A stretch of 64,000 nt of DNA. Origin: Azolla caroliniana. Taxonomy: Eukaryota; Plantae; Polypodiophyta. Where the stretch lies: contig JBHGNT010000126.1 in NCBI GenBank assembly GCA_043228905.1, forward strand, positions 1 to 64,000, in the 5' to 3' direction. Each line of letters starts with the position of its first letter. Within the stretch, counting starts at the first letter, position 1. Made by a program: the position numbers and the translations under genes. This document shows, in pieces, positions 1-64,000 of this stretch. The notes beneath the pieces were generated by a model that did no database searches, was not told the origin of the DNA, and was given only the letters and a program-made list of their open reading frames with translations.

Positions 1-1181
1 AACCAATGTAATCCCTATATTTCTTAAGATAAATTAACTGCCATCGCCATGATTCATCACCGTACTCTGGCTGAAGTTTTATTGTGTGTTGTGTGTTAAG
101 AAGCAATTGTTTTTTGACTTACAATTTCTAGGAAATGGGTAGTGTTCCTTTATATGAAGCTTTAAAATTGTTTATTTATGAAATCGTGTTGGAAATGGAG
201 AGGGTGGAAAGATTTGTACAATGTGAAACTTTTCATCACATTTCTGTGCATATATGAGATCTTGAACATTGAGAAATGATGTGGTATGTGCATCCATGGA
301 TCAACTTGAACATTGGATGACATCAACTATGCTCTTGTCGATAATCTATGACCATTGAACATCATCAACTATGTTCCTGTTGATCATTAAGTATGACCAA
401 ATCCCAATGATGTTTTAAAACTTTGAAAATTACTAGAAAATGTATATGGCACTCATTGGTATATTCTATCTTGTGAATAAGATAGAATCCACAACCTTTT
501 TAGCATCAGAATACATACTTCTGCAAAGATATTATATGTTGTAAGGGTGTGAAATCTTTCATACCTTTCATTGTTTATTAGGAGCATATCCATAGATGGG
601 CACAATCAAACTGAATTTGTAAATAACACCAATCAATAATATGATCTCGAGCCAAACCCCTTAGTATTGGGGGTAAATCAATGTATTTGCAATCATATTC
701 ATAATGTTTGGGAAATGTTACGCTAATCAAGTATGTTCTTTTAGGACCATTACAGAATTGAGAAGCCTTAAGAATATTTAGAAGCTAGTGTAACATACCC
801 AAAGTTTGACATACAACCATGCTGCTGTTACTTATTTCCCTACCAGAGTTACTGTAGTAATTAGTAATGCAGATGAGAATGAGCGGGTGCGGGAATAAAG
901 AATGCCAATTGGGCATTTGAATTTAAGAAATTTCGATACAATAGGTTGGGCTAAAGTTTGTAGAAAGGTTGTGGTAGTTGCTTTGGTCTTTAAGACCATA
1001 TGTACATTGAATAAAATTTGTGTATGGAAGAAGATCAAGTGGGTAGTTCAGTCATTCCAGGCCCAGTGCCTGGTAAGCCATAGGTTGGCAGTTCAACTCC
1101 CACCCACCATCGTTTCAACTTGCAAATGGACATGCAAGACAAGATAATAAAATGAAATAAACATTTTGATTTGAATTTTCA

Positions 1182-4100
1182 TCAGAAGTTGGCACTCTTT
1201 TTAGACATCAACTTCCTTGCACCTTGAAGGGTCTTGATTGTCATGACTAACTGCCCTCTTTCAGCTTCCACCTCCGCAAATTGGAGGCTCATGTTGAAGT
1301 ATCTATCCTTCATATCCTTGAGTTCATCATTGAGCATCAAATTTTTTCTCTTTAAATCTGCCAAATCATCAAGGATTTGCTCTGCACTACCAAGGTTCTG
1401 TAATGCAGCAGTATGAACATTCTGTTGCTGCGAAAAAGCACTAAAGATGAAACAAGCAACAAAGTTAGAAGCAAATCTTGAAGAGAGTGAGTCAGAAAGA
1501 CCATGATTGGAGCTAAAATGGAAAAATTAGTTCCCTACAGATTTTGGTTGATTATCTAATCTCAATCATTTTTCTAAGGTGGTTTTAATTGACTGCGACT
1601 CTGCGATAGCCAACTAATACTTAATTTATACACACAGGTGGTTTTAATTGACTGCAAGTCTGCGATAGCCAACTAATACTAATTTATACACACAAGTGAT
1701 AGCCTGGTATGTTCTTCCGTGGTCCACAAATTCAAACATTCTTTCGACATCCAACAATGTTTACCTTTGAAAAGTGATATTTGAACATTTAATATGCAAA
1801 AACGGAACTAAATTGACATTCATGAAAAATACAAAGATGGGGTAAAATATACTAGTAGGAGATCATTGCATTTATATGACACAACTGGAAGATATGTTTT
1901 TTGCTCCATCCCTACATAGACTTCATTGAATATATATACCTTTGAAGCTGTTTCTTGTACATGTTATTTGCCTCCAAAACTTCTGCAAGCTCAACCTCCA
2001 AGCTAGAAATTTTTTTCAGGATACTATCACTAGTTGCTGCAGCACTGAATTTAGAGAGTGCGTTGTCAAGTTCTTTTTTTTCCTGAATGTTAAATCAGTT
2101 GAATGTATAAGTTTTAGTTTAGACAATCAAGTAGCCAAAAGTAGAAAGCAAATCGTAGCAACATGAGATTACATACCTCTTTTACATTTTCCAGTTCACG
2201 TTGCAAAGATTCATGTAAACATAATTTTGCAAGAAGCTCAACCTGTCGCTCAGAAAGTACAGCATTTTGGTTCTGGAGACTGTCAAGCTGCAAAATTCAA
2301 ACGCAATCTAAGCTTTTTTGAAGACATAGATCCAATAAGAAAAATAATTACATAACCCAAAATACAAACGAGGATGGATGCATGGTATTACAAATATTAG
2401 AGTTTGGAGCACATTGAGAATCAATTTACTAATATACTGAATATTTCTCAAGAGGATTCATGATGTTATTGTTTTAACTTTCGAGCTATACATTTCAGTC
2501 TGACGCTTGAAAGTTCCACCGTGCATCAGTCAATATGTCTAGGAGCATTTCATTACAAAAACATTTCTTACTAATATCAGCATACAATGCAGATCATTAA
2601 CCACTTTACCTCTTGCAAGATTTTATCCAAATTCGAATTGGAACATTCTTTCATGAGCTGTTTGTTAGCAAGTTCAAGGTGTTCAATCCTCAAGGAAAGC
2701 TGAGAATATTGTTCCTTTAATCGTTGCTTTGATATCTCCAGTTCATCTGCTTTCTTCTTCACCTCGCCCTAACAAAAGTCCAAATATTTTGAATGGTTAG
2801 GTAAAAGCACGAGAACACCTCAAACTTTTGGATGTCTACCAGGATACCAAGGTTTCCAGAAATTAGAAGAACATCAATTTATAGTAGTAAATTTTGCATT
2901 GCATAGGGGGTACACTAATGTATTCTGGTAAACATCCAAATATCAGGGGTTTTTTATTGGTGTTCTCTTAGATAAAAGAGGATCATAGACTAAGACTATG
3001 CATATCCTGTTATAAAGTCACCTCTAAAAGCTTGACTTTCTCTCGCAAATCAGCTGCTTCTTTTGCTTCTCGAGTTGGAGGTAGATTAGATAATGGACCA
3101 ACCTTGTTGCTCTCCCTTGAAAGATACCTTGCAATGTGAGAAACAGGGCTTCCACCATTGATGGAAGATGCTTCCTTATCTCTCAGTTTCTTCTGTGATA
3201 AAACAAGTGCATTTGTCTGATGTGCTAGTTCCTCTTCCAAAGAGTAAATCCTCTTCTTAAGATCTTCCCTTTCAACGTCCTGTTCAGAGAGTTTGCGTTG
3301 ATTCTCAGCAATTTGTTTCTTCAGTTTACTTACTTCATTGTTTCTCTCTTTAAAGTTTGCGTCCTCTTGGGACTGCAACCTCTCTTTTAACGCTGTCAGC
3401 TCTTCTACAGTATTTTCTAAAGATACCTCTACTTTGTCTTTTTCTTTCTTCAAGGAGGCAAGAGACTTCTTTGTTGCTTCTTTCTCCTTTTTGTGAAATT
3501 CACATTCAGCACTTTTGTTTCTTACCTCAGATACCATCTTCGCATATGTCTTCTCTTTATCTAGCTCTGAAACTGTGCATTTTGCCTCCAATTCCATTAT
3601 TTTCTGTGAACAATCTAAGTTTTCATCTTTCAAAAGCTTGGATTCCTTCATGACCTCTTCCAAATGTTTCTTCATATTTAACTCAGTCAACATAGCTTCA
3701 TGCAGCTTCAGTTCCAACTCCTCTTTCATGGTTGAAGCTTCATTCTTGACCACATCCAAGATCTCTTGCGATTTTTGAAGAGCTTCCTCTAGCTCAACCT
3801 TTTGAGCTTTCAGGATTAATACATCTGAAAGGGTCTGCATTTGTTTGCTCTCACAATCAGAGACATCTCTCATCAACTGATTTAATCTCTCTTGTGATCT
3901 TGTCAGCTTTTCTTCCAGTTCAGCCTTTTCTTTGTTTGCATTATCAGAGGATAGATATTGGTCAATAATTTCTTGTTTCTGCTTGACTAACACTTGAAGA
4001 GAGGCAATCTCATTGGCAGCACCATTGTATTGCTCTTCATGATCCATAACTTCTTTCTCTAATTTCATAATGTTTTCCAAAAGCTTCGCCACTTGAGTTT

Positions 4101-7100
4101 GCAAATTTGCTTTCTGACCTTCAAGTTCTGATATTGTTTGTTCCAAATGGTTTCTAACCTCTGAATCAGATTCCAATTCACCTTCTAGTTCCCTTATTTC
4201 ATTCACCAATGTATTTGTGTTTTCCCGGGCCCACTCTATATCCTCTTGAGCATTCTTTAATTTCTCTGACAGCTCATCATTGAATATTTGCAAACCTTTC
4301 GAGATTGTTTCAAGTGCAGATTTGGAAGATTTAAGGGAAACTATGGTTTCTTCTAAAACAGACACATTCTCCTCTAACTCTCTGATTTGAGATTGGCAAG
4401 TTTTGTTCTCTTCTTGTAACTTGTGAATCTTGTTCTCCATTTCCTTCTCATGGTTTTTGAATTCCACTATTTCATCCTCCCGTGCTTTTAGTTGAGTTAG
4501 ATTCACGTTCATCTTTTCAATAAGCCCTGAGTATTTAGCTTCATCATCGCCACACCTTTGCAAAAGCTCCACACTCTTTAGCTCTTCCAGAGTTAGCTTC
4601 TCCTGTAAAATGCCATTAAAGCTCTTCACTTGAGCGATTATGGCTTCTGCTTCTTTTTTTGCTTCTAGCAAATTGGACATCTGTTCTTCTAGAACTATCT
4701 TTTCTGCCTTTGTACATGAGATTAGCTGTAGTGATTCCTTATATTTGCTATCTGTAGATGAAAGACGTTCCTGAGTATCTGCTAGTTGCTTCTTTAAGGT
4801 TGTGAAATCATGATCCTTCTCTCTCAAGCTTCTATTTGTCGTCTCTAGTTCTTCCACTTGCTGTAAGACATTCTTGCGGTCTTCCTCGGCTTTGGTTGCT
4901 TTCTCCTTGAGCAATCTGAGCTGCCCTTGTTGCGATGAAAGCAAAGATTTCTCTCTTTCATGACTCTCATTCTCCATTTTTAAGGATTCCACCTCATTCA
5001 ACAAATTCAAAGTCTGCTGTTGAAAGACCTGAATCTCTTCCTTTTGCCCATCGTTCTCCCTTTTCAGAGCCTGAACCTCCATCAACACCTCAGAAGTATG
5101 CTCATCTAGGCTTTGAATTTCGGTTTCCAAGCGTATGTTCTTGGAACGAAGCATCATAACCGAAGAGTTTAAATCATCAATAAATGTCCTGCTGCTGGCC
5201 AGCTTGATTTCATAAGATTCTTCACACTCTTTCAATTTTTCCCTCATTTCGCATACTGTTTCTCTAAGTTTTTCTACTTCAGCTTCATCGTTTTCATTGC
5301 TTTTGCTACCGATCTTCATCCTTAGCTCTGTAATTGCACTTTCTAGCTGAGAAATTGTGATGTCCCGTACTTTGGCTTTGTCATTCGACTGCTTCAACTG
5401 GGATATAAGATTCATATTTTCCTCTGTAAGTTCCTTTGAATCACATTCGAGCTCCTCTAATTCTTTCTTAAGGGCATCTACAGTATTTTTTAGGTTTTCA
5501 TTTGCAATTTCCAGACCTCTTAAATCTGAACTTTGAAGCTCTGCATCCTTCTTTTCCTGCAATGCCTTCTCAAGGTCCTGAATTTCTAATAGCAATTCTG
5601 AATTTGAATCCTGGGTCTTTCTTAGCTGAAGTGTCAAATTTGAGTTCACATTCTTCTCATACTCTAATTCTTCTTGTAATTCATCACAACTCCTGATTTG
5701 TTCAATACCCATCAGATTCAGTTTGCTTGCACACAATGACTTCTCCTTCTCCCATTTGAGACTCTCTTGTTCTTCGGATAATGTAGTAACCATCTTTTGC
5801 AATCCTTCATTCTTAGTTATTTCTTCTACAAGCTGCCTCTTTAGTGCACGAATCTCTATATCCATCTCCTTAGTTTCGTCATCCCTCAAAACAGCTTTTG
5901 ATTTTATAGTTCTCATTATTGCTGAATCAGCAGCCTCTATATCTTTGCTTTTGTAATCACTCCATTCAGTTAAAGCTAACATCTCATCGCAACTGGAATC
6001 ACTTGACAGTGGTGATTGGATTTTTGAATCTATGCCAGTCATCCCAGGGTAGTATTGAAAACCATTCGGCTCCTGATAGCTACTTATAGAGCTCGAAGGT
6101 GACATGAATACCTCATCCCCCTCTCTCGCAATGTGAAACCGAGATTCACTACGGTCTGGGGTTAGAGGAACCTCAATTGAATCTATACTGTAGCGAGGAG
6201 GAAAACAATCATCCTACAAGAAGCAGAAAAACATTCTGACTGTTTTTAGTAGGAATCATCATTAGTGCAATGCAATTAATAATGCCAATTATTTGTAGAA
6301 GCCCTCTGTTTTTCATTCAAGTGGGATCATATCACCTCAACTGCCCGTACATTACAAGGACAGATGTTACAACTCACTCATGCAATAATGGAGACAATCA
6401 GGCCAGAGGGCCATTTGCTCATGGAAGACCATTTGATTGGCCATAATATAGATAGTTATGGTCTTGACGTAAGCCTAAGCTAAATGGTAAAAATAGGATT
6501 CAGGTGGCCTGAAATTAAGGTTAACTTGTATACCTAATTGTGTAACCCTTAAAGTTAAGTCTAGATCGTGGTTATTAGCTAACCAGATTTTGGCAAAACT
6601 AATCACCATCAGCGAGCCTCTGGGTTAATTAATGTCATTAATGGATGACTGTGTGTATGCTCATATCCTCTTCTCAGAGATTAAAAGTATAATACTAACC
6701 TTATCTTCCATTGCATTACTTTCAAACCCATCATGCAGAGGAACTTCATTAGATGAATTCTCCCCCTCATCTTCAAGCTCCCTGAGAGATATTATGAATG
6801 TGATTACATATACATTATTTGCTTGCATCAAAAGCATAAACATAATAGAGTAACAAGATTAGATTTCATACCTATTAACGTCCTTCTGCATGTCACGTTT
6901 TATCTTAACCTATCCAGAAAAATCCATATAAAGATCCATTAAGATTCACATTGTGTAACCGTATCATCATCATATCATGTACGCTTCATGAACTATGACT
7001 CACATGTAAAAGGCTGCCAAAATTACAATTTTGCAACGGTAAGGACAAGGAAACTGGTACATGGGCCAGAGTATATTCTGTCATATCAATGGTGGCCTCT

Positions 7101-8020
7101 CCGAGAATGCCGAACCGAGATAAACCCTGAAATTTTAAAGAGAACAATGATGTGATCTTTCATTCCAAATAACCTCCAGACTTTACTTGAATCACATCAA
7201 TGATAAAATCTTTCACGCCAAGATGACTACATATTAAAAATCTAGCCTAGTGGCAACAAGATCCACTTCAACAGGCAGAAATTAAGTCTGGGTAACTCTG
7301 CATAGAACCACAATTTTATAAAGATCTTTACTAGCATTTCAACCCCAAGATAATTAGACTTGCTTCTGCAGTAAAAGCAACATAATTTACCATAGAAATC
7401 ACCTGTTTATAAAACTCTTTATTTCCATTCAAAATACAAATATTCAATAAAGCAGAAGGTCATTTTGAATATAAATTGCAAGAACAAACGAAGACCATCC
7501 ATCCCTTAAGCAATGCAAACCACGACATTTAACTTGATCTCCTAAGGCATGAACTTTGCAAGAAAAATTACCATAGAGACCACCAGTCTATATAGCTTTT
7601 TATCAGAACTTTTGCCATCAATATCCCGAGAAAGAAATGTGGATTCGAACACAGGATCTGACCAGAAACAAGACCCGTTTTTCACTATCGCTTTCCCTGT
7701 TTTGGCAATAACTTTTCCTGTTTCAACTGAGACCAAAGATACCAAGAGTTTGTCCCATCCTCGCCGGGGAACCTACAATATCATATCATCCAATAACTTG
7801 ACCACATTTTCATCTAAGAACCTCACTAATGTAGCATACATTAGCTTGGCCATGTTCACCAGACTTAATATCCAATCACTTGACTACATTTTCATGCATG
7901 CAACATGAGATTATGCGACCCAAATGGAGTGCACTTATAACTTACCTTCGTAGCATGAAATTCAAGCTTAAAAGTAACTTTCTCCTTTGTTTTAAAAGGC
8001 TTCTTTTGAGAGGACTTCAT
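1182..8020 (-). CDS. NT-type C2 (EEIG1/EHBP1 N-terminal) domain, myosin-heavy-chain-like coiled-coil protein, ~1460 aa, 10 exons
   Basis: Exons read by hand with GT-AG junctions and consistent phases: 8020-7946, 7772-7572, 7126-7004, 6909-6872, 6781-6700, 6213-3022, 2768-2610, 2287-2177, 2082-1940, 1440-1182 (4383 nt). The N-terminus 'EKVTFKLEFHATKVPRRGWDKLLVSLVSVETGKVIAKTGKAIVKNGSCFWSDPVFES...GILGEATIDM' is the plant NT-C2 signature, followed by a long E/K/L heptad coiled coil. The C-terminal 'ELAEVLEANNMYKKQL' and 'ELKDMKDRYFNMSLQFAEVEAERGQLVMTIK' motifs are typical of this plant family. Confidence 0.9.
1578..1694. repeat. ~59-bp tandem duplication in the last intron of the NT-C2 gene
   Basis: GGTGGTTTTAATTGACTGC...GCGATAGCCAACTAATAC(T)TAATTTATACACACA occurs twice head to tail with a few mismatches. 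Confidence 0.85.
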
Positions 8021-8279
8021 CGTATTGAAGAAGATCAGACGACCCAAACGCTCAGCTATAATTCCAATTAATTAACCTTCATATCTATCTAGAGCTTGAA
8101 CAATTAATGTACGTGAGCCAATTTGGGCACAACGTGGATTTCTGATCTGAGGTTAGAACCGTGTATAAAGAAAAAAGCCATGGTCTGCAACCAAAGACCG
8201 AATGGATTTGCAATGATGCAAGAATGCAATGGCAGAGAGCCTAAAGCAGCTGGATTTCGATTAAAACTGTAGCCTTCAC

Positions 8280-8281
<2 letters not shown>

Positions 8282-8319
<38 letters not shown>
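8282..8319. repeat. (GA)n microsatellite in the 5' region of the NT-C2 gene
   Basis: A pure GA run ~260 bp upstream of the ATG. It reads (TC)n on the transcribed strand, typical of plant 5'UTRs and promoters. Confidence 0.9.
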
Positions 8320-8321
<2 letters not shown>

Positions 8322-11300
8322 CTTGCTTCTTGGTAATGTTTCCTTTTCTTCCTCCAAACCTTTTGGTTTTGTTGAAGAGAGAGATTGGGACGTTGTGAGC
8401 CCCACCATGAATGAAACACCCCTTTCTTCAAAGTGTTCTTTTGTAAAGACTTTTGTTACAATACTACGGCCTAACGAAAAATGATGACAGTTTATATATA
8501 TATATATATATGTGTACATATATCCTTACAAACAAACAAAAGAATGCAAATGATGCTGTGATGTGGATTGAAGACCTTCAAGGGGATTCAGAGATGACTG
8601 TTGTTGGATATAAGTGTGGTGACATGCAACAGCTATTAGCCTATGATTGCTATGCTATCCCTATATCCCCATATAGGGATATGGATATGGATATAGTATA
8701 GAACTTCCTTCCATCAAACCTTTCCCCCCAATCGTATCAATAAAATTCACCATAGTTATTGTCATATATTCCTTTAATAGGCATCTCATATCTCTCTTTT
8801 TCAGTAGTTCATTTACCAGATAGAGAAGTTTGTCTCTTAATCGAGCCCGTTTTCGATGCCCTAAACACTGGCAATCACATCGTGTCGATATCTACGCCAT
8901 CACCCCTGTAGTTGGATCTTCGTTTTTGTCATGTCCTTTTTTCTCACCTCTACCCTTGTGTCGAGCATTATATATCTATGCCTCAACGCCCACTACTTGT
9001 ATGTATCTCGTGAAAAGTGACATCTTTTAGTTGCTTATGTGCATATGGCATTAGCATTAACTAGCATGATAAAGCCCATAGTTTCCATAGGTTATAAGGA
9101 ATGAATGTCTATCTCGTGGCATGGCAAAAGTAGTCAGTATGAGTTTAAGCAACTATAGCAAGGTAAAAAGAAGCTTCGTGTTGTAGGATGTATCTAAGAG
9201 ATAACTTTGATCTATTTGAGCTCATCAAAATTTAGGGGGGGACACTCCTTAGATTTCCAATTTCATGGTATCATTGTTTCATGCGTAGGGAACATAGTGG
9301 GTGTTGTGACCACATCATACTCCTACTCCTAGTTTGTAACAACTCTATGTTTTCAACCTATTAATTACGTCATACTTACAAGCAACATGTGTGCATTGTT
9401 TATATTATTCACATAGATTATTTGACAAGGGAATAAGTGGGCTTGGTGGGTGGATCTCCAAACACATGCGGCCTAATCAGTAGAGTTCTCTTAACTCTAC
9501 CTTGTTCTTGTTGAGGTTGGGAAGTTTTTGAATATATTTGGCTAAGAAAACACTCAGAACGTGATAACATGTTTCGTATATGTTATAATGCAGCCACACC
9601 AGAACATTTTGGCTTTTTAACACCTCTTGTTATTGGGATTCTCAAAACTCCTAGAAGTTATTGCTTCACCCTTCATGCTTTTGTATTGCTTTTTTGGTTG
9701 TTTCCTTGGAGAAGGAAGCTTATACGTATTGATATATGTATGTAAGGATTGAACGCAAGTGTTTTTAAATTATTATAGTGATTAGGAACATTATGTTTAC
9801 AACAACTAGTAATGTTCGTAACCAATATGTCCAGTCACCAAATTGCACTAGTTACTTTGCATGACTACCTACTAGTATGTTTGGAATTTACATATATTGC
9901 AACAAGATAGCACTCCCATAAAAGTATATTGTTTGTGAAATAATTTCATGAGTGAAAGTAATGTATGCCTTATTATAAGCAAAGATTATGTTGTGTAGAG
10001 AAAAAACTAATGCTCCATTAAAACAATGCATTTGTTATAAAAGTGCAGCTTTTATTGCGGCGTTACGTAATTTTGGGTCAAGACCATGTTTGAAACTAAT
10101 TATTGCAATTTTCTGGACAACATAAAATTATATTTCTTGCACATATTGCTATGTATAAAGAACATCTTCCAAGGATTTGGCCACACTAAAAGATTGTTAA
10201 AGATGTTTCATTATATTCAAATTGTACTATTGTATGTCATCTCTAGGATACAAGATCATTTTAAACATTAACCCATATATATATGGGATGAAATAAATCA
10301 TATATACTTTATTTTTTGCAAAGTACTTGTTTTACACATGGGTGTGATCGATCACCAAGAGTGCGGGAGATCGAGGTCAAGAAAATAATTGCAATACATG
10401 TAGATTATTGACACCTCTCATATGGTGTTCATGTCGAGTAGTGTGATAACAATGTCATCAACAAGCATCGTGTTTCCCTAATTCTATGGTAAACATGAAA
10501 TTGGTGAAGAACTTTATGATTTGATCTATCCCAATGCATAAACATTGTAAAATGTAATCTTCTCATGTGAATTACAAGGTATTTGAAACCTCCCATGCAC
10601 ATGGAATCTTTTGAAAAGTAATATAATCAATACATTCTTTACCATTGTTCAAGGTTTACCAAGTTGTATATTGTTAGTACCTATCTCACTTACCGCCCAC
10701 CTATCATGCAAATACTAGTTTTTCTCGTTCCATGTACAATACCTAATCCTCTTTACTCATGTTATTTCATTGAAGGAAACTATGCACGTATGAAGACCAT
10801 GTGTCTTTGTCGAGCATTGTGCAATTCACTATTTATGTTCCATAGTTTAATGTGAACAATTTGCTTGCACATAACAAAGGTCATGTGACAAGACTTCTAA
10901 TTTTCAATTCACTTTTATGTTTCTTAGTTTCATGAGAGCATTTTGCTTGCACATAACAAGATCATGTCATAGGACTTATAAATTGTTATTTCTACCTTAA
11001 ACTTGAAGGGTTCCATATTAATCATGCTTTCTAAACCTTAAACCTAAAGGAGTTGAGTGTGCCATCTTGAAATTCCTTTTGCTTATGAATAAAATGTTTT
11101 TCTTCCATTATCTTCAATTGCTTTTAGATGTTGTTATAGGGATAGAAAATATTGATATGTCTAGTTATGTTGAGCATGTTTATTTCGGCCTAAACTTTTT
11201 GTCAATGAAAGTTGTCCCATGAGCATGTAACCACAAAAGAATGTATTTCCATGAAGTTGTTAAAGCTAAAATTAATTCATTAAGCTGCAACAAATGGAAT

Positions 11301-11670
11301 AGTAATGTTGTTGTCTATAACAATTACTTTATTCGGAAATGACAATGTCAATAACAGCATGAAAATCAAGTTTTAATATATTCAATGAAATCCCAAGTAT
11401 CTACATACATTACTGAAAACCAACTTGATGCATATGAGGTACAGAGGATCATGGATGATACTAACATTTCTTGCTTGAAAGATATAAGCACATACATAAA
11501 TGATGCCTAACCATAGAAAGATAAACTTTGTGCTTCATAATGTTATATGTGTTTAACCAACCACGCGCCTCAATAATACATATTTAGGTACCATATGCAT
11601 TGTAAGGATAGATAATTCAGTTTTTAAACTTGTTCTAGAGTATCTATTGTTGCTTAAAGTAGACGACTGT

Positions 11671-11884
11671 GAAATTTTTAGTGGAAAAAAATGGGGTTGG
11701 TTACAATCACTCATGAATAGGGATGTGGGCCCCTCGACAACAAAGGCCAGGATCATCCTATACTTTTTTCTCTTTTCTCTTGAAGTAGACGAAATTTTTA
11801 GTGGAAAGAAATGGGGTTGGTTACAATCACTCATGAATAGGGATGTGGGCCCCTCGACAACAAAGGCAAGGATCATCCTATACT
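11671..11884. repeat. Direct repeat (~94-bp core, 120-bp period)
   Basis: GAAATTTTTAGTGGAAA...GGATCATCCTATACT at 11671 and 11791, nearly identical. It accounts for the repeated peptides in ORFs 11553-11876 and 11647-11991. Confidence 0.9.
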
Positions 11885-11999
11885 CTATGTGCCCAATGTT
11901 GATTTATATATGCTCAAAAGTACAGGTGAAAATGTTTGAGACATCTCACCATATTCTTCTTTTTCCAAAAAAAAACACTACTTCGCATTAGTTAGCTAA

Positions 12000-13100
12000 C
12001 AAAGTACATCAAAGACCATCAAATTTCAACAAAACTCACTTTGGCCTTCTCACCAAAATGATCATAGTCAACACCCCCTCATTTACAACAAAAGTATCCC
12101 ATCAACTCTTTTAACATGGTAATTAACTTGTAACACAACTATACATATTTATAGCCCTTGATCACTAATGGAAGCCATTGGCAGAAACAACTATCTAGGT
12201 GCTTGGTAGTTCCATTTAGGCCCTGATGATGATCTAACCACCATAGGAGAACTGCTCCATTTCAGTATAAACTTTGATCGAGCTCTTTCTGCTTCAATCT
12301 CACCATACTTCTTATATGAGTTCATTCTAATAGATCTATATATAGGCAAGAGCATAGAAGTAAGATAGTACATGATGCAAGAGATGAGTCTATGAAAGGG
12401 ATATGAGAATTATATGGGAGCCTATAATAAGAAACAAAACCATGGTTACGACAATTTTACAAAGAATGTTAATGACTAGTCACCTCCAATACTTGGTTAC
12501 TTCATCTTTCTCGAGCATGCAAATCCATAAGATAAAAATATTGTCTAGAATTATACACCATGTTTGAAAAAACAACTTTTCACTAGTCGTAGTAGTTGGC
12601 AAGAATGCAAGTATAATTTTACATAAACATTGTGGTTGCTTTCCAGGCCCTTTCTAACGTTAGTCGGTGTAGTTGGACAATAATCCACATGACATTACTA
12701 ATAAATACCATAACATCCATTATTGCAAAGGCATAGGCTTCATGGCCAATATTAAAGCCCAATTTTCGTGGATTCAAGGGCAGGATATGTCGGAACCTAC
12801 TTTGTCCACGAGTTCCCTATGTCATCCTTAGTTTGATCATCAAACTTCAAAAGTAAATAAAAATATTGAGGACAACTTTGAGTTTATATTGCCAATAAGC
12901 CCATTAAAAGGTTCACGATAAATAGGGAGTACACACTTTTCCAAGGGACGTGCAAGAAATGTTGTTATTGAATGAGATAATGTTAAGATTGTTGAAGATA
13001 GAGTGTATTTACATGCCAATCATAATAGGCATAATCACGTTTTTTTCTTTAGTTAAAAAGTAAATTTACATACCCCTCAAATTTCCAAAACTTATATGCA
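12000..13100 (-). mobile_element. Highly decayed LINE (L1-like) ORF2 3' remnant
   Basis: Broken minus-strand peptides (e.g. 'RARSKFILKWSSSPMVV...PKWNYQAP') loosely resemble the C-terminal end of the LINE at 34.8-41 kb. There is no intact RT motif, and the boundaries are approximate. Confidence 0.3.
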
Positions 13101-13261
13101 AACACGTGTGCAATTCACTTGGTGTTGTAGTGAACCTTTCACACAATCTTCTCAATGATGTTCATATTCATTTTTCTTTTCTAGAAGAAATTTATTGTTT
13201 CTAAGGATAATAAGATGATGATTAAAGATTTCATAATTTTCAAGGATTTATCTTCCAAACC

Positions 13262-13567
13262 TTGCTCATAAGGATCATTGAAAGGGAGTTTGATTCAGAT
13301 CCATGTCTTGTGGCTATTCTAGTGGATGCATATGCTAAATGTGGCATTTTTGAAGATGCTACTACAGTAATTGGACTACTTCTGGATGCAAACACCCTTG
13401 TAAGTTTGCTAAAGGACTGTGGCAGTGTAGTGGTAGCTTATAAGGGCATAGAAATTCACAATGAAATTGTGAGATTGTTGGAAGACAATATTGAGCTTGG
13501 GAATGCTTTGGTGGACATGTATGCAAAATGTGGCCAGCTTGGAAAAAACCGAAAAAAAATTCAATGA
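13262..13567 (+). pseudogene. PLS-class pentatricopeptide repeat (PPR) gene fragment
   Basis: 'LVAILVDAYAKCGIFEDA' and 'ELGNALVDMYAKCGQL' are canonical PLS-PPR motifs. The fragment is short, internally deleted and has no credible start. Confidence 0.8.
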
Positions 13568-13891
13568 TCTTTCAGATCGGGTGTTGTGGGATAGAGTGGC
13601 TTCAATAGTTGCACAATCTCTACGGAAAACATAGCATTGTAGCTGATGTGCCTTTTTTTAAACTAATGGAAGGATATTTTGTTTAAAAAATTAAAAAATT
13701 TGATATTTAAACTAAACACATGAGATCTCAACATTTTTAAGAATTCAAAATGAAACTATTGGATTAAACTATGCTTCTTGTCTAAACTTCTTGGCTTTTA
13801 TTTGTCATTGCAAGAGTGTAATGTTTTGAAATGGGGAGCATATCACCATCATAGCCTTGAAGACAAGTGTTAAAGGCCAAAATTTATAGAG

Positions 13892-15493
13892 CTAAGGGTA
13901 GGACAAATAGAAAATTGATTCTCCTAGGATTTCAAACAACACATAAGGATTTGGGACATGTAGGAACATGTAGTGGTTTGAGACACTAAGTAGTGAGGAG
14001 TTCACCAATGCAAAGGGGTTCTATGACTATCTCCTCCCATAACACAACATTTGTGAGACATTATAGATCTTTTTTATAAGGGATGTTGATGGGGTCTCAT
14101 ATCCCCGCTTATCCTTTGCACATGGGTGCATAAGCACATTTGATCCATTATTTTCGTTAACCATTTGATCTAAGGGTAGGACAAATAGAAATTTGATTCT
14201 CCTGGGATTTCAAACAACGCATAAGGATTTGGGACATGTAGGAACATGTGGTGGTTTGAGAGACTAAGTAGTAAGGAGTTCACCAATGCAACGGGTTCTA
14301 TGACTATCTCCTCCCATAACACAACATCTGTGAGACATTATAGAGTCTTTTTTATAAGGGATGTTGATGGGGTCTCATATCCCCGCTTATCCTTTGCACA
14401 TGGGTGCATAAGCACACTTGATCCATTATTTTCTTTAACCATTTGATCTAAGGGTAGGACAAATAGAAAATGATTTTCCTGGGATTTCAAACAACACATA
14501 AGGATTTGGGACATGGTGGTTTGAGAGACTAAGTAGTAAGGAGTTCACCAATGCAAATGGGTTCTATGACTATCTCCTTCCATAACACAACATATGTGAG
14601 ACATTATAGAGACTTTTTTATAATGGATGTTAATGGGGTCTCGTATCCTCGCATATCCTTTGCACGTGGGTGCATAAGCACATTTGATCCATTATTTTCG
14701 TTAACCATTTGATCTAAGGGTAGGACAAATAGAAAATTGATTCTCCTAGGATTTCAAACAGCACATAAGGATTTGGGACATGTAGGAACATGTGGTGGTT
14801 TGAGAGACTAAGTAGTAAGGAGTTCACCAATGCAAATGGGTTCTATGACTATCTCCTCCCATAACACAACATATGTGAGACATTATAGAGACTTTTTTAA
14901 TAAGGGATGTTAATGGGGTTTCGTATCCCCGCATATCCTTTGCACGTGGGTGCATAAGCACATTTGATCCATTATTTTTGTTAACGATTTGATCTAAGGG
15001 TAGGACAAATAGAAAATTGATTCTCATGGGATTTCAAACAACACATAAGGATTTGGGACATGTAGGAACATGTGGTGGTTTGAGAGACTAAGTAGTAAGG
15101 AGTTCACCAATGCAAAGGGGTTCTATGACTATCTCCCCCCATAACACAACATGTGTGAGACATTATAGAGACTTTTTTCTAAGGGATGTTGATGGGGTCT
15201 CGTATCCCCACTTATCCTTTGCACGCGTGTGCATAAGCACATTTGTTCCATTATTTTCTTTAACCATTTGATCTAAGGGTAGGTCAAATAGAAAATTGAT
15301 TCTCATGGGATTTCAAACAACATATAGATTTGGGACATGTAGGAACATGTGGTGGTTTGAGAGACTAAGTAGTAAGGAGTTCACCAATGCTTAGAGACTT
15401 ACGGATGTTGATGGGGTCTCGTATCCCTGCTTAGCCTTTGCACGTGGGTGCATAAGCACACTTGATCCATTATTTTCTTTAACCATTTGAACT
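13892..15493. repeat. Tandem array of six ~278-bp units
   Basis: Units begin with CTAAGGGTAGG(A/T)CAAATAGAAA at 13892, 14170, 14448, 14714, 14994 and 15273 (periods 278, 278, 266, 280, 279). The sixth copy has an internal deletion. Confidence 0.95.
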
Positions 15494-16925
15494 AATGACT
15501 TAACATTACTACATAATCATAATAGCAATTGAGCATGGTTACATGTAAGATTTATCATTCCCACACATTAGCCCTTATAGTTGTTTCCCTCTAATGTACC
15601 TGGAACATTTGGAAAGATTTTATTTAACGTTCTTGATTAATCAGAGCTCATGTGGCATTATCTAAAAATTATCCAAATAACCTCGACCCATGAACAATTA
15701 ATGGGATCAAGATCTTTATGTATCTAATTATAATAGATTTCAATTCGACAAGAACCAAAGTGATGATGACCCTAACTGACATTGCATGTAAAGCTACATG
15801 ATGAGTTTGTATTGACTTCCTTATTAAGACGTTGATTTATCCTAAGCTAAGGATATCGAGATTGAGGAGTGGTGGTTAGAGAGAATATATGTCACTCTCC
15901 ATAAAACCAATGGTCATCATTAGATCTTGATCAAGGATATGATGGACACTTAGCTTAATTTTCTTACATGGTGCCAAGCACATGAACACGTATGTTTAGA
16001 ACTATCATTCCCAAACAAGGTTTGGGGAATGTTTCAATAAGTTCAGGTACATCAAAAAGCCAAGCAACACTCCATGGATTATATGTTGAGTTATTTTACA
16101 ACGTTGATGGTGTTCTTGAAATTGAACATTATAAATTACTATATTAGCTTCAGCTATTGATAGCATCACCAAATATTACATTGGCTTCAAATATTTATAG
16201 CACTATTACTACATTGATTTAAGATATTGTGTAGAAAATGTTACAACAGTTCAAGGTATTCATAAACTTGCACAATTGCGCTAATATGTGAATTTGTTTT
16301 GAGACAACTCTTCTTAATCTTAAATTTGATTATACATATTTTTACATGATATATAGATTCCCATTTTTCTTAATTAATCATGTATGCACATTCACAACAA
16401 TAATTTTAAACAATATTAATGGTTGATGTTAACCCCTCATGTAGTTGAATTCATCAAACGGGCCATCAAGTTGTAGGCATGATATTATTTATTTCTTGAT
16501 GGATTGATGATTATTCAAGAATTAAAACGATCCTATGGTGAGCAATGGAACAAACAAGGCAACATAGATACTCGTATTATGAAGTTTGATGAAGCTATGG
16601 GAGGGGTGTCCTTGAGTAGTTGTGCATAAAATAATCTACAAATTATAAAACCTCATTTTTATTAGTTTACGTTGAATTCCTAAGAAGTCACAATAATATT
16701 TGTACACATGGTTTAATTGTAAAGAATACTCATGAGTTGTGTATACACAGACACAACTTTACCTTAATTTCCTAGGAAGTCATTATAATGTTTGTACTCA
16801 TGATTTGATGCTCTAAAGAATACTTGATGAGTTGGGTACATATGGATTGTGGATAAGTTTGAGTGTGCGACATGTATTCTATTCTACAAATTGTTGGAAT
16901 TGTGTGAAATGGCCAATTATAAATA

Positions 16926-17238
16926 GGGAAAAGTACCAGGATACCCTTGGAAGTTCGTCTATTTACCAGAATGCCCCTGGATGTTCCAAATTTACCAAAA
17001 TACCCCTATGTCCAGAAAATTACACTTTATAAAGTAATTATGCACTCAAATCTTTGGTAAATAGGGCTAGTTCGGGTCCATTTCTTCTATCTTTGGTAAA
17101 TAGGGCTTGTAGATTTTAGTGTATAATTACTTTATAAAGTGTAATTTTTTGGACATAGGGGTAGTTTGGTAAATTTGGAACTTCCAGGGGCATTCTGGTA
17201 AATAGACAAACTTCCAAGGGTATCCTGGTACTTTTCCC
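16926..17238. mobile_element. Mutator-like (MULE) MITE, 313 bp
   Basis: ~128-bp terminal inverted repeats (16926-17053 and 17111-17238, starting GGGAAAAGTACCAGGATACCCTTGGAAG) and a perfect 9-bp TSD TTATAAATA at 16917-16925 and 17239-17247. Long TIRs with a 9-bp TSD are the Mutator signature. Confidence 0.93.
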
Positions 17239-18108
17239 TTATAAATATGGTGAACCATGTGGGCAAGACCACCTCGTTGCTTGCTCGCTCACTCGCTCTC
17301 TGTGGACATGTGTACCAAAGTGTTAGGAGGCCACGTTTTCTTGGATGCGTATGGGGTAACATCAAGATTAGTATTATTAATCATCTAAGCACTAATGACA
17401 ATGTACATAGATATGTAGTCACTCTAACTATTATAGTTATAGTCACAATCGATGCACTAATTACTACTCATATCACTACTTTTGTATTTTCCATTTACAA
17501 TTCAAAATCAAAGAAGCAAACAACTATAGGTACAACTCTCATAACGGTCATAAAATTAGGGAGTTTCTAGGGACATTAGGTAATATTTCTAGAAATACAA
17601 ATGGCATGCACGATACTATCACCATTTATATGAACGATAATATAAAGCATTCCCCTTTTCTTTTTCTTTTCTTTTTCTTAAAAAGATACACCTTGGTATT
17701 ATGAAATCATAAGAAATACAAAAGTTGTGTTGGATAAACAAATATACCGACCGATTCCCTTGTACTCTCATCATAGCCGATTTGTTGAGCATAGCAGGCA
17801 ATAAGGGCTGATCAAGCAAACACATATCGAAGATGAAGGTATTCCAGTACCACAGGTAACATACATATGAACCAAAGCAGTGGCAAGAAAACCTTATTCT
17901 CCAACAATTTCCTTTTCATGACCTCATCATGAATCTAGAGCAAGACCTTCACTTCGCATTTGTTCCCCTTATCTAGTTCTATCCCTCTTGTGCCTCTAGC
18001 TCTCCCATTAACTTGTCGTTCTCTCGCAATCTCATGCTCTAATCTCTCCCAAACCAACTTGCTCTCCCCTTCCTAACTAATTGTCCCTTTCTTTCTTTCT
18101 TGTACGAA

Positions 18109-18900
18109 GGTTGGATGCGAGTGGTCAGACAAGTTGTTACGAAACCCATTAATGCACCCGGGGGTGTCTAAATCTCATATAATGCATCACTTTACGAGGA
18201 CGGTATTGACCGCATGACCCAAGACACAATCTTATCTCTCGAATCTCAAGAGACATTCCGACTCCCCACCACCCTATGTCTCTATGTGCATGTGTATAGA
18301 GAAACCTTATGGTCGTTGGACGCTAAAGATATATGTACATACAAAGGTACGATGATGTAGCGTTACTATGTATTGGAGGAGCACTTTCTATGCGTATTGT
18401 AGTAGAGTAGTATATATGTATATGTATATATACATCCCTCTCACCTTCGCGCTCGCGAAGCTCAGGACCGATTTCGATCGCAGGATTAAGCCTATTGTCA
18501 TACAGGCGTGCAACGCAGATCTGATCAAGTATATCCACAACGTCCCGAGATGGTCTTCCAGGATCTGAATTCCGAGGATATGTTGATGTATCTGTTCTCT
18601 TCAACCTCCTACGGCCACCAAATTATTTCAGAAATATCAGATGATGATGATGATGATGTAGCGATTAAGGCAAAGCTTGAATCCTTACCGGAGACGGAGA
18701 TGATCGATCCGGCCAATGGCTCAGAGGAGTATGTGTGGAAGAAGGAGGTGACTTTACTGGACACAGTTCGTAAGGAGATGGGACCTTCCGCCATATAATT
18801 GGACTTCTATGAATATCCGGGACTTGGAACAGATAACTCGTAACAACATTTCCGTGAATGGCCTGGTGGTGGGATCACAGCCTGCTTCTTGAACCTTCCA
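18109..18900 (+). pseudogene. Unidentified disrupted coding-like sequence
   Basis: A GC-richer, codon-like block. One frameshift joins 'LAKLRTDFDRRIKPIVIQACNADLIKYIHNV' to 'EMVFQDLNSEDMLMYLFSS...EYVWKKEVTLLDTVRKEMG', followed by in-frame stops. No family recognised. Confidence 0.35.
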
Positions 18901-19259
18901 AGTGAGCTTGGTTGGCATCACATTCATCCCCCATCAATAAAAAACATTCTCTCTTTTCATCACATTCACGCATATTATGATCACGATCCACGCTCCTCAC
19001 TCCCTTCTATAGCTTTCTTTGCCTACATATTTCACTTCTATATATACTCAATTCTCTAACACGGATGTTTTGTAACTAATTTGGTGTATGTAAAATTTGT
19101 GATATTGCATTATGGTCCTTCCAATGTGTTCAAATTCATAGTTATATAAAAAATTGTTCTGATTGAATGTCACACACACACATATTAATGAGTGGCAATC
19201 AGACTTGGGTCCTGGACTAAACAACCTAAACATAAATCAAAGAAAAAGAAACTTATACC

Positions 19260-19900
19260 ATTGTAGAGCGGCCTGTGGTGATTCTAGTATAGAGACGAGG
19301 GAATGGGGTATATGTTCATGTTCTCTTGTAGAGAGAATACATATATAGTAATGCTACCCTATGTTTATAAATCATAACCTATTGCAATGATCATCTCATT
19401 CTCTTTATTCTCATACTTTGGTGTTTGCTTGTATTAGCATAGGAGGTGAGATGTTTGTTAGATGTTTAACATCCCCCTCGTCTATTGTGCACACTCGTAG
19501 GTTTACCAAGCGAGGTGCCAATAAGGGTGCCAAAAGTGGAGGAGAATAACTCAAGTTTGTCCAGATTGGTAGGGAGTAGGAGGTGTGCCAAAGAGAAGTC
19601 AAGACGAGTGTGTGAAGCAAGGTGGGACATGAGAGGTCAGAAGGAAACGTTGTGGGATGTAGAGCCCTATAGAAAGTGGGGAACACCTTCTAATAGTGGG
19701 AGTGTCGAGAAGCCAGGAGTATGTGATGGTGTGGAGCACGAATTTGAGTAGGGAGAGAGAGGGAAACTTTTAAAAGCTTAGTCATAAAATTCATGCATAC
19801 ATCTTTGAGCCACATGGACGTCAACATTGGCACACAATACTAGAATGTGGGGAAAGCCTTCTACTAATGGGAGTGTTGAGAGGCAAGGGATTATCTGTAG
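19260..19900 (-). mobile_element. Decayed Ty3/gypsy LTR-retrotransposon remnant
   Basis: An LTR-like end '...TTTAACA' is followed by TCCCCCTC (polypurine tract on the minus strand) at ~19470. The minus-strand peptide 'WLKDVCMNFMTKL' (~19774-19812) resembles the gypsy integrase 'W..VSMDFITGL' motif. Confidence 0.5.
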
Positions 19901-21844
19901 GATGTCTAGTTAGTTTTTTGTTGTTTACTATTGTTGTCCAGACTCCATACTATTATTTTTAAGTTGCATAATATTGCAATGGATCAAGAATTGGAAGACT
20001 AAAGTTGCAACCAAGGAAGCCTTGCCTTCATAAAACCACATTATTTGTATAATGTTTCTAGGAGCTACACATGATGACATTAAAAAGGCTAAGGAGATGT
20101 GGGAATTTGTTTGTTATTGCTTCAAGGTTGAAGATTAACATGAATAAATATGTTCTAATTTCATGGATTGAACAAGATATAAATGAACTAAAGTGGTTAG
20201 GGGAAGATACCACATCATGGGTGATTTGTTGACATCTATTTAATCGAGACATTTCTTATGTTTCTCATATAGTGATTATCTATTTAATTGAGACTAACAT
20301 ATTTCTCAATAACAAGTAGGCCAATAGATGGATTATGGAGGACACAAATATGAAGAGTTAAAAAAGATGTATCAAGCTTGCCCACTTGAGAATCGAGATC
20401 GACTTGGCACTAACACTTCTCATTTCTTTTTCTATACAGCTACTCGTAAAATGAGAATGTCTTTTATTTTTATTTTTTAGGTTCCAATAGTCAAATTTGA
20501 CTTTCCATTACGATATCAGCTATCTACAATCTCATGCTTAGACGATGGCATCAAAGCTTCTATTAATTATCTCTCTATGATCAAGTCAATAAGAGGGCAC
20601 ACGCAACACACATTGATACAATATAAAGAGTGTTGTCTACGACTCATGTCACTATAATTGAGTGTTCTCGCATCCCTACTCTGTCTCTCTCTCTTCTTCT
20701 TCTCTTGTAATTAGCTTACCCTAGTGGTAAGTTGTTAACACTACAAACACGACATCTTGAGTTCAAAACCCAATTTTCTCACCCATGACCACCTGGTCTC
20801 CATTGGGCAACCTTACCAACTAAGCTACATCCATTGGGCTCTCTCTATCTCTCTCTTTGGGGTATGTCTCCAATCATTTTATCATTGTCTAATTATTTGG
20901 ACTCTAGTCATCACATTATCCATTTATTTATTTATTTACCTCACTCTTTGAATCCATTATCTTTAGTTTAGGAGACATAAATATACCCCACAAGCTTAAA
21001 GTAATATGTTAGCATTGAACTACTACTAACTTATTATGTTTTCTACATAATCAATCATTGGGAGGGATGCACTAACCACACATTTTAATGAGTGCTTATA
21101 TTATTGTTAATTATAGTAATTAACGTTATGTGTAGTATTAATTCAATAAATCTTTTGTAATTGATGTGATACATCAATATCGGTATTACTAATCATCCAA
21201 ACACTAAGCACAATGTGCACAAATATCTAGTTATTCTAATTAATGTAGTTATAATTTCATTTGATCCACTAAGTATAATTTACAGCTCACATCATTGCCC
21301 TAGTATTTTCAATTAGGTGAGTCTGGTCACTCGAAAACCTAATTCAAGATTAAAGAAGCAAACAACTCTAATTATGACTCACTTAATGGTTACAACTTAC
21401 AGGTTGTGGATTGGCATTTTCCTTGAACTTTAAAAAAATATGAATTGAAGTTGCATGTGGGAACATCTAATTTCCAACCTGGTACTTAAGGTAATATTTC
21501 TAGAAATACAAATGGCATGCTAAACCCCATTAATAAGACCAATAATATCGAGGATTCCTCTTTTCGCAAACTATTCCTCAACAAAGTTTCTTTGTTTGTC
21601 TGGTATCTCTTGTTGCTATCTCTCCCAAACTAACTTGCTCTCCCCTTCCTAACTTACTCTCCCATTCTTTCATTTTTGTACTAGGGTAGTGAAGACCCTC
21701 GTTTCTATTTGATTTAAGATTCATATATCCTCGTTTCTCTTTAATATAATATTTGTAAATGCTCTGAACGGGTGAATCTAGGGCTTGGACGGCCCTGAAC
21801 TCGTTCCGGGAATGCTAGACGATCAGGGCGTCCACTTTATTATA

Positions 21845-22638
21845 TCTACATATAATAAAAACGGGAAATGTAGAAATAGAAAGAAAGATATATTAACGTC
21901 TTCTAAGACCAAAATTGGCCCACAAGACAATTGGTTTACAACAAAAAGGGCAAAAGAGAAGTAATAAAAATGAAAAAAAAAAAATAGCGTGGGGTGGGTA
22001 GGGTTCTAGGGGGTAGTGAATGAAGGAAAGAATGAATGATACATACATATACATATACATGTACATGTACATATATGATATACATGTACATAGGGGGAGC
22101 GACCTTTTGAAACATTGGGAAATTATGAATGTGGGTATATATCAGTACATCACACGTGTGGGTCTCGTTAATGTTCAATTGGCTGGCCTCTCCCGCTAAA
22201 GTTGACGGCGTTGGCTTCGGGCGAGAGGCTGGCGAGGGGTCATTAAATCTAACGGTGCCGGTCGCCGTCTCCATTACTAATGATTTTAATTATTAGTATT
22301 TGTTTTGCTATTTAATATCATTTATTATTTGTTTCCTTTTTTTTTATGGCATTGTATAAATATCATGTGTGCACATTCCCATCACTTCATTTCTATTTTT
22401 TTAAATTAGTTAATTATTTAATCTTTATTTATAAGGATAATAGTTACAAACACTTAACATAATCTCCAGCCAAAAAAATAGAATTCATTGACAGATTCCA
22501 TTGAAATTTCATATGCATAATCGTAATTATATACAAGTAAAATAAAAGGTTAGTAATTCTATTCTCTGTATAAATGTTTCCTTGATTAACTTTAGTGAAC
22601 TTTTTTTTTTCCCGTGCTGTGCATTGGTTAAGGTCTAT
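21845..22638 (+). mobile_element. Non-autonomous Helitron-like element (~790 bp)
   Basis: 5' end A|TCTACATATAATAAAA. The 3' end has a degenerate hairpin CCCGTGCTGTGCATTGG (22611) followed by CTAT|T (canonical CTAG|T). It sits between A and T with no TSD, and part of its 5' region recurs at 59667. Confidence 0.6.
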
Positions 22639-23046
22639 TAATGATAATGAATGTCTGATTCATTTTCATCATTAATGTGTAATATTGTGCCAGATAGAAT
22701 TAGTGATATACAGTTGGTTAATGATGTTGATAGATGAACTTCTTCTCATTAAATAGCTTACACTGATGACCTCCCTCTCAACGGCCTCATTCTGAAACCA
22801 CTATATTTCTGTCTTAAGAACTAGGTACCAACCATTAACTTTTATGTGTTGCTTCCTGATATTTTTAGACACTCATGCATTTGTTTATAAGATTAATCAA
22901 CACGGATTATATCGATGCTGATGCTTAATTGCCCAATTAAGATATATTTGAAATACATTGGCCTAAAGACTTACTAGATAATTAACCATAGCTCAAGAAT
23001 GAACTATATTCTGACATGTATGTGTGTGTTGTTGTCATTAAATAAG

Positions 23047-23759
23047 GTTGCTAATTTGTGTGAGATGGGTAATGGGGTGAGATCTGATCCACATTCGTCC
23101 AAGAACGAGTTACATGTGGTGTCCGCGAATGTCTCGGTCCAAGTGTTCAACAATGTGGACGTGTCAATTACGATGAACGTCCCAAAGAAGAGAGGCTTTT
23201 GGTCCGCCCTCATGCAGGTCTTACAACACCATGAAGTCGAGATCACCAATGCTGCACTCTACACCAACCAACATAGTGACTTCCATTCCATCAATTGCAA
23301 GGTGTGACCAACCCACACTTTACAAAATGCATACATGCATGTGTTGGCAAACAAACAAGTGCACCAAGGCTAATCACATTATTGAGTGACACTTATAATG
23401 ACATTGTGATGAATGATGAACATCACCACTAGTTTGATTTACTTTTTAGTACTCAATTGCATTCGTTGGCAAACAAACAAGTGCACCAAGGCTAATCACA
23501 TTATTGAGTGACACTTATAATGACATTGTGATGAATGATGAACATCACCACTAGTTTGATTTACTTTTTAGTACTCAATTGCATTCTTTATTTGTATGGC
23601 AATCAAATGATGTGTTTGTGGCCATTATATGTTTTAATTGTCTTTGATGATTGTCTTTGATAGTTGGATGAAGAGTCCGGCATACAAATCGAGGACATTG
23701 AGAAATTTCTCGAGGACCTTTGCTTATCAGAATTTAATATTAAGCCATATAGGCTCTAG
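23047..23759 (+). pseudogene. Orphan C-terminal exons (ACT-like domain) of a plant bHLH transcription factor, ZHOUPI/bHLH95-like
   Basis: Exon 23047-23301 ('VVSANVSVQVFNNVDVSITMNVPKKRGFWSALMQVLQHHEVEITNAALYTNQHSDFHSINCK', GT donor) splices in phase 0 to 23664-23759 ('LDEESGIQIEDIEKFLEDLCLSEFNIKPYRL*'). It matches the bHLH C-terminal ACT-like pattern. I could not find an upstream bHLH-domain exon. Confidence 0.7.
23343..23586. repeat. Exact 122-bp tandem duplication
   Basis: GTTGGCAAACAAACAAGTGCACC...CTCAATTGCATTC at 23343-23464 and 23465-23586, with no mismatch seen. It lies in the intron between the two ACT-like exons. Confidence 0.92.
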
Positions 23760-25366
23760 TAAATCAATATACCCCATATTGATTATTGCAATTCATGCCA
23801 ATATATTGAATCTCAATTAGAGACTTATGAGATTTTGTATAATTTATTCAATTGAAGCCAACTTTTTTGTAATATAGAAGTTTTTCATCATGGAACCTTA
23901 ATTTGAAGTTTTTATTTAAGATTCTTCCTTAATGATATTGTGATGTATCTTTTATGTGCATTTCACAATATGTACATATAATAGAAATCATTACACGTGT
24001 TTGTCATTAATGATATCCTTGTTATTCACTCAATTGTGTCAACCCCACTCATTCAAATTTTGAGTTCACAACCTTTCATTCTCTACACAGAGAATGAAAC
24101 AATGTAGGTCCAATGGTGAATCTACAAAAACAATTTGCTGAAATCCTAATTAATCTCTCCTTTATCATGTAAAAAGGAAATGCTTTCACATTGTACTATT
24201 TATCTAAATATTTGACACAACGTACGATGATAGTGGCTTCAAGCTCAATTTCAACAATCACTTCCATATGTATGACACTCACATAACTTCCCTATTTCCA
24301 AGAACTAGTGTCTTTTTACTACATATGTATTTACATCACACACGATGCATAACCATCACATTAAGGTAGGCATGATCCCTAGAATGCAATTGAACCTAGT
24401 GGATTCCCTCTCCAACACAATCACCTTCGGATTGCATCTATATCAATATGCATGGGCAAACACACATGCTCGACATTCCTAAGAGGGGGGATGACTTTCC
24501 TACTTCTAAGTTATAACAATTTTCCTTCTTTTTAGGTATTACAATAGCCTCATGCATGTTCACTTACATAGAATGAGCACATTGACATGAGTACTTTAGA
24601 TTTCCCTTGGGGGCTTCATGGTCAATACTCTTGACTCCACGTTGCTTCATCAATATTGGCTAACTTGATTTTATCCAAATATACAAACATCAATAAACTT
24701 AAGTTGTTGTGCAAGAATTGACTTCTAAATTTGGATTTAATTGTCAATATTGCTTACAACCATTCCCTATTACATGTATCCAAAAGTGTTTATTTCCTTA
24801 GATGTTTTACAATATTTATTCAGTCTTAAAAATACATATCCCTATAGTATCATTAAGCAATTATAACCAGGTAAGTTTTATTGCCACTCTAGTGCAACAC
24901 TCATATTATGCATATAGTTTACAACATCCCCTTGAGTAAGTGTGCATGCATTTGTTAACAAAATTCCAAAGTTTTGCTCGAAATGTCCATTGGTTGTTTC
25001 CCTTATCATGTGCATGTCACATACAAAAACTTTTAAAGGTTGGACGAGTGAATAAGCCAATAGGGTCATGTTGATGACACTTAACTTGTTGAGGGAAGCC
25101 ATCATTCCAACGTCCAATTTGAATAATAGGTTTAGGATTTTGGGAGAGGTGTACCAAATAGTTTTAGGAATAAATCTCAATTGATGCAACGCTACCTAAA
25201 TACAACTTTAGAACCAATCGAATTAGGTGCAAACTCAGCTATTATGTTTTCTTGATTCAACCGAACCGAGAAAATAGATAATGTGGTTTGTTGCTTTTCC
25301 ATATTCCTTCACCAACCATAAATAAAGAGTGTTTCAATACCTATAAAGAAGACCCTAAAAGCTTTC

Positions 25367-25440
25367 TTCCATTGCCGGGATTTGAACCCGGGTCGCCTGG
25401 GTGAAAGCCAGGTATCCTAACCGGACTAGACGACAATGGA
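25367..25440 (-). tRNA. tRNA-Glu(UUC): tRNA-Glu (anticodon UUC), nuclear
   Basis: The reverse complement TCCATTGTCGTCTAGTCCGGTTAGGATACCTGGCTTTCACCCAGGCGACCCGGGTTCAAATCCCGGCAATGGAA folds as a cloverleaf: acceptor TCCATTG/CAATGGA, anticodon arm CCTGG-CTTTCAC-CCAGG, T arm CCGGG-TTCAAAT-CCCGG. A TTTT Pol III terminator follows a few nt downstream (25357-25360), and there is an AT-rich TATA-like stretch upstream. Confidence 0.97.
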
Positions 25441-26077
25441 ATCGATGCAAACGCTGATCTTTTAAATTTAAAACTGATGAAAGTACTGTTTCCTTATCAC
25501 TATGTTAAAAGCATCCTTACTACATGTACTGGTAAAAACTCTCCCACACCACATTTCCCGCTAGCAGAAAACTTGATCTTCTACCGTTACCATTAGAGTC
25601 CTAGACGGTTCAATGCTTTTTTAGTAAAGTGTTTATTGCACCTATATGAATGACTTCACTTCCCAAGGAAACCTTGTTGGCCAATGGTAAAGACATAGGC
25701 AAGATAAGACATCCTACCAAGTTGTAGTGGTACCTTGCCGAGATAGTGATTGAAGAAGAACCAATAGAAGTGAATATATTAACCTAAGCGATGCAACCTT
25801 CTCCCGATCAAGAGCTTGATTGAGCGTTTTAGCCCACCCATCTTCTTGGATATCTAATCAAGTAAGAATAAGAACCTATTAATGACGATGTGTGTACCAT
25901 GTCCCTGTTGTTGTCATCTTCATATGCTTTCTATTATATTGGACTTGCAAGATTTGTTAAATAAAGAGTCTCACCACCTTGAAAATTCAAGCAATATTAT
26001 ATAAAAGAGCAAATTTGATTCATACAAAAGGCATAAGAATATAATTGGCAAAATTCCAAGAAAAATTAGGCATCCCA

Positions 26078-26225
26078 ATGATGCAATCAAATTTTTACAA
26101 CGCAAGTAAATGTTTGCTTTGGAAAATATGCAATCCGGTGTTGACAATGCAAATTCAAGTTTATATATAAATTATCTCGGAAAAGATGCAATCCAGTGTC
26201 GACAATGCAAAATCAAGTTTTTTTA
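26078..26225. repeat. Three imperfect ~50-60-bp tandem repeats
   Basis: The motif ATGCAATC...GACAATGCAAA(T)TCAAGTTT recurs at ~26080, ~26128 and ~26186. Confidence 0.55.
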
Positions 26226-27288
26226 AGTTTGCTTTGGAAAAATGTTCGTGTTTCGAAGACGGGCGAGATGAGAGGTGCATTGAAAATATTTTTGAATGCT
26301 AGGATCTCATGCCCAATGTAATTTGTAACAATCCGTGGATGTTTACTTGTCCTCTACCAACTTTAGGTATTTTGGGCTTCCAAATTGAGGAAAAATGTCG
26401 TGGGACATAAGGAAAGGCATGACAATTGGATTTAACATTCTCAATCCGTATCACCCCTGACACAATGTTATTCTTCAAGTGAGATATTGCAAGTTCCATT
26501 ATGATCAAGAGGCTTGGGCAGTTTGAGAGTGTCATCCTCTCTAGCTTGAAGAATTTGTTCGTCCCAACAACACTTCCTCTTGTTCGAAGTCCGTATTTAC
26601 ACAAGTATTGTTTGTGCAAATGACCTATGGACCTCTAATCCATTTGTTTATGACACAATTCAGTGAATAAAACCTAATCCCACAGTGTGGAATGATCTCA
26701 CACTTACTTTAGTGAATGATAAGGATTTGGTTGGATGTAGCAAAGAAGTAATATGTAAGGTTAGGATTAGGTGCAAAGAGCAACAAGAGAGACAACAAAA
26801 AAGGAAAACAGAGAAATCCTTCCGTCGAGAAAACATATACACACATAGAAGAGTTTAGATTACTGGGTTTGCATGGATTTTCCTGAAACTTCAAAGTACT
26901 CTACAAGATCCTTACTTTGTACTAGACAAGATGTAAAAATGTGTCCTCGAGCTTCAACATAAATACCAGTGATTTTGAGTGGCCATTTTCTTTGTGTACA
27001 TAAGCTAGAAAACTAAATGTGGAGGTTGAAGATTAGGTTGAGAGAATATTTAAATGTTTGTATACACAAGATGGACTGGTTTATACCTGTTAAAGCTTTT
27101 AAGATCTGCATGAAATGCACAGTGTTTTTTTTTTGTGTGTCTAAAAATGCATCCAAATATGATGTGAAAACTTTCCCATAATCACATAGTCCTCATAGCT
27201 TTCTTGCTGTTGGAGATTTTGTGAATTGAGAGAGAGAGAGAGAGGGAGGGAGGGAGGGAGGGAGAGATTATTTGCCAGAAAAAATACA

Positions 27289-27528
27289 ATGTGCAGGCTT
27301 TGCTTTGCCTTGTTCACCACTTTTATCATCTTCCTTGTTTCTCTGCATTTTGTACAGCGTTCTAACAGCCTAAGTATCGGTTATAATGTCATCAATGCTG
27401 ACTATGTTCCTTGTTCTTCAGCCGGAATCTCCTACTACAATTGCCATCTTTCTGGCATCGCGAATCCGTACACTCGTGGATGCATCAAGATCACTGGATG
27501 TGCCCGAGACACCGCAATGCAAGGTTAG
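27289..27528 (+). CDS. RALF: Rapid alkalinization factor (RALF)-like secreted peptide precursor, 79 aa
   Basis: Hydrophobic signal peptide (MCRLCFALFTTFIIFLVSLHF), then 'SIGYNVINADYVPCSSAGISYYNC...ANPYTRGCIKITGCARD', which carries the four RALF cysteines and the GxSYYNC and ANPYxRGC motifs. Intronless, with a GA-rich 5'UTR. Confidence 0.93.
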   Translation: MCRLCFALFTTFIIFLVSLHFVQRSNSLSIGYNVINADYVPCSSAGISYYNCHLSGIANPYTRGCIKITGCARDTAMQG

Positions 27529-28499
27529 CTTTTGTAATTAAACCTATAATGGGAGCAAGAGTAAGGTCAAAGATTGTATGTATAGATATGGATATGTGTG
27601 TATGGAAACCTATAATGGGGGCAAGAGGAAGGTCAAGATTGTATAGACATGCATATGCATGTGTATATGGATATGGACATTTGTTTATGGATGTGTTTAT
27701 TCATGTGTATGTCTATATTTATGTCTATGTATGTATATGTTTATACATGTGCTCTTTGTCACAATTGTGGCTCCTAATCATATTAAGACCAAGGTTAAGC
27801 ACATACTTATGCTTTTTTTTTTTTTTTGTGTGAGGCAATGAAAATTAATTTACAATAAATATGAAATATAATTTACAGGACTGATAGCTTAGTTTGCTGA
27901 CTTTGTCTAATTAATAGAAGTTTAAATTGACAACTGGCAGCTTTGATTAAGAGCTAGATTAGCTGAGATTATTCAGTTGATTAAGGGAAATTACATATGC
28001 TTTAAATACATACTTGGCCTAATAGTTTTCTTAATCTTGATGTCCATGTGATTAGAAAGCCTAAGCTATGAAGAAACTTATCATAGGTGATTTTTTCCCA
28101 ATAGTATTTATTATATCTCGTATGCATTATCATCGTAAACATGGTCTCGGGACTTTGTGTTTTCGTTCTAGAATTCTCGATCCGGACTCCTCTTGTTGTT
28201 CTATTTTTGCAGGATAGCTTTAAAGCTCAAATGCATTTTGGCATTATTCGATAAATCGACATCAAGGAGGGTGAATTTTGGAAACAGAGGAATCATCATC
28301 ACTAATGGGCATTGCATACATTTGATCATAATGTTTTTCTTACTTTTCTAACTTTGAGAGCGCCTCCATTTCTGTGTGACACCAAGAGAGGACAAATATA
28401 TTGAATTGAAATTGAATGTCTATTGGTCCATACATGGAAAAAATCTATTATAATATGAAATCTCTTTATTCTTCAAGATCCAAAAAGTGTCTGCAAATT

Positions 28500-28559
28500 A
28501 TGGAGTGAGAATTTTGAATTGAGTTTCGCATGGAGTGAGAATTTTGAATTGAGTTTCGC
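28500..28559. repeat. 30-bp perfect tandem duplication
   Basis: ATGGAGTGAGAATTTTGAATTGAGTTTCGC occurs twice. Confidence 0.9.
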
Positions 28560-29200
28560 TTTAGTTGCACCAAGTGACCATTGTTATCCTATTATCCCTC
28601 CTCAATGTAGTAATTTCGAAGGTTTGAGTAAATTAGTAGACGTGTTAAGCGAGTATTTGGAGCCATTTGGTTGGACAATCAAGTGTTTGGTCCTATTATT
28701 GGTTTCATTTCATCACATCACATGAGCTGAGTTTTAAGGTACAAATTGAGCTTCATACTTACATGTGTCATAAGTACCTTGCCTTTGCTCTCTTGGATTC
28801 AAGAACCAACTCTTGTTTCATGGATCGAGGCTTCTTAGTAATCTTTTTTATTTAGATTAGAATTGACAATAATTTTTTGTTCAAGAAATTAAAACAGTGA
28901 AAGAGAAAGTGCAAGAGATATCTCCTCCAAGTGAAGTTCTCACTAGTGTTCTAACTACGCACAAAGTCAAAACATTCTCTTCCTTCTCTTTTAAACTTGA
29001 TTTGGCTTGGAGTCTGAATCTCTCCCCTCTTATTGAACACCTTGACAATAACTTCTCAAACATGGATCCATACTTCTTCTGCCATTGAACCAATGTTTGG
29101 GACCAATGTTTTCCTTACTAATTTGCTTTGTTGACTTTACTTTCAAGCTCAAATTATGGTATGCTTCCATGAGAATATGCCACAAATGTATAGGATTTGA
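28560..29200 (+). mobile_element. Decayed Ty3/gypsy gag-protease remnant
   Basis: 'FALLDSRTNSCFMDRGF' (~28787-28831) resembles the retropepsin active site 'ALLDSGA..CF.D'. A downstream 'WLE' fits the gypsy protease C-terminal motif. The frame is broken and the boundaries are approximate. Confidence 0.55.
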
Positions 29201-30169
29201 TATGATAGATATATTCATACACGTACTTTTATTATAGCAAAGTATACATACATACCAACTTTCAAGTTCGAAAACTCATCTACACTTTAAAGGATGAAAA
29301 TGCCTTTTATCAACACATCAAACACATGTATTTGTGGACAAGTGTTTGCAACAACCAAATGCTTGTGCACACAAATATTCACATTTTCATATGTAAATAC
29401 ACATAGTATGTATATTCATATGTATAGCATATCTATTTGAATGTGAATGAATTTACATTGTATGCATGCACACATGCAAATAAGTAAACTTCCTTTCAAA
29501 CTATTCATTGCTTTTATGTGTATGTCCATATGTGAGAATGCATCAATACATGGGCTTACAAAGATTTGTTCCACCACATCCATGGATAGAATATGAATTC
29601 CACTATTTGACACTATTGGTGTTGTCTACATCTCATATATGGACGTGTTTTACAACTTGAAAGTGAAATTTGATTTTGAAGACATACTTCAAACATGTTA
29701 GATTAGATGATTGTTTGGTCTCATATTTTCAAGAATCCAATTAACTAGTCTTGCCCAAAATGTAGTTTTCTTTTAATGCACGAGGATTCAAGTTGGTTGA
29801 ACACTCGCAATAATAGATGAACCAATTGACATAGTGGAATACACATGATTGCAGACGTCAATATACAAAATGCAATTAGAAAATATATGAGACAATTTAA
29901 CAATAAGAGCGAAGCAGATATAGAGTTCCATAAAAGGCCACTGTTAAGAAGAAGATGAAACTCAATTATGAAAATATTCTACCAAGGGTAATGAAGCTTG
30001 ATAGGCCGGTTGAGGGAGTAAAGTTATGATGGAAGATCGAGAATTTTCATAGTGACTAGTGTGTGTGTGTGTGCATAGACTTAGGCACAAATACAAAGTT
30101 AATGGTGACTAGTGTGTAATATGTATAGTTCACTCACTACATGAGAAATAAGAAGTAAGAAGTAAGAAA

Positions 30170-30280
30170 TTCGCAGGCCCTTCGTCAATTTCCTGGAAAC
30201 CCTAACCTTGACATCTTTTTCCTGACGATATGATGCAGCCGAACTATGACGATGTTCCTAAGGAATAGCTGATCCAACAG
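30170..30280 (+). promoter_or_regulatory. Probable non-coding first exon of the 32836-34122 gene, with a telo-box and a short uORF
   Basis: AAACCCTAA telo-box at 30197-30205, uORF MMQPNYDDVPKE* at 30230-30268 and a CAG|GTGCCC donor at 30280/30281. An acceptor CAG at 32832-32834 lies one base before the main ATG. The link between them is inferred. Confidence 0.5.
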
Positions 30281-31884
30281 GTGCCCGCTGTTAATCCTTG
30301 CATCCTTTGTTATGAATGCATTCTGTACAATAAATCAATCTATGTATTACTCGCTTAGAGGATTGTTCATGATCTCCCAATTGTAGATATGAAGCAGATT
30401 AGAGGTCCCTGAACCTAAGATATAGGTAGTGTATTGTTTTCACTGGCTCAAAGTACAGAAAGGATGGGAAATAGCAGAATCGTATTATTATGTATTTTCA
30501 CGGAAGTTGCAATTTATTAAAACTACGAATTGCGAATTTGTATAATGTATATTTACTGACAAAAAACGAAAAACTTGGTATTTTTACTTGGTAAAACTAT
30601 GAGAACCTTGACATTTTGAAATCAAATTGTTTTTTAGATTCTTACTTAAAGTTGGTAAAAACTCATATGTCTTTTGCAACATAAACATAGATTTTGGGGA
30701 AACTTGTATATATTGAAACTGAGAGTTTGTCAATATTAAAACATTCCAGTGAAGATCCGGACTATCATGAGCCGTGAAAGTCATTAAGTCCATTCAATCA
30801 TCAGTTTGACAGTAATGATCAATATATAGACTGTCTTAACTGTAGACCTTATGGAATCGTTATATTTTATAAGTTACATTCAATTTCAAAGTTCAAAGGT
30901 ATTTTAAAAATTTGCAATCATAAAAACTCATTTTCCCTCCAAGAACATTAACATGGATTGTGGAACCATTTTATGTTTCAAGATTCTGAACATTGACACA
31001 AGATCATCTTATACTATATGCTGTGGTGGTGGATAAAGTAGATGACGTGTTAGTGTGCCCACAAAGTTAAACTATGGTAATGTTTTGGAACCAGATTTCG
31101 GTGAAATCCTCTTTCCTTGTTTTTCTCCGGAGAGAAATGCATTACCAAACTCCTCTTTGTCTTTGTAACTACATATATAGTCACACCTTGCAGTAAATTT
31201 CTTATGTTGGTACATTCTGTCGTCATGGGGTGTTGCCTTTTGTTATTTTATAGAAAACATTTTAGCTGTTTTATTTTAGTTTTAATATTTTACTTGCTCC
31301 GCGGGAACTCTTGACATCTGGCAAGATTCATTTCATGACAGTGAATCGATGGGATGTCAATGGTCCCTAGACCAGAGGAGGCAAGGCCAACATACCCTGG
31401 TATTGTCACTTGGTTTATCCAGTTGGTAGTGTGTTCTGATGCCTGGTGATGTTTCTGTGTCCAATTGTGGAGTTGCAGGCTAAGATTTGTTTTTGATGAA
31501 GTGCCATTTGAGGAAGCATGAGCAAGACTCAGCCCACCTTATTCAATCACATATGTTCTTGATGTGAATCCCAAAATTGATCTGTAGAGCTAATGGGAAA
31601 TCATTTTAGAATGCTGAAATTGGCTGTTCCCATAGCTGATTTACTGTATTTTCTACAATGCTGAGTGGAGAGTACGCTACAAGCACACATGCAAGGTTTA
31701 TTTGCTGGCATAGGCTTATACTGCTAGTTATGTTTTCTAGAGCTTTGGGCTCTATTGTATTTCATGATCTTCTATTAATTATCAATAAAGAAATACGAGA
31801 AGGGGCACCAGTCTTTGAGGTCAACATTGTGTCAATTTCCTTGTTCAGGAACTGTCTAACTTTGTGGACGTGAATAGCTATGGT

Positions 31885-32278
31885 TGAAACCAAACCGCAC
31901 CATTTAATCACAATTTTGAACCTAACCATTTAAGTCAAATCAATTAAAAAATTAAATAAATAAAAATATAATAAACTAAAAAACCATTAAGTTAAATTAA
32001 TTAAATCAATAAGAAAACATTAGCTAAACCTTTAAATCAATACACTATTAAAGAAATAAAAAACGTTAACCAAAATCCAATAAATCATTAAACTGAACCA
32101 CTTAAACCTATAAACCGATAAATCCGAGTTTTAGAACCAACCGAACTAAAACCAAACTGTTTAATATTATTTGAACCAAATCAAACCATTTAATTATATT
32201 GCAACCAATAAACCATAAACCATGGCTTAACGGTTCGGTTCAGTTTGAGCCGAAACCGGGCCCGTTGCTAGATGTCAA
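31885..32278. mobile_element. hAT-like non-autonomous element end (AACC/AACCG-rich subterminal repeats)
   Basis: Dense AAACC/AACCG/CGGTT motifs end in CCCGTTGCTAGATGTCAA. A 13/14 inverted partner, TTGACATCTGGCAA, lies at 31311. No matching 8-bp TSD was found. Confidence 0.5.
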
Positions 32279-32835
32279 ATCAAGCCTTAATGAATTTGCA
32301 AGGTTTTAGCTAAATTGGTGGTTGGTCTTTTATGGCTTGTGGAACTTCTACAGGCTGGTTTCACGTTTACCTTGTCATGGTACTTTATTACTTGGATAAC
32401 CATAAAATCCTTGAGGTAATACGTCTGGACCTCTGTAAGGGATGCATTTATAGAATAAAAAGCTGATGCAGGTTTCCCTTGTTTTGTAGTGAATCGTGAA
32501 TCGCATGGCCTTTGTGCCTGCAATGCATAATCAAATTTCTGTAATTTAAACTTTCAATGATAGGATAGAAGCCTACAACAGTGGTGATTTGATGAAAAAT
32601 TAGGATTCAGCTTTATGAGGAGAAACTCATTTTACCAGATTTGGAATGCTTTTTTTCCATGTTTTAGACAGTAAAAATACTCCTTGATTGGCAAAGTTTA
32701 CAATCTAAGAATGCAATCTGGGGATGATCCTCTTGTAAAGAAGGGGTAGATGTGTACTTTAAAAAAATCAAGAGGCTATTTCCTGGAATATAATAACCTG
32801 AACACTTGCTTAATCACGTTTGAGACTTGGTCAGG

Positions 32836-34122
32836 ATGGAGAGAGGAGAAGGGAGTCAGTCACAGGAAGATGATGCAATCACAGACAACATATCGCTTCC
32901 CAATATGCTCAGGTCTAGTTCCTGTATTTAATTGTTTTGGCTAATTATTCTTCTTTGATCAAAACTTAAACCTTGTTTTCCAGGCTGCTTGAACAAGAGG
33001 AAGCTGTCCTCATCCAGATGCAGAGCAAGCTCTCGGATGAGCTTCATCGTATTCAAGTGAAAACCATCATCTTCTTGCAGTTTTCTACTATTTCTCATGT
33101 GGTCAGTTTAAAAGGATTTTTCTCATCGTATCCTTTGTTTCTCCACAGGTTGAAGAGCATGTCTTTCTGCATGCCCTCAAAATTCTAGGTGAGAAGCATA
33201 GTAACAAGGTGTGTGTCCCCTCTATATCCTTATTGAAAGTTTACATTCTTCTTTGATAGATGGCTTTATACATGGATTTCATAGAGGTAGGGCAAAATGG
33301 TTTCCTTTTTCAATATATGTTTTATTTGAATTTAAAATATCTTGGAATTTATTCTTGGCCTTCTTCTTTGCCAAAATTTATACAGATCGATTATGTGCTT
33401 TGGATTAAGACAACCACTGTTTGATAGATGATAAGAGACATCCCTATCATCCTTTAATCATACACCAATTATCGCTGAATACATTGTTAATGAGTATCAC
33501 TATTATGTGCACCTATCTCAACATGATTCTAGTCAATTACAACGATAGCACGTGGATTTAGGTTATTGTACGTTTAAGTATGATTCTGTGGTGAAACTTG
33601 GTTCCACTATCACAGAGTCGCCGGAATGTTTGAATGTTGAATCAATATCAAACTGGGTTTGGGATCTCTAGCACAGTTGAAATATCACCCAAGGGCTTGA
33701 GGCTGGTCTAATTCATGACTGTTTTACCTAGGGGAATTGCTTGTTAGTCTTCCTGTACTGTGCTACAGATTTAGCCTTTAAGAAACTATTTGGTGCCAAC
33801 TATATTCAATTTCCCATGCAATATATTGTGTACCTTTGTGCCACCTTTTTAGCAAGCAAAAAGGTACAGGACAATATCCATTTATATTATTAAATATTTT
33901 CTGGTTAACTAAATAATAGCAACTGGTAAATTTAGGCCTATATTAACAATGCAAAGCATTTTTCTCAGTCTATAGAAGTGAGGTTTCAAAACTGTTTTGC
34001 AGGAAAGTGATAAGAATGGGGATGAAGATGATGAGTTGATTGAAGCCATTGAGGAAGCATTGCTTGAAGAGGGAGATGTCATGCATGATGTGATTATAGA
34101 AAATGATGAAAAGTCTTTTTAA
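32836..34122 (+). CDS. Small coiled-coil/acidic protein, 109 aa, SNAPC5 (SNAP19)-like
   Basis: Four exons with GT-AG junctions and matching phases: 32836-32912, 32984-33056, 33149-33208, 34003-34122. Translation: MERGEGSQSQEDDAITDNISLPNMLRLLEQEEAVLIQMQSKLSDELHRIQVEEHVFLHALKILGEKHSNKESDKNGDEDDELIEAIEEALLEEGDVMHDVIIENDEKSF*. The gene model is well supported. The SNAPC5 identity rests on the motif L..L..EE..L......L.D.L.R..VEE plus the acidic tail, compared with the human protein from memory. Confidence 0.75.
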
Positions 34123-35592
34123 GAGGTGGGATGAAGCTACAGGTGTACAGTACCAGGTCTTAATTTGTGGATGATATGAATTATAATTATTCTTTCGTGT
34201 GGAATTCTCTCTCTTGTTAACACTGTCAAGGACCCTCAATTTGATAGAATTTTAGTCTTCATTAGAGTAAGTGGATTCACACACCTCATAATGGTATTTT
34301 CGTTGTTGTTCAATCCCACAATTGCACCTTGTCTTTGTATGGACTAGCTTGTAACTACGTGTATAGCACTCATGTTGAATCCTTTAAAGTTGTGTGTTGC
34401 CAGGAATCCATACTTCACGGGACCTTTGCAACCCATAATAGAATGATCATTTTTCTTAGTTTCTTATCCTGAAGGTTGATTTTTAAACTTGGTTGTATCT
34501 TACTTTTTAATCACTACATCTTCTTGAGTGATTGACAATATGAAATATTAACAATCGCAATGCCACAATAGAAGTGTGGTGGAGTCTTAACATAGAGGTA
34601 TTACGATTGGAATATTTGTTTCGTATGTGTATATGGTTGCACAAATCCTAACATGTATGATATTTTAGCATCACCAATTATTAGAATGGCACAATTAATC
34701 AATGTCAACATCATCGGTAAGCCATGGGAACTGAGACATACAACAAGTACTTAACAAAATGGTTGGATATATTTTCTCACATGTCCTTAACTTCTCAATA
34801 TGCCTTTGGTGGATAGAGTATCCAAGGGATAATCACACAATTAGGAGAGGAGCACATTGTTAAAGTTCATTTAATCTTCACCACTTTTCTTAGGGTGGGT
34901 TTAGGTGAGGTCTTTAGCTAATCATGATATTATGAGAGAAAAAAATCCATTTTAACACTTGTATATACAATGTTTTTAAGGATTCATTATCGCATATTTA
35001 CCCAATTGGCACTATTGTTAAATTCCCTCTAACTACAAGAAAGGTTAAGGTTGTTCAAACTAGACATGCCATTTACATGTGTTTGCCGAAATTTTAAATG
35101 TTTTTTGCTAAGCGTAGTATTCACAATTAGTTCATGATTTGGGAGTAGTTGTTGGTTATTTGTCTTGTTTGATGGGTGAGGTTATGGACAACATGGATAT
35201 AATGTAATCATTCGGTGGAGTGTTCAACCAATGTGCTTTAGAAATCACTCACACAACCTACATGATCCAAAAGTTAATATATGTCAATGTCTCGAGTTTG
35301 AGATCTACATATGGGGAACCTATTGAATATGTCCTAATACTTAAATGCATGTGTATATCTATGTTTGGTTATTTCATACTAATGTTAGGAATCGTAGAGA
35401 TCCATGGGATAGAAGGATGCTAGTGATGGATTGTAGGAAGACTAAACGTGGAGTAGACTCTATTGTGTCAGGTTCTTTGGGTTATCAACTCACCAACCAA
35501 CGAAATAGCTTGCAAGTGTGCATGATGAGCTAAAAGAGTCTCTAGTCAATTTGGTTCTATTTTCATGAGATTTCATACTTGATGTATGCATG

Positions 35593-35620
<28 letters not shown>
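35593..35620. repeat. (CA)n microsatellite
   Basis: A pure CA run. Confidence 0.9.
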
Positions 35621-35623
<3 letters not shown>

Positions 35624-35752
35624 GGAACAATATGTGCACGGTTGGGGTGGTTATGAAGGATAGTACATTGTGGTATGATTTGTTGTCACATTGGATATCC
35701 AATTATGGTGGAAGTTTCTAATGCGAAACTTATTGAGTGGGTATCTAAATAT

Positions 35753-37533
35753 TGTGAAATGCACATAAGAGATCAAAACCAGTCTACTTAGCTTCTTACT
35801 TCTTAATCAATTTATAGTTGATACAACGGAACCCATTTGGGTTGGCTTGGCTAAAAAGGGTGAGCTAAAAGGGTTGCAAGAGAACGAGGAATTTATGAAG
35901 CTTGTTATATGGTGGCAACATGTGGTAGAGGTTGGTTACCATTCCATCTCATATTTAAAGCTAAGGTGTTCATGTAAATAGCCATTAATTGGGGGTTTGT
36001 CCTAATGCGACGCCTTAAGAAAGCAAAATATTGTTGTTGGAAAAAAATAAATATATAGTTGATACAACGGAACCCATTTGGGTTGGCTTGCCTAAAAAGG
36101 ATGTGCTAAAAGGGTGGGTCAACTTGGGTACGTGCATCCTAAAAAGGGTGAGCTGAAAGGAACACATGCACACCACATTTCCCCCTTGCGAGAAACAAGA
36201 GATTGAGGGGCATGAACAAGAACATGGCAAGAACAGTGGCGTGTCGAAGGAGAGGGAGCATTTGATGGCAGGTTTCAAATATAAATCCATGGATGATTCT
36301 AGTGCGAGGCGAGGGTTACACCCATAGAGCGCTCGAAAAGGGTTGATTTATGTAGCCATCTCGTGTTTGAGGGTCTTGTTGAGGACAAGAACAAGAAACA
36401 ATGGCGTGTCGAAGGAGGGGGGGATTTGATGACAGGTTTCAAATATAAATACATGGATGATTCTAGTGTGAGGCGAGGGTTACACCCATAGAGTGCTCGA
36501 AAAGGGTTGATTTATGCAGCCATCTCGTGTTTGAGGGTCTTGTTGAGGCGTTCGGTGAAGATGACGTGGGGATGTAAACATCTACGGACACGTAGTTGAG
36601 TTGCAACGACATTAAGGACATCCCCGTGGAACTGTTGGCCTTGATAGTTGGATGGGGCTAGTGACGGAAAACGAGCTATCAATCGGCGAATAGAGATCAA
36701 TCACTCCTGTGGATTGAGGGTCACTTGGACTTTGTTGAGGTGGGGGACAGGAGGGCTATCGTGTCGGAGGGGGATCGAGGAAAGATCATATGGCAATGAA
36801 GATCAATCGCTCCTGTGGACTGAGGGCCACCTAGACTTGGTTGAGGTGGGGGACAAGAGGGCTATCGTGTCAAAGGGGGATCGGGGAAAAGATCATTTGG
36901 CAAAGAAAGATCAATCACTCTTGTGGACTAAGGGCCACCTGGACTTGGCTAAGGTGGGGGACAGGAGGGCTATCGTGTAGGAGGGGGATCGAAGAAACTC
37001 ATGGGACAAGAAGTTAGTGGGCAACCTAAGGTGAGGGGGAAGAGTTGGTGGGGCAAGACATAAAAGTGGTGTGAGAAAGTGAGAGTGTCTAAGGTGAAGG
37101 TGGAATGGGCTTGTGTGCTAGAGAGGTATAGATGGCGATCGCAAAAAAAGACTTGGATGGAGGAAGCGATGGATGTCGGGAGGCCTAACTAGTGAACTAA
37201 GGTGGTACTAATGGAAGAGATACTACTACAAGAGACTAACAAGAGTGTCGGTGACGGTGGCGAGGGCAATGCTACCTACAAAGCGGAAGAGGTGGATGCT
37301 TGGATGTGGGGGGTGGTACCCGTCATCTCCACCAATATGTGAAATGCACATAAGAGATCAAAACCAGTCGACTTAGCTTCTTACTTCTTAATCAATTTAT
37401 AGTTGATACAACGGAACCCATTTGGGTTGGCTAGGCTAAAAAGGGTGTGTTAAAAGGGTGGGTCAACTTGGGTACGTGCATCCTAAAAAGGGTGAGCTAA
37501 AAGGGTGACACAAAGGAACACATGCACACCACA
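35753..37533 (-). mobile_element. Non-autonomous LTR retroelement (TRIM/LARD-like) with a tRNA-Ala primer-binding site
   Basis: The 5' LTR is 37338-37533 (TG...CA, 196 bp) and the rearranged 3' LTR is 35753-36177. Minus-strand PBS TGGTGGAGATGACGGG at 37334-37319 and PPT CAAGGGGGAAA at 36188-36178. ATAT flanks both ends. The internal region is made of ~164-bp and ~110-bp tandem repeats with no recognisable pol. Confidence 0.8.
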
Positions 37534-38080
37534 ATATATTTGGAAGATAAGTTTATATATTGGAGGTCTCAATTTTGGCCTTCTCATGTATAGCTTAAGG
37601 TAGTCCAATCTATTAAGATCTCTATGGTATCTTATTATCTTCCTTTGCTACCATAGTCAAAGAAAGCTCTTGAAATGTTGTCACACTCACGAAGGATGTT
37701 ATGGAAGAGAGAGGGAAAGTGTCATGTGTTGGTTGACATGGGGATCATGCTTGTACTCCAAAATATATTGGTAGGGCATCATTATTTAATTTCTATGAGG
37801 ATATGGTGTCTCATCAATTTACCTTCATTCGATTTATGTTTGAGGGTGTACAACCTTGGATGGAAATGATGATATACTTGATAGAGAAGACATGGATTCA
37901 ACCTGGAATGACGACGATTGAAGCTAATGAGTGGAATGACGTTAATTCTAAATGGGATGTAAAATGTGCAAGGTTTTTTATAGCCAATCATTTATTTACA
38001 TATTGGCAAAGTATGCCAGTAAACTATTGGTCATTTATTGTACAACATCCTCCACGAGAAGGGGATGTGCCAATGATTAC

Positions 38081-40437
38081 TGTAAAGAATCAAGAGATGG
38101 ATTTTGTGCAGCGGAATAGATATGAACTGTGTGTGAGAGAGAGAGAGTGTGTGTGTGTGTGTGTGAGAGAGACAAGGAGTAAGACACAGAGAATACGCAA
38201 GATAAAGTATATTAACAAAGGAGAAAGACTCAACATTATACAAGGTGGGAGGAGGGTGCTTTATATAGTCACCCTCTCTCTTCATTAACTACAAGACTCA
38301 TGGAGCATGGGGAATGTGAAAGCTCATAAGTTATGTGTTATAGAATATAATTCTATGACTTATACTAAATGCTAGAATACAAAGTGGTGACATAATGGTG
38401 ACTCTTGACCGTTGGAGTGTCTATTCACTCTCAAGGTGAGTTCACACACTAGACCAAGTTGAGCTTGATTCTCAACATGCCCCCTCAAGCTCAAGTCGGG
38501 TCGGTTTCAGACGGTATCCGAAATCCACTTCGACTCGCGTTCCGGAGTCCGCGTCGACTTGTATTTATGCGGAGTTGCGGAATCCGTGCTCCAACTTGTG
38601 TTGTGCGTACTTGCGAAGTCTGTGCTTCGGCTTTGCGTCTTCCTTCGCGACTTTGCGCGGTAGATCGGCTCTTCGCGGATTCGTTGCGCGGTTGCGGAAT
38701 CCACGTGTTATTGCGTAGTGTCTTCAGTACTCCCCCTCAAGCTTGCCAGGTCAGGGGTCGTCAATTTGAGATCGGTCATGAATTGACATAGCTTGTCGGC
38801 GGCTCCTAAGGCTTTAGTGAAGATGTCGGTTGTTTGAAGATTGATGCTAATGTGTTGTTGGTCGACATCGCCAGCTAGAACGCGCTCTCGGATGAAGTGA
38901 TAGTGCACTTCGATGTGCTTTGTCAACGTGTGGAACACCGGGTTCCGAGCCAGATAGATACTGCTCATGTTGTCGCAGTAAAGGGAAGTCAGATCCTTGA
39001 TGGGTACACCCAGATCCTTGAGTATCCTTTTGAGCCATGCGGCCACTGCCGCACCCCTGTATTCCGCCTCTGTGCTCGAAAGAGCGACGGTTGGTTGTTT
39101 TTTGCTACTCCAGGATATTGCTCCGTTGCCGAGGGAAAAAATAAATCCGGAGGTTGATATATTCCTCGTTGGCTTCCGTTTTGCGGCCGAAATTGGGAGT
39201 TGTTATTGTAGGTCAGACCTCGTCTACCTTGTCCTTGGTCGAATCGGCCTCTCGCTCGTCCGCGTCCTCTTCCTCCGTTTGAGTGCGTGTAGAGCATGTG
39301 GCCTTCCGACTCATTGCTCCTTGTACGCACGTGGTTTTCTTCGACCAATAACATTGATTGGAGCTCGAAGAAGGAGGGAGATTTCTCCCTTGCTAGAACG
39401 ACGGTTCACATCGCGCCGAACCGTGGTGCGAGGCCGCTGAGGCATATTTGCACCATCTCATCATCATTGATATTTACGCTTATCGAGTCAAGCGAGTCAC
39501 AAAGCTCCTTGATCTTCAAGGTGTATGTCGTGATGGACATGTCCCTTTGTTGAATGTTGTTCAACTCTTGGCGGAGTTGAAGCCTTCTTGCAGTTGTGTT
39601 CGCCGCAAAAATCTTTCGTAGATTTTCCCATGCCTCCTTCGGCGTCTTGGCTTCGCGAATGTAGCCGAGCATGTGATCGTGAACACATGTCGCCAAGCAA
39701 TACATCACGCGGCTTGCGGCTTGCCCCCATGTCGCGTATCTGGGAGCCATTTCGACGGGTCGGTATTCGTGCACTCCTTTGATGTAGCTCCAATAGCCTT
39801 GTCCGACAAGGTATTGTATTGGTGCATCTTGTACTCCCAAGATGCGAAGTTGTTTCAATCCAACTTCTCGGTAGGGAGAACACTCCCCATTCGAGTATTC
39901 ATTATGTCGATTCTTCTTCTCTCTTCAAATGCGAGCTATGTAGCGATGCTACGATAGCGATGAGCCGGTTCTTGGTCGTCGGTGTAGGACACAACACACG
40001 CGGATGGGCTAGATTGAGCTACCAAGTCGCTTTGATACCATGTAAAGAATCAAGAGATGGATTTTGTGCAGCGGAATAGATATGAACTGTGTGTGTGAGA
40101 GAGAGAGAGAGTGTGTGTGTGTGTGTGAGAGACAAGGAGTAAGACACAGAGAATACGCAAGGTAAAGTATATTAACAAAGGAGAAAGACTCATTATTATA
40201 CAAGGTGGGAGGAGGGTGCTTTATATAGTCACCCTCTCTCTTCATTAACTACAAGACTCATGGAGCATGGGGAATGTGAAAGCTCATAAGTTATGTGTCA
40301 TAGAATATGATTCTATGACTTATACTAAATGCTAGAATACAAAGTGGTGACATAATGGTGACTCTTGACCGTTGGAGTGTCTATTCACTCTCAAGGTGAG
40401 TTCACACACTAGACCAAGTTGAGCTTGATTCTCAACA
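38081..40437 (-). mobile_element. Ty1/Copia LTR retrotransposon, internally deleted, 2357 bp
   Basis: 397-bp LTRs at 38081-38477 and 40041-40437 (TG...CA), 5-bp TSD ATTAC, tRNA-iMet PBS TGGTATCAAAGC (40040-40029) and PPT TTGAGGGGGCA next to the 3' LTR. A frameshifted gag ('EAKTPKEAWENLRKIFAANTTARRLQLRQELNNIQQ') runs directly into RNase H ('GAISWSSKKQPTVALSSTEAEY', 'LYCDNMSSIYLARNPVFHTLTKHIEVHYHFIRE', 'DIFTKAL'). Confidence 0.97.
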
Positions 40438-41176
40438 ATTACAAATGGAGGTTTTAGCGACATCGAGGTTGTTGAGGTGGGAAGGTAAACTTCTTAACCT
40501 TCAATTAAACTAGATAGCTAGATTCGGTTTGGTAATAGTCAATAATGTTATGTTGGTGTTACAAAGAAGATTAATGGCCTTTCGAACAACAAGATTAACA
40601 TTTCATATTCTAAGGAAGTTATACCTTTATTTGGGAAAAGTTGGAAGGATGATTATTGTTGTATGAACCAATTTTTTATTTAGATGGTGGACCTCATGAG
40701 CTTTATTGAACATTTGATGGAAATAGGAGATTGATAGTAATATCAACAAATGATGTTAATCCAAAGTTGATTGACACATACGAGTGGATGGAAGAAAGGG
40801 TATTAAAGATATAGGGTTTTTGTAAGACCATTACTTGGTGGTTTCATGTGATGAAGGCAAGTTGGTGTTCTTAATTGATGCTACGAGTTAACATATTTAT
40901 TTGGAGAGTTATGGTAGGACTTCTTTTTGTGACAGGGCAATTGTCCAGGCTCGGGAGGGAATCATGAAATCTCAACCATGAAGAGAGAGAAATTTGCAAG
41001 GTCAGATATTTCATGATGAGTTCGTAGTGGTAGTAATAGTAGTATTTAGATCCCTAGAAGGGTTTTCTAACTTCTATATGTACATAGATACTTCTGTGTT
41101 GTAAGTTATGGTGGTGGTGTTTCTTCTTTCATAATTAAAGCCATTATTTACGAAAAAAGGAAAGAGAGACGGCAAA

Positions 41177-41207
41177 AGAAGAAGAAGAAGAAGAAGAAGA
41201 AGAAGAA
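41177..41207. repeat. (GAA)n microsatellite upstream of the UBA2-like gene
   Basis: About ten GAA units. TAGGGTTT telo-boxes follow at ~41336 and ~41416. Confidence 0.85.
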
Positions 41208-41572
41208 GAGATGCGATTTCCCGCCCAAACCATATGTGAAAAATAAAAAACAAAATTATATGTATATCATATATGTACTTAAATAAATACACATAATAAA
41301 ACTGTGTTATAAAAAAAGAGAAGATTTTACGCTGTAGGGTTTCGCCGCGAGAACAGAACGCACAGAAAGAGCGAGAAGATATAGACGGAAGGGCAGGAGA
41401 AGAGAAGAAGCTAGCTAGGGTTTCTTAGATAACTGGGTACTCAGAAAGAGCTACATAGACAAGAGACAGGTACAGAGAACAGAGCACAAGAGAAACACCT
41501 AGAGAGAAACAAGAGGAAAGAAAATTGCGCACGTTCTAGAGATAGGGAGAGAGAGAGAGAGAGAGAGAAGAT

Positions 41573-43793
41573 ATGGTGATGGATCCTTTAACCAGCCCGT
41601 TAGATACCAAGAAACGAAAGCTCGAAGAGAACAATAACAGCAATGGAGCGATGCCGACTATACTTCCTTGCGAACCTACCCTAACTACAGAGGAATCACC
41701 AACTTGTGCAGACAACCTGACCGACAATCATAACGTTGTTGATGCCAGGATCCCATCATACTTATCCCGCCCTGATGTCCGCCTTATGGTTGACCTTTTG
41801 TCCAAGGAAGACCTTGCCCATCTTCTTGTTGAAGCTTCCCTTCTACACCTCGATGTCCTTGATGGCGTTCGGGAGCTCGCTGACCGTGATCCTGCCCATC
41901 GTAAGATATTTGTCCGTGGCCTTGGGTGGGAAACCGACACTGTTAGCCTCCGAGACACATTCTCTGAGTTTGGTGAGCTTGAAGAAGCCATTGCCATCAT
42001 GGATCGCAACACGGGTACGTGTTATTTTATGAGCAAACTACCTTCTTTATTTATCATGCTTGGAAAATTAGAAATTGTTCAGGATGACCATGAGTTACAT
42101 GTTTTTCTTTAAGTTATTGTTCAATTAACATCAGGAAAATTTGAAATTTTTATAGGAATTTACTAGAAAACTGTATGTACTTTCTTGCACATTTCATGGG
42201 AATACCCAAAAAAATTGCATATTTCTAACAAAATTTGTTTCTTTCTGCATGAGATAATAGGAAATTATTTGCGTATATCTATTTAGGCATGCATACATCC
42301 ATCCTAACGTATACATACATACGTAAAGATATATGTTGGTGACTTATGCATTAAGCAATCACATGGTGGGGAAGAATATCACAATTTTCTGGGATTTTTA
42401 AATTTTTTTTTTATAAATTCTTATGGCTTGTCTCTTTTATACATATAATAAAAGGAAATGGGAAATCATCACAATACATGTTTTAGAGTATTTGTGCATT
42501 CTGATCAGTTTTTTTATTATTTCTAAATGAAGAGATCTTAATTTTTCAGCCACTACCAAAGATTTAGCGGAACTTATCAGATGTATGACATAGACTTCCT
42601 TAATGCTGGAAATAGTTTGAAATTATGAAGAAATACCATATAGGCGTAGGCATTTATTAAAGTCATGAAATAACCAAAAAAATTTGAAAAAATACCCCAA
42701 ATTAGAGGAAATCGTAATGAGATTTTTGTATTTTTATTGAACACTTATTAGTGCCGAAGTGAATGAGACTGTCTTTTTGCCAGGTAAGAGTCGAGGATAT
42801 GGCTTTGTAACTTTTAAACACATTGATGGTGCAATTAATGCACTCAAAGAACCAAGCAAACGCATTGATGGGCGAATCAGTGTATGCCAACTTGCTACCC
42901 AAGGCTCCAGTGGGTCATCTCAGCCTCCACAAGACTTAGCAACAAGAAAAATCTATGTGGGTAATGTTCCTTTGGACTGGCCAGTGGATGAACTTTTGAG
43001 CATATTTGCCCAATATGGAGATATCGAGGAGGGCCCACTTGGTCTTGATAAGCAGGTGGGTAAAGTGAGAGGGTTTGCTCTCTTTATCTACAAATCATCT
43101 GAGTCGGCAAAAAGAGCTCTTGAGGAGCCTGTGAAGACTGTCAACGGGCATCAGCTTTTTTGCAAGCTTGCGATTGAAGGTGCAAAACAGAGGGCAGCCA
43201 TTCAGCATAGTGGTGGACAACCTGAGATGAGTGAGCTAGCCAATACAGGCGGCCACCCATATGGTCAATATGCTGCGGGTCCTTCTCAAAGCATGATGGC
43301 AGCACAAGGAATTCCATACAACCAAAATACTGATCCGGGAATGCATGCTGGATTGAGCCAGAGCCAGAGTGTGAACCCTAATGTGGTTATGCCAATGCAG
43401 TGCCGACCTATAGGGAGTAATTCATCCATGCCTTCAGCCATGAATAATGTTCCTCATCACTGGCAAGCCGGGGCTAATACTACTCTGCAAAAGGGAGCTC
43501 CTATAGGGATGACACCACATGATCCATATGGTCAGCAGCAAACGATGTCTTATCCAGGGATGTATGCGAGTGTAGGAACTCCATTATCATCATATAATCC
43601 AGGATCGGTTGTATCAATGGGTTCTCAGACTCCAGTTGTTCAAGGACAGTATGGCATGCCTTCTTATCAAAGCCAACATCTATCGGGGCCTTACCAGAAT
43701 ACACAAACTCAGCAGCAGGATGCAATAGCATCATCTGGGCCTCGAGTCCCACAGATAGGAGGAGTTCCGTCAATACCCTATTATGGAATGTAA
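41573..43793 (+). CDS. UBA2: UBP1-associated protein 2 (UBA2)-like hnRNP with two RRMs, ~483 aa
   Basis: Exons 41573-42014 and 42784-43793 (phase-1 GT-AG intron). 'KKRK' NLS, RRM1 'ADRDPAHRKIFVRGLGWET...GKSRGYGFVTFKH', RRM2 'RKIYVGNVP...GDIEEGPLGLDKQVGKVRGFALFIYKS', and a G/Q/P/Y-rich tail. These are the UBA2-family hallmarks. Confidence 0.93.
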
Positions 43794-46700
43794 ACATGTC
43801 TTTAAAAGCAGGTATGCATAATTCTTTCGCTTTTTTCTTCCATGGGTTTTAGCTTTTATGTTCTGGGTTTTAATAATTTCTCAGTCTGTTTTTAGTTAAC
43901 ATTTGTCCGATTCTGAAAATTGTGTTTGAATTCATTTGAGCAATAGTCTAAGTTATGTTTTCTTATATATGCTTATAGTCTTTTGAACTCCAGCTCAGTT
44001 TGTTTTCCTTGATCTATTAGTCAATTGTGCATTTGGTGTCCTTTTTACACTGTTTCTTAACTACCTTGTAACCTTGTTGATGATGTCTCTGTTTTCTCAG
44101 TGCAACTGTTTTTGTGTGTCAAATCAATTCCAGGATAAGTTGGTCTTAGGGAAGCTGTATTATATTGAGAATCCTATGGGCCATCTTTCAAGCTACATGG
44201 GGAGGTTGTTTTGTTTTGGATCAGACAAGTTCTTTTGAAGACCAGGACGAAGTTTGTTGTGGTTATACTCCTTGTTTTGAAAAAAAAGATGATTTGAATT
44301 GGGCCACTTTCAGCTTTATGTCTCTTTTTTCTATATGTAGGAATTTTGATGGATTTTATATTTGCTGAACATGATGCTCTGTTGAGAGTGCATTCAAAGT
44401 TCTGCTTTAGTTAATGTCAAGATTGAGAATATTGTTTAGCCTCTCAATTGTATTGAAATTCTGTTTATGCTGTCCGATGTTGAGAATGCATATGTTGTGC
44501 TGATATAGTTCCTGACAAGATTGAGAATGTTGTCTTACATCTCAACTCTATTATAATTCTGTTTTTTGCTTCATAGGTGTGATCTGTATTGGGCCTATAG
44601 AGTCCCTGTGCTGTTTTAAGCTATGAAAAAACAAGATTGAGACTTTTGTTCTTGTTTTGTGATTCTGTTTTTTGGTTTCCTGATTTATCTGAATTGGGCT
44701 GTGTAGCATGCTATGTGTACTGTCAGTTCTTATGTTGTCCAATTAGTTTGCAAAAGCATTTTACAAATTTTACAATTCAGGCTTCTTCTTCTATATTGTT
44801 CCGTCAACACATTTTTATGAAGATGTAGCAATGATATGCTGAGTTACTATTGGAAATGTGAAGGTTTGAAGATTGATCTGTTGGGTTTGTCTAGGATGTG
44901 TAAATAAAATGTTTTTAATGATAGAAATTGAATCAAGTTCAATGCCTGATCTTAATGTTCTTTGTTGGAAGATATTTTTATTATTGGGAAACTTGTACTT
45001 ACCAGAAATATTTTTTATGGTTCATTGATAAATATTGCCAATGTAATGATTGGATATGTAAATCTTTGTTGGTGTAAATGTTCCAAAATGCAATCAACTT
45101 TTGTTTATCAATTTGTAATGCATTATCTTACTAGCACACATTTTTGGTGCCTCTGTAATCAATCAATTTGGGGAACTTCATTTGAGTATTATTATGCAGT
45201 TGCTTCTACAGGAAAGATGGAAGACTTGCTTGATCTTAGTCTTTCGACAGGACTCATGCCATTACAGAAGAATAGTTTTGAATCATGATACAAAAAAGGA
45301 AAGATGGGTGTAAGAGTCTTGAATTGTCAGGTATGAAAGCGGATGATACGCCTGTATGATGTGAAACCAGCATATATCCTCAACCTAAGGATTTTGGAAT
45401 GACAGTTGAACATTTGATATGCTCATGTGGCTGATGTGAAGAAAGCAAACCATATTTTGCTTAAAACAATTTTTTGAGCAGTCTAATTCTTCTCATATAT
45501 GGCTAAATGGTTGTGTAATTATGTAGTGGTTGAATAATTTGTAATAATATGTTGGTGGGGGCCAGTTAATTGTTGACGTCCACAAGTGGAATTATTTATT
45601 TTTATTTGCCAAGCTGGGGAAAATCCTATTTATTAGGTCAAATGTATTTGGACGCGTGATTCCTTCTCTCAACAATTTTGATTGCATTTCCTCTCCTCGT
45701 GCAGCCCTCAAATCTTGATACTAGGCTTATTGATGTCACAATATCAAGAGTTCATGACGATTTCATCCTTTGTATATGTGAAAAATCTTTTGTGGAACTG
45801 CATCTGTTACTAATACGAACCACAGTTAGCTAACAGCTAAGGCCATTGGCTATAGGTATAATTTGACGACTTCTGCCTTTGTACATTATGAAATTTGTAC
45901 TTTCTTTAACATTTTCTAGACATTCTTTAATGACGTAGTGTGTTTCCTGTATAAAGTTTCAATAGCAATCATGTCTCAAAAGCAAGTGGATAAAAAATAG
46001 ATCTAGATTGATTACGAAATCTGAAACCTTACTGCATTAGTAGATTTAGTGTCCATTGTGATTAAGATACTTGAGTGTGCTTCTTAGCTATTTGTCTTCA
46101 ATTTAATTACATGGACGCATAGTTGTTTTGTATGGTTATTTTGGTAGAATTTGATGAAGAAAAGGTATGTTGATATAGATGAAAGTTTGTGCACTTGTCA
46201 AATTCGATTGAAATTGTTTTTTTTGCAATAAAGTATTGAAAAGCTCTCAAGCTTGAACTATCAACCTACTTTTCATGCTTGCATGTACCGTCACATGTTA
46301 AGGGTCATCCTTTTTCCCTACAATCATGACATTGAATACTAGAATCATAAATTTCTAAGAGAACATTTGTAACTTAGCAATTGGAACATTGTGAAACATT
46401 AGACAATTTCTATCTTGGGTGACTATGATATAACCACCAACTTTTCATTTGATCAAATAATTCATGACTTGATTGCAACATATGTCCAAATTCTAGTTTA
46501 ACAACCACCCTATCGAAGCAATGGTATGTCATAAACTTTTCATACATTGTCAAGTGGAATATTTCACTTGCAACATTTGTTAAGGTTTGACCATGAGTAT
46601 AATATCATTGACTAATGAGGAACATGCCATAGGAGACCCATGATTTGGGTGACAATAAATCATGTCATTGTCAATTGCATCATGATGACTTTCAATGACC

Positions 46701-46957
46701 ATGGCGTGGCTATGGTTTTTGCGCCCCTTGGGGATATGATCAACATTGAGTGATCATGTGTCCATGGGGTCATTGTTTCCGTGCCCAAAATCTATTGTCA
46801 CGGACATTGATGATTAACCGAGTTGAACTCCATAGGGGATGGTGGGTGGACATCACCCACACACTTGGTCTTGTTAGCTACCCATCCAAAATCCTCACGC
46901 TTTGAGCGAGCCCTTTGAATGAGCATAGTCATTTACGAATACCATTGATCAGTTGCT

Positions 46958-47077
46958 CTTTTGATGTAGTTGGATGTGAGCAAACACAAATTAACCACTC
47001 ATATGTGTTTGATGACACATGGGGGTTTCTTGAGCACATACATCTTTGTGTTTGCTCACATCCAATGGCATCAAGAG
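46958..47077. other. Long stem-loop (candidate MIRNA precursor or small foldback element)
   Basis: TTGGATGTGAGCAAACACAAA (46970-46990) is the exact reverse complement of TTTGTGTTTGCTCACATCCAA (47045-47065). The stem extends ~12 bp further with G:U pairs and one mismatch. Confidence 0.6.
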
Positions 47078-47686
47078 GAACAAGGCATGGTTGATTGATG
47101 GCAATGGCAAGCGACAATGATCACTTGGAACACGAGAATATAGACGGGCAAGGCGGATGGCAAAAGATCAAACGTCGGGGTGACAAGCATGCAACATCCC
47201 CCTAGTGGAGTTAAACTTGGGAGTTCGAAGCACAATGTTTTGATTCGAACAATATGCACTTGACTATTCACGTCCACATAGGCAATGCATGAGGTGTGTG
47301 TGGCCGGGTGCTACGCCAAGTTACCCGTAAGGCGCCAGACCTGGAGCAAGGGAATGAATTGTGACATGAGGCCAGAGGAAGGCCACTTACATACTTTGCT
47401 TGTTGCCTTGTAACATGGTGCGTGTGTTTGTTTGTGCTGTTTTTTTATTTCTAAATTTTAGTTTTGGGTTCTTATTTTTTGGTTTTTGTCTTTGGCTTTT
47501 CTTTCTTCTGCGTTTCTCTTCCATAGCTCTCTCTCGCTCGCTCTCTCGCTGCGCGCAGGTTTCTTGCTCCGCGATCTGCACCCACCGAATACATCGAAGG
47601 ACGGAAAATAGAAGAACAGAACAGGTCACGAGAGCGTCCGTACGAACGAACAGTAAATAAATCGGACGTTTTCTTTTTTAGAATCC

Positions 47687-50600
47687 ATGGCCTCGAATTC
47701 CAGAGAAGAAGAAGGAGCTAGCTCTTCTGCAGAGACGCCAAAGTTTGATCCTGCAGAATCTGTTAGCAGAGAGTGGCCTTCTTTGGAGACGATTGCTTCT
47801 TCTGCCTCTACGTCTCCCGCGTGGAATACTGAAGATGATGATGAATCTGGATCATGTGTCCCCGGTAAGCATCTTCGCTTTCTTCTCATTTCCTTTTGTC
47901 TGTAGGATGTTTTTTCTTTCCACAGTAAATTTTCATTTTTAGGGCTTCTGAATCTTCGCATGGTTCTGCATAGTAGATGCTTAAACCGCTTGTGAGAGGA
48001 GACTTTAGGCCTGGTTGATATCGAAAGACAGGAATTAATTTTTTGCAGATATGGCCAGAAACCATCGTGTTGAATTATTTTAGACTTTCCGACTCTTCTC
48101 ACTGTGCTTTAAAGTGTATGTATTTGGAGACTTATGCCTGTTTCGAGTGGAATGCTTGGATGAAAACCTGTTTTGATGTGGTGCAAATCACTGTTTGCAA
48201 GGACTGTTGAGGTTGGATGGAAACAATTTCAGCTGATGTTGTACAAAATCACTAGTCACAAGAAAGTAAGAAGAACAATTCTTGGCAGGTCCACTGAGGG
48301 TGCAGAAAAACAAGCTCAACCGGTGTAGTATAAAATCATTTGTTGCAAGAAAAGTGTGGCAGACATTTTGTTTTGTCTACAGATGTGAGACAAATTTTGT
48401 TGTCGCAAGTAAAGTAGGACATCCAACTTCTTGTGCTGCCTATTGAGGTGGGAAAGTGACATATCAGATGATGTAGCACAAAAAAGTTAGTTGCAAGAAA
48501 TGTGAGGCAAACAACCTTTGTATGGCTAGTTGAGGTTGGACAAGAAAAACATCGTCAAACAAGCAACAGAAGTGCAGACTCGGATCAAACCTAAGCGTCC
48601 CCGATTAATAGCTATGGCTATTTTGCAAAGCACTCCGATGTTCTTTTGTAACTTTGGCTTTGTGTGAGTCTGAATTGCCTGTCAGTGGTAATGGTGTATT
48701 TGACACGCATTGTTTGGAAAATATATCTTCTACTAAGCAGACAAGTCTCCTTCTCATACGTGATATCTTGTTTGAAAAATTTCCAACCATGAATTAAAGA
48801 TTCAATTGTCATTGTGATGAACGAGGGCAAATTTCCTGTAAGTACTTTAATTCAAGGCAGGAGGCATGGTTTCTCTTTTAATTCGATAGAAATGTACACC
48901 GTGCTCCTCGATTGTTAGTGGCATATGGCTTACTAGGTATGAGTTGACACAATAAAAGAGAAAGAAGAAGAAGAAATGGGTACACCAAGGTGACTATGTG
49001 AGGCAGTGGATGGTCTTGCCCTTGAAAGGAACTGAAAGGCAGTAAAAGTGAAAACTGAGGTCTTAACTCTTACATCCCATTGATCAACACATTCTACACT
49101 CTAGGATAGAGAAAAACTGTAAAATAACAGAATATATGGTACCTCCTAATTTCCAAGCGTGTTTATTACTCAAGCTTTGTCACAGTTTGCATTAATTGTA
49201 ACATTTCCAAATGTAATAACCTCATTCACATGTCCTTGTAGATTTCATGGATTAGGCATTTATCCTAAATAATTCTGCAAATTAATGCAAATTATAATAG
49301 CCATATTGTATATTTCTGGCCCTAATTATCCTTAATTGCACTTGATTCAAGATAATTGTCACAAGCTGTGTTTAAATGCTGGTATAGTAAGAGCTGTTTG
49401 TGGGGTTCTGCACATGTAAGATCTCCAGATAATCCGAGGAGTGGGACATTCAATTGAGATCTATAATCAGAAGCTTGAATGTTATCCTAACCATCAATGA
49501 GAATCTCTACCAAGCTAGATATTTCACAGAAAAATTTAAAATTTTCCTTTTTTATAGTGCAAGGCTACATCATCACAAGAAAGCCATATATCATTTACTT
49601 ATCTGCAATATCTAAGAGAGGAAAATTTCATTGGTTTGGGTACATGATTATATTGTCAAACAATTGAGATACTATGAAGTATGAAGCCATTCATTCTCTG
49701 TTAATTTAGTTCACCTTATGGCTTGTTTAGATCACTGATGATTCAGTAGGCATCTCTTCCCTTTGATGATCTTCAATCTAGGGTGTCCTCTATAACTTAA
49801 TACAGGCTTGATTATCTACCATTTTGAGTTGGAATCTTACAAAATAGACAAATATGAGTAAAAGCCATTGTGAACTATTTACAATATTTATCTCTTAACT
49901 TTGAATTTTAATTTTGTTTCAATTATTCCTTCCATGACGTCATTTTTGTGTTAAATTCTTTGTTAGGAACAAGACCGTCAGATTTATATGGAAAATTTAC
50001 GTGGAAGATCGAGAATTTTTCACAAATAAACAAAAGGGAGCTTCGAAGTAATTTATTTGAAGTTGGTAGCTACAAATGGTAAATATGAATGTAAATTTCT
50101 AAGAATTTGATAATAGTGATGCCTATATAGGAGAGTCATGCTTGAGAAAGGTATGCAAATTTTGAATGTTGCGGCTGTCTGAATATATCAAATATAACAT
50201 TATCTTAGGTCTAGTCTATGACATCTGAATATATCAAGCATAGCATTATTGGCAGTATAATGGAAGGATTTAAATTTTGATGATTATCAAACAAAGGTTG
50301 TTCTTTCCTGGTTTTGCACTAGTTTATACATTATATTCTATGTATAAAAGCATCAATTTACTTCGTTTATGCAGGTATATTCTTGTGTATCCCCAAGGTT
50401 GCGACGTTTGTAATCATTTGTCCCTCTTTCTCTGTGTTGCTGATTATGACAAACTGCTACCTGGTATGAGTGAACCTATGCACATTTTAGATGCTTTGCC
50501 AATTCTTGAGACTGACGCAAAATTTAACATATCTGTGTAGGCTGGAGTCATTTTGCACAATTTACTATTGCTGTTGTTAATAAAGACCCGAAAAAGTCCA

Positions 50601-53600
50601 AGTACTCAGGCAAGTTTTGAGAAGAGGCACATGTATATGGAATTAAATTTATTTTACAAATAGTCAAAGACATGCTCTATGTGTTTGATATTTTAACTGG
50701 GTCTAGAAAACAATTGGCGAAAAGTGGCATGTATCTACTCACACTCATGTATATATCGTGAAATAATTTGTTTCGCCAGATACATTGCACCGGTTTTGCA
50801 AAAAGGAACATGATTGGGGATGGAAGAAATTTATGGAGCTTTCGAAAGTGTTGGATGGCTTCACAGTTGCAGATACTCTTGTTATTAAAGCTCAAGTACA
50901 AGTAATCCGGTATGATTTCAGAATCAAATGTTTTTGTTCTGATGCTGTCATAATTATAATTCTCTGGGGTGATTCGGTTGAACTAGACTCATGGCTTGGA
51001 TATGAACTAGACTCATAGAACTAGACGCTGGGCTGACATTTTTTTAATCATAGAACTAGACGCATGGCTTTGATACGAACACTGAGCAAGTAAAACTGAC
51101 ACTAAATGGATCAATATAATACCAATAGCAAACTGAATGTTCAGTAGAGTAACCTTTTATTTCTCCTTGCAGAGAAAACCCTCATCGTCCATTCAGGTGC
51201 TTAGACTGCCAGTACAGGAGGGAACTGATTCGTGTGTACTTGACCAATGTTGAAGGGATATGCCGTCGCTTTGTGGAGGAGAAACGTGAGAAGATTGGGA
51301 AGCTAATGGAAGATTCCTTGAGATGGTCCAGGTGTGTCAGTATTTGGATTTTTGATAGATAAAGTACTTTTCTTGTCTCCTTGCACATTCCGGGACTTTG
51401 AATTTAACTGTCAAATTAAGAAATGTCTCATAATTGTCTTTGAGCATGTAGATGACCCTGTGTTTTTAACCAGTTTATCGACATTCTCTCTTGGATATCT
51501 AAGCATGATTTTTGTCGAGGGTTCCAACCACCAAGTGGAAACTTACTTTCTTTGTTTACTTCGATATGTGTTTGTGTGCATCTTTCTTTCCTTTAGATTG
51601 GGCTTTTCCATTGTTTATTTATCATGACTTTCAATTCTTTCTTCCATGTCTTTCTCTCTCGATGCATAGAAGTCATTTGGTAAGTAGTCATAGGAGAGAA
51701 AATGCATGGCACATGTACTGAAATGTCTACTAAAAATGACTGATAGATTGTTAGAAATAAGCTTCTAATTTATCTGCTCTATAAATGCTACAACAAGCCT
51801 ACTTTTTGCTCTGATGTCAGCTGGTCCCCATCGAGGTTTAACAGTTGTTTTATATTCCATTGGGTGACTTTTGGTAGTTTGGTCAGCAGTACAGAGCATC
51901 TAGTGCTACTTGTACCTTTTACCTTGAGAAGACATGCATAAGCATTTCACTCTCCAGTCTAGAAACACTTAAAAATCATGATTTTTCTTTGATACATTTT
52001 TAGGTCTAAAATTTCTCTTATACTTTATTGGGCAGCTTTCGAGTTTTTTGGTCAACAGTAGAGGAGAACATGCGCCGCCGCTTATCCCGTGAGAAGACAG
52101 ACACAATCTTAAAAGCGATCGTGAAGTGTTTTTTCAATGAAAAAGAGGTTACCTCAACCTTGGTTATGGATGCTCTTTATAGTGGGTATCGAGCGTTGGA
52201 TTACCGAAGTAAAAATAAAAAAGGAAAGATAAATGGATTTGAAGTGGAGGAAGCTCATAATCCTATTGTTTGGGTCGAGAAAGAGTTCTTTGTTCTTGCT
52301 GGTGATGTGCTTCTGCTCTTGGATCGTGCAGTAAATGAATCAATCCCATTCTACAAAGATGACAAGGGACCTCAAAATAGAACTAAGGTAAACTGTGAAC
52401 TTTATTATAGTAAATAGTACAACGAAGTTTCTCCGTAGCCAAGTCCTTCCAATGTACATTTTGTGTAGGATGTAAGCTCTGGAGATGATTTTGGAAAAGA
52501 TAACCTTGAACGGGATGAAAGAAGGCTTACAGAGCTTGGACGACGAACAGTAGAAATGTTTGTCCTAGGTCACCTGTTCAGGTACTCAATCATGGATATG
52601 ATCTTTGTTTTCTTAGTCTCTTTTACAAGTGGTTGCTAGCCTAATGCTAAAATGGTGAGAATCTCTTTTATTATCCTTAATATCACAATATATATAGTAC
52701 GAATCATTCATTGTTAGAGCAATCAATATCAACTCTAGGCTAAATTTAATCTTAGCAGAGGTAATTATCATGCAGAGAGAAATAAATCCATACTGATTTA
52801 TTGCAAATAGTTGAGAAGACCATTATTAATATGAGATTTTGGTTTAATTTAACTTTCTGATCCATACATTTCACATGTAAGGTTGAGAGGTTCATTGTCA
52901 CTATTTTTATCTATAGCCATTTTTTGTTAATAAACCATCTGGCATGTTCAAGTCTTACACTGATATCACTAATTTATTTGATGCTACCGTAGAAAGGAAG
53001 TGTTGAACACATTCCTTCTGGTGTTCTTTGGCAACCTTACTAACTGAGCTACTTCCGTTTTATTTATTTAACTTTTGAGTTTTCTCAGACCTTGTGAAAC
53101 CCTCATTTTTATTTATTTCCGTGGCTGTCTTTACTGTCTCCATATGTATGAAATTTATTTGATAGTTGATCGCATTCTTTTTACTTTTGTTTGAACAAAC
53201 ATTTTTCTCTTTGCTTTCAAAATTTGTGTATGATCTCGTCATAGTATTTTTTCATAATCTACATATCCTCATTTCAAGTAATTTTTTATGAAAAAATAGG
53301 ATGTTATTCATGATTTAGTTTTGTTTTATATTCTTGAAATTCAGATTTTGATTGTCATTCGGCTGTATCTAGTTGCATGTTAGAAGTAATAATGCAACAG
53401 TTATTTCAATATTGCAGTAACCGCGTTGAAGTGGCTTATCTTGAAGCAATTGCTTTAAAACGTCAAGAAGAGCTGATACGTGAAGAGGAGGCTGCAGAAC
53501 AAGCAGAAATAAAACTAAAAGCAAGGCGGGAAGCTGCTGAAAAAGAGAAACGAAACAAGAAAAAACAGGTGTTTGCATCCACATATATCAATATCCATCA

Positions 53601-56600
53601 AGCTAATGGAAAAGTGGCTTCATATAGTTGATATTGTATTGAATCAAAATCATGGTTTAATGTGTTCCCCAAATAATTCAGGCCATGTTTTCCAGTTGCC
53701 ACTTATTTAGCTTTAAGTAATATCAATGTCATTGCTCTGTTTAATACATCTATAGAAGCTTTTTTCCTGTGTGTTATGAGCTTCACCATTGTAGGATGAT
53801 GAATATATATGTACCATTAAGGCTGGACATTTAATATGAGCATAACGTTATGAACCAATTCTAAAGGCTAAGTTCAATGGATTTAAGGGTAGGATAAGTG
53901 GTAAATCGGTTATATTAGGACTTGGAACAAACCCTTTTTGGAGCCTAGGGAGTTCAGCTATATAAAGAGAACTACCTACCCTTTTTGTTATGGCTTTTTT
54001 TAAGACAGTATTAAGACTCTGCTGGTGAGACAAAGCTTTCATATTTTGAATCTGATGCTAGCCAAATATGTTCAAGGCCATATTCAGTAGTATGGGATGC
54101 CAATTGGGTTTTTTATTTTCTTGACCTTTTCTCTGGAATAGTTGCTGTGGTTAATCACAGTTAGTTTATTATTTTGCCTTTAATCTTTTACTTAATTGTT
54201 TATCGTTAGCATCGATCATATATGGCACATGAACTGAGGTTACATTTTTGCATCGTGAGCAATCATTGTGAGTTGATGGGGGGAAGTGCATATGTCAGCT
54301 TTGTAGAGTTCTGACATAATCAAACTCATGCAAGGTATACTGATTTGAGTTTCAAAGGATGTTTGTGGTGGATCATAAAACTATATGAGCAAGTGACAAA
54401 AAGAGTGATCTTGATTGAGCATATTAATTTTGTTCTCATAACTCTTCACTGTTCTTGTATGCTTATGCCTTTGCTGACATGGGCTTGAACTGCCCCATTT
54501 CCCCAATCTTGGTATATTTTGGTTGATTGAGCTCTTTGTGTATATGTTGCGCATTCTCGCAGTTCCAAATTCCAGATTAAAGGGATAAAATTTTTAGCAT
54601 TTCTTTTGCTCCTTAATTTTGCGAAGAATATAGTACTGTATTTTGTTAATATCTTTGTGTTTCTTGTCTAATGATTTAGGCAAAACAAAGGCGAAACAGT
54701 CGCAAAGAAAAAGATAAGACTGTTGAAGTGAAGCATCTAGGAACACAAGAATTGAGGCAACAAGAAGATTCAACAAGCAGTAGAGCTACTGTAAGCTCCT
54801 TGTCAAAAGGAACTTCTATTATGGGGGATGATGATGATGATTCAAGTGTCCTGGATAATGTTGATGGTGTAGTGGGTACGCTGAGGCCTACTACAGAAGA
54901 TATTTGGGAAAGGGAAGGGGCCGAGATGCATCAAGCAATGGAAGCAAGTTTCAGTGGAGGTTCATGTATAGACTCTGCTCCAAATGGCCAATCAAATCAG
55001 ATACAGGAAGGTCTTTTAGATGACAGTTCATCTACATGTTCCTCAGATTCTATTTTATTTCACACTGCTTCAAATGGGCCTGGTAGAAAGAGGTCAAACA
55101 CAAATATGGCAGATTTAAGCCCAGCATCCGCAAGCAGGTAACCATTTGTTTTTATGATATTTGTATAATGACGTTTTCTGGAACTATGTGGGTTATCAGT
55201 TTCCTGTATTGTGTAGCAGAGCACGTGGAAGGGTCAGTAATGAAAAGGACTCAAGTCAAGGTGAAACTGTTGGAGCGCTAAGGGGCAGATCAGGCAGTTC
55301 CAGTCGAACAGAGAACAGCTGTAACTGCAATACCGGCGATCCTGACACAGACACTGTTATTACATCCCTAAAGAAACGGGTGGAAAGGCTTCAACAGTGT
55401 CTTTTAGAAAAGGTGTCATGTTTGTCAATGAAAAAAGGAATTTTTGGTTTTTGGCTTGTACTCTGTATGGTAGTAAGATGTTTATTTATTTATTTTTGGG
55501 GCGGTGTCTGTTATTCCTATAGGAGGAGCTGGTTACAACATTACAGAAACAACTTAGTCATTATCAACATCAAGTTGGTAATGATGGAGATGGAAAAGCT
55601 GGGGATGATGCTCAAGGACATGGTGATTCTGACAATGGTGGCACGGAATATATCAAGCTTTTGAAGAAAGATAATAAGCCTAAAGAAAACATGGAGAATG
55701 AGGGAAAGAATGTCGAGAAATATGCGATGAATCATATTGAAATATCCTCTCCTAAGAAGATTTACAATGCTCAAGCCAGGTTGACTAGTAGCACCTGTGA
55801 ACAGAATGCTACTGAAACGCTTCGTTCTCTTAACCCTGCAGATTTTCCTTCTCTAACAAGTGCAGGGAAAGTGGATACACAACTATCCAGGCCATCAAGT
55901 GCATCAAGTCTGCCAACAACTTCAAGAGTAACACCTGCAGGTTTTACTTCTGTAACAAGTGCAGCAACTGTGGATACTAATATTCCAAGGCCATCAAGTG
56001 CATCAGGTCTACCAACAACGTCAAGAGTAGTACCGGTTGTCTCACAACAATGGAATGAACCCCCACCTCTGTCACGGTCTGTTAGTGCCATAGACAGGCT
56101 AGGAGTGACAGTCACAGAGCCAGCATCGTCGTCGTCGTCATCATCATCATCATCTATGCAGCAAAACTCACCAGTCATTCCTTCTTACAGGAATGCTGCT
56201 GCAGGTATCATGAGAACCAGTAGCCCATTTGCGACATCAACCCCAATGGTCCCTCATGCTGATCCTGGCTTCCGAAATGATTTGCAATACATGAACATGA
56301 CTTTGCATGGAGGCTTACATCAGTCGGCAATACCTTATGCTGTTGCACAAAATGATGTAGCAATGCAGAAGTTCTTGGGTGGTTTTGGAGTACACACTGC
56401 TGCTACAAGAGATGAATCGAGATTTGGGGTCAAGCTATCTCGAAGTGAATCTGATATGGTTATGCGAACAAACAGAATTGATACAATGGATGCTAGTGGA
56501 AATACGCAATCAGATTGTCAGCGAGAAAGAAGCTTGGGTTTCACTTTTGGCACAGTCACTCCCGAGATGCTACATTTACAGCAGCAACAAGAGAATCAGC

Positions 56601-57325
56601 TTAGCCACATGGATAATGGTCATTTTGAACAATTTTCCTCACAGAGTATGAGTGCAAATGTACTAGAACATCATTCTGTTCAGATGCATGATCCATGTTC
56701 TCCTTTGAGTGAACATCAAGAGAGCTTTTCTCAATGTGTTAATACATTGCAGGCCAGACATATAGGGGCAGAAATGGCTGTCTCTGGTTCAACAATGCCA
56801 GAAGAGTTCCCCCATCTTGACATAATCAATGAACTACTTGATGAGGATAAGATTCTCAGTGCAAAAGCATTGAATGCTTTCCTTAGACAGGCAGGTTATC
56901 AAAGCATTCAGTCTCCTGTGAATGTATATGATTATCAAAGGATGTACGCAAGTCAAATGGGATTGGATGTGAATCCTATGATTCATAGTGGCAATGCTGC
57001 AGAGAGGAGTGATGCAGGCATCCATGTCAATGTTCCTCCATTCTCTAATGCTCCGGATGGCAGGGTCATTAATGGTCATGGAGATAACATGCACCTACAG
57101 TCATACACACTTTCTCCATTGCATTGTAGTGGATTATTAGAAGGCATGCCTGAACACCATTGGCAAGGTTCTCAAGGAGACTTAACATCCATGAATGGAT
57201 ATCAAAATGATATGGATGTCTTGGTTGGCTATCCAATACAAACCCATGCTGGTATCCCAGATTGTCCTCCATATACACTAGGGCAGAATGGATATTCTAT
57301 CTACTCCCAAATGAAGCATCCTTGA
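47687..57325 (+). CDS. TRAF1: MATH/TRAF-domain protein, TRAF1a/b (MUSE14/MUSE13, At5g43560-like) family, ~1268 aa, 12 exons
   Basis: Exons 47687-47864, 49967-50078, 50375-50463, 50541-50609, 50780-50909, 51173-51331, 52036-52387, 52469-52581, 53418-53568, 54680-55137, 55220(or 55217)-55412, 55523-57325, all in frame. MATH domain 'LYGKFTWKIENFSQINKRELRSNLFEVGSYKWYILVYPQGCDVCNHLSLFLCVADYDKLLPGWSHFAQFTIAV...HRFCKKEHDWGWKKFMEL', plus 'IALKRQEELIREEE' and the C-terminal 'EFPHLDIINELLDED'. Confidence 0.95.
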
Positions 57326-59632
57326 ACAAGATGCTCAATGAAATTCTGAAACACATCTGTTTGCTGGTGTTTTTAGGAGGGTTTTTTGGTCTCATGTATT
57401 GGTAAAACGTCAATTTGAGATTAGCATTCTTATTTTGATTGGAAATTTCTTAAAACCTCTGATGTTTACAAATCAGTTGTCTGTAAGATAAGATTCTAAA
57501 ATATATATTTTAGTATATTCACCACTCCTATATGGAATTTTAGAGAGGTAGAAAATTTCCGTTTCTTGCGCTATTTAGTAATTTGTAAAATATGACTCGT
57601 AAATTGTTAAAGCTCATCAGGTTAGGAACAGAAATCTTAGCATTATTTATTCATGTGATTGATTCTTAGATATATTTGATTCTATGATTATTTGATGATA
57701 CAACAATTTATCAGCCCAACTTCCCATTGACAAATCCAATGTCAAAGGAGTTTGGATGCTGCATCCATAATTCTCGTTGGCATAATCCTCCAGAACTTTT
57801 GCTAAATGTTATTTCAGAAGCCTCATCTATCCTCCTCCTTTTGTAAACCTAATAGTAAACAGATTCTCGGAATCTCGAATTGCTTGTAATCCTTAAAAGA
57901 ACTCTCAGAATGTAAGAATGTTCAGGTGACAGGTCTTCTCAATCACATCTATTTGACTTCATAGTTCCATAGTATAGAACATAAGATAGAAATAATTTAA
58001 GAATCTTCTCAAATCTATTTGACTTCATACTTCCCTTAGTATAGGACATGGGATAGAAAAAAGTTAGGATTTAGAGATAATTCTAGAGTTTTAGCCAAAA
58101 AAGGGAAGAGTTTTAGGATGAATATAAAATCAGTATTGTAGGCAACATAAGTTGTTTGGTCTTTAATGCTTTTAAGCAAGAGATCATTGACTTCTACTAG
58201 TTACAGTTTTAATACTTGATAGATAGTATAGATAATAGAATGGGCCGTCTTATCATTAGATAAGTATATCATGTTTATCTCATACTATCAATAGTATGAT
58301 ACTATTTCTCCCATGCTATTTATCTTGTACTTGCACATGTCATGCCATTTAATAAATTTATATATTAGTTACCACTATATCTTTGGGTTATAGCCCATTG
58401 TAGACAAACGAGGCCTTGATTTCTGTCATGACAAAACTCTCTTTTAATATATATTTTATAGATCACAAACATATGCTTGCAAATATTTATGTAATCCCTA
58501 AACACTAACATTCCCTCCAAGCACACATTTATGTCATGAAGTCCTAACTTTCTTCAACACATTGTGGCTTCAACATATCTCGCAACCACAAGTGCATGCT
58601 GCTTAGATGCTTGCATAAATTTACTGCCTATACTAACAACATGCAATATTTAGTCTTGAAATGATAAGGTAAACAATTTTCCGACTATTTGCCGATATAT
58701 GCATCTTCAATTATGAGTACTTTTTCTACCCAAGATTTTTTCCTTAGGTCATTTAACTAGTTTTGAATCATACATATATAATTATTTTGACCTTTATGAC
58801 ATAAACCTTCTTTGACATAGTATAAAACCATCAAGATATTTCATGACTTTAAACCAAGAAAACACCGTAACTCTCCTAAATCTTTCATTTCAAACTCACA
58901 TGTCCATTTCTTCTTAACATTGGTCAACTAACGTTCATTTGTGATTATAAGATTCTTCAGCACCTCCTCTATTTCAGTAGCTTCCACTAGTCTCTTTTAC
59001 ACAATTAACATGGTGAATTCATCATCTTTCTCAACAATATCCCAAAGATCTAATTAGTGGAGATACAGTTCAATTACAAAGGATAATTATATTCCCCAAA
59101 CTACTCTACTTTTGCTACTTGTATTGTCATCTTCCAAAGTCTAAACTTACACCTCAATACAATGAGTTTCAATAACTTTATTAGACAATAGTTTTAATTT
59201 ACAACAAATGTTGTTTCAAATCAAAATTCAAATAAAATATTTACAATATGTTTTGTTGACCAAACTTAGTAGCAGATCTTTAAGAGAAGATAATAAATGG
59301 CTTAGACTATTGATTTGCTTCCAGGACTAGGTTACGTAGAAATCTCTGAGAGCGTCATTTCTTCATCTTTATTCTTTTGACACCACCAGCACACAATTGA
59401 TCTATTATAACAATTTTTTTAGAACCCTAATGTTTTACAAATATGACAATACCAAAGGATCCAATAAAAAATTATCTATAGCTAGCTAGATAGTGTTAAT
59501 GTGATTTTCACCATCCTCACTTTTCATGGGACTTCTTTGGGGTGCTCATAAAAACAACATTTTCCCCAAACATTTGGTATTTAGGATATTGGTCTGAATG
59601 ACATTTAACTTATTGCGGGATGTATTTGCAAG

Positions 59633-59723
59633 TATATATATATATATAGATATATATATATATATATATTAACGTCTTCTAAGACCAAAATTGGCCCATA
59701 AGACAATTGGTTTACAACAAAAA
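59633..59723 (+). repeat. (TA)n microsatellite followed by a ~57-bp dispersed repeat shared with 21891-21947
   Basis: TATTAACGTCTTCTAAGACCAAAATTGGCCCA(C/T)AAGACAATTGGTTTACAACAAAAA occurs at both loci with one mismatch. Confidence 0.85.
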
Positions 59724-61499
59724 TGGGGTATTTATCCATTCATTGAAAGTAAAAATAAAATATAAGAGGAACACTTCAAAAGTTGGTCAATCTTGGAGTG
59801 CATCAATTTGTTAAATATGATTTCCTTTGGCATTGCTCATATGTTTGTGATTGTTATTGCAATTTATGCAACATGGGGATAGAGATATTGGATGGGGATG
59901 AGCTGCAATCATCTCATTGTAAGAGTTCAGTAAATATTGAGTGGGAAAGGATACGATCTTAGATTTCTTATTCAGAGTTATTTTATTCCCTAAAATAGTC
60001 GCTCTTGATGATGCCAACAAGTATTACTAGTTATCATAATTGCTATTAATATATTTGCATGTGTTTGTTTCTATTCATTATGGTACATTGGGTTTTTGCA
60101 TGTGTGCATGTCAACACATTTTGTACACATGTGGTCGGATTGTTACCCATGGTAAAAACACAGTTTTGATTATTCATATAGCATAAGTCACCATTGTATT
60201 ACAACAAGCAAACTCTTTAGTAAGTTTCCTTCGTAGATAGTAAACATCTAAATCATTTGTACTAATGTAACCATTACTAAGTTAAACCCATCCATTTAGT
60301 AAATACATATTTAAACATTCAAATTAAGATTTGTGACTCTATTCTAGAGTTGTTATTAATGAAAGAATTGTCGATGTCCAGGTAAAGGGACAAAATATTT
60401 GATAGGTAGACATTTGTTACCTTTGACGAAACCTTTAAACAACAAAACCGATATAAATCAATATTGTCCTCATCTATGAAGATTCAAATCTAATATCAAT
60501 GTGTATGTGGTGGATGTTTAACATGTGTTTTAAACCTTGAAAGGATAATTAAAGAGACCATCAAGATGCAAGCCTTCCCAATTACTTAAGCATGGTCTTT
60601 TCCTTAAAACCTTCCAAAAGTTTTGAGTTAATGAATTTTTTTAGAGATAAAGTTTGGTCTATATCATTTACAAGTTGCATGATAATCTTAGAGGATGAAT
60701 GTAAACCAAAGTCCTTATTATTTGAAGCTAATGATCACGAGTTATAGAGAAAAGATGGAGAAGAAACAAACACTATAAATCACTATTATAAAGAGAATAC
60801 GAACTCCTTAGACTCTAGATAAGTCCACACATTAAAGTGTTTTAGTCACTAATAAGAATAATAATCACTCCCCCTTCCTTTTACTAAGACTCTTCTAAAC
60901 TCGTCTTTCTTTCTCTAAGAATCCCCGTCCTCAATCCTTTCTATTCATCATTTCTCTCTCCTATTTTGTTATGTACACATAACGTACGTGAGGGTAGGTC
61001 ATTAATATTTATAAGTGAAGGGTATGTTCACTAATGTGATTGGATAGGAAGAATGATAGGTGCATGCACTATCATGGTCTTGACAACCAATTAATGGAGA
61101 GTCTTTTAGAAAGGCACATTTATTCAAGGAGCCTAGGACGAGTTATAAATATGGGGTTTAGCTACCCTCATAAGAACATTACGTCGAAACGTTGTTGTCT
61201 TAGACACCGGTGGTGCGGGTTAGTCATCCTAATATCCAGCGGTATGGGACATCGGTGGTAGGGGGGCCATTTACGATTTTTACAAAATATCCACGTATAG
61301 ACCTAGTTCTCCTCTTTGACACCACTTATGTTATTATTATTATTTCTATTTTGTAGCTCTCATTTTGACATCCAAAATATCGTTCAAAAGTACATGTTGA
61401 CTTTTTAACAAAAAAAATTATCTATTAAGAAAACATATCCTTCCATTAGTTTTAAAAAACATATCAGCTACAAAATACAAAATGATGGAAATGAAGTGA

Positions 61500-61990
61500 T
61501 TATCCTTCCCAACCCCTCTTGTGTAAGACAATAGCTAGCCATGAATCATTCGTTTGATAGACTTGATTGAGCACTTCCTCAATAGTTGAAACATACCATG
61601 AATTTGGATATGTTCAAACCAAATCAATCTTCCTCATCATGTTCATATTCAACATATCCAAATACCACCTTTGGGTCATCACATGCATCCAATATACCAC
61701 CACATTTACAATGACCAAGCATCCTTTATTTTCCATATTCAACATAAAACTCAAGCAAAGCATAATGGTATAGAGGTCATTTTGTATGCCTCGATCCATG
61801 ATTCCAACATGTATGAACATGCCATCATGTAAAGCCATGTGATCAATACCCACCTTAAGGAATCTCAACCCATCAAACAATTTATATGCATATGATAAAC
61901 TTCCACATGTTGCATACAAATCAATAGTGCTTCTAATGAGCATATTCAAGTTTATACCTAGCTGAGCAATGGCAATATGGATTTCTTTTC
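61500..61990 (-). pseudogene. Degenerate PLS-class PPR gene fragment
   Basis: Minus-strand 'LIRSTIDLYATCGSLSYAYKLFDGL' matches the PPR motif 'L.DMYAKCGSL.DA..VFD.L'. Frameshifts and stops surround it. Confidence 0.7.
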
Positions 61991-62443
61991 CTTTCTTTTA
62001 ACTCTGATGTGCTCGAACATGAAAATCACATCTTGAATGCAAGATTTGAAGAACAATGACACCATCCATCACATAAGAAGAAACAGACTTATTCCGAATG
62101 AATACATAAGAGCATCCCCCCCCCCCAAACTTGTTTCAATGACGCCATCCATCTCATAAGAAGAAATGGGACTCTGCATACATATCATTTAGCATATTAG
62201 TGATTACAAGATCATGTTTCAAACCCTTTTCCTTTCTTTTAACTCAGATGTGTTCGAACATGAAAATCACATCTTGAATGCAAGATTTGAAGAACAATGA
62301 CACCATCCATCACATAAGAAGAAACGGACTTCTTCCGAATGCATACATAAGAGCATCCCTCCCCCCACTTGGTTTAATGACTCCATCCATCTCATAAGAA
62401 GAAATGGGATTCTGCATACATATCATTTAGCATATTAGTGATT
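61986..62443. repeat. ~241-bp-period tandem duplication
   Basis: TTTTCCTTTCTTTTAACTC(T/A)GATGTG...TTTAGCATATTAGTGATT starts at 61986 and 62227 with scattered mismatches. Confidence 0.9.
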
Positions 62444-64000
62444 TAACAAATCTTTTCTTGCTCAAATATGGAGTTGGGATGAAGAAGTTATAGCGTTTTC
62501 CACAATCTTCTTATTCACTTCATTGACTTGCATTTTTTCTACTTTCTAACGTTTGGAAAAATGTCTTTATGTTTATACATTTGAATTTCTTATTATCTCG
62601 ATAGTGATGATGATTGAATCTTTTATCCTTGAGTGTTCTAGTGTCCAACGTATTTGCAACAATCATTTTTTAGGAAGAAAAATTGGCATATCATTCAATA
62701 AGACATTTCTTTTATCAATACCAAAGTAAACTCAACCTTCAATGAAGATAAGAATTTATTTATTAACATTTTTAGTAAACATGTCAACATTTCAAATTGG
62801 AGTAAGTGAAGGATGGCCTAAAGGTACTCTAGTTAGAAATAATTTTTTTACTATACATGGTCATTGATTAGAAATGGAAAGAATCATTCCTCACAAGGAA
62901 ACTAATTGTTTTTCAAACTAATGTAAATGGATAGGTCCCCTTTACACCTAACCTTAATCCTACTTCAATTATGAATATCATCTAAATTTATTGTGGCAAA
63001 TATGTAAGGAAACACAATTGTAAACACTTTATATATTAATATTTTGAGGATATGAATGCAAAGCTCTCAATAAGGACTTAAAAGTAAATGAGAAAAAATT
63101 ATTTCAATCTATGCATGCCCCACGTGGCATTAAATGGATTTGGGAAAGCTTTAATCGAAGCCTAAACTACAAAATTGGTCAGTATGTTACATCATGACCT
63201 TACCATGATGCGAATAAAGATATTGTATGCACGTTTCTTAAGAACCAAACTTTTTAGCACTCTCACTTTTGTTTCTTGTTTTTAATACAATTATTGTTGC
63301 AATGGAACACAATTTCCTTTTCAAGCATGAAAATGAGCTGATATATACATGTGTGTAGGACAATTTACAAAGTGAATATACATGTGATGATGTGTGTGAG
63401 AGAGGCATTTAAAGGAACATCTAAGTAAAACTCCTAGCTTGCGTCGGAGTAATGATTAAATTGACAAAATTATCACTTCAATATCTTTATACTTTATTCA
63501 ATTGAAAATTGTTTTGCCATTAAACTTTGAAATTCTTTGGAAAAATTATATGAGAACTAGTAATATTTGGCTTATCAACATTTAGCATGTCATGATCATT
63601 ACTACTTCTATATTAACATTGGCTTGTGAGAACGCCAGGAATAATAGTTTCACATTGTAATATAATATACATATATGATTCTTCTAATGACCTTAGGTTT
63701 TGGTCTTGCATAGAATGTTAAAATCCTTATGGGTACCATAATGTCAGTGTGAATCGTGGAGGTCATCGTAATTTATGTTCAATATTTCATTATATCCATG
63801 AAGTGCATATCAATGAAACTTTGGTATTACTACATCTTGAGTACAACGGCACAATTAGAGTTGACAAACTATGATTATGATGTTGCATACTTCATGGAAT
63901 TCTTGTAGAAGTGACTGTCATTTGTGTAAACATGACACATCTCTTGGTCACACATGACTTGCAAAGTAACTTCTTATGTTTCATGAAGATGCAATGCATG

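What the first reader, a model, noticed from the sequence alone, without database searches (positions are those of the whole stretch)
32836..34122. Hidden 4-exon gene encoding a SNAPC5/SNAP19-like protein in a plant genome
Seen in the sequence: four short exons with canonical, phase-compatible junctions give a 109-aa protein that the ORF track does not show as a unit. Its helix LPNMLRLLEQEEAVLIQMQSKLSDELHRIQVEE aligns without gaps to human SNAPC5 as I recall it (MLSRLQELRKEEETLLRLKAALHDQLNRLKVEE): 12/33 identities, conservative changes at most hydrophobic positions, similar size and the same acidic tail. Established knowledge: SNAPC5 is the small subunit bridging SNAPC1 and SNAPC4 in the snRNA-promoter complex, and plant SNAPc is usually described with only the SNAPC1, SNAPC3/SRD2 and SNAPC4 core. 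Inference: this plant lineage may retain an overlooked extra SNAPc subunit, which would make the subunit older than usually assumed. A phase-0 intron falls right before 'VEE'; I recall the human gene having a boundary at the same place but cannot verify it. A telo-box upstream fits a housekeeping RNA-metabolism gene.
Basis: partly seen in the sequence, partly recalled or inferred. Interest (0 to 1): 0.8.

Follow-up and report, generated by a model that had tools for sequence, protein, structure and literature searches.

The report
Overlooked fern snRNA transcription factor subunit
A fern has a small spliced gene whose leucine-zipper product likely corresponds to human SNAPC5, a part of the machine that switches on snRNA genes and that reviews say plants lack.

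Summary
The gene is real. All three coding introns are spliced at the stated positions in contigs of 2 of 4 public runs, which also reveal a fifth, non-coding leader exon 2.55 kb upstream that holds the telo-box. Exons 1-3 are conserved in close relatives. The host is a fern. Exon 2 alone hits only Pfam SNAPC5 (E 0.005-0.013, below the curated cut-off). One of three exon-2 queries retrieved human SNAPC5 from the PDB (E 2.3). Two features left out of those queries also fit: exon 3 supplies the two glutamates that complete human V31-E32-E33, and a seven-position leucine zipper crosses both splice junctions in the human register. No plant homologue was retrieved. The spliced protein could not be run against Pfam or folded with SNAPC1/SNAPC4, so orthology (about 0.8) and the role (about 0.7) are inferred. 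Papers read say plant SNAPc has three subunits; whether databases already label plant members is untested. The scan's earlier notes held no SNAPC5 finding.

The parts
30147..30280 (+).
   Evidence: Loose 5' ends of 131/124 nt in X1 and X3 match here; donor CAG|GTGCCC; also present in L002, 15 of 133 letters differ
30197..30204 (+). Telo-box inside the leader exon
   Evidence: 4 in the window, 2.6 expected, 0.005 expected in this exon; one letter changed in L002
30230..30272 (+). Two overlapping upstream ORFs (12 and 8 codons); the 8-codon one is in frame with the main ORF and stops 9 nt before its ATG in the spliced leader
   Evidence: short ORFs with changed peptides are visible in the L002 leader printed
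30281..32834 (+). Leader intron, 2,554 nt, GT..AG
32835..32912 (+). Coding exon 1 (ATG at 32836): acidic N-terminal 20 residues, then the start of the zipper (L21)
   Evidence: 1 of 77 letters differs in L002, synonymous
32913..32983 (+). Intron 1, 71 nt, phase 2
   Evidence: Joint in X1 and X3
32984..33056 (+). Coding exon 2: core of the SNAPC5-like helix (residues 26-50, human 6-30)
   Evidence: Pfam PF15497 sole hit; PDB 7zwc_d; predicted helix; 0 changes in L001 (63 nt), L002 (51 nt) and X3
33057..33148 (+). Intron 2, 92 nt, phase 0, directly before V51
   Evidence: Joint in X1 and X3
33149..33208 (+). Coding exon 3: V-E-E and the end of the zipper (F56, L63); ends at residue 70, equal to human position 50
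   Evidence: 1 of 60 letters differs in L001, synonymous
33209..34002 (+). Intron 3, 794 nt, phase 0; also seen unspliced in X3
   Evidence: Joint in X1 and X3; one X3 contig spans 33180-34030 unspliced
34003..34391 (+). Last exon: acidic tail (CDS to 34122) and 3' UTR to at least 34391
   Evidence: 17 D/E in 39 residues; not covered by L001 or L002

Best explanation
This spliced, conserved fern gene encodes a 109-residue leucine-zipper protein that is likely the orthologue of SNAPC5 (SNAP19) and would work as the small helical subunit of SNAPc. Shown: five-exon gene, spliced contigs, conserved exons 1-3, a seven-position heptad (L21, L28, L35, L42, I49, F56, L63), a gap-free match of residues 28-54 to human SNAPC5 8-34. 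Inferred from the human structure: residues about 21-70 (human 1-50) form one long helix that packs with two SNAPC1 helices and one SNAPC4 helix into the four-helix 'wing-2' or rod module, which stabilises SNAPc on snRNA promoters and contacts TFIIB in the Pol II initiation complex. The acidic N-terminal extension and tail are likely flexible. The short, fast-evolving helix is split over three small exons, which would explain why it escapes gene callers and BLAST-type surveys.
For: Splicing: 3 of 3 joints in 2 of 4 runs. Selection: coding against intron differences 1/123 vs 60/681 (L001, P 6e-4), 1/128 vs 49/588 (L002, P 8e-4), 2/212 vs 48/847 (X3, P 0.002); both L001/L002 coding changes are synonymous. 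Family: 3 of 3 distinct exon-2 queries gave PF15497 as the only family of 24,736 (E 0.0049, 0.0065, 0.013; profile positions 6-31). 0 of 32 control 29-mers from a coiled-coil gene of this window hit it. PDB: human SNAPC5 was the only match of 177,635 sequences for the 33-residue query (E 2.3). Held-out match: that query read V-K-T into the intron where the human chain has V-E-E, and exon 3 supplies V-E-E; E-E makes up about 2% of dipeptides in the control coiled coil. The heptad run of 7 was reached by 168 of 20,000 shuffles and shares its register with human L8, L15, L22, L29. Seven of the 11 identities are off the heptad position and mostly polar (E31, E32, D44, R48, E52, E53). Exon 3 ends at human position 50; the wing-2 helix is SNAPC5 1-51 (PMC9758055, passages). 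Ferns have SNAPC1: one SNAP43 gene each in two fern genomes (PMC6786969 supplement 3, row 3884).
Against: All Pfam scores are below the 23.6-bit cut-off. 1 of 32 control tiles reached a similar E-value (0.0059) with another family, 2 of 32 reached E 0.01 or better, so the exon-2 score alone is near coiled-coil noise. The PDB hit depends on the query: none with 29 residues, and a two-row profile gave 4 calcitonin hits and no SNAPC5. Pfam and PDB hits are not independent of each other. Exons 1, 3 and 4 alone hit nothing. No plant, algal or animal homologue came from two word-based searches or from phmmer on 1.84 billion representatives (3 repeat artefacts), although that collection holds Ceratopteris and Adiantum proteins. 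A hydrophobic-moment test of residues 24-64 was not significant (359 of 2,000 shuffles). The telo-box is changed in L002.
Confidence: 0.7

Rival explanations
1. A fern-restricted small leucine-zipper protein unrelated to SNAPC5, which would act as a dimerising adaptor or a competitive microProtein for another zipper factor; the likeness to SNAPC5 is coiled-coil convergence.
For: Sub-threshold scores; 7 of 32 control coiled-coil tiles hit some Pfam family at E up to 10, and 1 of 32 at a similar E-value; no homologues retrieved; query-dependent PDB hit.
Against: The control tiles that scored best hit several generic coiled-coil families, whereas exon 2 hit one family in 3 of 3 queries. The held-out E-E match, the off-heptad polar identities, the shared register, the similar size (109 vs 98) and the helix ending at the same position are not expected from convergence.
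Confidence: 0.18
2. A true SNAPC5 descendant that has left SNAPc or is only loosely tied to it in plants and is used with another partner; the working plant complex remains three-subunit.
For: SNAPC5 is dispensable for transcription in vitro and called non-conserved (PMC9652321, passages); plant SNAPc is described with three subunits; 16 of 27 aligned positions differ from human.
Against: The whole wing-2 helix length and its heptad are kept under purifying selection, and the partner SNAPC1 is present in ferns. No other role of SNAPC5 appeared in the passages read.
Confidence: 0.1
3. Not a protein-coding gene: a spliced non-coding transcript or a pseudogene with a chance ORF.
For: Upstream ORFs precede the ATG; no protein record found; the runs are only guessed to be RNA.
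Against: Phase-compatible splicing in two organisms, exons 1-3 six- to twelve-fold less diverged than introns, only synonymous changes in L001 and L002, while the leader exon diverges like an intron (15/133).
Confidence: 0.02

Closest known systems
Human SNAPC5 / SNAP19 (Pfam PF15497; PDB 7zwc_d, 98 aa)
   Same: Gap-free match of residues 28-54 to human 8-34 (11/27 identical), same heptad register, D-x-L-x-R-x-x-V-E-E end, helix region of about 50 residues, similar total size.
   Different: 20 extra acidic residues before the helix; found in a fern, where SNAPc is described as three-subunit; score of the single exon below the Pfam cut-off; binding untested; tail similarity untested.
Plant SNAPc core (SNAPC1/SNAP43, SNAPC3/SNAP50, SNAPC4/SNAP190)
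   Same: The complex this protein would join; SNAP43 is present in all 23 green-plant genomes of one orthogroup table, including two ferns.
   Different: Described with three subunits only (PMC10533338 and PMC9652321, passages). No SNAP19/PF15497 label in the 5,243 orthogroup rows held; the file was cut.
Honey bee SNAPC5 (GB15864)
   Same: A precedent for patchy retention and weak detectability: BLAST E 2e-5 to mouse Snapc5, listed among genes shared by bee and vertebrates but not found in other sequenced insects (PMC2656531, passages).
   Different: Within animals; the fern gene would move the origin to before the plant-animal split.
LITTLE ZIPPER (ZPR) microProteins and other small plant zippers (recalled, no call)
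   Same: Small size, one leucine zipper, present in ferns (recalled).
   Different: No Pfam hit to any other zipper family with exon 2; the ZPR signature as I recall it is absent; no direct comparison was run.

Membership tests
SNAPC5 (PF15497) | Whole-protein score at or above the Pfam gathering cut-off (23.6 bits) | tested here: inconclusive
   Exon 2 alone gives 16.4-17.7 bits as sole hit. The spliced protein was not scanned; exons 1 and 3 add the zipper start and V-E-E.
SNAPC5 (PF15497) | Gap-free similarity to the N-terminal helix of human SNAPC5 | tested here: inconclusive
   E 2.3, only hit, in 1 of 3 queries; 11/27 identical once exon 3 is read, counted by hand.
SNAPC5 (PF15497) | N-terminal leucine heptad in the human register over about 50 residues | tested here: met
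   L21, L28, L35, L42, I49, F56, L63; 168 of 20,000 shuffles; human L8, L15, L22, L29; exon-2 part predicted helical.
SNAPC5 (PF15497) | V-E-E motif closing the conserved block | tested here: met
   Formed by the spliced exon 2-3 joint; human V31-E32-E33; the two glutamates were not in the query.
SNAPC5 (PF15497) | Small protein of about 100 residues | tested here: met
   109 aa; human chain 98 aa; profile 101 positions.
SNAPC5 (PF15497) | Acidic C-terminal tail as in human | tested here: inconclusive
   Fern tail is acidic; exon 4 hit nothing in Pfam or the PDB; the human tail is recalled only.
SNAPC5 (PF15497) | Forms the four-helix bundle with SNAPC1 and SNAPC4 | not testable with these tools
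SNAPC5 (PF15497) | Orthology by tree, reciprocal search or shared intron position | not testable with these tools
   No homologue retrieved; no eukaryote genomes searchable. I recall a shorter human isoform lacking residues 31-60, which would put a phase-0 boundary before V31; no call checked it.
LITTLE ZIPPER (ZPR) | ZPR-type zipper signature that binds HD-ZIP III | not tested
   Considered from recall only; no ZPR sequence was fetched.

The most novel reading that the evidence does not exclude
SNAPC5 predates the plant-animal split and was kept in ferns, so the 'three-subunit plant SNAPc' is a detection failure or a loss limited to some lineages. The wing-2 four-helix bundle that links SNAPc to TFIIB would then be an ancient part of eukaryotic snRNA transcription, not an animal add-on.
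Probability: 0.6. Interest if true: 0.75.

Novelty: new member of a known kind. Interest (0 to 1): 0.62.

Why it matters
Reviews and structure papers treat SNAPC5 as a non-conserved extra of animal SNAPc and state that plants have only three subunits. A fern orthologue would change that picture of how snRNA transcription evolved, give a seed sequence to look for hidden SNAPC5 genes in mosses, algae and seed plants, and make it testable whether wing-2 and its TFIIB contact exist in plants. It is a new member of a known family, not a new mechanism, and the novelty drops to a literature correction if InterPro already labels plant members.

Tried and rejected
No genome held for the window; PF15497 could not be run on L001/L002 as genomes. 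Word-based homologue searches with exon 2 (39-126 aa and 127-2000 aa) found nothing. phmmer on 1.84 billion representatives gave 3 repeat-rich artefacts. These blanks are weak because the query held only 25 true coding residues. ESM Atlas gave no answer. PDB searches with exon 2 (29 aa), exon 3 and exon 4 found nothing; the two-row profile gave calcitonin, a 10-residue chance match. No RNA holder was listed on record; X4 had nothing laid. The single-helix model was not sent to a fold search because a lone helix is uninformative. No complex was predicted for lack of partner sequences. The hydrophobic-moment test was not significant. Papers not held: Thiedig 2021, Henry 1998, Ohtani 2017, one further id. 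Supplements of PMC9477723 (9 files searched, file 3 not readable) had no SNAPc term; the one supplement of PMC9652321 had none of three terms. Earlier scan notes: one unrelated SNAPC4 note by words, none by place or sequence.

Full report
Observation. Four public runs were laid on 32700-34400. X1 (99+% alike) and X3 (a relative, 90-99% alike) each show all three joints at the predicted places. X2, probably DNA, is unspliced. X4 had nothing laid. The runs are only guessed to be RNA, but intron-free contigs in two organisms are what spliced transcripts give. Both X1 and X3 carry a loose 5' end at 32832 (131 and 124 nt) whose shown letters match the window just before 30278. The telo-box at 30197 lies in this exon. 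Two short upstream ORFs precede the ATG, and an in-frame stop 9 nt upstream makes 32836 the first usable start.

Is it a coding gene? Coding positions differ far less than intron positions: 1/123 vs 60/681 (P 6e-4) and 1/128 vs 49/588 (P 8e-4), both coding changes synonymous; X3 gives 2/212 vs 48/847 (P 0.002, counts taken). The leader exon diverges like an intron (15/133). Exon 4 is not covered by L001 or L002; in X3 exon 4 plus UTR has 14 differences in 263 letters.

Host. A neighbouring UBA2C-like RRM gene has its best named matches in Adiantum and Ceratopteris (77-79%), ahead of gymnosperms, liverworts and angiosperms (58-68%). In a tree of 20 named proteins that I picked from the 120 listed, it groups with the four fern rows at 100/99 support. 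The window is from a fern (one gene, one tree).

What the protein is. Exon 2 alone hits one Pfam family of 24,736, PF15497 SNAPC5, in 3 of 3 distinct queries (16.4-17.7 bits, E 0.0049-0.013, profile positions 6-31), below the cut-off of 23.6. As a control, 32 tiles of 29 residues from a coiled-coil gene in the window were scanned: 7 of 32 hit some family at E up to 10, 2 of 32 at E 0.01 or better, 1 of 32 at 0.0059, and 0 of 32 hit SNAPC5. So the score alone is near coiled-coil noise, but its target is specific. In the PDB, a 33-residue exon-2 query returned human SNAPC5 as the only match of 177,635 sequences (E 2.3). A 29-residue query returned nothing and a two-row profile returned four calcitonin chains instead, so this hit is fragile, and it is not independent of Pfam. 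Two features that were not in the queries add weight. First, the query ran into intron 2 as V-K-T where the human chain reads V-E-E; the spliced exon 3 supplies V-E-E. E-E is about 2% of dipeptides in the control coiled coil. Second, hydrophobic residues recur every seven positions across both junctions (L21, L28, L35, L42, I49, F56, L63; 168 of 20,000 shuffles) in the register of human L8, L15, L22, L29. The spliced residues 28-54 match human 8-34 at 11 of 27 positions without gaps (hand count), seven of them off the heptad position. Exon 3 ends at residue 70, equal to human 50; the SNAPC5 helix of wing-2 is residues 1-51. A model of the exon-2 frame is one helix (pLDDT 97.8), which says little. 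A hydrophobic-moment test was not significant (359 of 2,000). Exons 1, 3 and 4 alone hit nothing. The spliced protein was not scanned against any remote library, so the formal family test stays open.

Homologues. None was retrieved, although the collection holds fern proteomes. With 25 coding residues and a need for three exact 5-mers or E 0.001 in 1.84 billion, this is weak evidence. Honey bee and mouse SNAPC5 match at only E 2e-5 (PMC2656531, passages), so the family is hard to detect even within animals.

Mechanism. In human SNAPc, wing-2 is a four-helix bundle of two SNAPC1 helices (162-234), one SNAPC4 helix (81-125) and one SNAPC5 helix (1-51); the SNAPC1 and SNAPC5 helices contact TFIIB (PMC9758055, passages). 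The same rod module stabilises mini-SNAPc and does not bind DNA (PMC9652321, passages), and it stays formed but mobile in the Pol III complex (PMC11696126, passages). The fern protein keeps exactly that helix length, with acidic ends. I infer that it fills the same place. SNAPC1 is present in ferns (one gene each in two genomes; PMC6786969 supplement 3, row 3884). Binding is untested. Odds: orthologue about 0.8; orthologue working in wing-2 about 0.7; unrelated zipper 0.18; orthologue with another role 0.1; non-coding 0.02.

What is in print. [quoted passage not shown] PMC9652321 lists Arabidopsis among three-subunit organisms and calls SNAP19 non-conserved. Ten library searches listed no paper whose title or abstract start reports a plant SNAPC5; most were seen as listings only. 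Passages were read in PMC9652321, PMC10533338, PMC10887745, PMC11696126, PMC9758055, PMC2656531, PMC1761439 and 10.64898/2026.08.31.747621. An orthogroup table of 23 green-plant genomes had no PF15497 or SNAP19 label in the 5,243 rows held, but the file was cut and small orthogroups may lie beyond it. The two primary plant papers (Thiedig 2021, Ohtani 2017) were not held, and their text or supplements may bear on this. Whether Pfam/InterPro label plant or other non-animal members could not be checked; I have an unverified recollection that some non-animal proteins carry this label.

Verdict. A real, spliced, conserved fern gene, likely the SNAPC5 orthologue: a new member of a known family in a lineage where reviews say it is absent. 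Interest 0.62; 0.75 if the ancient wing-2 reading holds.

Noticed in passing
window 33180-34030 (run X3): Intron 3 is also seen unspliced in X3 (contig depth 30.7 against 59 for the joint), while introns 1 and 2 are not. Read through, it gives an 85-residue form without the acidic tail; the read-on frame has the same length in L001. It may be a retained-intron isoform or pre-mRNA.
   Followed up: partly
window 41335 and 41416 (- strand motif), before the RRM gene at about 41546-43793: Two of the other three telo-boxes of the window lie just upstream of the UBA2C-like RRM gene, another RNA-metabolism gene.
   Followed up: partly
window leader intron; L002 1674-1676: About 1,240 nt of the leader intron are absent from relative L002: an insertion or deletion of unknown origin.
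   Followed up: partly
L001 from position 810; window 33798 onward: L001 leaves the window's sequence inside intron 3 and shows no exon 4 in the next 2.4 kb; X2 has many loose ends at 33822-33859, which suggests a repeat or insertion site in this intron.
   Followed up: no
window 27199-27528 +: RALF peptide gene (PF05498, E 8e-15), the nearest recognised gene upstream.
   Followed up: no
window 38708-39924 -: Copia-type retrotransposon remains (gag PF14223, E 1e-17).
   Followed up: no
window 3010-6213 -: Exon of over 1,000 codons encoding a long coiled coil with only sub-threshold Pfam hits; used here as the control.
   Followed up: partly
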